Shown: positions 1 through 54,023 of the stretch, piece by piece
Numbering within the stretch: the first letter of the stretch is position 1
Layout of the letters: each line of letters begins with the position of its first letter
Virus record (IMG/VR): IMGVR_UViG_3300049788_000021
Coordinates: 1 to 54,023 of that record
DNA from: a virus
Lineage: Duplodnaviria > Caudoviricetes
Direction: 5' to 3' (one strand)
DNA: 54,023 nt
The notes under the pieces: generated by a model
The model's database searches: none
Seen by the model: the letters and a program-made list of their open reading frames with translations, nothing else
What the model was told of the DNA's origin: nothing
Program-made: the position numbers and the translations under genes

Positions 1-127
1 GCGGTTCCGCTTGGGGCTGTTCTTTCGGATCGACAATGCCCTTTTCGGCGCGAAGATATTTGGCGTGCTCCCCGGCCAACATTTGCATTGCCGCTTTTTC
101 ACTTTTCTTGGTGCCGTCGTTCTCAAT
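1..127. repeat. Terminal direct repeat, copy 1 (circular assembly overlap)
   Basis: 1-127 is identical to 53897-54023; the integrase ORF is continuous across the join. Confidence 0.95.
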
Positions 128-211
128 CCCGGTGGGGATTTGGTAACGATGGCCTTTGAAACGGAACTGCCCCCACCATTTGCTAGAACCTTCACGCTTG
201 TACACGTTCAT
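1..211 (-). CDS. int: Tyrosine integrase, N-terminal part (continues across the origin into 53896..52950; 385 aa in total)
   Basis: ATG at 211 with GGAG SD; MNVYKREGSSKWWGQFRFKGHRYQIPTG...AAMQMLAGEHAK is in frame with ORF 52950..53984. Confidence 0.9.
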   Translation of the reverse strand, partial: MNVYKREGSSKWWGQFRFKGHRYQIPTGIENDGTKKSEKAAMQMLAGEHAKYLRAEKGIVDPKEQPQAEP

Positions 212-264
212 TTTCGTCCACTCCTTTTCTGTTTGTGTTACAGTGTCATACCGCAGGTGTAGCA

Positions 265-292
265 ACTATAACCCGATGTGCCCCATTGTCAA
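265..292 (-). promoter_or_regulatory. Sigma70-type promoter for integrase
   Basis: TTGACA-16 bp-TATAGT on the minus strand upstream of the int start. Confidence 0.65.
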
Positions 293-302
293 GAGGATTG
301 TT

Positions 303-485
303 ATGAAAGGCAAACCCCTGAAATACAACAGCCCAACGCAAGTACGTCTTGAACAAAAACAGCGCGAGGAAATCGAAGCTATCGCCAGAGCAGAGCACCG
401 TAATTTTACCGATACCATGCGACTGTTGTTGCTGCTTGGAATGGAGAGGTATAAAGCAACTGGTAAATTGTGGGGGAAGGTCTAA
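303..485 (+). CDS. Ribbon-helix-helix (Arc/MetJ/CopG-like) DNA-binding protein
   Basis: TQVRLEQKQREEIEAIARAEHRNFTDTMRLLL fits the beta-alpha-alpha pattern; divergent from int. Confidence 0.65.
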   Translation: MKGKPLKYNSPTQVRLEQKQREEIEAIARAEHRNFTDTMRLLLLLGMERYKATGKLWGKV

Positions 486-856
486 GCCTTCCCCCTGTGG
501 CGCAGAAACCCCGGCAGTTCGCCCCGTTCCTTACGCGCTTGGGCGGAAGCCTTGGCTACGCGGCTGCGTGTCCTGGTGGTCAGGGCATCCCGCTGTCGCG
601 CTATGGCATTGGCCACACGGGGTGGCAGAGCCAGCCGCGTGACTACGTTGGACTCGTCAATGCACTCTATAAACACGGTGTCGCCATCCTCCGCGTGCCG
701 TGCCGTTTCGATAATGAAAGTTTCCGCTGTGCCCTTGACCCGCTCCACGGTCTTGATGGTTGTGGGTTTGGTGAACAGCACCTCTCCTGCTCCGCGTTGC
801 ATCTCCAAGCTGCCGCGTGTGTCGTCATATTTCGATACGCTTTTGCCGTTGTCCAT
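482..856 (-). CDS. Hypothetical protein
   Basis: ORF; GGAGG SD before the ATG at 856. Confidence 0.6.
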   Translation of the reverse strand: MDNGKSVSKYDDTRGSLEMQRGAGEVLFTKPTTIKTVERVKGTAETFIIETARHAEDGDTVFIECIDESNVVTRLALPPRVANAIARQRDALTTRTRSRVAKASAQARKERGELPGFLRHRGKA

Positions 857-1060
857 GGTGGCAGTCCTCCACGACTGCGCGACCATGTTACCAAATCGCA
901 ATTTTGCATTTCCGTAAAGAGTGACAGTTATCCGCACAACTTTGTCTCTGGGCAACCGTTAAACCGATTTAACGATTTTTGAAAATAGTTCTAGGTGCAT
1001 GGATAGGAGCTATGCGCAAGGTCAAGCGCAAGGTCAAAACTAAAAACAGTCTTCAAAATC

Positions 1061-1456
1061 CTAGGCGTAGTAGCGATCCCGATCCTTGCGCCAGCGTAAA
1101 AAAATCCTGGGATCGTGTTTGAGCAAAAGCAGTGCGCTGGCCATTACCTCTTCATGATGTAAAGGAAGGTCCTCATATTCGCGGGGGCGGTAGCAAGTGC
1201 AAAGCGTCAGGCACGATTGGCCTCTTCGCATACCTCTTGGCATGCGGATAATCGTGCTGGGAGCAACTATAAAAGTCCATCCTTGAACTTTTAGCTCATA
1301 GCTAACTCTGTCTATCAGCCGTGCGCCCACCGCTTCTACTACGCGAGCAAGATTTATTTTGGCTTGGTGTTCTGCAGACATGGATTTATTGCGCTCCTCG
1401 AAAGATGCGGCGCTCAACAGGTCTAAGTACGTTGAACGCCGCATTAAGTGCTTCAT
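1061..1456 (-). CDS. Hypothetical protein
   Basis: ORF translationally coupled (ATGA) to the upstream gene. Confidence 0.6.
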   Translation of the reverse strand: MKHLMRRSTYLDLLSAASFEERNKSMSAEHQAKINLARVVEAVGARLIDRVSYELKVQGWTFIVAPSTIIRMPRGMRRGQSCLTLCTCYRPREYEDLPLHHEEVMASALLLLKHDPRIFLRWRKDRDRYYA

Positions 1457-1746
1457 CCCCCGACCAGCGGACGAACAATGGTCACGTCACGGGTTTCCGT
1501 GGTGACCGTATCCACGGCTTCGCCTGTGGCCATGCTAAAAGCCTGACCATGCAACTCGCGTTCGTATTTATTTACCACGCGGTTGACTTCCTCCATGTCG
1601 GCGGTAGCCGGATCGTACTCCAACAGAACATCGTGCCCACGGTAGCTGAACACGATTACTTGCTCTTTCCGCGAACGTACACGTGTGATTTGCTTCATGG
1701 TTGCTTCCCTTCTTTTGGCGTGCTTCCCCCTCGTAGAAGACACCAA
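1453..1746 (-). CDS. Hypothetical protein
   Basis: ORF in the leftward operon; true start probably the internal MKQIT. Confidence 0.55.
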   Translation of the reverse strand: MVSSTRGKHAKRREATMKQITRVRSRKEQVIVFSYRGHDVLLEYDPATADMEEVNRVVNKYERELHGQAFSMATGEAVDTVTTETRDVTIVRPLVGG

Positions 1747-1779
1747 AGCCTTTCTGAAAAAATCCCCTCGCGTTCGCGG

Positions 1780-2235
1780 TTAGGCCGCGTGACTTTTATC
1801 TTCTCTGCGCTTTTGCTCTGCCTCAATGCGTCGATAGGTCAGTGCCTTCTGCTTCAGATGGCGCTCGAGCATATGAGACAGTACCGCTCTGTAACGTCTA
1901 TTGGTGTACTTAAAATAGTCTTCACCAGGACGCGACTGCGGATAGTAACCGCAAGCTGGACAATCCACGCGCCAGAAGCCGATGCTCTTACCGCACCTCC
2001 TCAAACGCCAATAGTTCTGAAAGTCGCCGTCTAAGTGCCGCGCCATTTGGCGCAACTCGCTCGCCAAAATGGGTAAGCTGTTCTTCGCTGATTTTGATGA
2101 TTTTGCTTTCGATGAGCGCCCAGGCGTAACCGATAAGTTCGCCCTTGCTCGGCGGGGTGCTTTGCTGGTTGTTGCTTGTGTCGTTGTTTGTTGCTCGGAC
2201 TGCTGCGTTACTGCCGTTGTTGGTGTTGTGGACAT
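1780..2235 (-). CDS. Hypothetical protein with a CxxC motif (start uncertain; overlaps the upstream gene)
   Basis: ORF with CPACG; AGGAGG upstream of the ATG at 2235. Confidence 0.4.
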   Translation of the reverse strand: MSTTPTTAVTQQSEQQTTTQATTSKAPRRARANLSVTPGRSSKAKSSKSAKNSLPILASELRQMARHLDGDFQNYWRLRRCGKSIGFWRVDCPACGYYPQSRPGEDYFKYTNRRYRAVLSHMLERHLKQKALTYRRIEAEQKRREDKSHAA

Positions 2236-2860
2236 GAACGAGGTTTTCCTCCTGTTTGCCGTATTTGTAGAAACGATACTTCACTACATTTGCTGCAAGG
2301 CCCATGCTTCGGCCAATTTCGGGAAACTCCAAGCCTTTGGCTCGCAGTCTGATAATGCGCGGCATACTCTTCAAAATTTCACGGTTAGGTTTTCGTATTC
2401 CTCGCGGTCGCCCCACAACATTACCTGTTGGAATATGGCTGGTCTTGCCATGCTGAAGTTTAAGTTTCCAATAGAAGGCCATGCCCGTGGTAATGCCGCA
2501 TTTCTGCGCCACCTGTTTTCCGGTCAGACCTTCGCCAAACAGTTGCAAAAGTTTGGGAACAAAATGAGGCAGTTTGCCGTTTTGATTTCCGGCAAGGTGT
2601 CGGTTGGCTTTTACGCTGTGTCCCATGAGGTGGTTATGAAACTGGTTGTACAGCCCTTGCTCTTTCATCCGGCGTATCTTGCCGACCTGATCTTTGTTCA
2701 TCTTGGTGATCTTGGCTATCTCTGTTGCGGTGGCGTGTTTCTTTTCGAGCCTGTTCAAAGTTTCCAACTGCTGCGGAGTAATTTGCAGGTGATATATCTT
2801 AATGGGTTTGGACAACTGCGCCTGGGCTGCTGCGTTGTTGCTGTTTGCTTCATCGTTCAT
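1988..2860 (-). CDS. Multi-HTH DNA-binding protein
   Basis: Three HTH-like segments: TATEIAKITKMNKDQV, TGKQVAQKCGITTGMA, EFPEIGRSMGLAANVV. Confidence 0.65.
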   Translation of the reverse strand: MNDEANSNNAAAQAQLSKPIKIYHLQITPQQLETLNRLEKKHATATEIAKITKMNKDQVGKIRRMKEQGLYNQFHNHLMGHSVKANRHLAGNQNGKLPHFVPKLLQLFGEGLTGKQVAQKCGITTGMAFYWKLKLQHGKTSHIPTGNVVGRPRGIRKPNREILKSMPRIIRLRAKGLEFPEIGRSMGLAANVVKYRFYKYGKQEENLVHVHNTNNGSNAAVRATNNDTSNNQQSTPPSKGELIGYAWALIESKIIKISEEQLTHFGERVAPNGAALRRRLSELLAFEEVR

Positions 2861-3213
2861 GGTTGCGCTCCTCGCGGTGTGCTGCGGTCACTGATTTGTA
2901 AAACATAGGCTACATCGTCGGATAGCCTAATTTCTCGAAAATGTATTACCAGGGGACCTTCTTCAACAATTTTGCCGTGTACCACAGCCACAAGAATGTC
3001 CACCGCTTCGCGCACGTAGGCTTGAAAGAGTTGCTCGCGGTCGTCGCTGATGCGAGCGCGGTAGTAGTTCTGTTCAAGGATACGCAGACGAGACAAACGT
3101 AGTTGCGAAACGCGGGTGACGATGAGTTGGGGCAAAACACGCGGCATATAAAGTAACAATGGTTGCGGTTCCGGTTGCGGATCATCCGTCCTTGTGTTTC
3201 TCTTTTTTATCAT
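2857..3213 (-). CDS. Hypothetical protein
   Basis: ORF overlapping its neighbours in the operon. Confidence 0.55.
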   Translation of the reverse strand: MIKKRNTRTDDPQPEPQPLLLYMPRVLPQLIVTRVSQLRLSRLRILEQNYYRARISDDREQLFQAYVREAVDILVAVVHGKIVEEGPLVIHFREIRLSDDVAYVLQISDRSTPRGAQP

Positions 3214-3478
3214 TCAAAGCCTTCCAAGCCTCTTCTACGTAGCGGATAGCAAGACGCTGCAAGCCAATGTCAAAAGGATGGGGCGGCTTGGGCATCTCTG
3301 TTTGCAACTGACCTGTCGCTTTGAAGTCTGCGATAGCTTTTTCAAGCAGTCGCCGCACCACGTCGGAAACATCCCGCTTGGTGCTGTCGGTAATCTTCAA
3401 AATGGTGACCATGGTGCCGGACTCCACGCGAACGCAAAGTGACTCCGTTTTTTTGGTTTTTCGCAACGTTGCTGCCAT
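3182..3478 (-). CDS. RHH DNA-binding protein, candidate repressor
   Basis: SLCVRVESGTMVTILKITDSTKRDVSDVVRRLL; first gene of the leftward unit at the divergent promoters; resembles 303..485. Confidence 0.6.
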   Translation of the reverse strand: MAATLRKTKKTESLCVRVESGTMVTILKITDSTKRDVSDVVRRLLEKAIADFKATGQLQTEMPKPPHPFDIGLQRLAIRYVEEAWKALNDKKEKHKDG

Positions 3479-3525
3479 GTTCACCTCACTGCGCTGGGGG
3501 GGACAGTGAAATCTAGTTGGGCATT

Positions 3526-3554
3526 TTTATAACATCGGGTGCTGTGTATTGCAA
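3526..3554 (-). promoter_or_regulatory. Leftward sigma70-type promoter
   Basis: TTGCAA-17 bp-TATAAA on the minus strand. Confidence 0.6.
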
Positions 3555-3609
3555 GTACGTACGCAGTGCTACATGTCATCAAATCCACAGGCACTAGCAA
3601 AAGATGAAG

Positions 3610-3638
3610 TTGACATAGTAACTCTCAAAGCGTACATC
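3610..3638 (+). promoter_or_regulatory. Rightward early promoter
   Basis: TTGACA-17 bp-TACATC upstream of 3685. Confidence 0.5.
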
Positions 3639-3684
3639 CTGTCAGACAGTGTTGTACGGTTCGCTGGATTTCAGGGGAAGGACG

Positions 3685-3864
3685 ATGATGGAAACGAAAC
3701 CAGCCGAACGGACCACTTCTGTTGCTCTGGTTATCCGCGTTCCTCAACAATTGCGTAAGCGCTTAATCACCTACGCGAGCGAGCGGGAATGGACCATTTC
3801 TCAAGTTGTCCGCAAGGCTCTCGACAATTATCTAAGCAAAAACGGCACCGGGAAAGCTCCATGA
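3685..3864 (+). CDS. RHH/Arc-like DNA-binding protein (Cro position)
   Basis: ALVIRVPQQLRKRLITYASEREWTISQVVRKALDNYL is a typical RHH pattern. Confidence 0.75.
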   Translation: MMETKPAERTTSVALVIRVPQQLRKRLITYASEREWTISQVVRKALDNYLSKNGTGKAP

Positions 3865-4061
3865 ACGACGTGGCGCTTGCTCCCTTGGCGGTAAGCAGAC
3901 GGCAAGCTGGTGAGATGCTGTCGGTCTGTGAAGCAACCATTTCTAATTTGATACGCAAAGGGAAACTGAAAGCCTGTCGCGTGGGGGACCGCATCATTGT
4001 CCCGATCACGGAACTAGAACGCTATCTCAGGGATCATCCAGCGGTCCAAAAAACAAAGTAA
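3861..4061 (+). CDS. Excisionase-like HTH_17 DNA-binding protein
   Basis: VSRRQAGEMLSVCEATISNLIRKGKLKACRVGDRIIVP. Confidence 0.8.
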   Translation: MNDVALAPLAVSRRQAGEMLSVCEATISNLIRKGKLKACRVGDRIIVPITELERYLRDHPAVQKTK

Positions 4062-4073
4062 TCGAGGCAAGCC

Positions 4074-5207
4074 ATGGAACGGAAAGATTGGTTGGCCCTC
4101 CGACGCCTGGGCCTTGGAGGGAGCGATGCTGCGGCTGTGCTTGGACTGTCGCCATGGAGGTCCGCTATGGACGTGTACATGGACAAAAAAGCCCTGGCCG
4201 ACGAGGAGTTTTCCGATCCGGAGAAGAACTTTCTTCTGGACCTGGGACTGCAACTCGAACCCATTGTAGCGCGGCTGTATGTGCGGCAAACCGGACGGGA
4301 ACTCATCGTTCCCAGCGACAATATCGTACATCCTTCGCATCCGGAGTTGCGCGGCACTCCCGACCGTCTGGTGCAGAACGAACTGCGCGGCGTGGAGTTG
4401 AAAACCGAGAACGAGTTCACCGATCAATTTGGCGATCCCGGCACGGACCAAATCCCGCCGCATTATCTCATCCAATGCGCTCATTACATGGCCATCACCG
4501 GGATGCCTTTGTGGGACGTGGCGGTGCTGCACGGCAGTTCGCGTTTTGCCATCTATCCGCTCGAACGGGACGCCGAACTCGAAAGCCTGTTGATCGAACG
4601 CCTCACAGAATGGTGGCACAAGCACGTGGTGCTGGACATTCCTCCGGATATGGACGGCAGTGACGCCTGGAAAAGCTACCTGCACAAAAAGTTTCCTCAC
4701 AATATCCGGCCTATCGAGGAAATCCAAGCCAACTCCGCGTACCTGATCGAAGAACTGCGCCGCGTGCATTTGGTGCAAAAGCAAATGGAAGGGTACCGCC
4801 AGGAAATGGAAAACAAGCTCAAGGGCATCATTGGCGACCGCGAGGGAGTGTTTTCCTCCTGCGGACGGGTGACTTGGAAACGCACCCGCGCCAGCGAAAA
4901 AATCGACTGGGAAGCGGCCTTCCGTTTACTGGCGCAACAAAGTGATGTGGATCACCAACAGATTTCCGACCTGATCGAACAATGTACCGAGAAGAAAGCA
5001 GGAGTGCGGCGTTTCCTGTTTACCGCCGCGAAAGGAGAGCAAAGCTATGCCGACAGAGCCATCCAAGCAAGCGTTGACCTTCCCCGTCTTATTAGAGAAA
5101 TACAAGGGGGAAATCGCCAGAGCACTCCCGAAACATCTCAGTCCGGAGCGCATGGTGCGGATAGCGCTAACCAGCTTCCGGAGAACACCACAACTGAACC
5201 ACTGTGA
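4074..5207 (+). CDS. YqaJ-like viral recombinase exonuclease
   Basis: WLALRRLGLGGSDAAAVLGLSPW; GTPDR; ELKT; YLIQCAHYM. Confidence 0.92.
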   Translation: MERKDWLALRRLGLGGSDAAAVLGLSPWRSAMDVYMDKKALADEEFSDPEKNFLLDLGLQLEPIVARLYVRQTGRELIVPSDNIVHPSHPELRGTPDRLVQNELRGVELKTENEFTDQFGDPGTDQIPPHYLIQCAHYMAITGMPLWDVAVLHGSSRFAIYPLERDAELESLLIERLTEWWHKHVVLDIPPDMDGSDAWKSYLHKKFPHNIRPIEEIQANSAYLIEELRRVHLVQKQMEGYRQEMENKLKGIIGDREGVFSSCGRVTWKRTRASEKIDWEAAFRLLAQQSDVDHQQISDLIEQCTEKKAGVRRFLFTAAKGEQSYADRAIQASVDLPRLIREIQGGNRQSTPETSQSGAHGADSANQLPENTTTEPL

Positions 5208-5943
5208 TGCCCGCACCATTTTTGCAGCGGTGCTGACCGCCGCGCAATTTGGCTGGGAAATCGGCATTCACGCCTTCCTGGTGCCCTACAAAAACACCAA
5301 GAGCGGGACCATGGAGTGCCAACTGGTTCCGGGGTGGCAAGGGCTGACCGATCTGGCCTCGCGCAGCGGACGCGCTTCGGTGTGGACCGGAGCGGTATAC
5401 GAAGGGGACAAATTTGACTATGCGTTGGGTGACTCGCCGCACGTACGCCATCAACCCCTCGCGGTGGAAGAAACGGCTGACAAACTAACGCATGTCTACG
5501 CGGTGGGCCGCACCACGGGCGCAGCGTGGCCCGTGATTGAAGTCTGGCCCGTGAAAAAGGTCAAGGCCCACCGCGACAAATACAATAAGCAAGGCAATAA
5601 GCACTACAGTTTTGAGCACCTGGAAATGTACGGTCGCAAGGTGGCGCTGCTGCAAGTGCTCAAGTACATGCCCAAGAGCGCCGAACTGCAAACCGCTATT
5701 GAAATCGACCACGAGGCGGAACGCGGCGAAAAGCAAAACCTCAATCCCGGCCTGCCCATCGACACGGGCGAAATTGTCGATATAGGCAAGCCCGAGGATT
5801 TTGAGGATTTTCCTGGCCCCAAAGAGAAAAGCACCACCGAAGCGCTCAAGGACAAATTGAAGGGCAAACAAGAGCAACTTAGTTCCACGGAAGTGCAAGA
5901 AGCGTGGCCCAAGAAAGACAACGATGAAAAACTCCCCTTCTGA
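5047..5943 (+). CDS. recT: RecT family single-strand annealing protein
   Basis: IARALPKHLSPERMVRIALT; AFLVPY; CQLVPGWQGL..LA.RSG; VYEGDKF; EMYGRKVAL..LKYMPKS. Confidence 0.92.
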   Translation: MPTEPSKQALTFPVLLEKYKGEIARALPKHLSPERMVRIALTSFRRTPQLNHCDARTIFAAVLTAAQFGWEIGIHAFLVPYKNTKSGTMECQLVPGWQGLTDLASRSGRASVWTGAVYEGDKFDYALGDSPHVRHQPLAVEETADKLTHVYAVGRTTGAAWPVIEVWPVKKVKAHRDKYNKQGNKHYSFEHLEMYGRKVALLQVLKYMPKSAELQTAIEIDHEAERGEKQNLNPGLPIDTGEIVDIGKPEDFEDFPGPKEKSTTEALKDKLKGKQEQLSSTEVQEAWPKKDNDEKLPF

Positions 5944-6142
5944 CCTGGAACTCTGCCCCACCTGCCATCAACCGCTGCCCCCGCAAGCCCATACTGCCCC
6001 AGGAGCAGCAGAAATAAAGTGCTTGTACTGCGAGAAACGCGCCGATTTTATCTGGCAGCGCACACCCTTGTGTTTTGAGCATTGGAGCACCATGCGAAAC
6101 GTGCGCCATATAAGGAAACTCTATGGCAACCTTCGGACCTGA
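5924..6142 (+). CDS. Small Cys-rich (zinc-binding) protein
   Basis: CPTC, CLYC and CFEH motifs. Confidence 0.5.
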   Translation: MKNSPSDLELCPTCHQPLPPQAHTAPGAAEIKCLYCEKRADFIWQRTPLCFEHWSTMRNVRHIRKLYGNLRT

Positions 6143-6446
6143 CTTCGACCCGTTACTAGATAGTGACCGCATCCAGAAACAAATGGAGCGCATCCGCGAG
6201 GTCATGCTGCTGGCCAGCGAAGCCAACAAATGGCTGACCCTGGCGGAAATCGAACAGGTTACCCGCTACCCGCAAGCCAGCATCTCCGCGCAGTTACGGC
6301 ACCTGCGCAAGGACGCCTTCGGCAGCTACATCGTCAGGAAACGTCGCCGCGAACCTGCCTATCGCGGGATATGGGAGTACTTGGTGAAGAAACGGCCCCG
6401 GCAATTGAACTTTGTATGGCAAAGCGAAGAGGAGGAGTTCTTTTGA
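6123..6446 (+). CDS. Winged-helix DNA-binding protein
   Basis: WLTLAEIEQVTRYPQASISAQLRHLRK...GIWEY. Confidence 0.7.
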   Translation: MATFGPDFDPLLDSDRIQKQMERIREVMLLASEANKWLTLAEIEQVTRYPQASISAQLRHLRKDAFGSYIVRKRRREPAYRGIWEYLVKKRPRQLNFVWQSEEEEFF

Positions 6447-6665
6447 GTTGTCCGATCTGCGGAGCGCATTGCAGGTGCCGCAAGCGCGGCAGCGACGGCA
6501 CCTGTTGCTCCTGTCATAAACACAAGGCTAGACGCAGCATCCGCCCGGAGTTTTACATCACTGCGAACCTGACCCAGAGCGAAGTCGCGGCAGTAGCGCG
6601 GCACCGCCAGGAACTCGATCAAACCTTCCTCCTCATATTAACTGATTGGTACACGAGAATGCGGC

Positions 6666-7259
6666 TTGCGGAGTACGGCGTTGAACCTCAAGGAAGCAGA
6701 AGAGCTACTGCAGTACCTGAAGCGGCAGACGCAGATCACGGAATACTGGTGCGTGGAAACGGATGAAGGCATTAAGCTGGAAGTCTATCCCCTTGGCTAT
6801 GCCGCCGATTTCGAGTGGCGCGATCTGCTGACGGTCCTGCCGCGCAAGTATCAATACGCGCTTTTTGAGGGCACCTACGAACCGCATCGTGTTCCGCACT
6901 GGCATCCCTTCCACATGTGGGAGCAGGAACTGTACGTGTTCTACCGCGAGTTGCGCGAACAGATGGCCGCAGCGCTCCGCGATCTGCACCACGCTCCCTA
7001 CGCCCGCCGCAAGGGCGAACTGCAAGCCAGCAAAAGCTGCGGCGACAGCGGCGCGGCGGTGAGCGGATTAGCGCCGCAGCCGGAGGATTTTACCGCCGAA
7101 CTGGGCACCATCCGCCCTTTACTGATGAGTAAACCAAAAGGCCACGGCACGTACTGGCGTATGAGCCGGGGGCGGCGCTACCTGACGCTCCCAGAGGTGC
7201 AGGAACTGAAACAGGATTTCTGCCGATTGCTCGAACGTTTCATTGAGGGAGACGGTTAA
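6666..7259 (+). CDS. Hypothetical protein
   Basis: ORF in the early operon. Confidence 0.55.
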   Translation: MRSTALNLKEAEELLQYLKRQTQITEYWCVETDEGIKLEVYPLGYAADFEWRDLLTVLPRKYQYALFEGTYEPHRVPHWHPFHMWEQELYVFYRELREQMAAALRDLHHAPYARRKGELQASKSCGDSGAAVSGLAPQPEDFTAELGTIRPLLMSKPKGHGTYWRMSRGRRYLTLPEVQELKQDFCRLLERFIEGDG

Positions 7260-7408
7260 ATGGCCCGCCGCGATTATCCGGAACTGCGCCCCTGCGGGAA
7301 ATGCCGCAAGCCCATGTGGTGGCACCTGCAAGTATCGAGCGTGCGTCAGGACGACGGGCACCGCTTTCGCCTGAAGGGGCGCAGGTGGCCCTGCGGGAGG
7401 TTGCGGAG

Positions 7409-7972
7409 ATGAAATACTACCGTTTTTTCCCCGGTGACTACGAACAAGATACCGTCGAACTCACCTTTGCAGAAAATGGGATTTATCGTCGCCTTCTCGA
7501 TTGGCAATATTCCACCGAAGAACCAATCCGCGACGTAGCCCATGCTTGTGTCATCCTCAAAAAGCGCAGACCGGAAAAATCCAATTACGAAAAAGGTACG
7601 AAAAAAGTACGAAAAATACTCGAAAAATATTTTCCAGACGGATGGAATGCGCGTTTCCTCAAAGAGCTAAATCATGTAAATGAAATAAGTTCCAAAAGAC
7701 GCAAAGCTGCATTTGCAAAGCACCTACATAGCATAAGCACACATACTCTAGACATAAGACAAGAGAAGAGAAGAACTACTAACATAGAGTTAAGCCAAGA
7801 TCACCCGCCCTCCGCGCCTGTGGAAAACCCCGATCCACCGCAAGAAAAACCCTCCGGTTTAAGCGAAGAAAAAAACCTTCCCAACGGCAACGATCCCGTT
7901 GCGGACCAACTCCACGAACTACGCATTGAACTCCAGAAGCTAGAGCTAAGAAAGCGAGGACTACTCCCATGA
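7409..7972 (+). CDS. Replication initiator, DUF1376/YdaU-like
   Basis: MKYYRFFPGDYEQDTVELTFAENGIYRRLLDWQY N-terminus; internal iterons; GGAGG SD. Confidence 0.75.
   Translation: MKYYRFFPGDYEQDTVELTFAENGIYRRLLDWQYSTEEPIRDVAHACVILKKRRPEKSNYEKGTKKVRKILEKYFPDGWNARFLKELNHVNEISSKRRKAAFAKHLHSISTHTLDIRQEKRRTTNIELSQDHPPSAPVENPDPPQEKPSGLSEEKNLPNGNDPVADQLHELRIELQKLELRKRGLLP
7586..7629. repeat. Four tandem 11-bp iterons, candidate replication origin
   Basis: TACGAAAAAGG / TACGAAAAAAG / TACGAAAAATA / CTCGAAAAATA inside the initiator gene, in an AT-rich stretch. Confidence 0.65.
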
Positions 7973-8352
7973 GTACGACGATCACCGTCCCCTTGGTCCC
8001 TCCGAGTCCCAACGTTTTACGCCGCCAGTACCGCCACCCGCAAGCCTACAAACGGCTTCGGGAAACCTGGGAGCACTCCCTCGCCTATGCCGTTCCCTCC
8101 GCGACCGTGCGCTGCCATCTCTTGCGGCAAGCCAGCAAGACTCGCGTGCGCGTAAAGATCACCGTCTTCCACTCCTCGCAGTACGACCCTGACAACCTTA
8201 CTGCGTGCTGTAAGCCAGTCTTAGACGCATTACGAAACATAGGCTACATCCATGACGATGCCGAAGAATGGCTGGAACTTGCCGCACCGCAACAACGCAG
8301 CGGGAAGAACACGTTGGAACGCAAGACGGTGGTCGAAATCGAGGGAGTGTGA
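7969..8352 (+). CDS. rusA: RusA-like Holliday junction resolvase
   Basis: PPSPN N-terminus; DPDNL...KPVLDAL..IGYIHDD. Confidence 0.8.
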   Translation: MSTTITVPLVPPSPNVLRRQYRHPQAYKRLRETWEHSLAYAVPSATVRCHLLRQASKTRVRVKITVFHSSQYDPDNLTACCKPVLDALRNIGYIHDDAEEWLELAAPQQRSGKNTLERKTVVEIEGV

Positions 8353-8355
8353 GGC

Positions 8356-8640
8356 ATGTGGATAAATCCCAACACCAACAAAGGCTGGACGGACGGAGAA
8401 GAAGCTATCTTCATGGAGATACAATCAGTAAGCAGACTTACGCGCATACAGTCGATCCACTTGTGGAAGCGTTTTTGGAAAAACTCCAAGAGGGCTGTGG
8501 TGGTTGCCAAGCGAGATTATCCTGCGTTTACGTCAAAGCAGAGAGCCAATTTCCAAAAGCAAGCGGAACGACTTCAGGGAGCACGTGACAAATCAATGCC
8601 ACATCAGCGCATTTGGCACAGCAGCGCACAATGCGGGTAA
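8356..8640 (+). CDS. Hypothetical basic protein
   Basis: ORF ending the rightward early operon. Confidence 0.55.
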   Translation: MWINPNTNKGWTDGEEAIFMEIQSVSRLTRIQSIHLWKRFWKNSKRAVVVAKRDYPAFTSKQRANFQKQAERLQGARDKSMPHQRIWHSSAQCG

Positions 8641-8714
8641 GGTCGAGGATTTCCTCATGCCATCAGTTTTGACCCCGTTGTAGGCAGAAACTTTGCCGAC
8701 CCCAGTATGGGGGG

Positions 8715-8795
8715 CTACTTGCGGAAATGTTCTTCCCATTCGCCCCACACCCAGGCTATCAGAATGCTCAACACCAATATCCCGAGGATCGTCAC
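8715..8795 (-). CDS. 26-aa membrane peptide (not in the ORF track)
   Basis: GAGGT SD then GTG; VTILGILVLSILIAWVWGEWEEHFRK; resembles 13535..13630. Confidence 0.55.
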   Translation of the reverse strand: MTILGILVLSILIAWVWGEWEEHFRK

Positions 8796-8894
8796 GTGGG
8801 CTACCTCGCCAACGGTCCACCGACTGTCGCGGTAAGACCGTTGACGCCATAGCCAACGACGTAGGCTACAGCTACCCCCTCGCGGGAGTGGACA

Positions 8895-9302
8895 CTAGCG
8901 CGAGAGGGAACTTGTCCGGACGCGTACCTCCCGGTACTGCGCAATGGTCTTTCGCGCTTCCTGGCACGCCTCGCGGATCATATCGTGGAAATAGCTCCCG
9001 CACCTGCCGCGCTCCCCGCGTGCCTCATACTCGCGGTTCTGCTGGCCACACTCGCGGTGGTCCATGAAATCCTCCAGCGATTTGTAGACGCAGTTGCCCA
9101 AATACGCCTCGCCTACTTTGTCGCCATGGTAATACACGGCAACATGCGCGACGAAGGCAATCAGTTCCCCATCGTCCAAACCCTTGGCCACCTCCCCGCT
9201 GTCGTCCCAGGAAATATCCAGGTCTTCTTCGGGGAAGGCCTGACAGATCACCGAAAAGTTTTTGGTTCTAAACTCGCGCATCAATCCAAGTCTCCGGTAC
9301 AT
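8895..9302 (-). CDS. Hypothetical protein
   Basis: ATG at 9302 downstream of the GGAGTGGAC motif. Confidence 0.75.
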   Translation of the reverse strand: MYRRLGLMREFRTKNFSVICQAFPEEDLDISWDDSGEVAKGLDDGELIAFVAHVAVYYHGDKVGEAYLGNCVYKSLEDFMDHRECGQQNREYEARGERGRCGSYFHDMIREACQEARKTIAQYREVRVRTSSLSR

Positions 9303-9391
9303 GGTTGTCCACTCCATTTACTAAGATTTAACTACGGGAACGAATGCTTCCCTTGCTCCGCGTCTGTCACCCACGGAGGATAGCGAAACAC

Positions 9392-9646
9392 TCACCTGGA
9401 CCTACTGCTGAAGTGCGGGCTGTGCAGCGCTAAGCCCAACACATACTCGACACAGTAGGCCAAGTACATGGGATCATTCTCCTGCCCCAGTGCCTTGTTG
9501 ATGCGTTCGAGGTTGGGTTTGATTATCAAGTCGGCAACACGTTGCGCGTAAGTTTTTCCGTCCGTGGTCCACTCCCCACGCCATATCTGCGCTGCCAGCA
9601 TGATTTCTTCTTCGCTCAAAAAGTCGTGCAAGCGGATGAGCTTCAT
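9392..9646 (-). CDS. Hypothetical protein
   Basis: Coupled to the upstream gene (ATGA). Confidence 0.7.
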   Translation of the reverse strand: MKLIRLHDFLSEEEIMLAAQIWRGEWTTDGKTYAQRVADLIIKPNLERINKALGQENDPMYLAYCVEYVLGLALHSPHFSSRSR

Positions 9647-10083
9647 GCGCGTATCCAGTACTCTACCCCGTCAAAGTCCGCGCTCATATAATCGGCCTTG
9701 AGCGCATCCGCCGCCGCTTCCCAGTCGATATGATCGTTTGGCCAGGAAGCGTTTTTGTCGATTGCGCCAATGTCTTCGGCAAGTTGCTGGGCGTACTCCT
9801 CGAAATAAGAGTCCCGAATGAGGGTTTCCCCGTGGTTCCAATCCGGCGAACCAGAGGCTTCTTCTTCGAGCTTTTCGAGCGCTTTCAGTTCGTTGTACTC
9901 GTCCTCGCCAAAGTCCACGGAAGAGGCAAAGGTCCTGCCGTCCGCAGCGGTGAGCATATCCTGATCGTCCGGATTTTCCGCCGCATCGTCGCGGTAGTCC
10001 TGCAGTTCGCGTATGCGGCGGATCACGTCTCGACTGTCGATTATGTCTTGACCGTTGTGTACTTCGTTTCTTGCTCTAATCAT
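9643..10083 (-). CDS. Highly acidic ArdA-like antirestriction/DNA-mimic candidate
   Basis: Very D/E-rich; C-terminal HIDWEAAADALKADYMSADFDGVEYWIR resembles the ArdA C-terminal motif. Confidence 0.55.
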   Translation of the reverse strand: MIRARNEVHNGQDIIDSRDVIRRIRELQDYRDDAAENPDDQDMLTAADGRTFASSVDFGEDEYNELKALEKLEEEASGSPDWNHGETLIRDSYFEEYAQQLAEDIGAIDKNASWPNDHIDWEAAADALKADYMSADFDGVEYWIRA

Positions 10084-10246
10084 GGTGTGTCCACTCCAGT
10101 TTAGTTTTTAGATTTTTGAGAGGGAGGTTGACGTACTCCCTCTCCGTGCTTGCAGTTGATGAGGCTGCTACGCTGGCCACATGGCGGGAGAAAACTCCCC
10201 GTTGCGGGGAAAGAGGTTTTCGTAACCATGCAGCAAGACCGTTGCC

Positions 10247-10441
10247 TTATTGGTTATCATCCTCCAGGCGTTCCAACCGTTTTTCATGCGCATGCACAAT
10301 CTTGGCCAAGTCGGCAACCAGTTGCGCCAGACTGGCCACCGCATTGGTTAATTGGCGCACCTCTTCAGTTAGCTTGGCTTCGTTTTGCAGCAACATCTCT
10401 AGGCCGCGCTCGAAACGATCCAATCGTTCTGTGTCGCTCAA
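10247..10441 (-). CDS. Small coiled-coil protein
   Basis: GGAGGA SD then TTG; heptad pattern ERLDRFERGLEML...HEKRLERLE. Confidence 0.6.
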   Translation of the reverse strand: MSDTERLDRFERGLEMLLQNEAKLTEEVRQLTNAVASLAQLVADLAKIVHAHEKRLERLEDDNQ

Positions 10442-10662
10442 TCTATCCTCCCTGGTCCTTTGGCGATTTCGGACCACGCTTCGTTGTGGTACTGGAAACA
10501 GGTGCCGCACTTTTTGCAGCCCGCCGTGTACAGTCCTGCTGCGCCACTGACAAAAAGAAATTGACGCCAATTGTGGTTGCCGCAAGGACAGAGTAGTTTG
10601 CCCTCCGCAATCTTGCGGCAGTCGTCGAAAAACTTCTGAGTTTTCTGGTCCATGGTGCTCAC
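10438..10662 (-). CDS. Small zinc-ribbon protein
   Basis: CPCG...CKKCG. Confidence 0.6.
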   Translation of the reverse strand: MSTMDQKTQKFFDDCRKIAEGKLLCPCGNHNWRQFLFVSGAAGLYTAGCKKCGTCFQYHNEAWSEIAKGPGRID

Positions 10663-10904
10663 TCGTTTTCGAGATGCTCCCAGAGCGCTTGCTCGCGCTT
10701 AGTACGCTCGCGCATCTCTTCTGCGGTGTACACTCCGCGTGTGTCGTACCACTCGCGCAGCGCTCCCCGGAAATACTCCACCATATCGGCGTCGATTAGT
10801 TCCTGCGAAGTGTCTTGAAAATGGATGACCACCTTTTCGCTACCACCCCGCAAACCTGCGGCAGGTTCCGCGTGCCATAGCACTTCAAAGATTAGCTTTG
10901 CCAT
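10659..10904 (-). CDS. Hypothetical protein
   Basis: ATG follows the GGAGTGGAC motif. Confidence 0.7.
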   Translation of the reverse strand: MAKLIFEVLWHAEPAAGLRGGSEKVVIHFQDTSQELIDADMVEYFRGALREWYDTRGVYTAEEMRERTKREQALWEHLENE

Positions 10905-11116
10905 TGGTCCACTCCTCGGCTAAAAATTTTTCCTTTCTCAGTATGCCCAACTTAACACGAAATTTTTTTGAAACGCCAGTATCAACATTAGCGTACGTAA
11001 CATATTGAGCGCTGGCCTGTTGCTCCCTGGCATGCTCCCCGGCGAGGTGCTCTTCCCTGGCCAGGGACGGACGCGGGAGAGGGATTGTCTCCCCTCTCGC
11101 GTCTCGCGTTTCCCGT

Positions 11117-11344
11117 TTACTTGTCTATCACCTCCAGAGACGCCGTGGATACCATGCAAATGAACCGTCCGGTGGACGGATCACCCACATAGCATTGACC
11201 CATGGTATTCTCGCGAGGTGCTCCAGGTAGACGGATCACTCGCACGGTTTGTCCCTTTTGCAAGGTATTCCCCTGGCACGGATGGAACACGTCCCAACCT
11301 ACTGGGGAATACTTATACAAACCATTTAGACGCACTTTTCTCAT
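11117..11344 (-). CDS. Hypothetical protein (possibly small beta-barrel)
   Basis: ATG at 11344 follows the CACAAGGGAGAAAA motif. Confidence 0.7.
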   Translation of the reverse strand: MRKVRLNGLYKYSPVGWDVFHPCQGNTLQKGQTVRVIRLPGAPRENTMGQCYVGDPSTGRFICMVSTASLEVIDK

Positions 11345-11454
11345 CGTTTGAGGTTTTCTCCCTTGTGATTTTATTTCGAGGTTACATCTCACCTCTGACG
11401 CGTCCCTCACGGATCACGCGAGGGACGCCTAGGCTGTGAGAGGTTTACCCTCCG

Positions 11455-11787
11455 CTAATCCCACACGGGACGAGCAGCCCTTGCGGTATAGTCGAACTCC
11501 CTGGCCACGTGCACCGTGTAGGTAGTATTGGCTTCGAGGTGTACCGTGCCATGTTCTTCGTGCACGATAGAAACGCCACGTTCCGATACTTTAACGATGG
11601 CATCCCCCCATGACGGACGGAACACCTCCGCGTCGGTTAACACCTCCACACGGTGGTGATGTCCGGTGGCCTCTCCCTCACGGATCACTCCGTCTGCTAC
11701 TTTGGCCCTTTGCAGGTAGTCCGTGTTGGTATCTATGGAATACTGTGGGATAAAAAGTAAATCACCTTGCCTAATTAAATTGGCCAT
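11455..11787 (-). CDS. His-rich RQGD/GExTGH protein (usual partner of DUF6745 proteins)
   Basis: RQGDLLF...EGEATGHHH...HEEH...REFD...PVWD. Confidence 0.7.
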   Translation of the reverse strand: MANLIRQGDLLFIPQYSIDTNTDYLQRAKVADGVIREGEATGHHHRVEVLTDAEVFRPSWGDAIVKVSERGVSIVHEEHGTVHLEANTTYTVHVAREFDYTARAARPVWD

Positions 11788-11883
11788 ACGATTGTCCACT
11801 CCTGATTTAGATTTACCTACTCGACACGTATTAGGTGTCTATTGCGCATCCAATCCGAAACGCACGGGATGCGCGATAGCTGC

Positions 11884-12849
11884 CTAAGTTTCTTGCGTCA
11901 ACTGGCCTAGATAGTCGGTAGTGTTGAACATCCAATCCAGGGCGGCAGACACGCTAGTGATGTTCGGGGGAACCATATTGAGATAAACTGCGCCAGTACT
12001 TGGACACGTCATCTTTAATCCCACTAAGGACTCACCATTCCACCTATCCGCACGGATCACTAAGCGGAGTAGAGCGTAGTCCTTGAGCGTGGCTACCGTT
12101 TCGGGATTGGCGTCTAGAAAAAACCGTTCCATCCCGTAGCACATCATTTTCGCCGTACGTATGGTGGTATTGTTTTCCGCAAGAATGCTTTGCACCGATA
12201 GATCACGGTACTTGTGCTCTTTTCGGATCACCTCGCATCCACACGTGTACTTGCCAATGGCCAAACGCCTAGCACGTCGAAAAGCACGGGAAAGTGTCTC
12301 GCAGTGGCGTCTCTCCCATCTTCCCTTGTTCGCATATTGGCATCCCGTGCGGATCACCTGGATGCCGCGTGATTTTCTCAACCAATAATTAGCGCGATTA
12401 ATCGGGCGCTTCTCCGCGTTCCGTTCTTCGCGTCTCGCGTCTCGATACTCTTGGACGTTTCCCCCAACTATGCTTCCGTCTGGATTAATGGTGGCGTCCG
12501 GATCACAGGTTACCTCCGGACCTTTCGGGTTGCGCCAGGAGCCACAGGAAAGCACGGTCATTCCGTCCGAGTTTCGCCTACTGCTCATAGGTTCCCCATG
12601 CACGGAATAATCGGAGGGTAGGTATTGGTTCATGCGATCATAGGTGGTCCGCGTGTGATAACCTCCGGTATTTACCTCTATGCTACCGTCTGAAAAGAAC
12701 GTGAGAATGTCCGTTTCATGTAGCAATACCGCGTAGGCATCCGGATCACCTGTGCCTTGTGTGCGTCTCTTTAGGTAGGTATTGTTGGCCAATCGTTTCG
12801 ACTGGGAACACCTCCCCACGAGAAGTTTGTTTGCCTCACTGTAGTTCAT
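11884..12849 (-). CDS. Protein with a C-terminal DUF6745-like domain
   Basis: LKMTCPSTGAVYLNMVPP...AALDWMF; N-terminal NTGGYHTRTTYDRMN domain. Confidence 0.65.
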   Translation of the reverse strand: MNYSEANKLLVGRCSQSKRLANNTYLKRRTQGTGDPDAYAVLLHETDILTFFSDGSIEVNTGGYHTRTTYDRMNQYLPSDYSVHGEPMSSRRNSDGMTVLSCGSWRNPKGPEVTCDPDATINPDGSIVGGNVQEYRDARREERNAEKRPINRANYWLRKSRGIQVIRTGCQYANKGRWERRHCETLSRAFRRARRLAIGKYTCGCEVIRKEHKYRDLSVQSILAENNTTIRTAKMMCYGMERFFLDANPETVATLKDYALLRLVIRADRWNGESLVGLKMTCPSTGAVYLNMVPPNITSVSAALDWMFNTTDYLGQLTQET

Positions 12850-12875
12850 CGTTTGTTTTTCTCCCTTGTGTTGGC

Positions 12876-12950
12876 GTCTCTCATCAGTGGCGAGTATCAC
12901 TCACCATACGTCCGGATCACGCGAGAACACCTCTCCGGACGTTTCGAGAC
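12876..12950 (-). ncRNA. Type II hammerhead ribozyme HH1
   Basis: Minus strand: GUCUC-GAAA-CGUCCGGA(loop)UCCGGACG-UA-UGGUGAGU GAU ACUCGCCA-CUGAUGA-GAGAC; complete core, three stems, GUA cleavage triplet. Confidence 0.93.
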
Positions 12951-13186
12951 TAGCGAGTTTCCCAGTACGCCAAATTGGCGAGCACGACGGATACGGTGTC
13001 TCCCTGCAGGGTACGGAGCACTAGCGTCCCGTTCTCGGGAACGAGCACCTCTGTTACGTCTGAAACTACACGGTCATTTTCCGCATTAACGAAATGAAGT
13101 ACGACGCGTACGGTTTTTCCGTCGTACTGCAGGCAATCGTGACACTCGCATTTTCCATACAGTGACTGTTTGTAATTGTGTTCCAT
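12950..13186 (-). CDS. 78-aa hypothetical protein bracketed by the two hammerheads
   Basis: AGGGAG SD; MEHNYKQSLYGKCECHDC...YWETR; the TAG stop overlaps the first base of HH1. Confidence 0.75.
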   Translation of the reverse strand: MEHNYKQSLYGKCECHDCLQYDGKTVRVVLHFVNAENDRVVSDVTEVLVPENGTLVLRTLQGDTVSVVLANLAYWETR

Positions 13187-13205
13187 TTTTTCTCCCTTGT
13201 GTTTT

Positions 13206-13264
13206 CCTCTCATCAGAGCACGTACCACGTGCTTACGTCCGGAGCACCTCCGGACGTTTCGAGG
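13206..13264 (-). ncRNA. Type II hammerhead ribozyme HH2
   Basis: Minus strand: CCUC-GAAA-CGUCCGGAG GUG CUCCGGACG-UA-AGCACGU GGU ACGUGCU-CUGAUGA-GAGG; complete core, GUA triplet. Confidence 0.93.
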
Positions 13265-13265
13265 T

Positions 13266-13538
13266 TTAATCGTACATGCCGCGTACTTCGTTAGCCCATC
13301 CAATTGGATCATTCTCACGCGTGCAACTGTCGCAAACATAATGGTGGCGTCCCTTGTACGCGGAAATAGGTGCGCCGCATTGTGGACAGGTGAACCGTGA
13401 TCCACTACGCGGAGGTGTGGGAACACCGGAGAAACATTCCTTACACTTTCCCTCGTGTTCCCTGGCAAAATGTTTGGTGGTAATCCCCTGGCAAGAGATG
13501 CAATTGGTTTGATATTTCGAGAACTGAGAACGGATCAC
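13266..13538 (-). CDS. Double zinc-finger protein
   Basis: GGAGG SD then GTG; CISC, CKEC, CPQC and CDSC. Confidence 0.65.
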   Translation of the reverse strand: MIRSQFSKYQTNCISCQGITTKHFAREHEGKCKECFSGVPTPPRSGSRFTCPQCGAPISAYKGRHHYVCDSCTRENDPIGWANEVRGMYD

Positions 13539-13630
13539 TCCGCACCTCCGTCCCGATAGTGTTCTTCCCATAGACCAATTACATACGGTAGGTAGAACAA
13601 GAGAAAAACGAAACCAAGTAATTGGATCAC
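13535..13630 (-). CDS. 31-aa membrane peptide (not in the ORF track)
   Basis: VIQLLGFVFLLFYLPYVIGLWEEHYRDGGAE; GTGA overlaps with both neighbouring genes; GGAGG SD. Confidence 0.65.
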   Translation of the reverse strand: MIQLLGFVFLLFYLPYVIGLWEEHYRDGGAE

Positions 13631-13977
13631 TGCGCACCTCCGTCGTTCGAGGTGAGCATGAGCATGCTAGCGAAATAGTTCTCTTTGTCCGGATCACGTC
13701 CCTCTGCGATAGCCTTACACTTGCGCTTAGCTATCTCATACCGTATTGAGGTGTAATTGCAGAGACACTCTCCGGAGTTTAACGCCGTAAGTTTGTAGAG
13801 AAACAAGGTAACGATGGGATGAGTGTTAACGTAGTCCGTCCCGCGTCCGCGTTCCCTGGCATGCTCCCAAACTACAAGCAATACCTGCTCTGCTAGCGTG
13901 TGGATCACTCCGCTAGCATTGCACGCGTTCTGTACGTCTAACGCGAGTTTTGCCGCTAACTGCAAAGTAATTGTCAT
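13627..13977 (-). CDS. Hypothetical protein, first gene of the leftward operon
   Basis: AGGGAG SD; LALDVQNACNASGV...NTHPIVTLF. Confidence 0.75.
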   Translation of the reverse strand: MTITLQLAAKLALDVQNACNASGVIHTLAEQVLLVVWEHARERGRGTDYVNTHPIVTLFLYKLTALNSGECLCNYTSIRYEIAKRKCKAIAEGRDPDKENYFASMLMLTSNDGGAQ

Positions 13978-14071
13978 TCGTTTGTTTTCTCCCTGGTAAA
14001 GTGCGCCTCGCGTCCCGGTCGAGTTATCACCTCAACCCTGAAAATGAGACGCCTAGATATAGCTGTATAGC

Positions 14072-14100
14072 AGTGTAACACAGAACGAAAATATTTTCAA
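14072..14100 (-). promoter_or_regulatory. Sigma70-type promoter of the leftward early operon
   Basis: TTGAAA-17 bp-TACACT with an extended -10 TG and A/T-rich upstream sequence. Confidence 0.7.
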
Positions 14101-14538
14101 CACCTCGGAAAATGACAATACAGCAAAGAGAAAAACAAGAGGAAAAAAAGATAAGATAAGCTTAATATGTATTGCCAGTAAACACGCGAGAACGTTTTAC
14201 GAGGGAAAATGCGTTTCGCGTCCCTGGTATTTGCGTCTCTCACCTCGCGTCCCTGGCATCTCTCGAACGAGCACGGGACGGATCACCTCCGGGCGCATCC
14301 GTGTTGGTATCATTAGTGACTACAGGGACGGACGCCACCGGACGCAAGTGTAACTCGCGAATGTACTTACTGATAACGTTAATCGGTTTGTAAAACCGAC
14401 GTGCTGCCTATACGTACGGGTAATTGTATACGTACTGGTACGGGAACCCCATCCCATCAGAGCAAGGCCCGCCCCGTTTAGATCGGGCCTGGGCCGCTCG
14501 CTATTGCTAGGCCTTCATCCTCACTTCTTCCCTTTTTT

Positions 14539-14572
14539 TGCCCAACTTGTCTTGTAATACCATGCCCAACTT
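14539..14572 (-). promoter_or_regulatory. Two direct copies of the AAGTTGGGCA motif, 24 bp apart
   Basis: TGCCCAACTT at 14539 and 14563; the same core recurs near 3514, 10944, 21051, 26036 and 44162. Confidence 0.55.
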
Positions 14573-14728
14573 GTTAGAGTTTGGTTTTGCTGTTAGGGTA
14601 TTTTGCTTAATACGTCGTCATGGTGAAGTAGTGGAGGGAGGAGGGCTGCAGGGGGTTTTTGCTTTTTTGCTGTTGAAGCATTTTTTCCTTTTTAGTTCTT
14701 CTGCCTTTTTTTTCTCTGGTGAGGTGGT

Positions 14729-15034
14729 TTGGGGGTGGTGAAGATGGGCTGGTGGGCCAGCGAAGCGGCGGATGAGTTTTGGCGCAAGTGGCACAAGCCG
14801 GGGAGTGCTGAGGCGCGGACGGAGGAGATGCGCAGAGCGTTACGCGAGAGTGTGTCGTGTTTAGAGGAGTGTGCCACGTTGTTAGCGGAGATGGTGATGC
14901 GCTTTGGGGATCACGTGATATTGGATGATACGTTGGAGGGGGCCACGGAGTGGAAGTTCAGCGAAGGGGTGAAGATGTATTTTGCGAAGGCCAAGGAGAT
15001 GAGGGAGAAGTGGGAGTTGCCGGAGGATGAATGA
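14729..15034 (+). CDS. Hypothetical protein
   Basis: First ORF of the rightward accessory region. Confidence 0.55.
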   Translation: MGVVKMGWWASEAADEFWRKWHKPGSAEARTEEMRRALRESVSCLEECATLLAEMVMRFGDHVILDDTLEGATEWKFSEGVKMYFAKAKEMREKWELPEDE

Positions 15035-15599
15035 AGTTTTGCGATTTCGTTTTTTCTTTTTTTTTGCTAGTGGTTTTTTTTACGCTCCTGAGTTTTACCG
15101 TGTAGTGATCGAGTGCAATTTGAACTGAGCGAACCAATGATGAGTGAGAAGTGGCCGCATCATCCGTGGGAGCAGAGTTTTGATGGGGGCGCAGTGAGCG
15201 ACAAGCCAAAAACGGAGGCTGAAGTAGAAGACTACTTAGAGGATAACAATCTTTGCGTATGTGACCATCGCAAGCGTTCGCACCACTATCGTAGCGAGCG
15301 TTGCATGATCCCTGCTTGTGGCTGCACCAGATATGATGAAGTGGAAGCCGTGAGCGAGCGAGCGAAGGAAGTAGCGCGGGAGTTGATGCAACAGGTAGAT
15401 AGATACCTCAAGGGTGAGATTGGTGGTACAGAGCTACGCGAGCGCATCGCCGCAGCCATCGACGCGGCGGTAGCGGAGCAGCGGGAGCGGAGCAGCGGGA
15501 GCGGATGGAAGCATTGGTTGCCAAGTGGCGTGATGAGACAGACTATCATGCCCAGTGTGCTAACGAGTTGGCCGCAGCCATTCGCCAGAACGGGCGTGG

Positions 15600-15785
15600 G
15601 TGATGGACGATTATCACAACAGTGGTTTGATGGACCCGCAGGACCCGATACTTCCCCAGGATGAGGTGGTGGTTTTTGTGATCCGTGACACGGGTTACTT
15701 GGTGGCCAAAACCCGTGATGGGTTCAATGTGAAGCTGCTGGAGCGCTGGGCCTTTACTCTGGAGATTGACGAGCATGCTTGGTAG
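15600..15785 (+). CDS. Hypothetical protein
   Basis: ORF. Confidence 0.45.
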   Translation: MMDDYHNSGLMDPQDPILPQDEVVVFVIRDTGYLVAKTRDGFNVKLLERWAFTLEIDEHAW

Positions 15786-16017
15786 CCGGGGGGTATGCGG
15801 CATGGTGTTTTTCCAAGAGATGAACATTCCGGGGACTGAGCACGGGTCGATTATACTTTTCAGGTTGGCCTTGGTGTTGCTGCTGGTGGTATGGCCGGGG
15901 ACGGTATGGCTGGCATATTTCCGGGGCAAACGCGAGGGTCGCCGGGAGCAGCAGTACGAGTTAGAGCGGGCCATGAGGACCCAGCGGCAGCACATGACCC
16001 AGATGCGCGGCAGGTAG
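15766..16017 (+). CDS. Small membrane protein
   Basis: Hydrophobic segment LALVLLLVVWPGTVWLAYF. Confidence 0.5.
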   Translation: MTSMLGSRGVCGMVFFQEMNIPGTEHGSIILFRLALVLLLVVWPGTVWLAYFRGKREGRREQQYELERAMRTQRQHMTQMRGR

Positions 16018-16025
16018 GCACACAA

Positions 16026-16331
16026 ATGGATCGTCGGAACTTTTTCCGTTTAACTTTTTCGGCTACGGCGGGCGGGTTGTTGTTGCCCTCGTCGGTGTGG
16101 CCGTTTCGCAAGATATTTGTGTCTGCCGCGCCGCAGCTTTACACCCCCGAGGTGGGCTACAGTTTACTGCAAGCCTCTGTTCCGCTGGACTATCGCATGG
16201 AGTGGTCGGAAACCATGGGCATGTGGGTAGCGCATGCCTGTGTTGATCCCCAGGCACAGTCTCCGGAAGAAATGGTTTACGGGCAAGTTGTTCCTGCCTG
16301 GAGGGCGTATGAGTTACGACGTAAAGTGTGA
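16026..16331 (+). CDS. Protein with a twin-arginine (Tat)-like signal
   Basis: MDRRNFFRLTFSATAGGLLLP. Confidence 0.6.
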   Translation: MDRRNFFRLTFSATAGGLLLPSSVWPFRKIFVSAAPQLYTPEVGYSLLQASVPLDYRMEWSETMGMWVAHACVDPQAQSPEEMVYGQVVPAWRAYELRRKV

Positions 16332-16469
16332 GCAGTTAGCGGAGGCGTTTTTAGCGGATGTACCGGGGCGACCGTACAGCAGCCAGGAGTTGATGGACCT
16401 TGCCCAAGTCATTCAGAACGCTATTGAGGGTTGGTTTGCGGAGCGTGCGGCAGCGCCAGCGGAGGAGTA

Positions 16470-16838
16470 ATGGAGTGTCCTAATTGTGGTTCCAGGCAGA
16501 CCGCCACGCGGCTGGCTACCGAGTGGTTTCCCTACGGGGACATTCCCAAGGCTTTCGAGGCTACTTTCCCGTTGTGGAGTTGTGCGCACTGCCATTTTAG
16601 CTGGAGGGCCGGGGACAGCGAGGAACCCATCGACCGTGCCATGGGTGCTTACGTGCAGCGCACCCTGCAGGATTTAGTGCTGATGTGGCGCAATCTTGCG
16701 GAAGCGCGGCATCCGCGTCAGGACGATCCCGTGGGTGACGCGCAGAACGATGTGCTGCGCATGTGCGCCGCGCAGCTTGCCGATGTGCTTTCCGGAAAGA
16801 CCAGCAGCATTGCACCACTACGCGGAATGGAGCCGTGA
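16470..16838 (+). CDS. YgiT/MqsA-type zinc-finger protein
   Basis: MECPNCGS...LWSCAHCHFSW; GGAGGAG SD. Confidence 0.55.
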   Translation: MECPNCGSRQTATRLATEWFPYGDIPKAFEATFPLWSCAHCHFSWRAGDSEEPIDRAMGAYVQRTLQDLVLMWRNLAEARHPRQDDPVGDAQNDVLRMCAAQLADVLSGKTSSIAPLRGMEP

Positions 16839-17113
16839 GCCAATGGTAAAAGAAGGCGACCTCGTGCGCGTGGAACTGGTTGGTGACAACGTGCATGTGT
16901 ACATCAATGATCTGCCCGTGCCCATCACGGTGATCGACCAGCGCCAGCATCTTGCGGTGCGCGAGCAAGCCGCGCTCATCGAAAAGTGTTACGACGCGGC
17001 ACGCGGAACCAAAAACCTGCTGCGCGGATTTTCCAATCGTTCGCAGATGTACTGGAAGGGCCGTGCCGACGCTGCTACGGACGTGCGTAAATTGCTGACG
17101 GAGAAAAATCTCC

Positions 17114-17296
17114 ATGAGCCTGAAACTAAGCGCTAAGGAACAGCGAGCGGTGCTCGACAACACTGCAGAAACGTTGGAGCACATTTTGCATGACTGGCAC
17201 GCGCAGCTTGATGTGAAATACATTGCGCTGTTCAAGATGGCCATTCAGTTGTTGCGGCATCCGCCGAAACGCAGAAGTAATCCTGTGCGCGGCTGA
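17114..17296 (+). CDS. Hypothetical protein
   Basis: ORF overlapping the upstream gene. Confidence 0.45.
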   Translation: MSLKLSAKEQRAVLDNTAETLEHILHDWHAQLDVKYIALFKMAIQLLRHPPKRRSNPVRG

Positions 17297-17359
17297 AATT
17301 GTGTTAGGCTGTCGGCACATTCTCGCTAGGTTTTCCCCCGCCCGAAAGGAGCAACGTCT

Positions 17360-18016
17360 ATGGTGGTCCGAAAGATGTGGTTGCTGGTAGCAGTGTTGTT
17401 TTTCTTTGCGGTTCCCGCGTTAGCCGATGAAGTGACCCTGAGTTTTGTGGGCACCACTACGCTGATGAACGTAATGGCTTCGGCAGCGGGGGTGGCCATG
17501 ACTGGGGCGCAGAACGTGGTAGTTAGCGACACCAAGCTGGGGCAGCATTTTACTTTTACCGACGAAGCTTTTATCAACTCTGGTCCCGCGACGGAGTTTA
17601 ATTTTACTGCACCCTTGCTGGTGGCTACGTATACTCCCGGTGGCAGCATGAGCGTGCTGATAGAGAACTCCGTAACCCACGCCATTTTAATTGAAGGCAT
17701 CATGCAGAACAGCAAGCTGCTGGCTACCGTTCCGGGTGCCGGGGCCTTTGGCGGGGCGTTCACCGTCACGGAGGTAAGTCCTACGATCCTGGCGCTCTTC
17801 GGGCTGACCGGATGGAGTCCCAAGGGCAGCGCCAGTTTTACTTTTTCTAACGACGAGTTCAGCAACGGCACTTTGCAAGCCACCTTGGGTGGCGGGGCGG
17901 TAACCTTTATCAGCGCTCCCGCCGCGCCTCCGGTGCCGGAACTGGGCACCCTGTTTCTGTTTGGTTCGGGGTTGCTGCTGCTGGGGCGGCGCATGCGCCG
18001 CCAGATAATGTCTTGA
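17360..18016 (+). CDS. Secreted protein with a PEP-CTERM-like sorting signal
   Basis: Signal peptide ending ALA-DE; C-terminal VPELGTLFLFGSGLLLLGRRMRR. Confidence 0.75.
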   Translation: MVVRKMWLLVAVLFFFAVPALADEVTLSFVGTTTLMNVMASAAGVAMTGAQNVVVSDTKLGQHFTFTDEAFINSGPATEFNFTAPLLVATYTPGGSMSVLIENSVTHAILIEGIMQNSKLLATVPGAGAFGGAFTVTEVSPTILALFGLTGWSPKGSASFTFSNDEFSNGTLQATLGGGAVTFISAPAAPPVPELGTLFLFGSGLLLLGRRMRRQIMS

Positions 18017-18226
18017 GGTTGTTCTGAAGGTAAGTCAGGCAAAGGTAAGGGAAGATTGCAACGGGGCGTGGGATTGGTATGCCACACGCTATGTCATTTC
18101 ACGTAAAGGGGGCGGGAGCGGACAACTTTCTCTCCATGCTTGCACCCGTTGGTTAAGAACTTCCCTTCCGGTCCTAGTTGCGCAATGCCGCGAAGCCGAG
18201 TAAGGTCGAAACCGGGAGGAAATGCC

Positions 18227-18448
18227 ATGACCACCATGATCAAATCGCAACTGATAAAGACCATCGAACAGTGGGCCGCAGGCTTGCGCAACATTTCCCT
18301 GAGTTCCAATGAGGTTCACGATCTGGCGGGGCGGGTAATGTCCTTCCAGTCGGGCGAAGGCAATCCTGCCGGGGCACCCACGCCCGCCGCGAGCGAAGCC
18401 GGGGCGGAAACTCCTGCTGCCGCCAAGGGCCGCGCCCACACCAAGTAG
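18227..18448 (+). CDS. Hypothetical protein
   Basis: GGAGG SD before the ATG at 18227. Confidence 0.55.
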   Translation: MTTMIKSQLIKTIEQWAAGLRNISLSSNEVHDLAGRVMSFQSGEGNPAGAPTPAASEAGAETPAAAKGRAHTK

Positions 18449-18450
18449 CA

Positions 18451-18744
18451 CTAGCGTATCTCCACGCTGCTTTCCTTTTCTTCCGCGTCGTACAGCGGGT
18501 ACACATCCGCGTCGATGTTCCAGAACACACAGCGCCAGTCCGGTTTGACCCCGTTCGTGTCGGTTTCTTCGTTGCGGAAGATTTCGCATACTGCGAAACC
18601 GTCGATGGCTCGCCGGAAGTAATGTAAGCAACTGGCGCAACGCAGCACGCTGCCTTCCGGAGCTTTCTCGTATTTCACTTCTTCGGCGTTCAGCTTGTAG
18701 GGGCGGTCAGAGATAATTTCGAGGTATTTGTCGAGGTTGACCAT
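18451..18744 (-). CDS. HiPIP-like four-Cys protein
   Basis: Y...P....CASCLHY...CEIF...VKPDWRCVFW spacing resembles high-potential Fe-S proteins. Confidence 0.5.
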   Translation of the reverse strand: MVNLDKYLEIISDRPYKLNAEEVKYEKAPEGSVLRCASCLHYFRRAIDGFAVCEIFRNEETDTNGVKPDWRCVFWNIDADVYPLYDAEEKESSVEIR

Positions 18745-18747
18745 GTT

Positions 18748-18981
18748 TCAATCTCTCTTGGAGTGGCGCAATTTCCTGCGGGACTCATACCGTTTTATTT
18801 CCCGGTTGAGTTCCCGCAAGTTCTCGTCGTAGCGAACCTGTTGCTCGCCTCGGTGCCGTTGCTGTGCGCGTTCCAACCTTCCCGGCAGGTTTAGGATGTA
18901 ATCCTCCGACCTTCGATCTTCAATATCTTTGCTAACCGGATAGTCCGAAGGCATGCGCAGTTTTGTTTTTTCATCAGCCAT
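18748..18981 (-). CDS. Hypothetical protein with a basic C-terminal tail
   Basis: ORF ending RRKLRHSKRD. Confidence 0.6.
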   Translation of the reverse strand: MADEKTKLRMPSDYPVSKDIEDRRSEDYILNLPGRLERAQQRHRGEQQVRYDENLRELNREIKRYESRRKLRHSKRD

Positions 18982-18987
18982 TTTCCC

Positions 18988-19092
18988 TTAAGCCCTCCAG
19001 GCAATCCAGGCAATCAGCAGGATTTCCACCAGCATGCCGAAAAGCATCAGCGCTCTGTAGTTTTCCTCCACCCAGCCGTTGATGAGTTTCAT
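18988..19092 (-). CDS. Small membrane protein
   Basis: MKLINGWVEENYRALMLFGMLVEILLIAWIAWRA; ATGA overlap. Confidence 0.5.
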   Translation of the reverse strand: MKLINGWVEENYRALMLFGMLVEILLIAWIAWRA

Positions 19093-19586
19093 GCGTTCAC
19101 CACGGTTTCCTTGAGCAGCCCTTTTTCCTTGGCCAATCGGCGCAAGCGCAGCAGCACGTCTTCGGCTTGGTTTTCTTCCGGGGGCAGCACTTCGATGGCG
19201 GGTTTCTCGCCACTTTTCACTCCGCACTGCCAGCAGTATTGGTCGGAGGACTCTTGCGGGGCATGGCAGGCGAGGCACTGTTTGCCGAGCATCAGCCGTT
19301 CACCGTCCTGGCGGCAGAAGCTGTCGGTAGCTTTAGCGGTGGCACCGCATTTCGGGCAGGTGTTGTGAAGCTCTTCGATCTGCGCCTTGTCCATCTGCGC
19401 GGGCAGTTGCTGAACTTCCTGCTGCTGTTTTTTAGTGAGTTTCCTGCGTATGCCGCCTTTGGGATCGCTTTTGGGCGCGGGGGTGCGCATCAACTCCTGG
19501 GTCCAGGGATGGCACATACAGCGGCATTCGCGGGAAGCGCAGGCCCCGTGGTATCCGCTTTGGCACTCATTGGTAAACCCTGGCAT
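19089..19586 (-). CDS. Double zinc-ribbon protein
   Basis: CPKCG...FCRQDG...CLAC...YCWQCG. Confidence 0.7.
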   Translation of the reverse strand: MPGFTNECQSGYHGACASRECRCMCHPWTQELMRTPAPKSDPKGGIRRKLTKKQQQEVQQLPAQMDKAQIEELHNTCPKCGATAKATDSFCRQDGERLMLGKQCLACHAPQESSDQYCWQCGVKSGEKPAIEVLPPEENQAEDVLLRLRRLAKEKGLLKETVVNA

Positions 19587-19770
19587 CTTGCTCCTGGTGC
19601 TCCACGCGTCCCCAGCGGATCAGCGCGGCGCGGCGTGCTTTTTTGCGGTTGGCCAAAGTTTTCTTGAGGCTTTTGGCGCTACCGCCCTTCGCCGCACGGC
19701 AAGACAAACACGGTAAGAGCTTGCCGTGCAGCGGGCAGAGCGCTTCGTCTACAGTGGTTCGCTTGGGCAT
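19567..19770 (-). CDS. Small basic protein
   Basis: CPLH..CLSC..KGGSAKS..K..AN. Confidence 0.55.
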   Translation of the reverse strand: MPKRTTVDEALCPLHGKLLPCLSCRAAKGGSAKSLKKTLANRKKARRAALIRWGRVEHQEQDARVYQ

Positions 19771-19835
19771 CTGGCGGCAGGGTATCAGGGGAGCAGCCTT
19801 GACAGCAAGTTTGTTCGTCTGACAGTGTAAGACCG

Positions 19836-20333
19836 ATGCGCACCATTAAATTTAACCCCGACGATCCCGACTGGAAGTTTCCTTATGCCTCGCGGCGGTA
19901 CATCGACCGTTTGAGAGTTCTTTTTGAGCAAACCATTCCCGATCATCTGCGCTATGGCTGGACCTGGAAAAACCAGCCGCGCAGCTACACTCACGCGTTG
20001 CCCGACAAGGTAGCCGCCGAACTGCGCAAGACCACCCGCTGGCCATCCGTCCCTCCGGAGCATCGCGCCATTTGCGAACGTTATTTTCAAGAGAAGATGG
20101 CCGCACTCACGAAGCGCTACGGTGCAACGGAAAACATTCCACCGGGGAAGGTGCGTGCCTACCGCATGGTCATTGCCAAATTTGGACGCTATAACATGAC
20201 CGGGAAACGGATGTACGCGCTGTATCGGCGCAGAATAGACCGCAGCATGTGGCATCGCTATCTGGACTGGGAACGTCAGCAGAACATGGCCGCTTTGCCG
20301 AAAACAGCGAGCAAAGTGTTGGATGTGGGCTAA
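19836..20333 (+). CDS. Hypothetical basic protein
   Basis: First ORF of the rightward late region. Confidence 0.6.
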   Translation: MRTIKFNPDDPDWKFPYASRRYIDRLRVLFEQTIPDHLRYGWTWKNQPRSYTHALPDKVAAELRKTTRWPSVPPEHRAICERYFQEKMAALTKRYGATENIPPGKVRAYRMVIAKFGRYNMTGKRMYALYRRRIDRSMWHRYLDWERQQNMAALPKTASKVLDVG

Positions 20334-20594
20334 ATGGAAATCCCGCGCTGTCCCAACAACCTGGAGGGTAGTTGCGAGCGTTCCGATACTTTTGTGGAGA
20401 AGGAAGGCGACGATTTTTTCACTATTCGCTGCCGCACCTGCAACGGCATCAACGTATGGCCCAAGGATAAGGATGAACAGCGCGGACGCTACGACGCTTT
20501 CCTGAAGCGCCAACTGGCCGAGCGCGAGCGCTTGCTCGCGGACGAGCGCCAGCGAGCTTACTCCATCGGCCATGTCAAGCCGGGAGAAAAATAA
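20334..20594 (+). CDS. Zinc-ribbon protein
   Basis: RCPN...C...CRTCNG. Confidence 0.6.
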   Translation: MEIPRCPNNLEGSCERSDTFVEKEGDDFFTIRCRTCNGINVWPKDKDEQRGRYDAFLKRQLAERERLLADERQRAYSIGHVKPGEK

Positions 20595-21052
20595 TGCCAC
20601 GCGGACGGCCACGGAAATATCCGCTGGAGTTACTGGCCCAGCAGCCTGAAGCACAACCGCCCGCAGCAGCCAGTAGCGTTACTGTGCCTGTGCCCGCCGT
20701 GGTCCCGCCGCCGTACATCAGTATTAGCGTTCCTTGGGAAACCTTGGACTTATTGGAAGCGCAGCACTACTACAGTGAACTCAAAAAAGAGTTTGAGCGT
20801 GCCGGGGCCATCTTGAATGCGCGTTGCTGCGAGGAGGGCGAGGAGAAGTATGTGTGCTTTATGGCCGGAAAGCCGGGAGCGTGCGAGCTAGGCATGGTGC
20901 GCACCGGACGGCCACGGGGCATCGACTATGCCCACAAAGACCCGCACAGCGGTTTGCTGAAACCTGCCAAGATTTGTTCCGAGCGCTGCTGGATACTCTA
21001 TCAACAACAGCTTATCAATGAGCGCCGCGAGCGCGAGCTTGCCCACTATTAA
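20594..21052 (+). CDS. AT-hook-containing protein (possible small terminase or regulator)
   Basis: MPRGRPRKYP; directly upstream of TerL. Confidence 0.5.
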   Translation: MPRGRPRKYPLELLAQQPEAQPPAAASSVTVPVPAVVPPPYISISVPWETLDLLEAQHYYSELKKEFERAGAILNARCCEEGEEKYVCFMAGKPGACELGMVRTGRPRGIDYAHKDPHSGLLKPAKICSERCWILYQQQLINERRERELAHY

Positions 21053-21064
21053 GTTGGGCAGCGG
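21049..21064 (+). promoter_or_regulatory. Late-module motif, copy 1
   Basis: TTAAGTTGGGCAGCGG before the terminase gene. Confidence 0.65.
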
Positions 21065-21072
21065 AAACAACT

Positions 21073-22899
21073 TTGTGGTTCTTTCTCGCATGTACGATGT
21101 TTCCTCGACATTCTGCCCAGGTGAACTGGTTAGACCGATCCCGGCAACTGATTGAGCGCCTTCCGATAAAACACATTGAAACGCACCGCATGGTGCCCTT
21201 TGTGTTCAATCCTAATCAGGCGCGGCGCTACAAAATGATCCGTGAGCAATGGGACAAAGAGCACAAACTACGCATTTTGGATTTGAAATCCAGGCGCGTG
21301 GGAGTGTCGGCGCAAACCGATGCGCTGTTATGGGCTTACGGTTTGGCTTTCCCGAACATGAACATCAAGATCGTGGCCCATCTGGTGGGCAGCGCTGAAG
21401 AACTTTTCCGTGTGCCGTCCGACCTGTCCCGCGCTTTTCCTTCTTTTGCTGCTGCGGACATTCAGATGAAGCGTATTTTCTTCCCGCATACCGGAGGGCA
21501 AAGCCAAATTACCTTGGCTACGGCGGGAACACCCGCAGCGGGGCGTGGTGGAACTTTGTCGGCACTACATCTGAGTGAAGCTGCGTATTTTCCTTCCGAC
21601 GACTCCTTTGTGTCCATGATTTCCTCTGTTTCTAAAGGTCCTGGCAGTATCATCGTGATTGAAAGCACCGCCAACGGACGCGAGGGACCAGGGCAAGCCT
21701 TTTTCGAGTACTGGGAGTCTGCCGTGGCAGGACGCAATGGCTACCTGCCCATCTTTCTCTGCTGGCTGGACGATCCGCTGTGTATCCGCAATGAAGAAGA
21801 AGCCGAAGACGCCCCGCAAGACGATCTTGAAAAAGAACTTATGGGGCCACCGTTCAACGCCACGCGAGAGCAGATCGCCTGGATGCGCCGCACCAAAGCG
21901 GACGACTGCCGAGGCATCGAAAGCAAATGGCTTACTGACTTTCCGCATCATCCCTCCGTGGCCTTCCAAGTAAGCGGTGAACCTGCTTTCCCGCGAGATG
22001 AACTGACCTACGCGGAGTCTACCGTCAAGCCGCCGATTTGCCGGGGCCGTTTCATCCGCACGGGCGGGACGGGTTATCGCTTCGTGAAGGATGACAACGG
22101 TCCCTGGCATATCTGGAAATTTCCTTTCGATGACCACAAACGTGCGGACGGCTTTCGTTACTACGGCGGCGCAGACGCCGCGCTGGGCACCGAGGAAGGC
22201 GATTTCGCCGCTATTTGCATTCTTTGCGGACAAACCGGGGAGCTTGCCGCACGCTTCAGCGAGCGTGTTCCTCCGGAGGAACTGGCCAACCAGATGGATA
22301 TGAGCGGCAGGTTCTACAACGTAGCCATGATGAACCCGGAACTTACGGGAAACTTGGGTCGCTGGGCGCTCATCAAGCTGCGCGACATGTTCCGCTACCC
22401 CAACATTTATGTATGGAAGGGCCGCGACGACCGCAAACGCTTCAAGCACAAGTCTGTGGCGCTGGGCTTTGAAATGAACCAAGCCACCCGCCGCTTGATT
22501 ATTGACGCCACCCGGAATGGTTTGCGCATGGGCATTCGCGGGGAGCCGGGAGCCTTGGTAGTGAACGACCGCACCTTGATGGAGCAGCTAGGACTTTGCA
22601 CCTTGAAGGAGTGGCGCTGGGAAGTGGAGCGCGGCCACGATGACATTGCCGTAGCCTACTTCATTGCTTGTCTGACGCGTGAACAGTATCCTCCTCCGCG
22701 TATGACCTTCGCACCTAAGACCACCCTAGAGGAACAAGGGCCGCAGCAGATCGCCCAGAGCGCCGGGGTGCGCCTCGCGCCCAGTGAAACCGATCAGATT
22801 TTCTACAAGGAAATGCAGCGTATCCGCCGCGAAGCAGGATTGCGTCCGGATATGCGCGGAGTGGGGAGGCCGTCGATCAATCGACTGTACGGGATATGA
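21073..22899 (+). CDS. terL: Terminase large subunit
   Basis: LKSRRVGVS (Walker A), LHLSEAA (Walker B), IESTANG coupling motif, GADAALG and HDDIAVA nuclease motifs. Confidence 0.93.
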   Translation: MWFFLACTMFPRHSAQVNWLDRSRQLIERLPIKHIETHRMVPFVFNPNQARRYKMIREQWDKEHKLRILDLKSRRVGVSAQTDALLWAYGLAFPNMNIKIVAHLVGSAEELFRVPSDLSRAFPSFAAADIQMKRIFFPHTGGQSQITLATAGTPAAGRGGTLSALHLSEAAYFPSDDSFVSMISSVSKGPGSIIVIESTANGREGPGQAFFEYWESAVAGRNGYLPIFLCWLDDPLCIRNEEEAEDAPQDDLEKELMGPPFNATREQIAWMRRTKADDCRGIESKWLTDFPHHPSVAFQVSGEPAFPRDELTYAESTVKPPICRGRFIRTGGTGYRFVKDDNGPWHIWKFPFDDHKRADGFRYYGGADAALGTEEGDFAAICILCGQTGELAARFSERVPPEELANQMDMSGRFYNVAMMNPELTGNLGRWALIKLRDMFRYPNIYVWKGRDDRKRFKHKSVALGFEMNQATRRLIIDATRNGLRMGIRGEPGALVVNDRTLMEQLGLCTLKEWRWEVERGHDDIAVAYFIACLTREQYPPPRMTFAPKTTLEEQGPQQIAQSAGVRLAPSETDQIFYKEMQRIRREAGLRPDMRGVGRPSINRLYGI

Positions 22900-23315
22900 G
22901 TGCCTATGACCGTGGAAGCCTGTCGGTGGACGCCTATCTCGTGCGGCTGCTCGCCGCTATCGTGCGACAAGCGGGAGGAGAGTTGCGCGTCAAGGGTGAA
23001 CTGATCGACCGCATCAACGAACCGACTACGCTGATTAAGGAGTGGGACTGCAAGACGCAAGAACTGGTGCTGCGAGCGGGCATGCACTCGTTTACGGAAG
23101 TCTTCCGCGTGGTTCCTGAAAAGCCCGTGGGTAGGGATATTTCGGCGGAAGCGCCAACTTCGGGACCGAAACCGGAACCACGCGGTGACTTCCTGCCAAA
23201 GACTAACACATTTGACAACCCGCAATTGTCCGAAATCGAACGCAAACAGAGAGTGGCGCGAGCCGTAGCGCTAGTACGCGAGGAGTTGCGCCGCCGCAGA
23301 GAGGCAGGAGCATGA
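22896..23315 (+). CDS. Hypothetical protein
   Basis: ATGA-coupled to terL. Confidence 0.65.
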   Translation: MSAYDRGSLSVDAYLVRLLAAIVRQAGGELRVKGELIDRINEPTTLIKEWDCKTQELVLRAGMHSFTEVFRVVPEKPVGRDISAEAPTSGPKPEPRGDFLPKTNTFDNPQLSEIERKQRVARAVALVREELRRRREAGA

Positions 23316-23318
23316 GCG

Positions 23319-23585
23319 ATGAGCGAAATAATCGGAGCGAACGGCCAGGAGAAAAATCCCGAGAACCTGATAGTGGTGCTGACTATGAACCCGCGAACCT
23401 TCAAGCTCGAAATTGGCGGGAATTTTCTCGAAAACCTCGACGTGCTAATGAACATGCTAAGTCAAGCCTTGCGCTGGGCCGATGTTCAATATCGAGTGGC
23501 AGCGGGGATAGCGGCGCAGCAACAACTGAGACAACAACAAAACGACCTGGAAGTAGCCAAGCTGCTGTTCAGCAGGAAAGCGTAG
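23319..23585 (+). CDS. Hypothetical protein
   Basis: ORF with AGGAG upstream. Confidence 0.55.
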   Translation: MSEIIGANGQEKNPENLIVVLTMNPRTFKLEIGGNFLENLDVLMNMLSQALRWADVQYRVAAGIAAQQQLRQQQNDLEVAKLLFSRKA

Positions 23586-23917
23586 TGCTGCGTGCCCGCG
23601 ACCGCGCTGTGCTGGAAGCCAAAACGCAGCGGCAAGCGCGGGATTTGTACGGAGACATTTGCGAAGAGTACGAAAAAAATTTGCGCCGAGGAACTTCCTT
23701 CGCTTGCGCCTGTTATGTGAGCGCCATGATGAGGAATGCGCGGCATCTGGTGCCCACCTTTCTGGACGCCAAGCTGCACATGCAACTGGTCATGGAAGCG
23801 CAATCGCACATCAAGAACAGCGAAAGCAACAGCCATGAAGACCCTCGCGAGATGGTCGCCGCATGGCTGCGCGGAGAAAAGGAACTCACGCGCATACCCT
23901 TCGAGAAGGTGATGTGA
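23585..23917 (+). CDS. Hypothetical protein (C-terminal part of track ORF 23312..23917)
   Basis: GTG overlapping the previous stop; this half of the ORF looks protein-like. Confidence 0.5.
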   Translation: MLRARDRAVLEAKTQRQARDLYGDICEEYEKNLRRGTSFACACYVSAMMRNARHLVPTFLDAKLHMQLVMEAQSHIKNSESNSHEDPREMVAAWLRGEKELTRIPFEKVM

Positions 23918-23918
23918 G

Positions 23919-24110
23919 ATGGAAGATTTTAACGCCGTGCCGCACTGCCCTTACTGCGGAAGGAAAATGCAGTTTAATAAGGTGGCCAGCACGGACACCC
24001 TGCGGCAATACCTGTGCGGTTGCCGGGGCATTATCTTTCACAAGAACGTGCCCAAGTGGATTGCTCCTGTGGAGTTGCAGAAAAAGGATAAGTCCTCATG
24101 GCGTCCATGA
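23919..24110 (+). CDS. Zinc-ribbon protein
   Basis: CPYCG...CGC. Confidence 0.55.
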   Translation: MEDFNAVPHCPYCGRKMQFNKVASTDTLRQYLCGCRGIIFHKNVPKWIAPVELQKKDKSSWRP

Positions 24111-25849
24111 TTAGTTATGAACCCGTGCTTATCGGCACGGAAGAAAAAGCTCGTGAGGCGGGACCGCCCAGTTCACACCGCAGGATCGCCCGTCAGATCG
24201 ACATACTGCAACGGCTGTCCAAGCGCGAAATGGATACGCAATGGGGCGCGAACTGGGCGCAGGACATGATGGAGTTCCTGAACCTGCAGTATTATCCCAC
24301 CACCGTTGCGCCCTCCTTCCGGCCCAAGATCATGCTGCCGGAACTGCAATACCTGCTGATGAGCGAAACCACCGAACTCACCAACGATAGTCCCAAGACT
24401 TATATTTCCGTGAACGGTCGGCGCGACGAAGAACGCGAACGCGCCTTTGCGGCCATGTGGCGACTGGGATTTTTCAACAACCGCATCTTTGACGCGGTGT
24501 TGTGGTCGCAGTTCTGCAATCCCGGCTGTCTGCAGATGGGTTTTAATCCCGACATGCGCAACGGACGCGGCGCGGTGTGGTTGCGTGCCCGCGACGTGGA
24601 TAGTTTTCTTCCCGACCCGCATGCCAAGAATGATCGTGACTGGGCTTGGGTGCTGGCCGACGACTGGTTCTACATTGACGACATTAAACGCACCTGGGGT
24701 GCAAAAGCTGCGGGCATAAAGTCCGGAGGGTCGGCCTACGATGACTACGAAGAAGAACAACAATCCGGTTCGGAGTTCGACCTTTCCCTGGAACTCCCTC
24801 CCGGCCCCCTGCGCGTGGACTCCCCCCAAGGATTTGAGCACCAGAAAATCGGACCACGCATCAAGGTGCGCTACTTATGGGTCAAAGACTATGCCAAAGA
24901 AGTGGTCAGAGAAATTGCTGGGCGCGAAACGGCGGAAGGACTGGAATTAATTGTTGATCCGCTCACCAAGTGGAAATATCCCGGTGGCCGTTTCATCGTG
25001 GAATGCCAAGGATGGATTTTGGCGGATGGTCCAAATTTCGTGCCGCGTCTGCCTGACGACGACTTTTCTACTTTTCCTTTTGTGGGCGTGTGGTCCCTTC
25101 CTCACCCCAAACACTATTTTGGTGCTCCTCCCGTTCGTTTTGGAAAAGGGCCGCAGGAAATCGCGGAGCGGATGTACACCCAACTGGTAGAAAATCTTAT
25201 CCGTTTGAACAACGGGCAGTGCTGGATACCGGAAGACAGCGGCATCGACATTGACGCCTACGGAGGCATCCCCGGCGAAGTGCAAGTTTATAGGGGGGAT
25301 AGAGCGCCGAGCATTACTTGGCCCACGCCCATTCCCCAGCACATGACCCAAGTGCCGGAAATTTTGTTGCAGAAGGTGGCTCGCTACGTGGGCTGGACCC
25401 CGGAACGCCAGGGCCAAGCCAGCAGCGGAAATATCAGTCCGGAACTGTTCGACGCTGCGGTGTTCCAGTCGCAAAGTTTGCTGCGCATGAAAGCGCGGCT
25501 GCTGGCGGAAAGCTATCAACGGCTGACGCAGATGGCTTTCTACATGATGGTGCGCTTCAAGCGCTTGCAGGATATTTTGCGCCCGCCACGCGGGGAGAAA
25601 ATCCCCGCTGCGGTGTGGAAGCCCTTGCCGGAAGACGCCGAACTCGAAATGGAACTGGACGAAACCAGCATTGACACCATGAGCGCGGCAATGATGAAGA
25701 ACTTGGTGGTGGCTTTGGGCAAGAGCGGTCAGGTGCCCAACCGCTTTGTGCTGGAAACGCTGGGCGTTCCCAATGCCGACCAGATTGCCGATGAAGCTAC
25801 GCGTGCGCAGGAACTTGCTGCCATCGCGAAACTGAAGAGGCCGCGATAA
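24098..25849 (+). CDS. Portal protein (P22-like)
   Basis: Size and position after TerL; FLPDPHAK and FPFV..W..P...YFG patterns. Confidence 0.8.
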   Translation: MASMISYEPVLIGTEEKAREAGPPSSHRRIARQIDILQRLSKREMDTQWGANWAQDMMEFLNLQYYPTTVAPSFRPKIMLPELQYLLMSETTELTNDSPKTYISVNGRRDEERERAFAAMWRLGFFNNRIFDAVLWSQFCNPGCLQMGFNPDMRNGRGAVWLRARDVDSFLPDPHAKNDRDWAWVLADDWFYIDDIKRTWGAKAAGIKSGGSAYDDYEEEQQSGSEFDLSLELPPGPLRVDSPQGFEHQKIGPRIKVRYLWVKDYAKEVVREIAGRETAEGLELIVDPLTKWKYPGGRFIVECQGWILADGPNFVPRLPDDDFSTFPFVGVWSLPHPKHYFGAPPVRFGKGPQEIAERMYTQLVENLIRLNNGQCWIPEDSGIDIDAYGGIPGEVQVYRGDRAPSITWPTPIPQHMTQVPEILLQKVARYVGWTPERQGQASSGNISPELFDAAVFQSQSLLRMKARLLAESYQRLTQMAFYMMVRFKRLQDILRPPRGEKIPAAVWKPLPEDAELEMELDETSIDTMSAAMMKNLVVALGKSGQVPNRFVLETLGVPNADQIADEATRAQELAAIAKLKRPR

Positions 25850-26037
25850 TGGAAACACAGGTCAGTCCCTTACCGCGAATGGAGACACGCTACACCACGC
25901 GGGAGGCCGCGCAATATTTCAATCGCGTACCACGAACCATTCGCTTGTGGTGCGTGAATGGAACGTTGCTGGCTGCTAACTGCCGCGTGGAGCGTGAAAA
26001 ACTTGGCGGCTGGGTGATCTACATCCCACGAAATTAA
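25849..26037 (+). CDS. HTH_17/MerR-like DNA-binding protein
   Basis: YTTREAAQYFNRVPRTIRLWCVNG. Confidence 0.7.
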   Translation: METQVSPLPRMETRYTTREAAQYFNRVPRTIRLWCVNGTLLAANCRVEREKLGGWVIYIPRN

Positions 26038-26049
26038 GTTAGGCAGCGG
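26034..26049 (+). promoter_or_regulatory. Late-module motif, copy 2
   Basis: TTAAGTTAGGCAGCGG (one mismatch to copy 1). Confidence 0.6.
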
Positions 26050-26101
26050 TAACACCCACCTGTTCCTGCTCTTACAGGAGTGCGCATACTCCGTTCCGTG
26101 A

Positions 26102-26317
26102 GTGATGGCGCACGTCGAACGCATCAGGATCAGCGAACACAGTCATCCACTGGATTGCTCCACGGTCTATCTCTGCGAGTTTGCCGTGGACGGACAGAAG
26201 TGTGCGCCGTTCTGGTCCCACTCCATTGATCGACAAAACTTGGGCGACGAGCTTTGGTATCGCTCGCTGCTTGAAAACGCCGAACACATGATGGCGCAGT
26301 ACGGGCCACAGCCGTAG
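26102..26317 (+). CDS. Hypothetical protein
   Basis: ORF. Confidence 0.55.
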   Translation: MMAHVERIRISEHSHPLDCSTVYLCEFAVDGQKCAPFWSHSIDRQNLGDELWYRSLLENAEHMMAQYGPQP

Positions 26318-26326
26318 GGGGAACGA

Positions 26327-26392
26327 ATGGCAAGAAAAAAGCGCACACACGCAAAAAATATCCGTATGCCACGGCGCGGGGTGCGCTATTAG
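26327..26392 (+). CDS. 21-aa basic peptide
   Basis: GGGGG SD-like run; MARKKRTHAKNIRMPRRGVRY. Confidence 0.45.
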   Translation: MARKKRTHAKNIRMPRRGVRY

Positions 26393-26464
26393 GCAGACGG
26401 TGGTTGGCAGTTCTGGTGGGGGACTCTCCTTATAAAGGATGCCCACCGGGGAAAGGAGTCTTCC

Positions 26465-26530
26465 GTGATTGATAACGATTTCGTCGTGAAAAACCGTCGT
26501 CGTCGTGCTCGCCACAGCAAGCGCAAGTAA
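26465..26530 (+). CDS. 21-aa basic peptide
   Basis: AAAGGAG SD; VIDNDFVVKNRRRRARHSKRK. Confidence 0.5.
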   Translation: MIDNDFVVKNRRRRARHSKRK

Positions 26531-26546
26531 GTGGCAGGACGACACA

Positions 26547-26609
26547 GGAAAACCTCTGCTGGGGAACTCCGGGGGGGGTTCAAAGCCATGGAGCTTCCCC
26601 AGCATTTTT
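26547..26609 (+). terminator. Long hairpin with U-tract (terminator or processing site); left edge approximate
   Basis: TGCTGGGGAA CTCC...GGAG C TTCCCCAGCA TTTTT. Confidence 0.5.
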
Positions 26610-26622
26610 GGAGCGCACACAC

Positions 26623-26802
26623 ATGAAAATCGACACTGAACAAATCGCACGCAATCGGCGGGTCATGGAAGACTCCACTATCGACAGCCCGTTTGTCGCG
26701 CACATTGAAGACTCCGACGCCGATTACGGGTCGGAACTCTACGATCAACTGCCGCCCGACCATATAGATTTACTTCCCGTTGAAAAAAAGAGAGGCAAGT
26801 GA
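26623..26802 (+). CDS. Hypothetical protein
   Basis: ORF in the head module. Confidence 0.55.
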   Translation: MKIDTEQIARNRRVMEDSTIDSPFVAHIEDSDADYGSELYDQLPPDHIDLLPVEKKRGK

Positions 26803-26999
26803 TGGCTAAGAGCAAGAGTGACTTCGACAATTTTGATACGCCCTATGAGGTGCAACCCCCCGCAGGTGCCGCCGAAGGTCCCATTGAGTACGGCGCGGTG
26901 GTTGGACCCGCCGCCAAGGGTAACTTTCGTGATCCTACCGGGGTGCTTCCGGTGGAGGCCAAGAACAAGAACCTAGGTCCAGCAGGTGGCGAAGGCTAA
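26799..26999 (+). CDS. Hypothetical protein
   Basis: ORF in the head module. Confidence 0.6.
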   Translation: MMAKSKSDFDNFDTPYEVQPPAGAAEGPIEYGAVVGPAAKGNFRDPTGVLPVEAKNKNLGPAGGEG

Positions 27000-27005
27000 T
27001 CGCGC

Positions 27006-27431
27006 ATGGGCATGCCGCCTATTCCCGGCTTGGGTGGGGCATTAGGTGGGGGACCGCCCTCCCCACTTGCTCCCTCCGTGCTTGGTGCGCTGCAAAACCG
27101 CCAGCAATCGCCGGGACAATCTCTGTCGCAACAGTCCGCAGAGCTACAAGGCGCTGATCCCAGCATGATTTTGCGGCAACTCGAAAGTGTCAATCAGGTC
27201 CTGGGAGTGTTGTTCGTCAAAAGTTTTCAGAACTTCCCGAATATCGCCAATCAGATCAGTTCCACCATGAAGCAGTTGTCACGCGCCATTAAAGAAGCAC
27301 AACAGGGTTCCAGCGTTTCTGAAGTGGTTGGTAAGAACGAAGAAATGACTTCCGCGCCGCCGCCGATTTCTTTCGGCCCTGCGGCCAGCGGAAGCACGCC
27401 AACACCATCAAGCGGGTTGCCCGCTACGTAA
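27006..27431 (+). CDS. Hypothetical protein (P/G/Q-rich)
   Basis: ORF before the scaffold gene. Confidence 0.6.
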   Translation: MGMPPIPGLGGALGGGPPSPLAPSVLGALQNRQQSPGQSLSQQSAELQGADPSMILRQLESVNQVLGVLFVKSFQNFPNIANQISSTMKQLSRAIKEAQQGSSVSEVVGKNEEMTSAPPPISFGPAASGSTPTPSSGLPAT

Positions 27432-27441
27432 GGAATGAGCT

Positions 27442-28248
27442 ATGAGCGTAGAGCAATTGAAAAAGTTTCTGGAAGATGCGCAAGGCTTGCCCGATACCAC
27501 CACGGTGAAAATCGGGGATGCTGAAGTACCGTTGGGTTCCATCCGTGCCCTGAATAGAAGTGAACGTGAGCAACTGGCCGCAGGATTGAAAGCCAACGAC
27601 GATAGGAAAAAAGAACTCGAAAAGCAGCAAGGCATCGTCGTTGATCTGGCCAAGCAAGCGCAAGCCGCCTATGACGCGGCCCGCGAAGCACAAGCCAAAG
27701 CTGGACAACCTGTGCAGAACAACAGCAACAGTGATCCCTTCAATGACCCCTGGTTGCAGCCTGTAAGGAAGGAACTGGACAACCGCGACAAAAAAATCGA
27801 GGAACTCACTGGACAGTTGCGCCAGATGGCCACCATTGTTCAGAACGCCGCAGGGATTTGGAGCGAGGACCGCTGGGACCGCGAGTACGACCGTATCGAC
27901 CAGGGCAAGCGCGAGAAGAAATTAACCCGCCAGGAACTTTTGGATTACGCCACGCAAAACAATTTGCTGGACCGCCACAAACTTCCCTCGCTGCGTCTGG
28001 CCTGGGAAAAGATGAGTCAAGCCGACCGGGAAACGGAAATGCGCAAGGATGAGTTTGAAAAAGGGCGCGAGGCAGGGCGATTGGAGTCACTCGCCGCTCG
28101 CGTCCCACCCCCTGGCGTTCCCGGTCCTGGCGCACCCCCGGCTAGTCCGCGACCCGCACCGGGAGAACTGGGCGACTTGTACGCGGAAGCCATAAAAGAC
28201 CCGGAACTTCGGCAGTTAATTGAACAACTGCCAGCAGGGATGATGTAA
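27442..28248 (+). CDS. Putative capsid scaffolding protein
   Basis: Helical, charged, Pro-rich linker near the C-terminus; immediately before the major capsid gene. Confidence 0.65.
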   Translation: MSVEQLKKFLEDAQGLPDTTTVKIGDAEVPLGSIRALNRSEREQLAAGLKANDDRKKELEKQQGIVVDLAKQAQAAYDAAREAQAKAGQPVQNNSNSDPFNDPWLQPVRKELDNRDKKIEELTGQLRQMATIVQNAAGIWSEDRWDREYDRIDQGKREKKLTRQELLDYATQNNLLDRHKLPSLRLAWEKMSQADRETEMRKDEFEKGREAGRLESLAARVPPPGVPGPGAPPASPRPAPGELGDLYAEAIKDPELRQLIEQLPAGMM

Positions 28249-28272
28249 GCGATTTTCGTTTAGGAGCAAAAC

Positions 28273-29277
28273 ATGGCGTTTACAACTGGTACTGCGATTA
28301 ACCAACCCTCTGCGTTGTTGGTCAACACGCTGAGTTCCATCTCGCAGAAATTAATTTACCCCAAGGTCGCGGACTTGGTGTTTTTCCCCTCACCGACATT
28401 TTCCTTCTTGAACCAGCACGCCAAGAAGTACAACGCCGGGGCGGAAATTGTCTATCCCTTGCTGACCAGCAAGATCACCACCAGGGGCGCGTACTGGGGC
28501 GACCAGTTGCTCAGTACTTCCGCGATTGACGCCATCCAACCCGCCGATCAGGTGTGGAGGGGCTATTTCCAGGCGGTAACCCTGCCCGTCATGGATATTG
28601 TCATCGGTCGCGGTGGTCCCGTGGGTCTTGATCTGGTGAAGACCTACGTGCAAGCCGGGGCAGGCTCCATGCTGGATATGCTCGCGGAAGCGGTGGCCGG
28701 GAATGCGCCCTTCAACAGCAGCATCGACTTGGACAGCCTGAACGCCTGGGTACTACAAACTACTAATACCGTGGCGGGCATTAATCGTTCTACTAATACT
28801 TTCTGGCAGCCACAAGCCAACCAGTCGGTCGGCGGGCATCTCTCACCGACCAAACTTCTGCCCGCCTATTTCCTGACCACCTATGGGTATGACGAACCCA
28901 ACCTGCTGATCCTGAACAACACCGATTTCGCCAACTTTGAGTTGCAGTTCACCGCTACGTCCACTTCCAGCGCCACCACCAACATCATCCGCGCCACCGA
29001 CAACTACGCGGATACCGCGCCGATCCAGACGGCGTTGAAGTACCACATGCGCTTCAAGAATGCCGTGGTGCTGGCCGACCAGCACTTTGCCGCTGGCACG
29101 GGATATTTACTTAACACTAAATATATTTGGATGATATACAATTTGGGCAGCTATTTCCGCATGACCCCGTGGATCATGCCCTCGAACCAAGACGTTATCA
29201 CCGCACGCATCCACCTGATCTGTCAGTTGGGTTGCAACCGTCCGGTGGGGCAAGTGGCTTTGACCAGCATTTCGTAA
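28273..29277 (+). CDS. Major capsid protein
   Basis: Position, size and AGGAG SD; VAGINRSTNTFWQ and GTGYLLNTKYI...CQLGCNRP patterns typical of this capsid class. Confidence 0.85.
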   Translation: MAFTTGTAINQPSALLVNTLSSISQKLIYPKVADLVFFPSPTFSFLNQHAKKYNAGAEIVYPLLTSKITTRGAYWGDQLLSTSAIDAIQPADQVWRGYFQAVTLPVMDIVIGRGGPVGLDLVKTYVQAGAGSMLDMLAEAVAGNAPFNSSIDLDSLNAWVLQTTNTVAGINRSTNTFWQPQANQSVGGHLSPTKLLPAYFLTTYGYDEPNLLILNNTDFANFELQFTATSTSSATTNIIRATDNYADTAPIQTALKYHMRFKNAVVLADQHFAAGTGYLLNTKYIWMIYNLGSYFRMTPWIMPSNQDVITARIHLICQLGCNRPVGQVALTSIS

Positions 29278-29291
29278 AAAGGAGAGTACCC

Positions 29292-29615
29292 ATGGCATTG
29301 CAATTTGGAAGGCTGGTAACGGACGGCAGTGGTGTTTTTTCTCTGACTGTGGTGGGAGATGGCACGAGCACTTCCGTGGTGGTGGATTTGTCCAAAGGTC
29401 CGTTGACCATGGACTTGAAGGGCGCAACTCCGGTTGGGGTCATGGCTACTGCCGGGGGCACCAAGGGCGTCAAGCTGAGTGTGGATAAGACCAATGCCAT
29501 GCAGTTGCACATTGACGTGGATGCCCCGGCATTGCTCGCGGGACAGCTTACCGATGTGGCTGGATTTCTGACTTTTGCCGGAACTGCGCCGCCGCCGCCA
29601 CCACCCGCTGCGTAG
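29292..29615 (+). CDS. Putative virion structural protein
   Basis: AAGGAG SD; beta-rich; follows the capsid gene. Confidence 0.55.
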   Translation: MALQFGRLVTDGSGVFSLTVVGDGTSTSVVVDLSKGPLTMDLKGATPVGVMATAGGTKGVKLSVDKTNAMQLHIDVDAPALLAGQLTDVAGFLTFAGTAPPPPPPAA

Positions 29616-29628
29616 TTAGGAGCAAACT

Positions 29629-30105
29629 GTGCCGATCAACAAACGACTTGACTCCGTTGTTGCCGGGATTACTACCGGGATACGGCAAGACTCCCTGTAT
29701 GTAAGTCCTGGCCTATCGCTTTCAACTACTGGCATCCAAACGAACACCCTGCCTCCCAGCGGCGCTTTTCCGATTGCCTATTCCACTGGCTGGGTGCGCG
29801 TAAAAATCTACAACGGTGGCGGCACGGGTCCTACCGTTGCGGCTGTGAAAATACTGGTGGGCGACGGCACCAACAGCGTGCTGGTGGATTACTTCAACCC
29901 TTCGCTGGCACACGGTTTGACGGCCACGGCATGGTACGACCGTGTGGTTTATTTTCTTTGTGACGTTGCCAGTACGGGCGCAGGTGGTGGCGCGACGGGC
30001 CAGTTGATCGCCTTGAATGGTGTGAACGTGATTACCGTGCAAACCACGCTCGCCGGAACTAGCCCAACCGCCAGCATGGACATGGAATGCTTGCTGGCAA
30101 TTTGA
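29629..30105 (+). CDS. Putative capsid decoration protein, paralog A
   Basis: Shares K.YNGGGT.P, DGTNSV and GTSPTASMD.E with 30117..30590. Confidence 0.6.
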   Translation: MPINKRLDSVVAGITTGIRQDSLYVSPGLSLSTTGIQTNTLPPSGAFPIAYSTGWVRVKIYNGGGTGPTVAAVKILVGDGTNSVLVDYFNPSLAHGLTATAWYDRVVYFLCDVASTGAGGGATGQLIALNGVNVITVQTTLAGTSPTASMDMECLLAI

Positions 30106-30116
30106 GGAGATAGCCT

Positions 30117-30590
30117 ATGGCACTGACTATCAGACTGGATCGTACCTTTCCCGGCATGGGTTCGCCCATGCGCAACGATGCTATCTTCCTGCAGACTGGT
30201 CTGGCCATGTCGGGGACCGCGCAGCAGTCCTTTCCCATCCCGGCATCCGGCGTTTTGTCGTTCCAGACCACCACGGGCAAAATCCGCATGAAGGTATACA
30301 ACGGTGGCGGCACCACCCCGGCGCTTACCGACATTCTGGTTACCGCTAGTGACGGCACTAACAGCGTGGTTATCGGCAACAGCTTGCTGCACCCCACCGT
30401 AGCGGTCACCTTGATTGCGGCTTCTAACCAGTTCTTTGAGTTTTTCTTTGAGTATTTGCTGGACTCCGGTGCGGGTGGGGGCGCGAGCGGGACCCTGGCT
30501 GGCGGGGCGACTTCGTTCAGCGTCAAGACCACCATGAGCGGCACGTCGCCAACTGCCAGCATGGATTTGGAGATTTGTCCGCTGATCTGA
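30117..30590 (+). CDS. Putative capsid decoration protein, paralog B
   Basis: Paralog of 29629..30105. Confidence 0.6.
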   Translation: MALTIRLDRTFPGMGSPMRNDAIFLQTGLAMSGTAQQSFPIPASGVLSFQTTTGKIRMKVYNGGGTTPALTDILVTASDGTNSVVIGNSLLHPTVAVTLIAASNQFFEFFFEYLLDSGAGGGASGTLAGGATSFSVKTTMSGTSPTASMDLEICPLI

Positions 30591-30620
30591 GTTTGCTTGC
30601 ATGGTGTGCGTGAACGGCTT

Positions 30621-30653
30621 AGGCCGGGGCCGGATTTCCGGTTTCCGGCCTTT
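30621..30653 (+). terminator. GC-rich hairpin, probable terminator after the head genes
   Basis: AGGCCGGGGCCGGA TT TCCGGTTTCCGGCCT TT. Confidence 0.55.
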
Positions 30654-30673
30654 GCCATTTCAGGGAGGAAATT

Positions 30674-30835
30674 ATGCTGATCGCTGTGCAATTACTGGTA
30701 GCCCTGATTGGTTTGCTGCTGTACCTGCTGACCACCAACGCAAAACTTCAGGAAGTCGGACGGCTGATGTTTTTCGCCGGGATCGCAACTTTCCTTATGA
30801 CCTATCACGCCACGGTTGGTTTACTGGGGAGGTGA
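30674..30835 (+). CDS. 53-aa two-TM membrane protein (not in the ORF track)
   Basis: GGAGG SD; MLIAVQLLVALIGLLLYLLTTNAKLQEVGRLMFFAGIATFLMTYHATVGLLGR. Confidence 0.65.
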   Translation: MLIAVQLLVALIGLLLYLLTTNAKLQEVGRLMFFAGIATFLMTYHATVGLLGR

Positions 30836-30839
30836 AAAA

Positions 30840-31016
30840 ATGTCACGGTTAATGGATAGTCCCGCTACGCGTCGGGATGATGTAGCTGCGCGTATCCGTC
30901 CGGATGAAGAACCGCTGGGCAAAGCCACGCATACGGCACGGCTGCGCGGAAGTCACCAGCAAAAAAGAACGCTGCGCAAGGCCAAGAAGCACGGGCGGAA
31001 ATCAAGGAGGTCATAA
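30840..31016 (+). CDS. Small protein with an Arg/Lys-rich tail
   Basis: GGAGGTG SD; ends RKAKKHGRKSRRS. Confidence 0.65.
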   Translation: MSRLMDSPATRRDDVAARIRPDEEPLGKATHTARLRGSHQQKRTLRKAKKHGRKSRRS

Positions 31017-31219
31017 TGGCTGACGATTTGACAATGAAGATTAGGGATTTGACAAACAAGGCACGGGATCAGCGGATTGCTAGGGACATGGCAGAAGAAG
31101 CGGCAAGCGGCAATCCACGCGCAGTTGAAAGCGGGTATGAAAGAGCAGGTGGCGAAATAGAAAGATTGAGGGCTGGTCACGGTCGTCGTTTGATGCGACG
31201 GGGACATAGGAGGAAATAA
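31016..31219 (+). CDS. Small protein with an Arg-rich tail
   Basis: AGGAGG SD; ends RRLMRRGHRRK. Confidence 0.65.
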   Translation: MADDLTMKIRDLTNKARDQRIARDMAEEAASGNPRAVESGYERAGGEIERLRAGHGRRLMRRGHRRK

Positions 31220-31468
31220 ATGCCGCAGGATGACCCAACCGCTGAAGTTAAGCGCAAGGCGCGGGAATACAGCGTTCGTACTGGGCCACTGTCTCAACCT
31301 TATGGTCCACCCATTGAACCTTACTCGGATTGGACGCGCTATGATCCGGATGAACGAATGTTGCGTCTGCCTGTGGATATGGCCAATGTTGTGGCGCGGC
31401 AAGAAGCGCAAAAAGCTATGCGCAAGCTGCCGCCGCGTGGCAGGAAACGTGTTCCACGGAGGGATTGA
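31220..31468 (+). CDS. Small protein with an Arg-rich tail
   Basis: AGGAGG SD; ends RKLPPRGRKRVPRRD. Confidence 0.65.
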   Translation: MPQDDPTAEVKRKAREYSVRTGPLSQPYGPPIEPYSDWTRYDPDERMLRLPVDMANVVARQEAQKAMRKLPPRGRKRVPRRD

Positions 31469-31469
31469 A

Positions 31470-31739
31470 ATGGCCAACGACGAAGGAAAAAAAGCGGCAG
31501 AAATGTCCAAAGAGCGCGGACGTGTTGCCTTGAAAATTAAAGACCCCAGCGAACGCCGGGAGTTTATTGCCTTGCAGGGCCGCGAGGAGTCCAAACCTAA
31601 CATTTTTACGGGTGAACGCGGGGGCTACACTCCGGAGTTGGAGCAGTCACTAAGGTTGCAAAACCGTGCTGTGGCCGCACGTGCCAGCGAACGCGGTCCC
31701 GCTCGCAGCACCGGACGCCGGAACAAACGGAGAGAATAA
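31470..31739 (+). CDS. Small protein with an Arg-rich tail
   Basis: GGAGG SD; ends ARSTGRRNKRRE. Confidence 0.65.
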   Translation: MANDEGKKAAEMSKERGRVALKIKDPSERREFIALQGREESKPNIFTGERGGYTPELEQSLRLQNRAVAARASERGPARSTGRRNKRRE

Positions 31740-33017
31740 ATGGCTTCCACCGTTGGACAAGTCATCATCAATGCGCGGCAGACCATTCCGGACATGCCGC
31801 AGGTTGTAGCCAATCCAAGTATCTTGAGTGCCACGCCAATCGTTGATGCTGTTGGTGGCGGAACGGGACCAGGACCTTACGCCATTGTGGCTACACTCAC
31901 TACTCCGTATGGAGAAACCAGTGCCAGTGTGAACGAACTGACTGGAACAGTCGCAGGTCCAAACAACACTCTTCAGGTTGTGGTTACTTACAGCGAAGGA
32001 TACCAAAGAGCATATCCCATTGTGACCGGAGTGAATGTTTACGTGGGCACATCGGCGGGAAACGAAGTCATAAAATACTCGTTTCCCGGCAGTAGCAGCA
32101 TTCATGGCGTTCCCTTGGTTCTCAATGACAACGCCAGTCCCACTTATCAAAGCCCGCCGCAACTGAACCGTGCGTTCAATCCCGACACGGATGGTGGACT
32201 GGTTGGTGCCAGCGCCATTTTCGGATGGTTGAATGACGGGCTACGGGTAATCTCGCGCATTGCCGGGGGCTTGATGGATTACTCCGGAGTGCCCAGTGTA
32301 TCCAACACACCGATCTACACCATGCCCGGAGAGTGGAACGCCATCACTTCCATCTGGTACGACGGCTACTGGATGATGGGCGGGGATCGCGGCTACTTCT
32401 GGCGGCGCAACAACATCACTTCCATGATCTTGTCCAGCGCCACCATTTCCATCATCAACAACCAGATGTTTCTGGAAGTGTATCCGCAACCTGCGCGGAC
32501 TGCTGCGGTCACTACGCTTTCCGCGCCCATGGCATCGTCGGACATTCTGGCCAACCTGACCAGCACCGCTGGATTTTTGCTGCCCTTCGGTTTCTTCCAG
32601 GTGGATCAGGAAATTATGGGCTACAACATTATCAGCGGCAGTCAACTGACTGGACTGTTGCGTGGCTTGGGCGGATCAGCGGCAACTTCGCACTTGAATG
32701 GTGCGTCGGTCACGGAACTGAACATTTTTTGGAACGGCAAGCGGCAGATTGAACCGAACTACCAGCCGGGACAGTCCAGCACTATCCTGCCGCTGCCCAG
32801 CGGATGGGATGTGCTGCTTGCGGAATATATTTCCCTGCGGGCAAAAAACATTGAGCATGACGCGCAATACTGGCAAGCCCTGGATCAGCACATGAAACAG
32901 TCCATTGCCGACTGGGCACGGCAAAACAAGAGCGTGGCGCGTCGTCGGCAGGTGGGACCGCCATCTTCGCCAGCAACGTTCTACAACACTCCAGCGGGAG
33001 GTTTGCTGATTAACTGA
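31740..33017 (+). CDS. Head-tail adaptor-like protein with inserted beta domains
   Basis: TVGQVIINARQ...WLNDGLR N-terminal helices and an LLAEYIS C-terminal helix; position. Confidence 0.55.
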   Translation: MASTVGQVIINARQTIPDMPQVVANPSILSATPIVDAVGGGTGPGPYAIVATLTTPYGETSASVNELTGTVAGPNNTLQVVVTYSEGYQRAYPIVTGVNVYVGTSAGNEVIKYSFPGSSSIHGVPLVLNDNASPTYQSPPQLNRAFNPDTDGGLVGASAIFGWLNDGLRVISRIAGGLMDYSGVPSVSNTPIYTMPGEWNAITSIWYDGYWMMGGDRGYFWRRNNITSMILSSATISIINNQMFLEVYPQPARTAAVTTLSAPMASSDILANLTSTAGFLLPFGFFQVDQEIMGYNIISGSQLTGLLRGLGGSAATSHLNGASVTELNIFWNGKRQIEPNYQPGQSSTILPLPSGWDVLLAEYISLRAKNIEHDAQYWQALDQHMKQSIADWARQNKSVARRRQVGPPSSPATFYNTPAGGLLIN

Positions 33018-35839
33018 TGGCCGTTCAACCCATAGCGCAATTTCCCTGTGTCAAGGGATTGGTGGCCAGCAACCAACCGTTGGCGGAACCTAAAGGTGCG
33101 GTGCAGCGGGTGTCCAACCTTTTGATGACTGCTCGCGGGGCGTTGGACGTGTGCGACGGTTCGCAAATCCTGCATGACTTTAGCGGTGCGGTACAAGCGA
33201 GCTTCGGCAAGATCACCGCTATTTTTCTGTTTCAGCCCACGGGAGTTTCCAACTACTACTTGGCCATCATAAAAGTTCCCGGTTCGCCTCTTAGTACTCC
33301 GCTCAATGTTGTGGCTGTAGATGATGGCGCTGGCGGTAATTTTGCTGCGGGAACGTTGTACTACAGAGTTACGGCGCTGGACGGTGTTGGTGGAGAAACC
33401 TTGGCATCCACCGAAGTTAGCGTCGGCGTTTCCCTAAATCACAAAATCAAGTTGACCTGGAATGTGGTTCCCAATGCCGTAGCTTACAATGTCTACGGTT
33501 ACACCTCTGGCACGGAATTGCTGTTGATTGCGCCGGGATTGCCCGTTCCACAGCCTGCGCCGGGAGCTACGCAAGTTACTTTTGAGGATTTGTCCACGCC
33601 CCAAAGTGTAAATTTTCCGGTCACTTCGGTGGTAAACTCTTCAGCGGTTTTCAACGCCGTAGCAAACCAAACCACCTATACCTATGTGGTGAATTTCACT
33701 GGTGCGCAGACGATTACCGCGCAACTGCCCTTAGCAGCGACTTTAACGGGAAACTCCAATGCGTCATTGAACATCGTTTATAAACTTACGGCCATGCTTT
33801 CGCCAACGGTCGGACTGATGACCGTGACGCAAAGTGGTGTAGTCAATCCTGCAATGCTGGTAACTGGGAATGGTGGAAATATCAACGCGGTGGGCCATAT
33901 TCCAGTTGCCAACACCACGCAGCAAACCGCCCTTTATAAAATGCCCGTGATCGCTGGACTGCCAGCACCTCTGCCTGTGGCGTACAACAACTCCAATATC
34001 GTAGCCTTCTATCCGGCAGATTTTCTGGCCAACGTGGATGGTGGCGGCGGCGGCGGATCAGGCGGCGGCGGCGGAACGGGTGGTGGTGGTTCAACCAATC
34101 CCGGCAATACTCCCTCCGGTGGTGTCGCCGGAAACACTTCGGTGATCCCGCAGTTCAAACAATTTACCAATCGCGCCGTGATTGCGCTGGGAAACGGTTA
34201 CCCCATACAGCTTTATTCCGATCCGTCCACACCAATAAATCCGGCAGTGTCCACGACCATTAGTACGATCAGTGCGGACGCTAACAGTGTAGTGACCGTG
34301 ACGGTTCTTTCTACGGCAGGTTTGTATGCGGGTGGGAATGTTGCCATAAGTGGCGTGAGTAACAGCCTGTTCAATATGGTTGGTCCGATCATTCAGGTTG
34401 TCGATCTCACGCACTTTACTGTGTACAACGGTGCTGTATCGAGCACCACGTCTTCAGGCGGAAAGGTTCTGGCCACTTCCCAGCCGATCCAGAGCACTTT
34501 CGCTCCTTCCTATCCGGTATGGACCACCACGACGGTATACGCCGCAAACGACGTGATCGTGCCAGCCACGCAACCGAGCCCAAATATCTATTTGATCGCG
34601 GTTCAAGGCGGGACCAGCGGCGCGGCGGAACCAATACCATGGCCCACGGAAATCGGAGCGCAGAAGAAGGATGGCACGGTGATCTGGGCTGTGGGAGGAT
34701 TGTTGAACTCTGCCGCGCCACCACCTCCTGGCGCTGGACATATTGAAGTTTATTCCGGGGCGTTGTGGGCATGGGATACCAGTCCGTTCAACACCGCAAA
34801 TGGATTGGATGGACCTTGCGCTCTGCGCATGAGCAACATCAACAATCCCAACTCGTGGAACCCTATCAATCAGGCTTTTTTGGACAAAGATGACGGACAG
34901 GAAGGCATGGGTCTTGCGAAATTTACCATCACCGCTATCGGTATTCCGCCGCAAGGTTCACTGATCGCTTTCAAGAACTATTCCAGCTATCAGGTTATCG
35001 GTATTTTCGGAGCCAGCAATTTTGCCATTCAGGCCATATCGACGGACATGGGCTGCACTGCGCCGCGCACCATTCAATTTGTTCCCGGTTTCGGTATCAC
35101 GCGCTACGCGCACCTGGGCATGGCTGTTTTCAACGGGGTAAAGGACGAAGTTATCAGCGAGCAAATCCGTCCGTTTCTTTTCCCCAACAACGATTTCAAC
35201 TTTTCGGACATAACCGTGCTGGATGCCGCATGGGTGTCGGTGTCCTGGGCTACGCAAACTGCCACACCTCCAATGTACGTGGTAGCTATGCCCATTGGCG
35301 TTTCCGCTGGCAATCTTACGCGGGTATTTTGCTACGATCTTGTGTTTAAGGCCTGGATCATTGTGGATTTGCCTTTCCCGATTTCCACCATGTCGCAATT
35401 CCGTACCGTTTCTGCAAATCCTGTGACCGTGATGGGCGGGTCGAACGACGGTTGTATTTCCCGCTGGCAAGCCGGGGACGTTTTGTGGGATACGGGCGCG
35501 ACCGGAGCGCGTAACCCTTCCAAGGTGCAATGGAACATGCGCACACTGACCATTGCTTCCAGCACCAACGATCAACGGGTGTACAACCGCCGCTTGGTGG
35601 TCACCATGATTTGCAGCGGCACTCCCGGCAGCGTCAGTGTCTCCTGGCGCATGAGCGGCGTGACCCAAGCTACGCGCACCTTCACCTTGCCGACCAATGC
35701 CGATCAGGACATTGATGTGGCTACGCAGCTAACGGGGAAGCGCTTTGACGCCATCATCAGCGGAAATAGTGACGCGCAGATCGACGGCATTACCTGGGAA
35801 GTGGAACCGCGACCGATTGGCGTGGTGGTGCCGATATGA
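33017..35839 (+). CDS. Tail nozzle/tubular protein (P22 gp10- or T7 gp12-like) with accessory domains
   Basis: Size and position; DMGCTAPRTI and VFCYDL...W propeller-like motifs; Gly-rich linker. Confidence 0.65.
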   Translation: MAVQPIAQFPCVKGLVASNQPLAEPKGAVQRVSNLLMTARGALDVCDGSQILHDFSGAVQASFGKITAIFLFQPTGVSNYYLAIIKVPGSPLSTPLNVVAVDDGAGGNFAAGTLYYRVTALDGVGGETLASTEVSVGVSLNHKIKLTWNVVPNAVAYNVYGYTSGTELLLIAPGLPVPQPAPGATQVTFEDLSTPQSVNFPVTSVVNSSAVFNAVANQTTYTYVVNFTGAQTITAQLPLAATLTGNSNASLNIVYKLTAMLSPTVGLMTVTQSGVVNPAMLVTGNGGNINAVGHIPVANTTQQTALYKMPVIAGLPAPLPVAYNNSNIVAFYPADFLANVDGGGGGGSGGGGGTGGGGSTNPGNTPSGGVAGNTSVIPQFKQFTNRAVIALGNGYPIQLYSDPSTPINPAVSTTISTISADANSVVTVTVLSTAGLYAGGNVAISGVSNSLFNMVGPIIQVVDLTHFTVYNGAVSSTTSSGGKVLATSQPIQSTFAPSYPVWTTTTVYAANDVIVPATQPSPNIYLIAVQGGTSGAAEPIPWPTEIGAQKKDGTVIWAVGGLLNSAAPPPPGAGHIEVYSGALWAWDTSPFNTANGLDGPCALRMSNINNPNSWNPINQAFLDKDDGQEGMGLAKFTITAIGIPPQGSLIAFKNYSSYQVIGIFGASNFAIQAISTDMGCTAPRTIQFVPGFGITRYAHLGMAVFNGVKDEVISEQIRPFLFPNNDFNFSDITVLDAAWVSVSWATQTATPPMYVVAMPIGVSAGNLTRVFCYDLVFKAWIIVDLPFPISTMSQFRTVSANPVTVMGGSNDGCISRWQAGDVLWDTGATGARNPSKVQWNMRTLTIASSTNDQRVYNRRLVVTMICSGTPGSVSVSWRMSGVTQATRTFTLPTNADQDIDVATQLTGKRFDAIISGNSDAQIDGITWEVEPRPIGVVVPI

Positions 35840-36237
35840 GCATTACGGTACGCAATCTTCGTGACGGCGAAGCGCTTCCGCAAGGACTGCACACTGGATT
35901 TGAGGAACTACAAGTTATGCCGTTGTGGTGCTGGATCGCGGAACAGGATAGCGAAGTGCTTGGTGTGCTCATGGGCGCACCGTGCCACGGACTGGTGTAC
36001 TTGCTGCGCTTGTGCGTGAAACCGGAATGCAAAACCAAAATTGTTCCCTTGCTGCTGCTGCGAGCGTTTCTGAGGGACTGTTTTGCGCGAGGGTTCAAGG
36101 CCTACTTCACGCATCTTGATCCCACCAGGGAATTGGAAGGTCGGCTGCTGGGTTTGTGTCGCGAAGCGCAAGGCGTGCAGGTTACCGTTCCGCAAGTAGC
36201 GGTAGTCGGTTTTCTGCACGACGCGGGGAGATACTGA
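35836..36237 (+). CDS. GNAT-fold-like protein (T7 gp13 position)
   Basis: CWIAEQDSEVLGVL..LLRLCV; sits between the nozzle and ejection genes. Confidence 0.55.
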   Translation: MSITVRNLRDGEALPQGLHTGFEELQVMPLWCWIAEQDSEVLGVLMGAPCHGLVYLLRLCVKPECKTKIVPLLLLRAFLRDCFARGFKAYFTHLDPTRELEGRLLGLCREAQGVQVTVPQVAVVGFLHDAGRY

Positions 36238-36734
36238 TGCCGCAAATGCTTCTGGCCGCGCTCCCGGCAATTATTGCGGCTGCTGGTACTGCGATAACTA
36301 TGTCGCAAATGGGAGGTGCGCCCAAAGCGCCGACACCCACGCCCACCGGACCTCCAACGCCAGCGGCACAGAAAATGTCCATGCAGCAACAGGCTGGGGC
36401 CATCGGCCAGCAGGAACCCAACGTGATCGCGCAGACTTCCGGGTTCACTAATCCGGAGTTTGTGGCGCAAATTTCCAACCTTCTTGCGGGAACTGCTGGT
36501 CAGCCGGGAGCGACCAGCGCTGCAAATATGGCCACCAACCAGACTTTTGGGCTTAATCCAGCGGTGGCGCGAGCCTTCGGCCTTAACGCCCCGGCCACCA
36601 CGGCCATGGGTGGCGGCGGCGGTGCGGCAACAACCCCCTTCACGCCAGCCGGGGCAACTGCCAATAATCCGGCATTGCTGCCGAACTCCCCAACAGCACT
36701 TTCTGATTTTGTGGACTCCTATTTTCGTGGGTGA
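36237..36734 (+). CDS. Putative internal virion/ejection protein
   Basis: A/G/Q-rich with a hydrophobic N-terminus; position. Confidence 0.55.
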   Translation: MPQMLLAALPAIIAAAGTAITMSQMGGAPKAPTPTPTGPPTPAAQKMSMQQQAGAIGQQEPNVIAQTSGFTNPEFVAQISNLLAGTAGQPGATSAANMATNQTFGLNPAVARAFGLNAPATTAMGGGGGAATTPFTPAGATANNPALLPNSPTALSDFVDSYFRG

Positions 36735-36737
36735 AGC

Positions 36738-37460
36738 ATGGCGGAACTAATTGGAACCATTGCATCGACGGTAAGCAAGCTTCCTTGGGGCAACATCCTC
36801 AAAGGTGCCGAAGGCGGCATGGCTGGCGCTGGACTTATCGGAAACCTGCTAACCGCTAAAAAGCGCTCCGATGAACTCAACTATCTGAAACAGCAACAAG
36901 CTGCGCTGCAAGACCCTACAAAACTTGCCGCACAAGTGAGAGCAGCAACGCAACCATTAAATTTGGGATTAACCGAAGCGGTAGGAAATCAGGTAAGCGC
37001 CAGCCTCGCGGAGCAGGGCCTTTCGCAAGCACCAGGGATACAAGCAACAGTGTTGGGGCAAGCCTTGGCACCATTCCAGCAGCAGAACCAGGAAACCGCG
37101 TTGCGACTGGTCATGGAGCGTTTGGGGTTGCCGCTGCAATATGCGCAAGCCTACTTGCAGGGTTTGCCGCAGCCGACCAATCTCGCCCCGCTCATGTGGT
37201 TGTTGCAGCAGCCGAAGGGTGGTGCTATGGGGGGCGGCGGCGGGACCACTGCCGCAGGTACACCACCCTTTGTTGGGCCGATGCCATTTGATTATTCCGG
37301 TGGCTATCCTTCGGTGTGGAACCCCCCTGCCGGACCAACTTCCACTGGTGATTTTGGCTTCCCTGGAACTTCTACTGGTGGCTTCCCTGCTGTTGCAGGT
37401 CCCTCATCGACAGATTACACAGGTTTCCCGACCTGGGATGTTCCTTCGTTCGGCGGGTGA
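36738..37460 (+). CDS. Putative internal virion/ejection protein
   Basis: G/A/Q-rich with an N-terminal GGMAGAGLIG segment. Confidence 0.55.
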   Translation: MAELIGTIASTVSKLPWGNILKGAEGGMAGAGLIGNLLTAKKRSDELNYLKQQQAALQDPTKLAAQVRAATQPLNLGLTEAVGNQVSASLAEQGLSQAPGIQATVLGQALAPFQQQNQETALRLVMERLGLPLQYAQAYLQGLPQPTNLAPLMWLLQQPKGGAMGGGGGTTAAGTPPFVGPMPFDYSGGYPSVWNPPAGPTSTGDFGFPGTSTGGFPAVAGPSSTDYTGFPTWDVPSFGG

Positions 37461-37463
37461 TAA

Positions 37464-38678
37464 ATGGCTTGGCTTGGATTAGGACTGGGACAGTTTGGCT
37501 CGCAACTGGGCGAGGCCAAGTTTCTTGGCCAGGAGTACAAACAGCGCGAACAGTTGATGCGCGAACGCGAGCAGCAAATGGCTCTGGAGCGTGCGCGTCA
37601 AAAGCAAGCAGAGATGATGCTGCCTCTGCAAATGCTGCTGCTGCGCCAACAGACCGAAGCCTTCAACCGACCGCATTTTCTGGGCACCGTGGGGACCTTG
37701 GGGGGTGGCACGCGAGCGCTGTTGCAGCAGCCGCGAGGGGAACTCACTACTCAGGATGTTGCTGCCGGGATGAACCCCCTGGTCGCCAAAGCGCAAATCG
37801 GAAAGATGATTAGTGAAGTGCCTCAACCTGAGTACAAAAATGCCTTCCAAGCCATTTCTGACTCCATAGATGCTGGCGTCGATCCACTGACGGCGTTGCA
37901 GCATGCCGACACTTTGTTTAGCACCATAGCGGGAAAAGAAGCAGTCCCGAAGAAAGCAGAAATCAAAGCGGTCCCTGGCGGATATGCCTATGAAGTTACC
38001 GACGCACAGGGGAAAAGCTGGAACCCTAGTGATCCACAACTGCCACCAGAGCTAAAAGCGTTGGTGGACAACTACAACAGTGGAGTTGATACAGCGCGAG
38101 AACACCAAGCAGAAGTCGAAGCCCGTAAAAACACCGAAGCACTCAATCGCGCCATGACTTTGCAGGATCATGGGGCCATCATTGCTGCGCGGAAATCCAT
38201 CGAAAAAACCATGGAACGCGGTGTTGCTGGTCATAGTTTTGTTACTACCATCAAAAATATGGTGGAGGAAGCACGCAAAACCCACGGACAGAGCGGTACG
38301 ACTTCCGGAGATTTACTGATAATCGAGGGCTACATGCAAACCATGTTTGGCATCGACCCTCGTGCGCTACGTGGTTCGCCAAAGATGGTGGAGTTCACCC
38401 TTAAGGAAGGTGGCGTGGACGACCGCACTATCGCGTGGTGGAACACCATCAAGTCTGGTGGCAGGTTGGATCAACCTGTGCGCGAGGAAATCTTGCGCAA
38501 CTCACTCATCCAAATCCAGTCATGGGATCAAGCGGTGCGCGACAACGTTCAACTGGTCGATGATCCGGTGATGAAACAGCGTATGAGCCGCTACGTAAAT
38601 ATGTATCCGCCAGCAGCGGAACCCAACAACGATTTGAGTGATTTGGGCGGGAAAAAGGTAAAGCCGCCAGGACAATGA
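37464..38678 (+). CDS. Putative internal virion/ejection protein
   Basis: GLGLGQFG N-terminus followed by a coiled coil. Confidence 0.55.
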   Translation: MAWLGLGLGQFGSQLGEAKFLGQEYKQREQLMREREQQMALERARQKQAEMMLPLQMLLLRQQTEAFNRPHFLGTVGTLGGGTRALLQQPRGELTTQDVAAGMNPLVAKAQIGKMISEVPQPEYKNAFQAISDSIDAGVDPLTALQHADTLFSTIAGKEAVPKKAEIKAVPGGYAYEVTDAQGKSWNPSDPQLPPELKALVDNYNSGVDTAREHQAEVEARKNTEALNRAMTLQDHGAIIAARKSIEKTMERGVAGHSFVTTIKNMVEEARKTHGQSGTTSGDLLIIEGYMQTMFGIDPRALRGSPKMVEFTLKEGGVDDRTIAWWNTIKSGGRLDQPVREEILRNSLIQIQSWDQAVRDNVQLVDDPVMKQRMSRYVNMYPPAAEPNNDLSDLGGKKVKPPGQ

Positions 38679-40996
38679 GCAACGGTGAAGACACAATCCG
38701 GGTACGCACCACCGATGGTCAGGAATGGGACATTCCCCGCCAGCAACTTCCCGCTGCAAAAGCGCGTGGCGCTGTGGAAGTCAGCACTCGTCCGTCGTTA
38801 TGGCAAGCCGCGACCACGCCCATGGGCCGCAATATAGCGGAGCAAATACGCCAGGACATTGCCACCCAAGCATCGTACTTACCTGAACCAATCAGGGGGC
38901 CAGCGGCAATGTTTGGAACTGCCGTTGCCGCTCCATTCACCTCTATAGCCGAAGCGGGACGCCGCATGATGACCTCACCAGTTGGTGTGGCCACTGCGGG
39001 CGCAGGAGCAGCGATGCAAATGCTTCGCGCCGCCCCTGGTGCTTCACCGCTTTTGAAGGCTGGTGTGGGGGCGCTTGAAACGACCGCAGCAGGAGCATTT
39101 GGCACTCAAGGCATCATGGATATGCTTGCGCCTGGACAGCCGAATGAAACTTGGGAGGAGGCCTTTGAACGGCGCATGAGCGGTGCTGGTTCAGCATTAT
39201 TTGGTCTTGCTGGTGTTGGCCATGCGGTCGGGCCACCACTTCAGAAACATGCCTGGATCGTTGGGCGAGAAATAATGAATGTTCCGCAACGAAGGCTGGA
39301 AGCCGATATTTCCGCGCATCAAGAGAAAGTAGAGAAAGCCCAGGAGAAATATCAGCTTGCCTTTGAAACGTGGCAAAACAAAATAGATCAAATCAACGAA
39401 GCCAACCGCAATATTGATGAGACGCACCAACAAAACGTGCAGGAAACAGGTCGCCTCAACGATGAAGCAATCTTGAAGCACAAGGTCGCCAAGGAACAGG
39501 CACTGGATGCCTACCAAAAAGAGTTGGTGGCTTATCTCGAAAAAATCCGTAGCGCCTCACAGGAAATGAGCGAGGCGGAAGTGCGCAAAAAAACCTTGCG
39601 CGAGCATAAACCGGGAGGGCCAGTTCGCCAATATCTGAACCAGTGGGCCGATACCTTGGTAGACAAGCTGGTTCCTAATCTGCGGCAAGCCATCCGTACC
39701 AACTACAACGCACGTTGGAACGCGTGGCGTATGACCATGGGCGATGCCGTAGTGGATATACGTCCAGTTCAGGAAGCCATTGAGCATGCCCGTGACAACA
39801 TTCTCAAGGGATCACCGGAAAATATCCGTATTTTCGATCACATTATGGCCGAAGGCGAACCGGAAGAAGAGTCGCCCCTGGAACAAGCCAGCGTTTTTCG
39901 CACCAGTGGTCCATCCGTCGATATTAAGGAGTTTACCCGCACAGGTGGCGCTCTTGCGGAGGGCCGTCCCGGTGCTGAACATCTGCGCTCAGAACTACAA
40001 AAATTGATCGAAGCAGTAGCGCAAACCAGCGGACAAGCCCCGCCGACTGGTCCGATAGAAATCCCTGTTGACGATCTTCGCGGGTACATCACCGAACTGC
40101 AACGCAAAATGTATCAAGGCACGTTCACCGGAGACGTGTACCGCGCACTGGACCACGTTTATAAGACTGCGGATGGCATTGTGACCGAAGCGGCCACGGC
40201 AAAAGGCACGCTGCCAATGTACAAAAGTCTGAAAGCCGATTGGACACAGTTCATGCGCGATTTTTACGACAAAAGTGCTCCGCTGCGCATGCTTAAAAAC
40301 CGCGTGAATGCCGACAAGCGAGTGGATGCGGTGACGGGCGACGATAGCGCCAGGATCATGCAAGCGTTGGGACGTTATGCGCGGTTTGACACCCCTACAA
40401 GGGTAGAAATACAGGGGCGACCGGAAACGGCAACGGTCATCCAAATGGCAGGGCGCATTCTGGATATGGACTCCAGGCTGCGCAGCTTTGCCACTTCCGC
40501 GAGACTTCCGGAAGCACCACCGGAACGGCCCACCATGCCGAAACCACCAAAGTTACGTGAAGTTCCGGAACGTAAGCCCTACAAAGAAGCACCTGAAAAA
40601 CCAACGGAAGAAAAGGTGGCACCGTTTGACATACCTGCTTGGGTGGCCAAGCGTGTCAATGCTCGTGCCGAAAAACTAGGTATGGCTGGTCATACTTTGG
40701 TGAGTTACTGGATCATCCGTGATATTTTCCACGGTCAGGTGCCATCACCGCAATTGATTGCCAGCCCTTTTGTGCAAGTGATGATTATGCGTTACCTGCA
40801 AAGTCCCGGTTTTGTCAACCGCATCACTCGCGGCGTAATGAGCGACCTGCCACCGGAACAGCAAGTGCGCCCAGGTGCAGCGGCACAACAACCACCGGGA
40901 GCAGCAGGAGTAAGACCAATCACACCAGAAGAGGCGGATCGTCGTTTGCGAGACGCCATAAAAACGGTGCAAGAAGGCACTGACTGGTGGAAGTGA
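38675..40996 (+). CDS. Large internal virion/ejection protein
   Basis: Ala/Gly-rich segments and coiled coil; position. Confidence 0.55.
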   Translation: MSNGEDTIRVRTTDGQEWDIPRQQLPAAKARGAVEVSTRPSLWQAATTPMGRNIAEQIRQDIATQASYLPEPIRGPAAMFGTAVAAPFTSIAEAGRRMMTSPVGVATAGAGAAMQMLRAAPGASPLLKAGVGALETTAAGAFGTQGIMDMLAPGQPNETWEEAFERRMSGAGSALFGLAGVGHAVGPPLQKHAWIVGREIMNVPQRRLEADISAHQEKVEKAQEKYQLAFETWQNKIDQINEANRNIDETHQQNVQETGRLNDEAILKHKVAKEQALDAYQKELVAYLEKIRSASQEMSEAEVRKKTLREHKPGGPVRQYLNQWADTLVDKLVPNLRQAIRTNYNARWNAWRMTMGDAVVDIRPVQEAIEHARDNILKGSPENIRIFDHIMAEGEPEEESPLEQASVFRTSGPSVDIKEFTRTGGALAEGRPGAEHLRSELQKLIEAVAQTSGQAPPTGPIEIPVDDLRGYITELQRKMYQGTFTGDVYRALDHVYKTADGIVTEAATAKGTLPMYKSLKADWTQFMRDFYDKSAPLRMLKNRVNADKRVDAVTGDDSARIMQALGRYARFDTPTRVEIQGRPETATVIQMAGRILDMDSRLRSFATSARLPEAPPERPTMPKPPKLREVPERKPYKEAPEKPTEEKVAPFDIPAWVAKRVNARAEKLGMAGHTLVSYWIIRDIFHGQVPSPQLIASPFVQVMIMRYLQSPGFVNRITRGVMSDLPPEQQVRPGAAAQQPPGAAGVRPITPEEADRRLRDAIKTVQEGTDWWK

Positions 40997-41003
40997 GGAG
41001 CAC

Positions 41004-41216
41004 ATGGCCAAAAATCCTGAAAGCGTAAACATCAAAACGGAAGAACTGATTAGCGAGGGCGACGATCCCAAGCAAGCCTACGCCATTGCTAAAAACATGC
41101 AGCGGCGCGGTCGCCTTACGAAGAAGGGCGGTCACGTCGGCGGAAGGCGCGGCAAGCGCGTCACTCGCGGCGGGAAAAGAGTGACGCTGCGCAAAGGTTT
41201 CCGCAGGAGGAAGTGA
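41004..41216 (+). CDS. Small, very basic protein
   Basis: GAGGAG SD; ELISEG..PKQAYAIA followed by an Arg/Lys/Gly tail. Confidence 0.7.
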   Translation: MAKNPESVNIKTEELISEGDDPKQAYAIAKNMQRRGRLTKKGGHVGGRRGKRVTRGGKRVTLRKGFRRRK

Positions 41217-41269
41217 ATAGTTTTGCGGCATCGTCCGCGCCCGAATGGAAGGAACTCTACGAGGGACTA

Positions 41270-42742
41270 ATGCCACTGGTCAGCCTAGGTAAAGTCGTTG
41301 TGCTCACTGCGGGAACACCTGTGCCATTACTTCCGACACTGTTTCAGCGACTTGCCATAGATAATTTCACACGAGCTAATGAAAATCCTCTGAGTCAGAA
41401 TGGTGCTTGGACCAAGATAGTGCCATGGGGCGCGGAACAAGTTGTATCCAACAGTTGTCAGGGCACCATCAACGGAAACTGTGGTGCCGTCTATACCGGG
41501 GCAAAATTTCCGAATGACCAATATTGCGAACTTACCATCGGGGCGACGTTTGGTGTCGGAGCAGTACTGGGCTTATTGGTGCGTTGCACGGCTGGTGGAA
41601 ACTGCTACGGATATTTTGTCACTGGGCCAGCGGGGTCCGCAAATAATGTTTACGCAAATTATGTTTTGAATGGAACCGGATTTGCGCTAGGTTCAGCGTT
41701 CACGCTTACGCCTCATATTGGAGATGTTTTCCGTTTGTTAGTCATGGGTGTTTCACCTGCAACTCTGTATTTCTATCAGAACGGTACGCTTGTAGATGTG
41801 CGCAGTGACTCAACCGCTAATTTAGCCTCTGGCATTCCGGGCATTAATGTTGAGGGTGGTGCGGGAGGAAATGCTAATTCCCAAGCCTCGTTATTTGCCG
41901 CAGGTGGAACTCCTGTCTCAGTAAATGCCAATAAAGTGTACTTTACTACGTTGAGCGGTCAAGTAGGACAGCAGATGTACGTTCTGAAGGCTGGTGCAGT
42001 TTATAACCAACTTGCTGCCGATACTTTTACTAGAGCTAATGAAAATCCGTTGAACCCTGCGTTGTGGACCACACTGGTATCTGGAACGACGACACCCCTG
42101 CAAGTCGTAAGCAATCTCTGCGAAGGGACCAACGTTGCTAGTGGTCTAAACATGGAAATTTATACTGGCGTGAGTTGGCCCAGTGACCAGTATGCGGAGG
42201 TGATAGTAAACACGGCTATCGACGCCAGTAATGCACTTGGTCCGATTTGCCGTGGAGTTTTGGGAGTGCAAACTTTTTACTACTTTCAAATTGGTGGACC
42301 ACTTGGTGCAAGTGCTACCGTAAAAATGTTCAAGGTTGTAAGTGGAGCAACTACCCAACTTGGGTCAACAGTTACTATGACAATCAACTCTGGCGCAGTG
42401 GCAAGACTTGAAGTTCAAGGTACTTCTCTTGTGGGTAAAGTTAATGGAGTCGGCGTCATAACGGTGACCGATAGCAGCATAGCATCTGGTACTCCGGGTT
42501 TGTGGATACAATGTGCGGTCGCACTTGGAAATAGCATTGCTGGTGCTTGGGATGCCGGAAGCATTTCTGGTAGCACCATTCTTAAAGTTGGTCAAGAACT
42601 GAAGGTTTTGCAGAAGCCCACAGGTGGTCAATCTGACTCATGGGTGTTGCAAGGCAGAGGCCAAGCGCTCATCGACCTGAGCACGATTTATATCGACGCC
42701 GATACCAGCGGTGACGGGATTTTGGTTTCCGCTCTGATTTGA
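41270..42742 (+). CDS. Virion beta-protein: core domain with two inserted lectin-like repeats
   Basis: Two D.FTRANENPL...W...P.DQY.E repeats interrupt a core homologous to 43673..43996. Confidence 0.65.
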   Translation: MPLVSLGKVVVLTAGTPVPLLPTLFQRLAIDNFTRANENPLSQNGAWTKIVPWGAEQVVSNSCQGTINGNCGAVYTGAKFPNDQYCELTIGATFGVGAVLGLLVRCTAGGNCYGYFVTGPAGSANNVYANYVLNGTGFALGSAFTLTPHIGDVFRLLVMGVSPATLYFYQNGTLVDVRSDSTANLASGIPGINVEGGAGGNANSQASLFAAGGTPVSVNANKVYFTTLSGQVGQQMYVLKAGAVYNQLAADTFTRANENPLNPALWTTLVSGTTTPLQVVSNLCEGTNVASGLNMEIYTGVSWPSDQYAEVIVNTAIDASNALGPICRGVLGVQTFYYFQIGGPLGASATVKMFKVVSGATTQLGSTVTMTINSGAVARLEVQGTSLVGKVNGVGVITVTDSSIASGTPGLWIQCAVALGNSIAGAWDAGSISGSTILKVGQELKVLQKPTGGQSDSWVLQGRGQALIDLSTIYIDADTSGDGILVSALI

Positions 42743-42745
42743 GGA

Positions 42746-43663
42746 TTGATGGCCACACTTTTAGCATCGGACAACTTTGCTTCAGGCTCGCTTGCTGCCG
42801 GATGGGGCACCATGCCTATATTTCCCAGTGGCATGTGCCAAGTTGTGAACGCACCGCCGATGGTTACTGAAGCAAAGGTGCTTTCAACAAGCTACGGCCA
42901 GATGTGGACTGGCCTTACTTGGCCGAATGACCAAATCTGCGAAGTGACAATTCAGGCATTCACGTTGGCCGATGCCAATAACAGTATCTATCTATTGGTG
43001 CGTGCGCAGAATGCAACGGACAGTAGCTACTTGGCAAATTTCTACAGCAGCGGCGGAACGTCTTGGTCCTTAGTTCTGACCCGACGCGACAATGGCGCAG
43101 TCACAACGCTTGCGGGACCCATTACCTTAGCGGCAATTTCATCTGGCGATGTTTTGCGGTTGGCAGCAACAGGCGCTAACCTGCATGTCTATCAGAATGG
43201 TGTGCGCTTGGCTTATGCTGCAGATGCGACGTATGCGAGTGGCACACCGGCATTTGGACAGTACACGACAACCGCTCTGACCCACAATCAAATTTCTTCT
43301 TGGCGCGGGTACAGTGGTGTGCTTCAACCTGTCGGGTCAGGACTGGTTAGTTTGGGCAAAATCATTGTTTTTGCGGCGGGAACGCCTGTACCTGTTTCTG
43401 CAGTGCCGTTCAACTGTAATACCGCATATTTCACGACCCTTAACGGACAATCGGGGCAGCAAATGTACATCGGGATTGCTGGACTGACCAAAGCAACGCT
43501 CGCTGGGGCATTAAAAGTTTTGCAGAAGCCTTTGGCGACCCCTGCTACTGAGGACACATGGGTGTTAACCCATAGTGCAGCGCAGGGCGCGATTGATTTG
43601 AACAAGATTTTTATTGATGCCGACACCAGCGGTGACGCTTTGCTTGTTTCTGCGGAAGTCTGA
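42746..43663 (+). CDS. Virion beta-protein: one lectin-like repeat plus the core domain
   Basis: SDNF...WPNDQICE repeat, then the LVSLGKIIV..AGTPVP...IDADTSGD core. Confidence 0.65.
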   Translation: MMATLLASDNFASGSLAAGWGTMPIFPSGMCQVVNAPPMVTEAKVLSTSYGQMWTGLTWPNDQICEVTIQAFTLADANNSIYLLVRAQNATDSSYLANFYSSGGTSWSLVLTRRDNGAVTTLAGPITLAAISSGDVLRLAATGANLHVYQNGVRLAYAADATYASGTPAFGQYTTTALTHNQISSWRGYSGVLQPVGSGLVSLGKIIVFAAGTPVPVSAVPFNCNTAYFTTLNGQSGQQMYIGIAGLTKATLAGALKVLQKPLATPATEDTWVLTHSAAQGAIDLNKIFIDADTSGDALLVSAEV

Positions 43664-43672
43664 GGAGGAGCC

Positions 43673-43996
43673 ATGGTTGGCACACTTGGAAAAATAGTAG
43701 TGGTCACGGCAGGAACACCCGTACGCTGTATTGCCACCTCGCTCAACGTGAACACCGTGTATTTTTCCGCTGTCTCCGGTCAGGTGGGCCAGCAAATGTA
43801 TATCGGTTTGGTGAACATGGTGAAAGCAACTTTGGTTGGCGTGCTGAAGATTGTGCAGAAGCCTTTGGCCACACCAACAACCCTGGATAGTTGGCCAGTC
43901 CAGCACAGTGTGGCACCCGCAGGGATTGATTTGAGTGCCGTCTGGATTGATGCCGACAGCAATGGCGACGGACTTCTGGTGAGCTACGTGATATGA
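43673..43996 (+). CDS. Stand-alone core-domain virion protein
   Basis: LGKIVVVTAGTPV...GQVGQQMYIG...LKIVQKP...IDADSNGDGLLVS. Confidence 0.65.
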   Translation: MVGTLGKIVVVTAGTPVRCIATSLNVNTVYFSAVSGQVGQQMYIGLVNMVKATLVGVLKIVQKPLATPTTLDSWPVQHSVAPAGIDLSAVWIDADSNGDGLLVSYVI

Positions 43997-44163
43997 AATG
44001 GCTGGCTGAGAACGCCGGGACCTTACTGCTTGGGACGTTGGTTCTTGGGCTGATTTTTGTTGGGCTGTTTGTCCGTCCCGATCCCGATACGCGCCTGTGC
44101 GACATTCAGTGCAACACCGCGCAGTGTGCGTGCGTGCGCACCTGCCCAAGCCACCGCAATTAA
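43993..44163 (+). CDS. 56-aa membrane protein with a Cys-rich tail (not in the ORF track)
   Basis: MKWLAENAGTLLLGTLVLGLIFVGLFVRPDPDTRLCDIQCNTAQCACVRTCPSHRN; ATGA overlap. Confidence 0.6.
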   Translation: MKWLAENAGTLLLGTLVLGLIFVGLFVRPDPDTRLCDIQCNTAQCACVRTCPSHRN

Positions 44164-44175
44164 GTTGGGCAGCGG
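44160..44175 (+). promoter_or_regulatory. Late-module motif, copy 3
   Basis: TTAAGTTGGGCAGCGG before the fibre-like genes. Confidence 0.65.
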
Positions 44176-44221
44176 CAAGTAACCCCTGTGGTATGCGTGT
44201 CCTGGTTGCCATCCTTGGGCC

Positions 44222-46555
44222 ATGAACAAAGCAACGCTGTGGTTTCTTTTGCTAGTTGCGGCGTTCCCGTTCACCATTCAGGCTCAAAACAACACCAGCG
44301 TCACGGCTACGGTCGTAGGGCCGAACAGCGCACCGTGGGCCAATGCCACTGGTTATGCCTCGCTCGTTTGTCCAGGGAATGCCCAAGCCTACATCGGCAC
44401 CTCGCCCGTGCCCAGAACTTCCCCTACGGTAGGATTTGACAGCAACGGACACTTCACCCAAGTGCTTTACAACACCGCTGTGCTCGTGGATGTGAACAAA
44501 AATCCGATTTCCTGTTCCTACCAATATCACATCACCGATCAGTGCGGCACCAACGCCTTTATCACGCCTTCTCTCACGGGGATCACAGGTGCTGGTCCCG
44601 TCGATCTGAGCGGTCAGATTAATGCTGCTGCTCCAAATCCATGCGTGCCCAGCGGTGGCGGCGCGGCGTCCCCGCCGAACAACAGTCTGCAGTACAACAA
44701 AGCAGGTTCACTGGGTGGTACGGGTTATCTCTACAATCCCACCGATAACCAAAGTGCGGCCAGCGGCGCAAATTGTCCAAGCATCCCGTGTCAATCCATC
44801 ACTCCATCGGCTGACCCAACTTTGGGTTTGTACTACAACTCTCAGGGTTTGCAAATCAACAGCAGTTTTGTTGTGGCCGGGAACATCAAGGACAGCGGCT
44901 TGACCGCAGGTAACTGCGTGCAGGCTGGCACGGGTGGTGTGCTGACCACCATTGCTGCGGCATGTAACGCTCCTACTGGAGTTGTGTTGGGCAACAATAT
45001 CCAGACTTTCGGCAATTTCCAAGGGTCGGGAGCAAACAATGGCAGTGGCACGACCGCAACGGTGGGCGGCACGGCAGGCTCGAATGCTTTTGCCATTGCC
45101 TGCGGGCAATCCCAGAACAACGTGACCTTCGGGACTCCCGGTGGTGGATGGACTGCCTTGGCCAACAGTTGTTATGGCAACACTCTTTCGGTTGGGGCCA
45201 CTACAGTCACGCAAACGGTTCCTAGCGGAGGAACTTGGACTGACACACTCTCCATTCTAACCACCACAGGGTCTACCCCGACTGTGACTACCGTGACGAG
45301 CGGTAGTTGTTTTGCAAGTGGCCCCGGAACTACTTGCACTGCCACACCAGCGGGCGTTTCTGGTGGCGCAACGCTTTTTATCAATAACTATTGTGCCAGC
45401 GGTCTTTCTTGGGTGCCCATGAATGAAGCCATCAGTGACAATCTAGGAGATGTTTTCCAGCTACTTTCCACCAATCAGAATGCTTCAGGGAGCACAGGTG
45501 CGGCAGAGTGGAACTGGATGGTAGCCAGCGCAGTCGGCGGAAGCACTACCTTTACGGTTGCGCAACTAGTTGGGCCATCGAATAACACTCTTTGTCAATT
45601 TCAGGTGTTTACGGTCACCAATATTTCGTCGCTGGTGCCGGGAAGCTACACACTGCAAAGCTCTGACGGCAGCAAAATAGTGCAGTTTGAAGGCAATGCC
45701 AATGTCAACTTGACGCTCCCTGCAGCGTTCAGCGCAGGGTACGCATCACTTATTTCCAACGACACTGCTGGAGGTACGGTCACATTTTCTTCGGCGCAAA
45801 AAATCAATGGCACGGGCATTCCTGTGACTATCATTCCGGGTGAACAAACTTGGGTGGTTTCAGATGGAACAAATTGGTTTACCAGCCAAGGTCAGCCACC
45901 GGGAACGCCTGTGCCCAGTGTAAGCCGTTTCGATGCCGGAAATTTTACTGGAGTTTTCACCACCAGTGTCACGAATGCCGCCATTTCACCAAGACTCTCG
46001 TTCATTCCGGTAACTCAATCTCAGAACACTGTGTATGCCGCGCCTGCTGCGAGCAACGGGACCGCCACCTTCCGTTTTCTCGCGCAAGCGGACATTCCCG
46101 CAGGGGTCGCCGCAAATGCCAACTTGGCTTTCACTAATCGCAACTTGCCTGGGAATGTCAGTATCGGCGCAAGCAGTACCACCACGGTTGACTCCGTGAC
46201 CCTTGGTGCGCTTCCGGCAGCATGCGCCACGAACGGCTGCCGATTGCGGGTCAGCTATTCCTATTACTTCAGTGGTGGCACACAGGGCTGGTGCTGGGTA
46301 ACCGATGGCACGGTGAACAGCCGCGCAGCCAACGACCTCTCCAACAACAACGGCAACCAAGAGTCCTGTCAGGATAACGTCATCCTGCCCGCGACATACT
46401 CCAGCGGAGCGACCCCAACAATTTCAACCAAGGTCAACAACCTTGGAGCACAGACGGCTTGCGCACAAACAGGAACTGCTGCTCCTTGCAACGTAGCCAA
46501 TGCCAACGTGACCCTGAACAGCAATATGCAGATCGAAGTTATTTTGAGTAACTGA
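44222..46555 (+). CDS. Fibre/adhesin-like protein with a signal peptide
   Basis: MNKATLWFLLLVAAFPFTIQA-Q; T/G/S/N-rich; fibre-like motifs (SLQYNKAGSLGG, GLTAGNCVQAGTGG, ATFRFLAQADIP). Confidence 0.65.
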   Translation: MNKATLWFLLLVAAFPFTIQAQNNTSVTATVVGPNSAPWANATGYASLVCPGNAQAYIGTSPVPRTSPTVGFDSNGHFTQVLYNTAVLVDVNKNPISCSYQYHITDQCGTNAFITPSLTGITGAGPVDLSGQINAAAPNPCVPSGGGAASPPNNSLQYNKAGSLGGTGYLYNPTDNQSAASGANCPSIPCQSITPSADPTLGLYYNSQGLQINSSFVVAGNIKDSGLTAGNCVQAGTGGVLTTIAAACNAPTGVVLGNNIQTFGNFQGSGANNGSGTTATVGGTAGSNAFAIACGQSQNNVTFGTPGGGWTALANSCYGNTLSVGATTVTQTVPSGGTWTDTLSILTTTGSTPTVTTVTSGSCFASGPGTTCTATPAGVSGGATLFINNYCASGLSWVPMNEAISDNLGDVFQLLSTNQNASGSTGAAEWNWMVASAVGGSTTFTVAQLVGPSNNTLCQFQVFTVTNISSLVPGSYTLQSSDGSKIVQFEGNANVNLTLPAAFSAGYASLISNDTAGGTVTFSSAQKINGTGIPVTIIPGEQTWVVSDGTNWFTSQGQPPGTPVPSVSRFDAGNFTGVFTTSVTNAAISPRLSFIPVTQSQNTVYAAPAASNGTATFRFLAQADIPAGVAANANLAFTNRNLPGNVSIGASSTTTVDSVTLGALPAACATNGCRLRVSYSYYFSGGTQGWCWVTDGTVNSRAANDLSNNNGNQESCQDNVILPATYSSGATPTISTKVNNLGAQTACAQTGTAAPCNVANANVTLNSNMQIEVILSN

Positions 46556-48186
46556 TGAAAAAGCTGCTTCTTTTGCTGCTGCTTATCGCCGTTCGTTCAA
46601 ACGCGCAGAATTCCACCACGGTCACTGCCACGGTCACCGATGCGGGTGGGGTGGCTTGGGCCAACGGAACTTACGAGTTTGATTTTGTTGGTTCAACTAC
46701 GGTCAGTTGGGCGGGAGGGACGGTCCCGCGCACCATCAGCGGAAACCTTGACAACACTGGTTCACTCTCAAAAGCCGTTCCCAACAACAACACCATCAGC
46801 CCACAACCCAACAGTTGGAACCTGAAGGTCTGCCCCAACGCTCAAGTGACCGCACCACCATCATCGTGTTTTACGAAATCGAACATCTTCGTCACCGGGG
46901 CCACCCAGACGGTAAGCATCACTCCGCTTGCATTGGTTATCGCTCCAGGTGTCGGGCAGGTAGCCTATGCCACCAATGAAGTCTCTCCCGCGCCGCTTGG
47001 TTCACAAGTGCTTATCTATGGAGGGCAGTTGCAGATTTGCACCTCTGCGACGGGGAACACCTGCCTTACATGGTCGGCTGCTGGTGGTGGATCATGGGCA
47101 AGCATTACCGGAAAGCCGGGAGCGTGCCCATCAGGGCAGTTCTACATCGACATTGCTGCCGGAACATGCGCCCCGGCAGTCCAGCCTGTACTGACGCAAC
47201 TGCAAACTTACGGGTGCTCTCCTATAGCCAATCCAGTTCCCAATCCTCCATGGGTGCCTAACAGTTCTGGGTTAATCATTGGCACTAGCTTTCAAGCAGT
47301 ATCGGAAAGCGGCTTCGCTGAGTGCGAAGTGCAGCTACAAAATCAAGGTGTTGTGGCAGAAGCTACGGGTGGTGGTTGGAGTCTTCCGAGCGACCAGTAC
47401 GCATCGGCAAACCTAGACCATTTTGCTACTGCTGGGACGCAAATTGTCGGCGGTGAAAACACTTGGCAGATTGGTGTTCGGGTACAAGCTCCGGGTGTAA
47501 ACGGTGGAGGAGGCGAGTTTTGGGGCGTGTCCGCGCTTGACGACAATAGCGGCTACGTATCGCAGTATTTAGTTACTGGTCCCGGCGACAACACAGTTAC
47601 GGTCGTCAATCCGCGTTATCTGCCTGTAGCAGGTGACGCTTACGAACTCGCTGCGGTAGGTTCGACAATTTACGCTTACTTCAATGGACTTCTGGTTGCC
47701 ACGGTTATTGATGGAACGTGGTCAGGCGGAAGCACGGGCTTTTTTGTCGATTGTTTTGCAACGGGTGGCTCAATCCATGATTGTCAGTGGTCGCAAATCG
47801 CCGCAGGCGCTGCTGGCGCGTCCACTTCCAGCGTGGACTTTCCGGTATTTGCTGCGGGAGTGGGAGTGAACGCGCAAATGTTGCTGCGCGTCCAGATGAC
47901 ACGGCAAATCATGTTTCCGGCAGGGGCCGCATTGTCGAAGGCCACTGCCAGCGTGGCTGCCACGGGAAGCACCACCTTTACCTTGAAGAAAAACGGCACA
48001 CCTTTTGCCACCGTTGTATTTGCCGTTTCGGGCACCACCGGAACATGGACCCAGGCAGCCGATGCGCAATTTGCCGCAGGAGACATTCTGGAAATCGACG
48101 GACCAGCAACGCACGACACTACCCTTGCCAATATTGGCATTACCTTGGCCGGATGCAAAGGAACGGTGACTACGTGTACTCCATGA
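46555..48186 (+). CDS. Fibre/adhesin-like protein with a signal peptide
   Basis: MKKLLLLLLLIAVRSNA-Q; SWASITGKP fibre motif; PSDQY lectin-like repeat. Confidence 0.65.
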   Translation: MKKLLLLLLLIAVRSNAQNSTTVTATVTDAGGVAWANGTYEFDFVGSTTVSWAGGTVPRTISGNLDNTGSLSKAVPNNNTISPQPNSWNLKVCPNAQVTAPPSSCFTKSNIFVTGATQTVSITPLALVIAPGVGQVAYATNEVSPAPLGSQVLIYGGQLQICTSATGNTCLTWSAAGGGSWASITGKPGACPSGQFYIDIAAGTCAPAVQPVLTQLQTYGCSPIANPVPNPPWVPNSSGLIIGTSFQAVSESGFAECEVQLQNQGVVAEATGGGWSLPSDQYASANLDHFATAGTQIVGGENTWQIGVRVQAPGVNGGGGEFWGVSALDDNSGYVSQYLVTGPGDNTVTVVNPRYLPVAGDAYELAAVGSTIYAYFNGLLVATVIDGTWSGGSTGFFVDCFATGGSIHDCQWSQIAAGAAGASTSSVDFPVFAAGVGVNAQMLLRVQMTRQIMFPAGAALSKATASVAATGSTTFTLKKNGTPFATVVFAVSGTTGTWTQAADAQFAAGDILEIDGPATHDTTLANIGITLAGCKGTVTTCTP

Positions 48187-48539
48187 TTTTTCTGTTGTTC
48201 TGGCAGTTCGCGCAAGCTCCCGCAGCAACATGGACAGAAAAGCCTGTACCGCACTGGACCTGTCCTGCTGCTGGCTATATGCTGAATAACGCCCAGCAAA
48301 CTCCGGTATGCGGAAGACGCACCAAGCATAATCAGGAACAGATGAAAGTGGACCTGACCACCGAAGAGTATATTTTCTGGAAGTGGACCCGGAAAATAAA
48401 CGCAGACGGCAAGTTGGACCTCGCTTACCCGCAGGAAATCCGTAATCCTGGGTGCTCCATCGTGAGCACAGACAAAGACTTCAAGGGAAAACCGGGGCAG
48501 TCGGTGAACTTGGATTGCTACGGGATTGTGAAGAGGTAA
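48183..48539 (+). CDS. Small putatively exported protein
   Basis: MIFLLFWQFAQA; four Cys; ATGA overlap. Confidence 0.5.
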   Translation: MIFLLFWQFAQAPAATWTEKPVPHWTCPAAGYMLNNAQQTPVCGRRTKHNQEQMKVDLTTEEYIFWKWTRKINADGKLDLAYPQEIRNPGCSIVSTDKDFKGKPGQSVNLDCYGIVKR

Positions 48540-48545
48540 TAAGTT

Positions 48546-50204
48546 ATGAAACGCTTAATGGTTTTTCTGCTGCTCGCCGCGAGCGCACACGCGCAGAGCA
48601 CTATCGTGACTACCAACACCGTTGGAGGCAAGGGTCTAAGGGATGCCAATGGCATTGTGTGGTCCAATGGAACGTACTTTTTTGATTTTGTCGGTCCCAG
48701 TTCCGTGGCTTGGCCGGGGGGTGCGCTGCCACGTCACATCACCGGGAAATTAGGAGCCAACGGAGTTTTTACCGCATCTGTTCCTGATAACAATACCATC
48801 ACTCCCGGCCCTTCCAGTTGGACGGTGACGCTGTGCCCCAACAATGCAGTTACCGGGGGAGCGGACCAGTGTTCTATCACCACAAACATTTTTGTCACTG
48901 GACCATCGTTGCAACTGAACATCACTCCTGATCCCATTACCATTCCTGGCACCACCAAGCCGCCCGTAGCAGCCTACGATGACTCTGAAATCACCGCTCC
49001 GGTAGTGGTGGGGTTGAACTATTTGAACATTGAAAGCCTGAGCGCTCCGGTAATCAGAACGTGCCTAGCGGTTTCCAGCAGTGGCAACTGCGCAAAATGG
49101 ATAGATGCTCCCGGCGCTGTGGGTGGGTTGCCGACCATCCCTTCGGCGCACCTGCTTTTCGTGGACGGCACCAGAACGGATACCTACACTGCTGACGGTA
49201 CTCTGGGAACGCCCTTCAAAACCATCATGGCGGCGGTCAATCAGATCGTTAGCAATGGTGACAATGCCCCGCCCACTCCGGTTATCTATCGCATCCAGGT
49301 CAATCCTGCGGTGTACAACGAAAGCATTGACCTCAGTAATCCGAAACTGAGCGCTCTGGTGTTTACCGGATATGGCGCGACGGTTGCCGGAACACAGACC
49401 ATGCTGAAAATCCGCAACAACGACGGCATGAGCGATGTGCTGTTCTACGGCTTTCTGTTCGATTTCACGGGGTCCACCGCTCCGTTCTTTGACATTGGCA
49501 GCAGCACCAACAACACCAATTTTCTGAGCGGCACGTACTACTCTTTAGGACTGCAGTTTCTCGACACTTCGTTTATTGGCACGGGCAACGCCAATATCGG
49601 GCAAGCGCAAAACTGCGTGTTCGACCGCACCTTCTTTCCGCAAAGTTCGCCAAATTTTACTTTCACGAACGATAGTTTGGTGGTCATGCGCAACACCCAG
49701 GTCAGTCAAGGTGGCACGGCTAATTTGGTCACCGACACGACGCAGCCGATCCCCAGCGGCTTTAGCGCCACACAATTGCAGTTGCGCCATTCAAGCACCC
49801 GCCTTGCCGTGACTATTGGCGCAGGGTCGCAACTGGTGCTTGCCGATGGCGTGCGCATCATCAATACCATCACCGTGAACGGGCTGCTGCGCAATTTCAA
49901 CTCCGTCACTACCGGAGCGGTGGTGGTGAACTCTGGCGGCACCTATCGCTGCGAGGCTGGATGCGTCAATGCCGGGACCGTCACTCTTAACAGTGGTTCT
50001 ACTTTTCAGCCGCTGGGCACCTACGGGATGAACGATCTGTTTCTTGGACAGCAGCAGCATATTCTCGGCGGAACAGCCACACCAAACGGTGTGGTGGTTG
50101 GCAACCCAGGAGATTTATACCTTTGCACTACTGGTGGAGCGGGCCAGACCCTGTGGATTAAGGAGTCCGGAGTGGGCACCAACACGGGCTGGAACAACAA
50201 GTAG
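48546..50204 (+). CDS. Tailspike/beta-helix-like protein with a signal peptide
   Basis: MKRLMVFLLLAASAHA-Q; ADGTLGTPFKTIMAAV beta-helix start; C-terminal GTATPNGVVVGNPGDLY...WIKESGVGTNTGW. Confidence 0.7.
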   Translation: MKRLMVFLLLAASAHAQSTIVTTNTVGGKGLRDANGIVWSNGTYFFDFVGPSSVAWPGGALPRHITGKLGANGVFTASVPDNNTITPGPSSWTVTLCPNNAVTGGADQCSITTNIFVTGPSLQLNITPDPITIPGTTKPPVAAYDDSEITAPVVVGLNYLNIESLSAPVIRTCLAVSSSGNCAKWIDAPGAVGGLPTIPSAHLLFVDGTRTDTYTADGTLGTPFKTIMAAVNQIVSNGDNAPPTPVIYRIQVNPAVYNESIDLSNPKLSALVFTGYGATVAGTQTMLKIRNNDGMSDVLFYGFLFDFTGSTAPFFDIGSSTNNTNFLSGTYYSLGLQFLDTSFIGTGNANIGQAQNCVFDRTFFPQSSPNFTFTNDSLVVMRNTQVSQGGTANLVTDTTQPIPSGFSATQLQLRHSSTRLAVTIGAGSQLVLADGVRIINTITVNGLLRNFNSVTTGAVVVNSGGTYRCEAGCVNAGTVTLNSGSTFQPLGTYGMNDLFLGQQQHILGGTATPNGVVVGNPGDLYLCTTGGAGQTLWIKESGVGTNTGWNNK

Positions 50205-50214
50205 GGAGGTTCTT

Positions 50215-50484
50215 ATGAACGATTGGTTTTCTCAACATCCGCACTTGTACATGGTTACGGTCTTGGTGGCTTACTGGGTGGTTTCAACATTTGTGGATCG
50301 TCTTCCAGCGCCGACTGACAAAAGTGGAGCATTGTACAAATCGCTGTATACGGCCTTGCAAGGATTTAGCGCCAACTTGAAAAATGCTACCGCAGGAATG
50401 CGTGCGCTGTTGCCGAAACCTGCCGCTCAAGCGCCGGCAAAACAGCCAGCGCCGCCCACGCCACCGTCGAAGAAGCCACAATGA
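50215..50484 (+). CDS. Small membrane protein (holin-like)
   Basis: GGAGG SD; one TM segment; lies in the lysis region. Confidence 0.5.
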   Translation: MNDWFSQHPHLYMVTVLVAYWVVSTFVDRLPAPTDKSGALYKSLYTALQGFSANLKNATAGMRALLPKPAAQAPAKQPAPPTPPSKKPQ

Positions 50485-50807
50485 CTGCTTTCTGGACTCA
50501 TCTGCTGTTAAGCCTCGTGGTGGCCACCATTCTTGCTGCGTTCATCCGTGCCCTGTTTCTGGTACGCAATGAAATCGCATCGAAAGGCACGGGAGAGTTT
50601 TGGGGATTTATCGAGCGTAAGTTTGATGTTATTTCCTTGCTGCTTCTGCTGCTCGTTCTGTTGAGTGCCGCGCTTTATTTCCATCAAATCATTACCGACA
50701 CGGAAACCAGTTGGCTGGAGCAGACTATCACCACCATTCTCGGCGCGTACATCGGATTGACGCAGACCAGCAAACATCCGCCAGAACCACCAGTAAGTAA
50801 AACGTGA
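50481..50807 (+). CDS. Putative holin
   Basis: Two to three TM segments; directly before the endolysin. Confidence 0.55.
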   Translation: MTAFWTHLLLSLVVATILAAFIRALFLVRNEIASKGTGEFWGFIERKFDVISLLLLLLVLLSAALYFHQIITDTETSWLEQTITTILGAYIGLTQTSKHPPEPPVSKT

Positions 50808-50818
50808 AGGGAGATTTC

Positions 50819-51247
50819 ATGGAACCGAAACCTTACAACGATATGGATGCCGCAGACTTGCTGGCACTCTGTGTGTGGCGCGAAAGCCGGGGCGAGCCGG
50901 ATGCCGGGAAGCTGGGTGTGGCCTACAGCGTCATAAACCGCGTGCAGCGGCCCTGCTGGTGGGGCAATACCATCCATACGGTGGTGTTGAAACCCTATCA
51001 ATATTCTTCGTTTAATCCAGATGATGTGAATGCTGATTTGTGGCCGCAGGATGATGATCCCTCGTGGAAAGCCAGTCAAGAAGCCGCCCAAGCAGCTATT
51101 GGAAACGAACCCGATCCCACCGAGGGAGCTACGCACTACCACGCCACGGACATTGATTTCCCAAAAGGGTGGGGAAACATTGCGGAGTATCAGCAAACGC
51201 TTTTGGTCAGTGGTCATGTTTTTTACAAGTACTTGGGGAAACCCTAA
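50819..51247 (+). CDS. Endolysin, SleB/Hydrolase_2 cell-wall hydrolase
   Basis: LALCVWRESRGE...VAYSVINRV...QYSSFN...DPTEGATHYH...HVFY. Confidence 0.9.
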   Translation: MEPKPYNDMDAADLLALCVWRESRGEPDAGKLGVAYSVINRVQRPCWWGNTIHTVVLKPYQYSSFNPDDVNADLWPQDDDPSWKASQEAAQAAIGNEPDPTEGATHYHATDIDFPKGWGNIAEYQQTLLVSGHVFYKYLGKP

Positions 51248-51262
51248 AAAGGAGCACAACGT

Positions 51263-51865
51263 ATGAAATATCTCTGCGTCATAGAAGTACTCAATCAAGT
51301 CGATGGTCCACCGTCAGGAGGACCTCCAGGTATCTGGGGTCCACCTGGACCGTGGCCCACACCACCAATCTACTTGCCACCGGGAGGAGGAGGAGGAACA
51401 CCTCCGGGGATTTGGGGTCCTCCAGGTCCATGGCCAACTCCACCGATCTATCTGCCTCCAGGTCCATGGCCAACTCCACCGATCTATCTGCCACCGGGAG
51501 GAGGAACACCTCCAGGGGCACCGGGAGTTCCAACGTTCCCGATCTGGGGTCCTCCAGGTTTCAATCCACCAGGACCAGGGTATCCACCAGGGATTGGTGG
51601 TGGCCCAGTTATCCCGCCAGCGCCCGACGCGCCTCCAGGCACGCCAGCACTGCCGATCTGGCCTCCTCCGGGGATCAGTCTTCCGCCAGTTCCGGGTTAT
51701 CCGCCCGTGGCGCAACATCCCATCGTGTTACCGGGACCGCCCACGGCACCACCACCGTCAGAGGGCATCAAGCCCCCTCCTCCGGGTGGTGGGTGGGGCT
51801 ATCATCCAGATTTTGGCTGGGGCTATTTTCCAGGTGGTGGCGGAAAACCAGTTCCTCCAGGCTAA
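51263..51865 (+). CDS. Proline/glycine-rich repeat protein
   Basis: AAGGAG SD; PPGIWGPPGPWPTPPIYLPPG repeats. Confidence 0.75.
   Translation: MKYLCVIEVLNQVDGPPSGGPPGIWGPPGPWPTPPIYLPPGGGGGTPPGIWGPPGPWPTPPIYLPPGPWPTPPIYLPPGGGTPPGAPGVPTFPIWGPPGFNPPGPGYPPGIGGGPVIPPAPDAPPGTPALPIWPPPGISLPPVPGYPPVAQHPIVLPGPPTAPPPSEGIKPPPPGGGWGYHPDFGWGYFPGGGGKPVPPG
51421..51492. repeat. Perfect 36-bp tandem duplication
   Basis: TCCAGGTCCATGGCCAACTCCACCGATCTATCTGCC twice. Confidence 0.9.
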
Positions 51866-51892
51866 AATAAACAAGAAGCCATCCGTGGATTT

Positions 51893-52441
51893 TCAAGCAC
51901 GACGTTTCAGACCACGGATGGCTTCTTCTACTGGCAGCGTGGACATGTCGCGCAAAATGTTTTCGGGAACGTTGTAGGAGTAGCCATAATTTTGGTTTAA
52001 TCGACCCCAAAACTTTTCCTGTCTTGCTTCGTAATCACGACACCACCCTGCAATCCAAAAGCGGGGCGCTTCCCATGCCAGCACTAAAACATAGATGCCC
52101 ATGTGATCGTCTTTTTGCACCATTAGGTGCGCGGGGTCGGCATCGGTACGAGTACAGCGACGATGAAATGGTTCCACGTCCGGTCCAGCGTTTCCTTTAC
52201 TGTTCCAATGCAGAAGATGACTCCATTGCAGATACTCCTTTTCGCTCCAGCGATGAAGCACGTACTCTCCGTGACATGACCAATAGTTATCGTAAAAGGC
52301 GCGATGTTCCGGCATGCCTCGTCGGTCGAAGTGTCCCCTGTAAATGTCTGGAGTAATGCGCTCGACAGACAGGTAGCCGCAGTTCAACATTTCCTGCTTG
52401 TCGAGGTCCCATGGGATTTGTATTGGCTTTGGGCGCGGCAC
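51893..52441 (-). CDS. Hypothetical protein near attP
   Basis: ORF with AGGGGAG upstream. Confidence 0.65.
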   Translation of the reverse strand: MPRPKPIQIPWDLDKQEMLNCGYLSVERITPDIYRGHFDRRGMPEHRAFYDNYWSCHGEYVLHRWSEKEYLQWSHLLHWNSKGNAGPDVEPFHRRCTRTDADPAHLMVQKDDHMGIYVLVLAWEAPRFWIAGWCRDYEARQEKFWGRLNQNYGYSYNVPENILRDMSTLPVEEAIRGLKRRA

Positions 52442-52594
52442 GGAATGCGCGGTTCTTTTCTCCCCTCGCGCATCGCGAAAAACACGGCAGCAGGGAGCCG
52501 CCCTCCCCGCTACCGTGTCACAAGGAAACTGCTTCAGACCTCATACCGGAACACCGGGAACAAGAAAAGGGGATTGTTTCCGCATTACTTTCGC

Positions 52595-52836
52595 CTGTAG
52601 TCGCGCAAACCCGAAGTACGCCACTGTAGCCGTGAATGTCACCAAAACCTACGCAAACGTAGATGAACCTACGTCAACCTAAATCAACAACTCCTTTGCT
52701 ATCAACGTAACTTCTGTCTGTTCAGAAGGTTAGGAACGTTGAAATCGTTCTCATAACCCGAAGGACGTTGGTTCAAATCCAACCCCCGCAACAACTTACA
52801 GACACAGCCAATCTACTGTAGTCGAAAATGTCACCA
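52595..52836. promoter_or_regulatory. attP region with arm-type direct repeats
   Basis: ACTGTAGCCGTGAATGTCACCA (52623) and ACTGTAGTCGAAAATGTCACCA (52815) match at 19/22; CTGTAGTCG at 52595; these flank the tRNA core. Confidence 0.7.
52750..52793 (+). other. attP core: 3' half of an initiator tRNA-Met(CAT)
   Basis: CTCATAACCCGAAGGACGTTGGTTCAAATCCAACCCCCGCAAC gives the anticodon loop, T-arm and acceptor 3' strand; no 5' half. Confidence 0.85.
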
Positions 52837-52844
52837 CAATAAGA

Positions 52845-52880
52845 AGGGCCACCTTTTCGGAGGTGGCCCTGGTTGTTTTT
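52845..52880 (+). terminator. Rho-independent terminator downstream of the tRNA fragment
   Basis: AGGGCCACCTT-TTCG-GAGGTGGCCCT followed by GGTTGTTTTT. Confidence 0.75.
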
Positions 52881-52881
52881 G

Positions 52882-52920
52882 AGCGAGGGGTCGTGGGTTC
52901 AACTCCCACCACCCCCACTA
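52882..52920 (+). other. Second tRNA 3' fragment (identity unresolved)
   Basis: AGCGAG-GGGTC-GTGGG-TTCAACT-CCCAC-CACCCCC-A-CTA has correct T-arm and acceptor spacing. Confidence 0.65.
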
Positions 52921-52949
52921 AAAGGCGAGTGCTCTACCCTGTTGTTGAG

Positions 52950-54023
52950 CTACACCCCCCTCATGGCTTTGATCTTCTGTTGTTCGCTCTTGCGGCGCGT
53001 AGCAATCTTCACCATAGCCTCGCGCAGGTCGGCGTCGTCGGTAATGTCGTAGCGCCACAGCATGCTGTCGGTTTCGTGTCCGGTGATTTTCATAGCCACT
53101 TTAGTGGGCACCCCGGCGCGGATCAGGTTGCGAGCAGCACTGCGCCGCAGATCGTGGAAGATGCGTCCATGGTATTGGCAAGCCCTGCCACAGTGTCGTT
53201 TCTCCGCACCCTGGTGCCCGCAGACGCGGCAAATCATCTTGCCCAAGCCGATGGCTATACAAGCAGTGTGCCATGCCTTGCGGAACTCGCAGATAGGATC
53301 ACCGTCGCGGTGGAACACCCACTGCGAGAGCACCACACCTTTGTCGGTTTTGATGGAACGTGCCTTCCTGCGGCGTTCCATGATGGCAGCTAATTCCGGG
53401 TGAATGTCAAAAGGGATGTGGTAGGGACGGTCGTTCTTGCTGTTCTTGCTGCGCAGCCGGATGGTGTCCTCTTCCACATCGTTCCAAGTAAGCGTACTGA
53501 TGGCATTCAAGCGCCAGCCGATGATGTAGCCGAAATGCACGAAGTCGCGCAGATCATCATCCGGCAACCACTTCAGCAAGGTATCAATTTCCAGGTCGTT
53601 GAAGAAACCCTCGCGCACCGTCGCAGCTTTCAGGTCAGGCATTACTGGTGCAGGGACTTTGGCAAGCTCGAACGCCTGGATGAGCACCTGTAAGCGATTG
53701 CGGATGGTGCTGTCGGCGTAACCGTCCTGGCGCATATCCTTGCGATAGTCCTTGAGCGTTTGGTCGGTGATGACGTTGGACATTCTGGTGCCAAAGGCTT
53801 CTTTCACCAGGGCGAAGAGGCTCAAGTTTTCCGTGGTGTCGATGCCGCGCTCCTGGTAGTCCTCTTGCAGGTTGTCAAGCAACTGCCCAACGGTTTGCGG
53901 TTCCGCTTGGGGCTGTTCTTTCGGATCGACAATGCCCTTTTCGGCGCGAAGATATTTGGCGTGCTCCCCGGCCAACATTTGCATTGCCGCTTTTTCACTT
54001 TTCTTGGTGCCGTCGTTCTCAAT
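52950..54023 (-). CDS. int: Tyrosine integrase, C-terminal part
   Basis: Catalytic motifs GWR, SKN, FHDLRRS, TGH and RY; adjacent to a tRNA-derived att core. Confidence 0.95.
   Translation of the reverse strand: MENDGTKKSEKAAMQMLAGEHAKYLRAEKGIVDPKEQPQAEPQTVGQLLDNLQEDYQERGIDTTENLSLFALVKEAFGTRMSNVITDQTLKDYRKDMRQDGYADSTIRNRLQVLIQAFELAKVPAPVMPDLKAATVREGFFNDLEIDTLLKWLPDDDLRDFVHFGYIIGWRLNAISTLTWNDVEEDTIRLRSKNSKNDRPYHIPFDIHPELAAIMERRRKARSIKTDKGVVLSQWVFHRDGDPICEFRKAWHTACIAIGLGKMICRVCGHQGAEKRHCGRACQYHGRIFHDLRRSAARNLIRAGVPTKVAMKITGHETDSMLWRYDITDDADLREAMVKIATRRKSEQQKIKAMRGV
53897..54023. repeat. Terminal direct repeat, copy 2 (circular assembly overlap)
   Basis: Identical to 1-127. Confidence 0.95.

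Follow-up and report, generated by a model that had tools for sequence, protein, structure and literature searches.

Hairpin spacers that share the stop-to-RBS slots of type II hammerheads in a phage early operon look like ordinary processing or stabilizing elements

In phage T7, RNase III processing sites (R0.3 to R1.3) lie between the early genes, and bacterial operons contain intercistronic stabilizer hairpins such as those of puf and the malEFG REP element. For prophages, the portions of Perreault et al. (2011, PMC3088659) considered here describe hammerheads that flank single genes or short gene blocks, including ardA, and suggest that hammerheads process long transcripts into gene-length mRNAs. 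The role of hammerheads in phage genomes is still uncertain. The locus described here offers a compact test system of one operon, eight junctions, and two chemistries: equivalent stop-to-RBS slots of a single operon are filled in some cases by hammerheads and in others by plain hairpins, and the two swap at the same junction between two related phages.

The window, the whole stretch of 54,023 nt that was analyzed, is a complete 54-kb temperate phage genome. Its early operon, which includes an ardA-like gene (g11), runs on the minus strand from about 14.07 to 8.7 kb, and a candidate promoter that would drive it lies at the upstream end. A strand-specific 8-mer, with the motif GTGATCCG, is imposed on the early genes. 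The operon has 13 gene junctions, five of them overlapping or tight; the other eight are long stop-to-RBS spacers, two holding type II hammerheads (HH1 and HH2) and six (A to F) holding non-hammerhead sequence. It is in this sense, as eight long spacers set against five overlapping or tight junctions, that an earlier note on this DNA was right to speak of every other spacer of the operon. The features are as follows.

14072 to 14100, minus strand: candidate sigma-70-type early promoter (TTGAAA, 17 nt, TACACT, with TG), a consensus match only
13206 to 13264, minus strand: HH1, a type II hammerhead that fills the g3/g4 spacer
12876 to 12950, minus strand: HH2, a type II hammerhead that fills the g4/g5 spacer
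11788 to 11883, minus strand: spacer A (g5/g6), with a hairpin at 11879-11839, a small hairpin, an A/U-rich linker, and a leader before ATG 11787
11345 to 11454, minus strand: spacer B (g6/g7), with a rod-like hairpin of 26 pairs at 11452-11378 and the leader CACAAGGGAGAAAA before ATG 11344
10905 to 11116, minus strand: spacer C (g7/g8), with two hairpins in its 5' half, an A/U-rich 3' half, and GGAGTGGAC before ATG 10904
10084 to 10246, minus strand: spacer D (g10/ardA-like g11), with a nested hairpin, two more hairpins, an A-rich linker, and a leader before ATG 10083
9303 to 9391, minus strand: spacer E (g12/g13), with one irregular hairpin, a linker, and a leader
8796 to 8910, minus strand: spacer F (g13/g14), with three tandem hairpins ahead of GTG 8795

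Spacers A to F share one layout, in which the stop codon is followed by one or more hairpins, an unstructured A/U-rich linker, and a conserved ribosome-binding leader that the adjacent hairpins leave unpaired in the predicted folds. The first helix starts no more than 13 nt past the stop codon in all six and, in F, 11 nt before it. This is the same slot that the hammerheads fill, as had been claimed. The primary 5' UTR of g1 also consists of a hairpin and then a class-1 leader, and a hammerhead-cleaved message would start in the same way.

The predicted folds are tandem or nested hairpins in A, C, D, and F, a rod in B, and one irregular hairpin in E. In A, two helices, one of 8 bp (11874-11867 with 11851-11844) and one of 4 bp (11879-11876 with 11842-11839), enclose a partly paired loop; a small ACAC/GUGU hairpin follows at 11838-11824, and the leader AAATCT..GGAGTGGACA lies ahead of the start codon. 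The perfect 12-bp top stem of B (11428-11417 with 11411-11400), whose loop carries GTGATCC, is lengthened by helices of 6 and 4 bp, and the two arms, 28 nt each, are 75% complementary. The hairpins of C are a core at 11103-11070, which includes GAGAGGGG/UCCCUCUC, and a second at 11066-11037, while its 3' half is unstructured (z +0.72). D contains a nested hairpin of 10+6+6 bp (10234-10176), one of 4 bp (10168-10152), and one of 9 bp formed by GAGAGGGAG/CUCCCUCUC (10144-10118). In the 7+7-bp hairpin of E, 9391-9385 paired with 9350-9344 encloses 9378-9372 paired with 9362-9356, and the next gene is likelier to start at ATG 9302 than at 9317, because 9317 falls within the conserved leader word. 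For the first hairpin of F there are two options: a 6-bp hairpin with a GCGA loop, or a stem of 10 bp (8908-8899 with 8884-8875) that spans the upstream stop codon and holds a loop antisense to the leader GGAGTGGACAC. Downstream of it lie two more hairpins, of 9 bp (8872-8846) and 11+4 bp (8845-8808). The stems named in the earlier note are all present, including the three tandem hairpins of F and the GCGA loop, for which the 10-bp stem is an alternative. Two details need correction: the supposed 13-bp stem of A contains a mismatch, C.A on the transcribed strand, where the opposite strand would have a G.U pair, and the possible three-way junction of E does not appear in its predicted fold.

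HH1 has the complete CUGAUGA/GAAA/GUA core and three stems. On the minus strand CTGATGAG is confined to HH1 and HH2, the only two elements that pattern scans recovered. In an alignment of four hammerheads, both sides vary in 14 of 22 pairs, and 94% of cells are paired. Against Rfam RF02276, HH1 scores 23.1 bits (E 0.0039), under the gathering score of 37, and it is detectable by Rfam scan only when 81 nt are scanned alone; covariance models built here give it 74.7 and 69.8 bits. Shuffled by dinucleotides, HH1 and HH2 yield z values of -3.77 and -2.46, respectively, which serve as a comparison for the spacers.

By the same measure, with 200 dinucleotide shuffles for each spacer, the earlier description of the spacers as structured RNA holds for B (z -6.06) and D (z -4.47), with no shuffle of either folding as well, for F (z -2.92; 1 of 200), and for the 5' half of C (z -2.66; 3 of 200). 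It does not hold for A, whose z of -1.95 is not significant with 9 of 200 shuffles as stable, or for E, where 22 of 200 were as stable (z -1.25) and there is no excess structure. B, F, and the 5' half of C supply the most stable of 368 sliding 90-nt windows along the operon, and A and E fall inside the range of its coding windows. When all 3596 minus-strand windows of the genome are ranked after GC correction, the 30 most stable include windows in B and F but none in D or C. Strong hairpins, those in which at least 8 pairs are contiguous, are concentrated in the spacers: between 8500 and 14100, 9 of 14 lie wholly within these, which make up 1034 of 5601 nt (18%), and one more straddles a stop codon. 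The minus-versus-plus difference in folding energy, from +2.3 to -10.3 among the spacers, does not go beyond the coding background (mean difference -1.67, sd 5.27, 109 coding windows). The stems are near-perfect Watson-Crick palindromes with few G.U pairs, and since their folding has no strand asymmetry, they could act as DNA. The same arm words return in the hairpins of C, D, and F, GAGAGGG and CCCTCTC being found nowhere else in the genome, which could mean spread of a repeat rather than selection on each site.

Comparison with relatives suggests that the slots are interchangeable. A distant relative, L184, has the same gene order, with homologues of g5 and g6 that are 42% and 59% identical. 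Its canonical type II hammerhead (3315-3371; 26.6 bits, E 1.5e-5) starts at the stop codon of the g6 homologue, in what corresponds to the B slot, and a hammerhead-like element precedes the g5 homologue. The A slot of L184 contains two tandem 8-bp hairpins and an A/U linker, in a sequence unrelated to A. Because in L184 the B slot contains a hammerhead and the A slot tandem hairpins, hairpins and hammerheads replace each other at the same junction, and the comparison indicates an equivalence of the slots that is evolutionary and not just positional. Two leaders, one following the L184 hammerhead and the other following hairpin D, contain the word AACTAAACTGGAG. After the g6 homologue, relative L186 has a hairpin and an A-rich linker (z -2.66) and relative L185 a 140-nt multi-stem element (z -1.71). 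At least five g6 relatives have no spacer at this junction, so the modules are dispensable.

Broader searches returned few relatives. A blastn search of 50,697 phage records found no close relative of the operon, its one match of 146 nt being unrelated. In IMG/VR there were no relatives of g5, one 66% match to the terminase (on a 10.7-kb contig), and five loci with the ardA-like gene, at most 56% identical and without hammerheads or motifs. JGI metagenomes gave 39 loci with that gene, at most 57% identical over the full length; none of 45 ardA-like loci totalling 300 kb contains a type II hammerhead, and the nearest has tight junctions. No terminase or integrase relatives were found in GTDB genomes. 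Among sequencing runs, this DNA turned up in just one, a soil metagenome from which it may derive, and no RNA dataset was listed with it. Three DNA patterns taken from the hammerheads and leaders matched 39, 0, and 0 stretches, all 39 by chance, as were all 99 single matches of a leader-pattern search. Among all of these, no homologous spacer could be aligned to A to F, which therefore have no covariation support. Two genome searches are treated as uninformative: one by Rfam family missed all four known hammerheads and found no twister-P1, and another, with a covariance model built from two hammerheads (R1, described below), missed the L184 hammerheads.

We favor the reading, with a probability of about 0.55, that A to F are protein-dependent modules for intercistronic processing, stability, or insulation, like the RNase III sites of T7. 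As modules of one early polycistronic mRNA, they would part blocks of translationally coupled genes. By blocking 3' exonucleases, their hairpins would shield the upstream segment; the long irregular helices predicted in B, D, and perhaps F would suit RNase III as substrates, and the open linker would leave the next RBS accessible. The outcome would be the same as that of hammerhead self-cleavage, with the message divided into discrete segments whose ends are capped by hairpins. Cutting at A to F, and the enzyme responsible for it, are inferred. An RNase III site is an intercistronic hairpin of about 20 bp or more, often with internal loops, a size that the predicted helices of B (26 pairs) and D (22 pairs) reach; the third hairpin of F, with 15-16 pairs, is borderline, and those of A, C, and E are shorter. 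A stabilizer is a stable hairpin just 3' of a stop codon without a terminator tail, and the predicted folds have this form. The hairpins at the 3' ends of the spacers also have no U-tract, only the inner hairpin of D being terminator-like. Several observations argue against this reading: A and E are no more stable than shuffles or coding windows, the inner hairpin of D resembles a weak intrinsic terminator, the mismatch in A falls on the transcribed strand where the other strand would pair G with U, strand asymmetry is absent, arm words are reused in C, D, and F, and relatives have spacer-free junctions.

Some of these same observations would be expected if the hairpins were mostly neutral, as spreading palindromic repeats or decayed hammerhead remnants tolerated in gaps. 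The arm words common to C, D, and F, the folding without strand asymmetry, and the relatives that lack a spacer at these junctions are consistent with this idea, as are a partial copy of the hammerhead stem III hairpin inside the g5 coding sequence (12521-12496) and pieces of B that resemble hammerhead units without the catalytic core. We nevertheless consider it unlikely, given that all six spacers have one layout with the hairpin always beside the stop codon and never over the RBS, that strong hairpins are enriched in spacers, and that the A slot of L184 keeps tandem hairpins where the flanking proteins are 42-59% identical and the spacer sequence is unrelated. No likelier, in our judgment, is that the spacers are transcription elements or protein-binding sites, for instance antitermination sites, operators bound by a phage regulator, or partial terminators or attenuators by which delayed-early genes are timed. 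The palindromic stems with few G.U pairs would fit such sites, spacer C and the surroundings of the early promoter share related words (GGGACGCGA, CCAGGGA), and the inner hairpin of D (10211-10195), with flanking A- and U-tracts including 4 U's, scores as the only terminator-like minus-strand site in a spacer. Yet in all the spacers but one the hairpins lack a U-tract behind them and precede A-rich or mixed sequence rather than forming the G+C-rich hairpin and U-tract of an intrinsic terminator; a scan of 8300-14800 gave 8 terminator-like sites where 6.7 were expected, and no promoter-like sites occur inside the spacers on the transcribed strand. A dimeric DNA-binding protein needs fixed spacing, and the same arm words here enclose loops of 6, 9, and 14 nt, which fits a folded strand better. 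Less probable again is control of translation, with the hairpins and conserved leaders acting as translational-repressor operators and the loop at 8898-8885 (GUGUCCACUCC) pairing with GGAGUGGACAC-type leaders to shut them off. This would account for two sharply defined leader classes and for the distribution of GGAGTGGAC, which has six copies on the minus strand, five of them immediately ahead of a start codon (A, C, D, E, and the integrase gene), and a single antisense copy within the loop of the 10-bp stem that starts F. It fits poorly with leaders that the adjacent hairpins are predicted to leave free, with a putative pairing of 10-11 nt that would have to span 0.4-3 kb, and with the lack of a candidate RNA-binding repressor among the operon's proteins.

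The hammerheads raise a further idea, that at least one spacer, most likely B, D, or E, is a self-cleaving RNA of an unrecognized class or a strongly diverged hammerhead and does by itself what HH1 and HH2 do; we regard this as very improbable. Twister-sister, pistol, and hatchet ribozymes were reportedly discovered by searching near known ribozymes. In favor of a self-cleaving spacer, pistol ribozymes are often near phage genes, according to the part of PMC6154101 drawn on here, the slot is common to two hammerheads, and B, which sits where L184 has a hammerhead, keeps short words of the hammerhead units (TAAACCTC, AACCTCGAAA, CTCGCGTGATCCG) without the core. Covariance models built from two hammerheads (R1) and from four (R2), run over the whole window with filters off, recovered HH1 and HH2 and found no hammerhead in A to F on the transcribed strand; apart from the hammerheads, the best R1 match on that strand was a 12.9-bit partial copy of stem III inside g5, and at E below 0.5 R2 returned HH1 and HH2 only. 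We also considered B as a permuted or degenerate hammerhead, which was rejected by eye and by both models. When A, B, D, and E were scanned sensitively against Rfam, in stretches of 89-167 nt close to the 81-nt size at which HH1 was detectable, no ribozyme family appeared at E up to 10, the twister, twister-sister, pistol, hatchet, and HDV-like models included, and B matched only miRNA-precursor-like hairpins. C and F were covered only by a 9-kb scan and a gathering-score scan, which missed real hammerheads too: the gathering-score scan of the whole window, with no matches, and scans of 9 kb and 551 nt at E up to 10, which missed both hammerheads, are treated as insensitive. Because standard scans missed even real hammerheads, the absence of Rfam matches is weak evidence. 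ARAGORN found no tRNA or tmRNA mimicry. The statement in the earlier note that by eye no spacer matched a hammerhead, twister, pistol, or HDV core is borne out for hammerheads in all six spacers by R1 and R2, and by Rfam for A, B, D, and E. The folds themselves, tandem or nested hairpins and one rod without a predicted multi-helix junction in A to F, also count against self-cleavage, and there are no homologues to show conserved unpaired nucleotides. It would be a long shot for a non-hammerhead spacer, with B and the multi-stem D as the best candidates, to prove a new self-processing RNA that replaces the hammerhead in its job, although, if true, this phage operon would hold a ribozyme class missing from Rfam.

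On their predicted folds, then, A to F look like ordinary mRNA processing or stabilizing elements and not like new ribozymes. Of the functional equivalents that had been proposed for them, the RNase III-site or stabilizer shape fits the long irregular helices predicted for B, D, and F, and equivalence with the hammerheads gains from the exchange of hairpin and hammerhead in L184; nothing points to unrecognized self-cleaving classes. The spacers themselves are probably ordinary, and their value lies in the comparison, which supports the view that a long early message can be cut and insulated in several interchangeable ways, hammerheads being one of those that phages use.

Each of the known systems resembles part of this arrangement. 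Pistol- and twister-type ribozymes are likewise small structured RNAs often near phage genes and other ribozymes, whereas the spacer folds have no multi-stem or pseudoknot architecture of the kind those ribozymes require. HH1, HH2, and the two L184 hammerheads, one of them hammerhead-like, are of the kind found in the prophage clusters of PMC3088659; A to F share with those clusters the stop-to-RBS slot and an early or anti-restriction operon with an ardA-like gene, and differ in having no CUGAUGA/GAAA core or three-stem junction. Like the RNase III sites of T7, they are irregular hairpins that lie between the cistrons of an early polycistronic phage mRNA. The long predicted helices of B (26 pairs) and D (22) have internal loops, the hairpins predicted for A, E, and C are shorter than two helical turns, and, if cut, a hairpin here would stay at the 3' end of the upstream segment; this operon also uses hammerheads, which T7 is not known to do. 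Like the puf and malEFG REP hairpins, those described here are stable hairpins just 3' of a stop codon inside an operon, without a U-tract, and by analogy the upstream segment could be protected from 3' exonucleases. What sets them apart from those stabilizers is that they come with conserved leaders and alternate with ribozymes.

The record's ends are classed by IMG/VR as direct terminal repeats (127 nt), and its completeness is estimated by CheckV at 100%. Because the 54,023-base genome codes for an integrase, a RecT/YqaJ recombination pair and a terminase, it is that of a temperate phage; a soil metagenome is the sole sequencing run containing it. The minus-strand early operon comprises 14 genes (g1-g14) whose junctions are either overlapping or 5 nt (five) or spacers of 79-212 nt (eight). 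Two spacers, g3/g4 and g4/g5, are filled by the type II hammerheads HH1 and HH2; the other six, without a hammerhead, are A (g5/g6), B (g6/g7), C (g7/g8), D (g10/g11), E (g12/g13) and F (g13/g14).

Features of the early operon and its leaders
14100-14072, minus: sigma-70-like promoter (consensus match), upstream of the operon
13977-13627, minus: g1
13630-13535, minus: g2, small hydrophobic peptide, 31 aa
13538-13266, minus: g3
13264-13206, minus: HH1, complete type II core
13186-12950, minus: g4
12950-12876, minus: HH2, complete type II core
12849-11884, minus: g5
11787-11455, minus: g6
11344-11117, minus: g7
10904-10659, minus: g8
10653-10438, minus: g9
10441-10247, minus: g10
10083-9643, minus: g11, ardA-like (phrog_25535 at 3.5e-33; phrog_2059 'anti-restriction protein' at 5e-6)
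9646-9392, minus: g12
9302-8895, minus: g13
GTG at 8795 to about 8715, minus: g14, small hydrophobic peptide, about 26 aa
13187-13200, 12856-12869, 11353-11366, 13984-13997: class-1 leaders, CA(C/A)AGGGAGAAAA
11793-11802, 10907-10915, 10088-10097, 9306-9315, 216-224: class-2 leaders, GGAGTGGAC(A)

The g2 and g14 peptides share a C-terminal W-E-E-H-[YF]-R and, judged from sequence, are likely paralogues, a likeness that argues for g14 being a genuine gene and for F being truly intergenic. All six spacers follow one order: one or more hairpins, an unpaired A/U-rich linker and a conserved leader. The hairpins begin 0-13 nt past the stop codon, the first stem of F begins 11 nt ahead of it, and only the inner hairpin of D is followed by a short U-tract. 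The arm words GAGAGGG/CCCTCTC are common to the C and D hairpins, with CCCTCTC also in the first stem of F; they have no further copies in the genome, and the loops are 6, 9 and 14 nt long.

The ribosome-binding leaders form two sharply defined classes. The class-1 word CACAAGGGAGAAAA (CCAGGGAGAAAA for g1) stands ahead of g1, g4, g5 and g7, that is, in the primary 5' UTR, both hammerhead spacers and spacer B. The class-2 word, usually with AAATCT upstream, precedes g6, g8, g11, g13 and the integrase gene at 211; this last gene lies on the genome's other side, downstream of a consensus TTGACA-17-TATAGT promoter. The g1 5' UTR (13978-14060, minus) holds a 7-bp hairpin, its 3' half like HH2 stem I, and then the class-1 leader, so that the primary transcript would begin much like a hammerhead-cleaved message. 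A 10-bp stem (8875-8908, minus) straddles the g13 stop codon; its loop, GUGUCCACUCC, matches exactly, in antisense, the leader GGAGUGGACAC ahead of the ardA-like gene, is also antisense to 9-10 nt of the other class-2 leaders, and is the sole antisense copy of the class-2 word in the genome.

The stems that the earlier note named in A-F are all present in the sequence, and its view of the spacers as structured RNA holds for B, D, F and the 5' half of C but not for A, E and the 3' half of C. In a comparison with dinucleotide shuffles, stability exceeds chance in B (z = -6.06), D (-4.47), F (-2.92) and the C 5' half (-2.66) but not in A (-1.95) or E (-1.25); the C 3' half (+0.72) is unstructured, and the three-way junction proposed for E is absent from the predicted fold. 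Measured against the operon's 214 coding windows, the most stable 90-nt windows come from B, F and the C 5' half, with A and E inside the coding range; B and F also rank among the top 30 of 3596 windows genome-wide. The region 8500-14100 has 14 hairpins of 8 or more contiguous pairs, 9 of them in spacers and one across the g13 stop codon, although spacers make up just 1034 of 5601 nt. Several of the genome's most stable 90-nt windows adjoin the 3' end of the integrase gene (51286-52965, both strands), possibly as a mark of attP or of a regulatory region.

HH1 and HH2 go unreported by Rfam at the gathering score and were missed even at E<=10 in 9-kb and 551-nt scans; RF02276 was detected only when 81 nt were scanned alone (23.1 bits, E 0.0039; gathering score 37). 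Since large Rfam scans thus miss real hammerheads, an empty result from them means little here. Covariance model R1, built from HH1 and HH2, found no third hammerhead in the genome with filters off, and neither R1 nor R2, the latter built from four hammerheads and likewise run with filters off, gave a match on the transcribed strand of A-F. Separate Rfam scans of A, B, D and E, run on 89-167 nt and so close to the length that had let HH1 be detected, returned only miRNA-precursor-like hairpins and other chance-level matches. Within g5 (12496-12521, minus) the hammerhead stem III hairpin recurs in part (GUCCGGAG...GUGAUCCGGAC), preceded by a core-resembling GAAAG, with no stem I or CUGAUGA after it.

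Phage, IMG/VR, JGI metagenome and GTDB collections yielded no close relative and no alignable homologous spacer for A-F. Scanning IMG/VR with g6 gave 15 loci, one of which, L184 on a 45-kb record, retains g5 and g6 as a pair (42% identity over 332 residues for g5, 59% for g6) flanked by two type II hammerhead-like elements, both missed by routine Rfam-family scans.

L184:1995-2053: hammerhead-like element just upstream of the g5 homologue (HH2 slot), 33.5 bits
L184:3315-3371: canonical type II hammerhead beginning at the g6-homologue stop codon (B slot), 26.6 bits, E 1.5e-5

Activity of the former is doubtful because a U-A pair replaces the usual A15.1-U16.1 and stem II has just 3 bp. When HH1, HH2 and the two L184 elements are aligned, 94% of cells are paired and both partners vary in 14 of 22 pairs, which none of 500 shuffles reaches, in an alignment fitted to the model, which favours structure. 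The L184 A slot (2914-2991) has two 8-bp hairpins in tandem plus an A/U-rich linker, with a z of only -1.05 and no sequence similarity to A. The 13-nt word AACTAAACTGGAG, common to the leaders after the first L184 hammerhead and after hairpin D, is suggestive only, as chance alone would give a match of this length in roughly half of all comparisons of two 6-kb regions.

The slot after the g6 homologue could be evaluated in 13 of the 15 loci, two ending too early. It holds a hammerhead in one (L184), a hairpin or multi-stem element directly past the stop in three (L185, L186, L194) and unclassified sequence in four; in five (L187, L188, L189, L191, L192) a start codon follows, by reading, within about 15 nt. 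No further hammerhead was detected in the 14 g6 loci besides L184. On a complete 79-kb phage, the element directly after the g6 homologue (L185:3343-3486) spans 140 nt and has two hairpins inside an outer stem of about 12 bp (z only -1.71).

Other words recur in the early region. The 8-mer GTGATCCG has 15 genome copies against 1.7 expected (none of 100 shuffles reaches 15); 14 are minus-strand copies confined to 4.3 kb of the early region (10019-14286), and 17 of 21 minus-strand copies of GTGATCC lie in 10020-14914. The copies occupy all three codon phases (V-I-R, x-D-P and, twice, the GTGA stop/start overlap of g1/g2 and g2/g3) and the loops of B and HH2 stem III, which points to a nucleotide-level constraint on the early genes. 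With its frequent 5' extension (GGAG, GAG, AG), the motif, absent from L184, is complementary to the anti-Shine-Dalgarno-bearing 3' tail of 16S rRNA; it might capture or pause ribosomes, be bound as DNA by a strand-specific protein, or act as a Chi-like signal. Repeats of GGGACGCGA and (G)CCAGGGA lie on either side of the early promoter, with further copies in spacer C and early genes (13995-14016, 14203-14257, 11030-11110). Three of four GGGACGCGA copies are no more than 250 nt from the promoter, and the repeats could be operators or resemble SD sequences.

Phages of this loose group clearly use the slot for an RNA element of interchangeable kind: a hammerhead, a long or a short hairpin, or none at all. 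In T7, RNase III sites lie between early genes, a paradigm that such interchangeable elements fit. They also fit the proposal of Perreault et al. 2011 (PMC3088659) that the clustered hammerheads of phages divide long transcripts into mRNAs of gene length, and on this footing we read A-F as probable protein-dependent processing, stability or insulation modules (probability roughly 0.55). B, D and perhaps F would be candidate RNase III substrates, and the shorter hairpins exonuclease barriers. The module reading is weakened by the statistically unremarkable A and E, by folding without strand asymmetry, by the arm words common to several hairpins, and by the dispensability of the modules in relatives.

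Those shared arm words leave some room for neutral repeats or decayed hammerheads, which we regard as unlikely. Folding without strand asymmetry would suit transcription-level or DNA-level elements, an account that is also unlikely; a short U-tract follows only one hairpin. It is improbable that translation is controlled by way of the leaders and F's antisense loop. The earlier note's idea that the spacers are functional equivalents of the hammerheads gains from the interchange in relatives, but its suggestion of an unrecognised self-cleaving class is very improbable. The predicted folds of A-F are rods or tandem hairpins with no junctions; pistol, twister and hatchet, as a review describes them, are multi-stem folds with pseudoknots or conserved junction nucleotides (PMC6154101).

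Under the module reading, the operon resembles the T7 paradigm in that its elements sit between early genes, and differs in that those of T7 are RNase III sites whereas here B, D and perhaps F are candidate substrates. Intercistronic hairpins in a phage early operon are an already known kind of element; what is modestly new is their mix with hammerheads and the swap of hammerhead and hairpin at one junction.

What the first reader, a model, noticed from the sequence alone, without database searches (positions are those of the whole stretch)
11178..14290. Strand-polarised GGATCAC motif, 15 copies in 3.1 kb
Seen in sequence: GGATCAC occurs on the plus strand at 11178, 11233, 11411, 11682, 12054, 12225, 12351, 12500, 12743, 12914, 13532, 13624, 13691, 13902 and 14280; 13 of these are CGGATCAC. 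About 0.2 copies would be expected at uniform base composition. I saw only one reverse copy in this interval (about 13397) and roughly half a dozen plus-strand copies in the remaining 50 kb. It falls in two reading frames (VIR and xDP), in stop/start overlaps, in RNA loops and upstream of the promoter, so selection acts on the nucleic acid rather than the protein. Inferred options: a Chi/KOPS-like polar signal near the first-injected end; an array of protein-binding or methylation sites; or mRNA pairing with the 16S 3' end (GGAUCACCUCC, matched fully at 14280-14290).
Basis: partly seen in the sequence, partly recalled or inferred. Interest (0 to 1): 0.8.

Follow-up and report, generated by a model that had tools for sequence, protein, structure and literature searches.

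The report
One-strand octamer array in phage operon
A soil phage has written one exact eight-letter DNA word about 15 times, always on the same strand, into a single 3-kb operon by bending its own protein sequences, which marks a selected directional signal whose reader is still unknown.

Summary
GGATCAC occurs 15 times on the + strand between 11178 and 14286, with 1 reverse copy. On the minus strand the word is an octamer, GTGATCCG: 13 exact copies where 0.06 are expected.

The array fills one leftward operon (g1-g7, 13977-11117). The word therefore lies on the sense strand and in the mRNA.

- It falls in reading frame 0 (8 copies), frame 1 (4) and non-coding RNA (3).
- Codon-aware shuffles do not reproduce it.
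- In g5 it replaces residues that homologues do not share, once through a 2-residue insertion.
- One-mismatch and wobble variants are not enriched.
- 23 loci carrying g5 homologues lack any such array.

My ranking:
- Stoperator-like array of sites for a sequence-specific protein: 0.33
- Chi-like exonuclease signal: 0.22
- RNA tag for a nuclease or binding protein: 0.15
- Pairing with the 16S 3' tail: 0.13

Unchecked notes from this scan list similar octamer arrays in other uncultured phages. I found one more here: L011, 29:0.

The parts
14279..14290 (-). Copy 1 of the word (octamer 14279-14286). This is the only copy extended to the full 12-mer GGAGGTGATCCG. It lies about 310 nt upstream of the g1 start.
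   Evidence: No significant local fold (z -0.48). It lies upstream of the sigma-70-like match at 14100-14072 and downstream of two leftward AGTTGGGCA elements.
13901..13908 (-). Copy 2, in g1, frame 0 (V-I-H), with A at position 8.
13690..13697 (-). Copy 3, in g1, frame 1 (R-D-P).
13623..13630 (-). Copy 4. It supplies the GTG start of g2 and overlaps the TGA stop of g1. A at position 8. GGAGGTG lies 4 nt upstream.
13531..13538 (-). Copy 5. It supplies the GTG start of g3 and overlaps the TGA stop of g2. GGAGGTG lies 4 nt upstream.
12913..12920 (-). Copy 6, non-coding. It spans the end of the loop and the 3' arm of stem III of the second hammerhead-like fold.
12742..12749 (-). Copy 7, in g5, frame 1 (G-D-P), in a loop that varies among homologues.
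12499..12506 (-). Copy 8, in g5, frame 1 (C-D-P).
12350..12357 (-). Copy 9, in g5, frame 0 (V-I-R). At this place 11 of the 14 homologues that have residues there read D-R.
12224..12231 (-). Copy 10, in g5, frame 0 (V-I-R). Not conserved in homologues.
12053..12060 (-). Copy 11, in g5, frame 0 (V-I-R). It sits in a 2-residue insertion relative to 20 of 21 aligned homologues; the remaining one has one extra residue.
11681..11688 (-). Copy 12, in g6, frame 0 (V-I-R). Preceded by CGGA, so a CGGA-GUGA-UCCG hairpin is possible.
11410..11417 (-). Copy 13, non-coding. It is centred on the 5-nt loop of a 12-bp hairpin between g6 and g7.
   Evidence: -35.1 kcal/mol, z -4.9.
11232..11239 (-). Copy 14, in g7, frame 0 (V-I-R).
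11177..11184 (-). Copy 15, in g7, frame 1 (G-D-P).
13397..13403 (+). The single reverse copy, which reads GGAUCAC in the operon mRNA, inside g3.
11117..13977 (-). The operon that carries the array:
- g1 13977-13627 (116 aa)
- g2 13630-13535 (31 aa)
- g3 13538-13266 (90 aa, zinc ribbon)
- g4 13186-12950 (78 aa)
- g5 12849-11884 (321 aa, weak DUF6745 match)
- g6 11787-11455 (110 aa)
- g7 11344-11117 (75 aa)
   Evidence: ORFs and starts. Families. g5 homologues.
14072..14100 (-). Sigma-70-like promoter match (TTGAAA, 17 nt, TACACT, with TG before the second hexamer) upstream of g1.
   Evidence: This is a consensus match only: 3 matches were found in the region against 5.4 in shuffles.
11070..11103 (-). 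Long hairpin just after g7, at the downstream edge of the array.
11024..14256 (-). Further same-strand words that share the array's bounds:
- GAGGTG: 15 copies, of which only 2 are the ribosome-binding sites of g2 and g3
- GCCAGGG and CCAGGGA: 8 copies each, read as A-R-E, as C-Q-G and in non-coding DNA
- GAGACGC: 7 copies

Best explanation
The octamer is a cis-acting recognition word for a sequence-specific protein, phage-encoded or host, that acts on this one leftward operon in the direction of its transcription. The closest working model is the stoperator array of Cluster A mycobacteriophages. There, a protein bound at asymmetric sites that all point with transcription blocks or throttles RNA polymerase, so the operon is silenced (for example in the lysogen) or timed.

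Shown here:
- the word is exact and asymmetric
- it is co-oriented with one transcription unit and confined to it
- it is imposed on coding sequence against protein conservation
- it is specific to this lineage

Inferred:
- that it reads DNA and not the mRNA
- that the effect is a block to elongation
For: - The word is exact. Information sits only at positions 1-8, and there are no enriched one-mismatch or wobble variants.
- The octamer occurs 14 times on the minus strand and once on the plus strand genome-wide. 13 of the 14 lie in 3.1 kb.
- The array's bounds match one operon. The next leftward gene block (8.9-10.9 kb) has a single copy.
- The word is written into three unrelated contexts and both usable reading frames. 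8 of 10 V-I dipeptides and 4 of 5 D-P dipeptides of the operon carry it.
- In g5 it replaces non-conserved residues, once through a 2-residue insertion.
- 23 loci with full or nearly full-length g5 homologues (30 to 51% identity) show no comparable array. This fits a reader that co-evolves with its sites.
- The phage is temperate, with an integrase.
- Other polar words share the same bounds. Among them are two CCAGGGACGCGA copies, 29 bp apart, upstream of the promoter match, as if the segment were a regulatory field.
- Published stoperators are asymmetric, number up to about 30 per genome, and predominantly point with transcription (PMC6550527, passages read; PMC9283540, abstract read).
Against: - No reader was found. 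None of the roughly 48 proteins scanned matches a repressor of the L5 gp71 kind.
- The 290-aa helix-turn-helix protein and g1 have no sequence match in the PDB. The g5 model has no fold match at E <= 0.001, 0 of 375.
- The word is 8 bp, not 13 bp.
- The sites are confined to one operon and not spread over the genome.
- No copy overlaps the predicted promoter.
- Nothing here separates reading on DNA from reading on RNA.
- The word is the exact complement of part of the 16S 3' tail (recalled consensus), a coincidence this model leaves unexplained.
- A density of one site per 210 bp is far above that of stoperators.
Confidence: 0.33

Rival explanations
1. Chi-like signal. The octamer, read as CGGATCAC on the + strand, is the host's recognition word for RecBCD or AddAB. 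An exonuclease entering a DNA end to the right of the array would be switched off or turned recombinogenic, as in phages with terminally clustered Chi sites.
For: - It is an exact octamer with strong strand bias, 14:1.
- It is embedded in genes in every frame that is free of a stop codon.
- There is a published precedent. E. coli phage LLS has 20 active against 3 inactive Chi sites concentrated near its right end, and Pseudomonas phage MD8 has 32 against 0. Abundance correlates with lack of an anti-RecBCD gene (PMC12315714, section 6 and passages read).
- With terminase placed at the left, the array sits at about 82-87% of the map. The + strand word is in the orientation the paper calls active for entry from the right.
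- The phage has RecE-like and RecT-like genes, but I recognised no anti-RecBCD gene.
Against: - The array stops 6.8 kb short of the terminase gene, and the octamer does not occur in that stretch.
- Its bounds coincide with an operon.
- Outside the array the heptamer shows no polarity: 6 against 5.
- Three other unrelated words share the same bounds.
- Two scans of IMG/VR for three spaced copies found only tandem or local repeats. Together they returned 50 distinct stretches (24 in the first; 35 in the second, 9 of them already seen), and none was a dispersed array.
- The host is unknown. The only lead is a weak hint to Acidobacteriota. The genome ends are also unknown.
Confidence: 0.22
2. RNA tag. 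GUGAUCCG in the operon's mRNA is the target of a sequence-specific endoribonuclease or RNA-binding protein that shuts the operon off or processes it. The recalled analogue is T4 RegB, which cuts a short word in early mRNAs.
For: - The word is on the sense strand and confined to one transcription unit.
- It is exact.
- Two of the three non-coding copies sit in or at hairpin loops.
- Across copies the first four letters tend to be unpaired and the last four paired, with mean unpaired probability 0.40-0.76 against 0.14-0.52.
- CGGA precedes the word in 3 of 15 copies, which would make a four-base-loop hairpin.
- The operon is rich in processed RNA: two hammerhead-like folds.
Against: - Overall accessibility of the word equals background, 0.425 against 0.424, p 0.48.
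- There is no common structure.
- No candidate nuclease was found in the family scans.
- Copy 14280 lies upstream of the only sigma-70-like promoter match.
Confidence: 0.15
3. Pairing with the ribosome. The mRNA word pairs with the 16S rRNA 3' tail just 5' of the anti-Shine-Dalgarno core. It would tether 30S subunits along the message as standby sites, stabilise the mRNA, or soak up ribosomes.
For: - The heptamer is the exact complement of seven letters of the 16S tail (recalled consensus) and lies on the mRNA strand.
- The four most enriched heptamers and the four most enriched hexamers of the operon all tile one 12-mer, the window's own 14279-14290.
- On the sense strand GGAGGT, GAGGTG, AGGTGA and GGTGAT occur 8-15 times each, against 0.14-0.27 per kb in the rest of the genome. 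Only 2 of the 15 GAGGTG copies are real ribosome-binding sites.
- Strong predicted duplex sites with the tail are 7 to 12 times denser on the operon's sense strand: 16 at -15 kcal/mol or below, against 0.43-0.69 per kb elsewhere.
Against: - Position 8 is G in 13 of 15 copies, including 3 of 3 non-coding copies and 4 of 4 free third codon positions. The tail consensus (recalled) would call for A.
- The best-kept 3' letters would pair with bases that I recall as lying inside helix 45, while the extension towards the accessible core is not conserved.
- No wobble variant occurs more than once.
- The AGG that precedes 4 of 15 copies is no more frequent than expected, given how common AGGTG is in this operon (my reasoning).
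- Relatives show no such enrichment.
- Another phage's array, L011, uses an unrelated word.
- The duplex-density count is not independent of the word itself.
Confidence: 0.13
4. Epigenetic sites. The word is the target of a DNA methyltransferase or a methylation-sensitive binder, since it contains GATC, and methylation controls the operon.
For: - 16 of the 19 GATC sites in the interval lie in the word.
- The second polar word contains CCAGG.
- Exact recognition is typical of modification enzymes.
Against: - No methyltransferase was recognised in the proteins scanned.
- GATC is not unusual genome-wide: 182 against 207-219 expected.
- A palindromic core gives no reason for strict polarity.
Confidence: 0.05
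5. Passive origin. The 3.3-kb module was acquired from a genome in which these words are common, and they have no function here.
For: - Four words share the same sharp bounds.
- G+C content of the segment is 0.50-0.53, against 0.54-0.58 for most of the genome.
Against: - This only moves the question to the donor.
- The word was created inside g5 after its divergence from all 21 aligned homologues.
- Both amino-acid choice and codon choice are bent towards it.
- No donor-like array was found.
Confidence: 0.05

Closest known systems
Stoperators of Cluster A mycobacteriophages (L5 gp71-type immunity repressor; PMC6550527, PMC9283540)
   Same: Many copies of one asymmetric, nearly invariant word in a temperate phage, predominantly oriented with transcription, mostly away from promoters and specific to the lineage.
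   Different: The sites here are 8 bp and not 13 bp. They are confined to one 3.1-kb operon at one site per 210 bp, where stoperators number about 30 spread over the genome. Most lie inside genes. No copy sits on a promoter, and no cognate repressor was found.
Terminally clustered Chi arrays of lambdoid phages (LLS, MD8; PMC12315714)
   Same: An exact octamer with extreme strand bias (20:3 and 32:0 there, 14:1 here), written through genes and clustered in one part of the genome.
   Different: The word is not a known Chi, and the host is unknown. The array ends 6.8 kb from the terminase gene and matches an operon's bounds. There is no polarity outside the array.
Shine-Dalgarno pairing with the 16S 3' tail, including stabilising SD-like elements (recalled)
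   Same: The sense-strand word is complementary to the 16S tail, and SD-like words are enriched with it.
   Different: 13 of 15 copies are not placed before a start codon. The conserved part pairs 5' of the anti-SD core. Position 8 does not fit, and no wobble variants occur.
Same-strand octamer arrays in early regions of other uncultured phages, noted earlier in this scan (unchecked AI notes), and L011 found here
   Same: Exact 7-9-letter words in tens of same-strand copies, written through genes in several frames, with a different word in each phage. L011 has GCGACGG at 29:0 over 14 kb in all three frames.
   Different: Those notes place the arrays at the start of early arms and, for one family, beside a SprT-like zinc-ribbon gene. 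No SprT-like gene is present here.

Membership tests
Stoperator/operator array (Cluster A mycobacteriophages) | Asymmetric site of about 13 bp | tested here: not met
   The word is asymmetric, but information is confined to 8 positions. The 13-bp figure is from PMC6550527.
Stoperator/operator array (Cluster A mycobacteriophages) | [quoted passage not shown] | tested here: met
   15 sense copies against 1 antisense copy in the operon.
Stoperator/operator array (Cluster A mycobacteriophages) | Sites distributed throughout the genome | tested here: not met
   13 of 14 minus-strand octamers lie within 3.1 kb of a 54-kb genome.
Stoperator/operator array (Cluster A mycobacteriophages) | Some sites are true operators within the early promoter | tested here: inconclusive
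   No copy overlaps the sigma-70-like matches at 14118-14072. The real promoters are unknown.
Stoperator/operator array (Cluster A mycobacteriophages) | Cognate monomeric repressor with a helix-turn-helix domain plus a second DNA-binding domain | tested here: inconclusive
   No family match was found. The 290-aa helix-turn-helix protein has no sequence match in the PDB. Binding was not tested.
Chi array of phages (LLS/MD8 type) | The word is the host's RecBCD/AddAB recognition sequence | not testable with these tools
   The host is unknown (weak hint only).
Chi array of phages (LLS/MD8 type) | Strong bias to one strand | tested here: met
   Octamer 14:1 genome-wide.
Chi array of phages (LLS/MD8 type) | Concentration towards the DNA end that is open to the exonuclease | tested here: inconclusive
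   The ends are unknown. The array lies 6.8 kb from the terminase gene, and the octamer does not occur in that gap.
Chi array of phages (LLS/MD8 type) | Absence of an anti-RecBCD function | tested here: inconclusive
   RecE-like and RecT-like genes are present. No Gam-like protein was recognised, but many small genes have no family.
Shine-Dalgarno / anti-Shine-Dalgarno pairing | Complementarity to the 16S 3' tail | tested here: met
   7 of 7 letters against the recalled consensus. The host's own 16S was not seen.
Shine-Dalgarno / anti-Shine-Dalgarno pairing | Placed a few nucleotides upstream of a start codon | tested here: not met
   13 of 15 copies are internal or non-coding. The other 2 are themselves start codons.
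Shine-Dalgarno / anti-Shine-Dalgarno pairing | Tolerance of wobble pairs and of different registers along the tail | tested here: not met
   Wobble variants occur 0-1 times each. Other registers such as GAGGTG are enriched separately.
Hammerhead ribozyme, type II (the two elements flanking g4; noted in passing) | Three-way junction with the conserved core letters and a cleavage triplet | tested here: inconclusive
   Both fold into the expected junction (z -3.4 and -5.2), and I read the core letters. Rfam gave no match, even at E <= 10.

The most novel reading that the evidence does not exclude
The operon's mRNA is deliberately written with about 28 sites complementary to the 16S rRNA 3' tail: 15 GUGAUCC and 13 further GAGGUG. 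Phage transcripts would then tether or soak up 30S subunits along their whole length. This would be a ribosome-capturing message that works outside start sites and next to self-cleaving ribozymes.
Probability: 0.12. Interest if true: 0.85.

Novelty: new variant of a known kind. Interest (0 to 1): 0.62.

Why it matters
A phage has paid a visible price to keep one exact word on one strand of one operon: altered residues, a 2-residue insertion and forced codons. That price marks a strong directional signal with an unknown reader.

If the word is a protein-binding array, it extends the stoperator idea far beyond mycobacteriophages. The array would be much denser, limited to one operon and built from 8-bp sites. 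If it is Chi-like, it would reveal the recombination hotspot word of an uncultured soil host. If it pairs with 16S rRNA, it would be a new way for a phage message to handle ribosomes.

Similar arrays with other words keep turning up in uncultured phages: L011 here, and unchecked notes of this scan. A common explanation would therefore cover many genomes.

Tried and rejected
**Protein-level repeat.** Rejected. Two frames are used, non-coding copies exist, and the residues are not conserved in g5 homologues.

**Codon-usage by-product.** Rejected for this window. It is the likely explanation for the TGTCGAG 8:0 cluster in relative L008, where, from the ORF coordinates, all eight copies sit at the same codon phase.

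**Restriction-site avoidance or GATC effects.** GATC occurs 182 times against 207-219 expected, and 16 of the 19 sites in the interval belong to the word. There is no general effect.

**Common RNA structure around the word.** Accessibility equals background.

**Known RNA families.** There were no matches at gathering scores in the whole window. At E <= 10 in 8500-15500 there were only three chance-like matches.

**Relatives.**
- No DNA match in the phage collection.
- The portal protein has no match there. It has only two short IMG/VR contigs at 63-65% identity.
- The g5 protein alone found nothing in IMG/VR.
- The alignment of g5 homologues found 80 IMG/VR, 80 metagenome and 4 genome loci. 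Of these I treated 23 as full or nearly full-length and scanned 2 to 2.5 kb on each side. All 82 loci (358,276 bases) hold the heptamer 25 times on one strand and 23 on the other.
- The neighbour gene 9643-10083 led to 5 loci, none of which shares any other gene.

**Same word elsewhere.** Two IMG/VR scans for three spaced copies returned 24 and 35 stretches, 9 of them shared. By their spacings all are tandem or coding repeats or CRISPR-like arrays. One family of 7 contigs has 4 copies within about 180 bp of a GATC-rich stretch. These scans would catch only a minority of dispersed arrays.

**Fold of g5.** The model is confident (pLDDT 86.9), but there is no PDB match at E <= 0.001.

**SprT lead from earlier notes.** No SprT-like domain is present. 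The one zinc-ribbon match has E 0.26.

**Sequencing runs.** Only the probable source run holds the stretch, and no RNA holder is listed. Its single contig covers 9000-22000 without a break. This gives no evidence on genome ends or on expression.

**Literature.**
- GGATCAC with 'phage': 0 papers.
- GTGATCC with 'motif': 2 unrelated papers, seen as a listing only.
- I found no description of this word as a signal in those two searches.
- Supplementary files of the cited papers were not opened. Supplemental Fig. S5 and the supplementary tables of PMC12315714 may bear on how tightly Chi sites cluster.

**Statements that rest on recall, not on a call.**
- the 16S tail consensus and its numbering
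- helix 45 pairing
- T4 RegB

Full report
**What the window is.** The window is a whole virus record of 54,023 bases. Its first and last 127 bases are identical, so it is a circular assembly and its true ends are unknown. IMG/VR classes it as having direct terminal repeats and as 100% complete.
- It encodes a tyrosine integrase at 52950-53984.
- RecE-like, RecT-like, primosomal and RusA-like genes lie on the + strand at 4.1-8.4 kb.
- A large terminase lies at 21073-22899, and a cell-wall hydrolase at 50819-51247.
- It has no tRNA gene.
- It has no DNA relative in the phage collection.
- A feature search with the integrase points weakly to Acidobacteriota. This is a lead only.

**The observation.** There are 15 + strand copies of GGATCAC from 11178 to 14280 and one reverse copy at 13397. 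Six + copies and five reverse copies lie elsewhere. The total is 27, against 6.0 +/- 2.8 in shuffles.

Read on the minus strand, the word is an octamer. Position 8 is G in 13 copies and A in 2. No flanking position carries more than 0.7 bit. For the 3.2-kb interval, 0.06 octamers are expected and 13 are seen, a corrected p of 4e-21. Genome-wide the octamer occurs 14 times on the minus strand and once on the plus strand. A sliding scan of the whole genome finds no other array of this strength. The next best is a coding repeat at 51.3-51.9 kb.

**Where the copies lie.** The interval is one leftward operon. I read it from the sequence and ORF lists:
- g1 13977-13627
- g2 13630-13535
- g3 13538-13266 (weak zinc-ribbon match)
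- g4 13186-12950
- g5 12849-11884
- g6 11787-11455
- g7 11344-11117

The word is therefore on the sense strand and, if transcribed, in the mRNA as GUGAUCCG.
- Eight copies are in frame 0 (V-I-R, V-I-Q, V-I-H). Two of these are the GTG starts of g2 and g3, each overlapping the previous TGA stop.
- Four copies are in frame 1 (x-D-P).
- The third frame would read TGA and is used only at those two gene junctions.
- Three copies are non-coding.

The next leftward genes (8.9-10.9 kb) hold a single copy.

**Selection on the nucleic acid.** With the proteins held fixed and synonymous codons shuffled, the coding sequences give 2.2 copies on average, at most 8 in 1000 trials. With codons permuted within genes they give 0.17, at most 2. 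Twelve copies are observed. So both amino-acid choice and codon choice are bent. 8 of 10 V-I dipeptides and 4 of 5 D-P dipeptides carry the word.

In an alignment of g5 with 21 homologues (42-56% identity by the alignment), none of the five motif sites is conserved. Most homologues read V-D-R where this phage reads V-I-R. One copy sits in a 2-residue insertion absent from 20 of the 21; the other has one extra residue. One-mismatch variants are not enriched. Wobble variants occur 0 or 1 times each.

**Relatives.** g5 has 37 homologues in the protein collection, the best at 51% identity. I used pattern scans instead.
- In 23 loci with full or nearly full-length homologues, no word reaches anything like the window's score.
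- The best is TGTCGAG 8:0 in L008, corrected p 2e-4. All eight copies share one codon phase (ORFs), so I read that cluster as a codon effect.
- The heptamer is at chance level in 358 kb of relatives, 25 against 23.
- Two IMG/VR scans for three spaced copies of the octamer found only tandem or local repeats.

The array is therefore specific to this lineage as far as I could see. By my estimate, those scans would miss most dispersed arrays.

One distant IMG/VR contig, L011, shares only the N-terminal domain of g5. It carries GCGACGG 29 times on one strand and never on the other, over 14 kb, in all three frames, starting 268 bases from the contig end. Unchecked notes from this scan list several more arrays of this kind in other uncultured phages, each with its own word. 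One of those notes ties an array to a SprT-like gene. No such gene is present here.

**Other words in the same segment.** On the sense strand and within the same bounds (11.0-14.3 kb):
- GAGGTG occurs 15 times. Only the copies before g2 and g3 are ribosome-binding sites.
- GCCAGGG and CCAGGGA occur 8 times each, read as A-R-E, as C-Q-G and in non-coding DNA.
- GAGACGC occurs 7 times.

The four most enriched heptamers and the four most enriched hexamers of the operon all tile one 12-mer, the window's own 14279-14290. Relatives show none of this.

**RNA context.**
- The copy at 11411 is centred on the 5-base loop of a 12-bp hairpin (z -4.9).
- The copy at 12914 lies in stem III of a fold that, like its partner at 13200-13268, forms the three-way junction of a type II hammerhead (z -3.4 and -5.2). 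Rfam does not score either.
- The copy at 14280 has no significant fold.
- Over all 15 copies, predicted accessibility equals background, 0.425 against 0.424. The first four letters tend to be unpaired and the last four paired.
- Copy 14280 lies about 215 bases upstream of the only sigma-70-like match (such matches are fewer here than in shuffles). It lies downstream of two leftward copies of AGTTGGGCA, an element that also precedes other operons. Whether this copy is transcribed remains open.

**Explanations.** I weighed six.

(a) *A stoperator-like protein-site array, 0.33.* It fits the exactness, the polarity with transcription, the operon bounds, the lineage specificity and the temperate lifestyle. 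The published system has asymmetric 13-bp sites, up to about 30 per genome, pointing with transcription (PMC6550527, passages; PMC9283540, abstract). Against it: the sites are 8 bp, they lie in one operon only, none sits on a promoter, and no reader was found.

(b) *A Chi-like signal, 0.22.* Phage LLS has 20 against 3 and MD8 has 32 against 0 oriented Chi octamers, concentrated near the right end (PMC12315714, section 6 and passages). With terminase at the left, this array is at 82-87% of the map and in the orientation that paper calls active. Against it: a 6.8-kb gap to the terminase gene in which the octamer does not occur, bounds that match the operon, no polarity elsewhere (6 against 5), and an unknown host and unknown ends.

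(c) *An RNA tag for a nuclease or binder, 0.15.*

(d) *Pairing with the 16S tail, 0.13.* The identity of the word and the tiling words speak for it. Position 8, the lack of wobble variants, the conserved end falling (from recall) inside helix 45, and the unrelated words of other arrays speak against it.

(e) *Methylation, 0.05.*

(f) *Passive origin, 0.05.*

**Verdict.** The feature is real and strongly selected, and it belongs to one operon's sense strand. Its reader is unknown. I file it as a new variant of known kinds of oriented word arrays (stoperators, Chi arrays), not as a member of either, because defining features of both were tested and not met or could not be tested.

Noticed in passing
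window 13200-13268 and 12872-12955, minus strand: Two hammerhead-like three-way junctions (type II layout) flank g4. Each starts right after a stop codon. Both fold as expected (z -5.2 and -3.4), but Rfam gives no match even at E <= 10.
   Followed up: partly
window 11024-14256, minus strand: Three further same-strand words share the array's bounds: GAGGTG (15 copies, 2 of them real ribosome-binding sites), GCCAGGG and CCAGGGA (8 each, read as A-R-E and C-Q-G in unrelated genes) and GAGACGC (7). Two CCAGGGACGCGA copies lie 29 bp apart upstream of the promoter match.
   Followed up: partly
L011:268-13911 (IMG/VR contig of 44,950 bases): GCGACGG occurs 29 times on one strand and never on the other, over 14 kb, in all three reading frames, starting 268 bases from the contig end. 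The contig shares only the N-terminal domain of g5 with the window.
   Followed up: partly
window 3515, 21052, 44163 (+) and 10944, 14539, 14563 (-): AGTTGGGCA precedes several operons in their own direction. Two tandem leftward copies lie upstream of the operon studied here, so it may be a promoter or activator element (compare note e1-6338745).
   Followed up: partly
window 11884-12849, minus strand (g5): A 321-aa protein with a widespread phage N-terminal domain, a basic cysteine-rich middle and a weak DUF6745 match. The model is confident (pLDDT 86.9), but no solved structure resembles it at E <= 0.001.
   Followed up: yes
window 51323-51854, plus strand: CCTCCAGG occurs 7 times on one strand inside the 200-aa gene at 51263-51865. 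This is probably a proline- and glycine-rich coding repeat.
   Followed up: no
L214:4696-5409 and six sister contigs (L191, L193, L195, L196, L202, L212): A GATC-rich stretch of about 400 bases holds 4 copies of the same octamer at conserved spacings (28, 69 and 84 bases), with a fifth copy 532 bases away. It could be an origin or operator region of an unrelated phage family.
   Followed up: no
window 14400-14440, plus strand: Two near-repeats of TATACGTAC followed by GG and TA lie in the 730-base non-coding gap between the divergent operons. They may be regulator binding sites.
   Followed up: no

Follow-up and report, generated by a model that had tools for sequence, protein, structure and literature searches.

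Hammerhead Ribozymes in Phages and Comparable Systems

Clusters of hammerhead ribozymes flank prophage genes, and cleavage in vitro and in E. coli was reported for several of them (Perreault et al., 2011; PMC3088659). The same study proposed that these elements process transcripts into operon-length or gene-length mRNAs, and described a pseudoknot of at least 4 bp between loop I and the 3′ tail in most type II hammerheads (PMC3088659). Three type II hammerheads located near phage-like genes are also reported to cleave in Desulfovibrio vulgaris. According to a more recent review, the purpose of phage hammerheads is still undefined, and more work is needed (2019; PMC6765202). Taken together, the literature supports mRNA processing as a class of explanation, short of proof.

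The locus described here resembles these prophage clusters in that a pair of hammerheads on the same strand surrounds a single gene of a temperate phage, and in that the flanked genes vary between genomes (PMC3088659). One of the published clusters is a triple around ardA in Agrobacterium tumefaciens (PMC3088659), and the operon examined here ends with a gene that has a weak anti-restriction match. The differences are that the hammerheads of the present locus belong to a putative divergent subtype and that a long hairpin occupies its third spacer. The arrangement itself was already published (2011; PMC3088659), and the locus alone is an ordinary new example of it.

Direct pairs of hammerheads are also found in retrozymes and viroid-like circular RNAs (PMC7761336; PMC5680766), with which the locus shares a pair that would release a unit with ligatable ends that might rebuild one hammerhead. 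However, those elements are described as eukaryotic, with type III or type I hammerheads, and as non-coding, multi-copy, and strongly self-paired, with circles that have been demonstrated, whereas the unit in this phage is type II, coding, single-copy, and known here from DNA sequence alone.

In phage T7, RNase III sites are located between the early genes, and their cutting needs a host protein. RiboJ, in turn, is an engineered synthetic ribozyme insulator. Both are comparable to the present locus with regard to intergenic cuts that leave, or in this phage would leave, hairpin-ended and independently behaving cistrons.

Phage Record and Operon Organization

The window, i.e., the whole stretch of DNA analyzed, contains 54,023 bases and is a complete virus record with direct terminal repeats. 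The genes for the large terminase, portal, and major head protein are located on the plus strand, and a tyrosine integrase gene (52950-53984) is located on the minus strand. The phage also encodes a RecE-like exonuclease, RecT, an HTH protein, and a primosomal-type protein, and based on this gene content, including the integrase, we regard it as a temperate tailed phage. No tRNA gene was found in the window. The only sequencing run that holds the record is a soil metagenome (DNA), which is probably its own source; the sequencing-run search found no RNA run with the window sequence.

A megablast search against phage records identified no near relative among deposited phages, and tblastn against the same records yielded no more than partial matches to distant sequences, namely, to Caulobacter jumbo phages and assorted capsids. 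The terminase locus search found one 10.7-kb contig that falls short of the hammerhead region. Because the scan of genome contigs gave just three weak C-terminal matches, all in cyanobacterial assemblies, it provides no clue to the host. Locus searches with the single 321-aa and 78-aa proteins described below returned no close relatives of the locus, and a sister genome with or without the 78-aa gene was not found in phage records, in viral contigs, or in these protein and terminase locus searches.

The hammerhead-bearing operon is on the minus strand at about 14.3 to 9.6 kb; the original prediction treated it as early, which is an inference. In minus-strand order, it contains a Cys-rich gene, the first hammerhead (HH1), a 78-aa ORF (ORF78), the second hammerhead (HH2), a 321-aa gene, a 114-aa gene, a long hairpin, and the next gene. 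The Cys-rich gene (13266-13697, minus) has a weak match to phrog_5602, and its true start is probably internal. The 321-aa gene (11884-12849, minus) matches phrog_19389 and, weakly, DUF6745; the protein has 23 relatives at 33-51% identity. The 114-aa gene (11455-11799, minus) has a relative in the related phage contig L052, where it precedes the second hammerhead of that contig. The spacer after the 114-aa gene is filled by a long imperfect hairpin (11378-11452, minus; fold z-score -4.68). The last larger gene of the operon (9643-10083, minus) matches phrog_25535 (E = 3.5e-33) and, weakly, the anti-restriction family phrog_2059 (E = 5e-06).

ORF78 (12950-13186, minus) is taken from the ORF list and lies between the two hammerheads. 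Its codon score is +0.02 in frame, compared with -0.37 and -0.40 out of frame, and is similar to those of its neighbors. In the region 13186-13213 (minus), the gene call of the source (87 aa, P0024), which is in frame with ORF78, starts at an AUG within the CUGAUGA core of HH1; the 78-aa start has proper RBS spacing. ORF78 is an orphan: among 5.8 billion protein clusters, it found only itself, and its best score in the ESM Atlas (0.86) was uninformative.

Two Type II Hammerheads Bracket ORF78

The hammerhead core has the consensus C3 U4 G5 A6 N7 G8 A9, G12 A13 A14, A15.1-U16.1, and H17, which agrees with the consensus of the Rfam type II hammerhead family (RF02276). All of the approximately 13 core positions are intact at two sites on the minus strand of the window, namely, HH1 (13206-13264; stem II of 4 bp, stem III of 10 bp, and stem I of 7 bp) and HH2 (12876-12950; stem II of 5 bp, stem III of 9 bp, and stem I of 8 bp). 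[quoted passage not shown] The 5′ half of HH1 contains CCUC (5′ strand of stem II), GAAA, the stem III hairpin (CGUCCGGAG, GUG, and CUCCGGACG), and U-A, followed by the predicted cut; after the cut come the stem I hairpin (AGCACGU, GGU, and ACGUGCU), CUGAUGA, and GAGG. The corresponding 5′ half of HH2 contains GUCUC, GAAA, the stem III hairpin (CGUCCGGA, a 17-nt loop, and UCCGGACG), and U-A, with the stem I hairpin (UGGUGAGU, GAU, and ACUCGCCA), CUGAUGA, and GAGAC after the cut. Both copies retain C3-A9, G12-A14, the A15.1-U16.1 and G10.1-C11.1 pairs, and the GUA cleavage triplet.

HH1 and HH2 have the same stem III sequence and share an exact 16-mer (shuffles average 0.40 matches at ≤3 mismatches). 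In contrast, stem I is fully diverged; six of the seven pairs compared differ, and all of these differences are two-sided changes that preserve pairing. Each hammerhead starts 0-2 nt from the stop codon ahead of it (UAA at 13268-13266, the stop of the Cys-rich gene and 2 nt ahead of HH1; UAG at 12952-12950 for HH2) and is followed by the RBS block CACAAGGGAGAAAA. This block is located 4 nt past HH1 (13188-13201, minus), ahead of the ORF78 start at 13186, and 5 nt past HH2 (12857-12870, minus), ahead of the start of the 321-aa gene at 12849. A third exact copy is found after the long hairpin (11354-11367, minus). Cuts are predicted between 13234 and 13233 in HH1 and between 12907 and 12906 in HH2, and therefore the released piece (12907-13233) would be 327 nt, which is exactly 109 codons.

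The original prediction had placed two complete type II hammerheads at these minus-strand coordinates, and the sequence, the pattern scanner, and the minimum free energy (MFE) folds all agree with it. Its more detailed description, i.e., CUGAUGA and GAAA cores, GUA triplets, and paired stems in both copies, an identical 16-bp block next to differing stem I sequences, and positions between an upstream stop codon and the next RBS, also holds. The same is true of the cut coordinates and the 327-nt product as predicted from the anatomy, and of the claim that this piece carries ORF78 with its own RBS.

A scan based on sequence pattern plus pairing across both strands of the 54,023 bases found exactly two sites, HH1 and HH2. 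In 200 dinucleotide-preserving shuffles, the mean number of sites was 0.005, with one site found in a single shuffle and two sites found in none. In ViennaRNA folds, the three-way hammerhead junction is both the MFE and the centroid structure for each copy, with fold z-scores of -4.70 (HH1) and -4.02 (HH2). When flanks of 50-200 nt were included, 17-22 of the 21-22 hammerhead pairs remained in the MFE structure, and the mean pair probability was 0.77-0.86. The observation that two hammerhead motifs bracket one ORF is thus confirmed.

Several other candidate structures were considered and rejected. A scan of the window and 107 related loci for type I and type III hammerhead topologies gave two weak matches only, neither of them credible. 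Stem III does not qualify as an intrinsic terminator; no U tract follows it, and the terminator scan does not list it. The third spacer (11345-11457) lacks a hammerhead core and contains the long hairpin instead.

A Divergent Subtype in Related Phage Contigs

The original prediction had suggested an Infernal search with the Rfam hammerhead models as a check, and neither motif was detected by it, even at E ≤ 10. Rfam gave no match in the whole window at the gathering score, no match in 12700-13450 at E ≤ 10, and no hammerhead in 9000-14800, and RF02276 had no match in the whole genome. We did not count this result against the motifs because the RF02276 model is narrow. In the RF02276 consensus, stem II has 2 bp, stem III has 6 bp, and stem I is long, with a loop that pairs to the 3′ tail, whereas the copies in the window have a stem II of 4-5 bp, a stem III of 9-10 bp, and a loop I of 3 nt. 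By eye, a pseudoknot of at least 4 bp between loop I and the 3′ tail is absent from HH1 and HH2; the sole possible contact is a 3-bp GUG/CAC pairing that requires opening the top of stem I. For this reason, activity at cellular Mg2+ could be low.

We built a covariance model (R1) from HH1 and HH2 only, with a hand-assigned structure. The first search with this model used the window and 99 loci that surround relatives of the 321-aa gene, and the full search covered 108 sources (107 fetched loci and the window). R1 retrieved six further hammerheads in three other phage contigs (L052, L070, and L087). The L070 pair independently scores 49.1 and 45.2 bits on RF02276 (gathering score 37), whereas the L052 and L087 hammerheads have no RF02276 score, as is the case for HH1 and HH2. 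With our own covariance models, the scores were 80.1 and 72.4 bits for HH1, and 108.1 and 74.5 bits for HH2. Another model (R2), based on the full set of eight sequences, gave no additional sites in the 108 sources, except for two matches at E = 0.47 in L106 and L107. A search of viral contigs with the exact stem III pattern gave no matches.

In the eight-sequence alignment, which was fitted to the model and thereby favors the structure, 95.6% of the cells pair and 19 of the 21 pairs have two-sided changes. None of 500 shuffles reached the observed values, and partners that were slid out of register pair at 29-45%. HH1 and HH2 share with RF02276 hammerheads the circular permutation, the catalytic core, and the intergenic position in phages, but differ in scoring nil, in the longer stems II and III, in the 3-nt loop I, and in the missing pseudoknot. 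Judged from these sequence comparisons, the two copies represent a divergent type II subtype, invisible to Rfam, in an uncultured soil phage.

Some of the related hammerheads have features of their own. The loop I-tail pseudoknot does occur in L052a (UGAC/GUCA) and L087a (UGGA/UCCA). The hammerhead at L052:2895-2965, which keeps a 4-bp pseudoknot of this kind (UGAC/GUCA), is an unusual core variant in which the 15.1-16.1 pair is swapped to U-A (GAAU ... A-A cleavage context). In the second L087 hammerhead (L087:5812-5894), stem II seems to pair only if an extra base is allowed on both sides, after A9 and before G12, and its alignment to the model is out of register; this copy may be variant or impaired.

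All four records with hammerheads have exactly two of them, on one strand and 0.33-1.4 kb apart, with three of the records (G001-G003) being only 11-60% complete. In all eight cases, the hammerhead starts no more than approximately 5 nt from the stop codon of the upstream gene, and the next gene comes after it. The L070 pair brackets one 234-aa gene, the N-terminal part of which is related to the 321-aa protein of the window. The L052 pair brackets relatives of the 321-aa and 114-aa genes, and the L087 pair brackets one coiled-coil gene. Also, a tandem array of 25 copies of a 24-nt unit (CAGATCGGCGGGCTGTCGCAGGAC-like) was observed at L070:5219-5818; it presumably encodes an octapeptide repeat and is unrelated to the hammerheads.

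The distribution of these elements around relatives of the 321-aa gene is patchy. Among the 14 loci with such a relative, L052 alone has a hammerhead directly upstream, in the same place as HH2, and it has no ORF78. In 8 of the 14 loci, a 4-nt overlap with the upstream gene leaves no spacer, which makes the hammerhead spacers look like inserted modules. In L053, a spacer of 74 nt that contains a long hairpin precedes the 321-aa relative, and in L052, a hammerhead occupies the place equivalent to the long hairpin of the window (11378-11452). Based on these sequence patterns, hammerheads and long hairpins are apparently interchangeable intergenic modules that were inserted sporadically, and the hairpin at 11378-11452 may be a processing or stabilizing element equivalent to a hammerhead, or an RNase III-type site. 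No hammerhead is present beside the closest protein relatives of the 321-aa gene (43-51% identity), and therefore the downstream gene does not require one.

An Operon-Wide Family of Short Repeats

The transcribed (minus) strand of the operon contains 14 copies of GUGAUCCG and two copies of GUGAUCCA at 10019-14286, compared with a single copy on the entire plus strand. Of 500 dinucleotide shuffles of this region, none contained any 8-mer more than five times. The GUGAUCCG copies are found in at least six genes, where they occupy the two frames that avoid stop codons (V-I-R or x-D-P), and also in intergenic hairpins, namely, in the stem III loop of HH2 and in the loop of the long hairpin. GGAGGUG (eight copies) and CCAGGGA (nine copies) are likewise enriched in the operon. 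We take each of the three motifs to be complementary to some part of the 16S rRNA 3′ tail, which is conserved. Predicted pairing sites for this tail (-12 kcal/mol or better) have a density of 6.2 per kb in the sense strand of the operon versus 1.07 per kb in that of the structural genes, which is about six times as high. The conserved final G of GUGAUCCG is not obviously explained by pairing with the 16S tail. Nothing similar to this 8-mer enrichment was found in the related loci; the apparent enrichments in L070 and L052 stem from tandem repeats within coding sequence and are not analogues.

A segment within the 321-aa gene (12496-12529, minus) reads CCCGAAAG followed by GUCCGGAG...GUGAUCCGGAC and repeats the portion of HH2 that comprises GAAA and stem III, with 19 identical bases, in a variable stretch of the protein. 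As a third hammerhead it was rejected, as it has the stem III hairpin and GAAA only, with neither a U-H site nor CUGAUGA. We re-read it as a member of the GUGAUCCG hairpin family. This family may also explain why HH1 and HH2 have identical stem III sequences and divergent stem I sequences.

Probable Processing of the Operon mRNA and Alternative Explanations

The likely function of HH1 and HH2 is that they self-cleave and split the operon mRNA into single-gene units. Each hammerhead would fold during transcription of the operon and cut itself after the GUA triplet, such that the polycistronic RNA would be split with no protein involved. With stem II as the open stem, three consequences of each cut are expected, one for the 5′ product, one for the 3′ product, and one for stem II itself. 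At the 3′ end of the upstream piece, there would be the strong stem III hairpin and a 2′,3′-cyclic phosphate. The downstream piece would carry its 5′-OH right where the stem I hairpin begins; a purine-rich leader and the RBS come next. Stem II, which is weak with its 4-5 bp, would fall apart, being unable to hold the products together. In this manner, ORF78 and the unit of the 321-aa and 114-aa genes would become separate mRNAs with hairpin-capped ends, and the stability and translation of each unit would then be independent of its neighboring cistrons. The motifs, their folds, the covariation, and the recurrence in other phages are observed; cleavage itself is inferred, and the expected effect on stability and translation derives from general knowledge, given that 5′-OH ends and terminal hairpins slow end-dependent bacterial RNases. 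Protein-free processing of the polycistron had been offered in the original prediction as the simpler reading, and it is the best supported one; the same reading has been published for hammerhead pairs that flank prophage genes (PMC3088659; PMC6765202).

Alternatively, the motifs may be intact but kept for a role other than cleavage, as slow or inactive descendants of hammerheads, e.g., as stable hairpins of the operon-wide GUGAUCCG/GGAGGUG family that bind some factor or the ribosome. Such a role would fit the identity of stem III in two copies with completely diverged stem I sequences, the presence of a GUGAUCCG copy in stem III of HH2, and a stem III of HH1 that is one base from GGAGGUGAUCC. 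The third copy of the stem III hairpin at 12496-12521, inside the 321-aa gene and devoid of a hammerhead core, points in the same direction, as does the lack of both the canonical pseudoknot and an Rfam score. However, the approximately 13 core positions are intact twice, and stems I and II were kept by compensatory change, a pattern that is difficult to account for unless the hammerhead fold itself was under selection. We therefore consider a role other than cleavage unlikely.

Another explanation concerns DNA rather than RNA. The nearly identical hammerhead-plus-RBS blocks could be mainly short direct repeats at module boundaries, serving for gene gain and loss by recombination, and ORF78 could have been inserted together with a duplicated hammerhead. 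This would be compatible with RNA cleavage as well. Several of the patterns described above agree with it, namely, the orphan status of ORF78, the single hammerhead directly before the 321-aa relative of L052, where ORF78 is missing, and the lack of any spacer at this position in most relatives of the 321-aa gene. Furthermore, identical flanks (a 16-nt block, a 10-nt block, and the core plus RBS) surround the divergent stem I, and the phage encodes RecE/RecT. Yet the repeats are just 10-17 nt long, the searches found no sister genome showing gain or loss of ORF78, and a DNA-level role leaves the conserved catalytic core unexplained. As an account of the two hammerheads, it appears improbable.

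The original prediction had also proposed a self-excising, retrozyme-like coding circular RNA. The 5′-OH and 2′,3′-cyclic phosphate ends of the 327-nt piece would have to be joined, either by an RtcB-type ligase of the host or by hammerhead chemistry running in reverse, giving a circular ORF78 mRNA with a rebuilt chimeric hammerhead. If true, this would be a nuclease-resistant circular mRNA for an orphan 78-aa protein, and the first protein-coding hammerhead circular RNA from a DNA phage. The hypothesis is chemically coherent. Two hammerheads on the same strand bracket one ORF with its own RBS, paired hammerheads recur in all four records (three of them incomplete, as noted above), and the stem II halves GAGG of HH1 and UCUC of HH2 can form 4 bp with one G-U pair. 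In the 327-nt RNA, the chimeric hammerhead that brings the ends together is only 1.7 kcal/mol less stable than the MFE structure (-103.1 versus -104.8), with a pair probability of about 0.10. However, the halves in L052 (GACU upstream and AUCC downstream) give one pair next to the core and are not complementary, and thus a rebuilt hammerhead is not conserved. No RtcB-family ligase was found in the phage genome, and the search of sequencing runs found no RNA run with the sequence. The in-frame stop of ORF78 means that a circle gives no endless translation, and since ORF78 finds only itself and the DNA searches of viral contigs and phage records gave no match, the cassette lacks a second copy and shows no sign of spreading. 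According to Perreault et al. (2011; PMC3088659), circular or spliced products were looked for in such arrangements and none were detected, and the listings and abstracts of the literature searched contain no report of a phage-encoded hammerhead circular RNA. With the ligase missing, the cassette an orphan in single copy, the L052 halves mismatched, and the published search for circles negative, this part of the original prediction is very improbable.

Implications for Phage Hammerheads

The role of phage hammerheads has been open since 2011. For mRNA processing, which we favor here, this locus provides a compact test case, with two strong and simple hammerheads, a 78-aa ORF, and a 327-nt product that can bring its ends together. 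It is suited to the questions of how cleavage affects the stability and translation of cistrons and whether circles form. Furthermore, a subtype that has a long stem II and lacks the pseudoknot escapes the type II model of Rfam. As this missed subtype recurs in at least three phage contigs, the current counts of phage hammerheads are probably too low.
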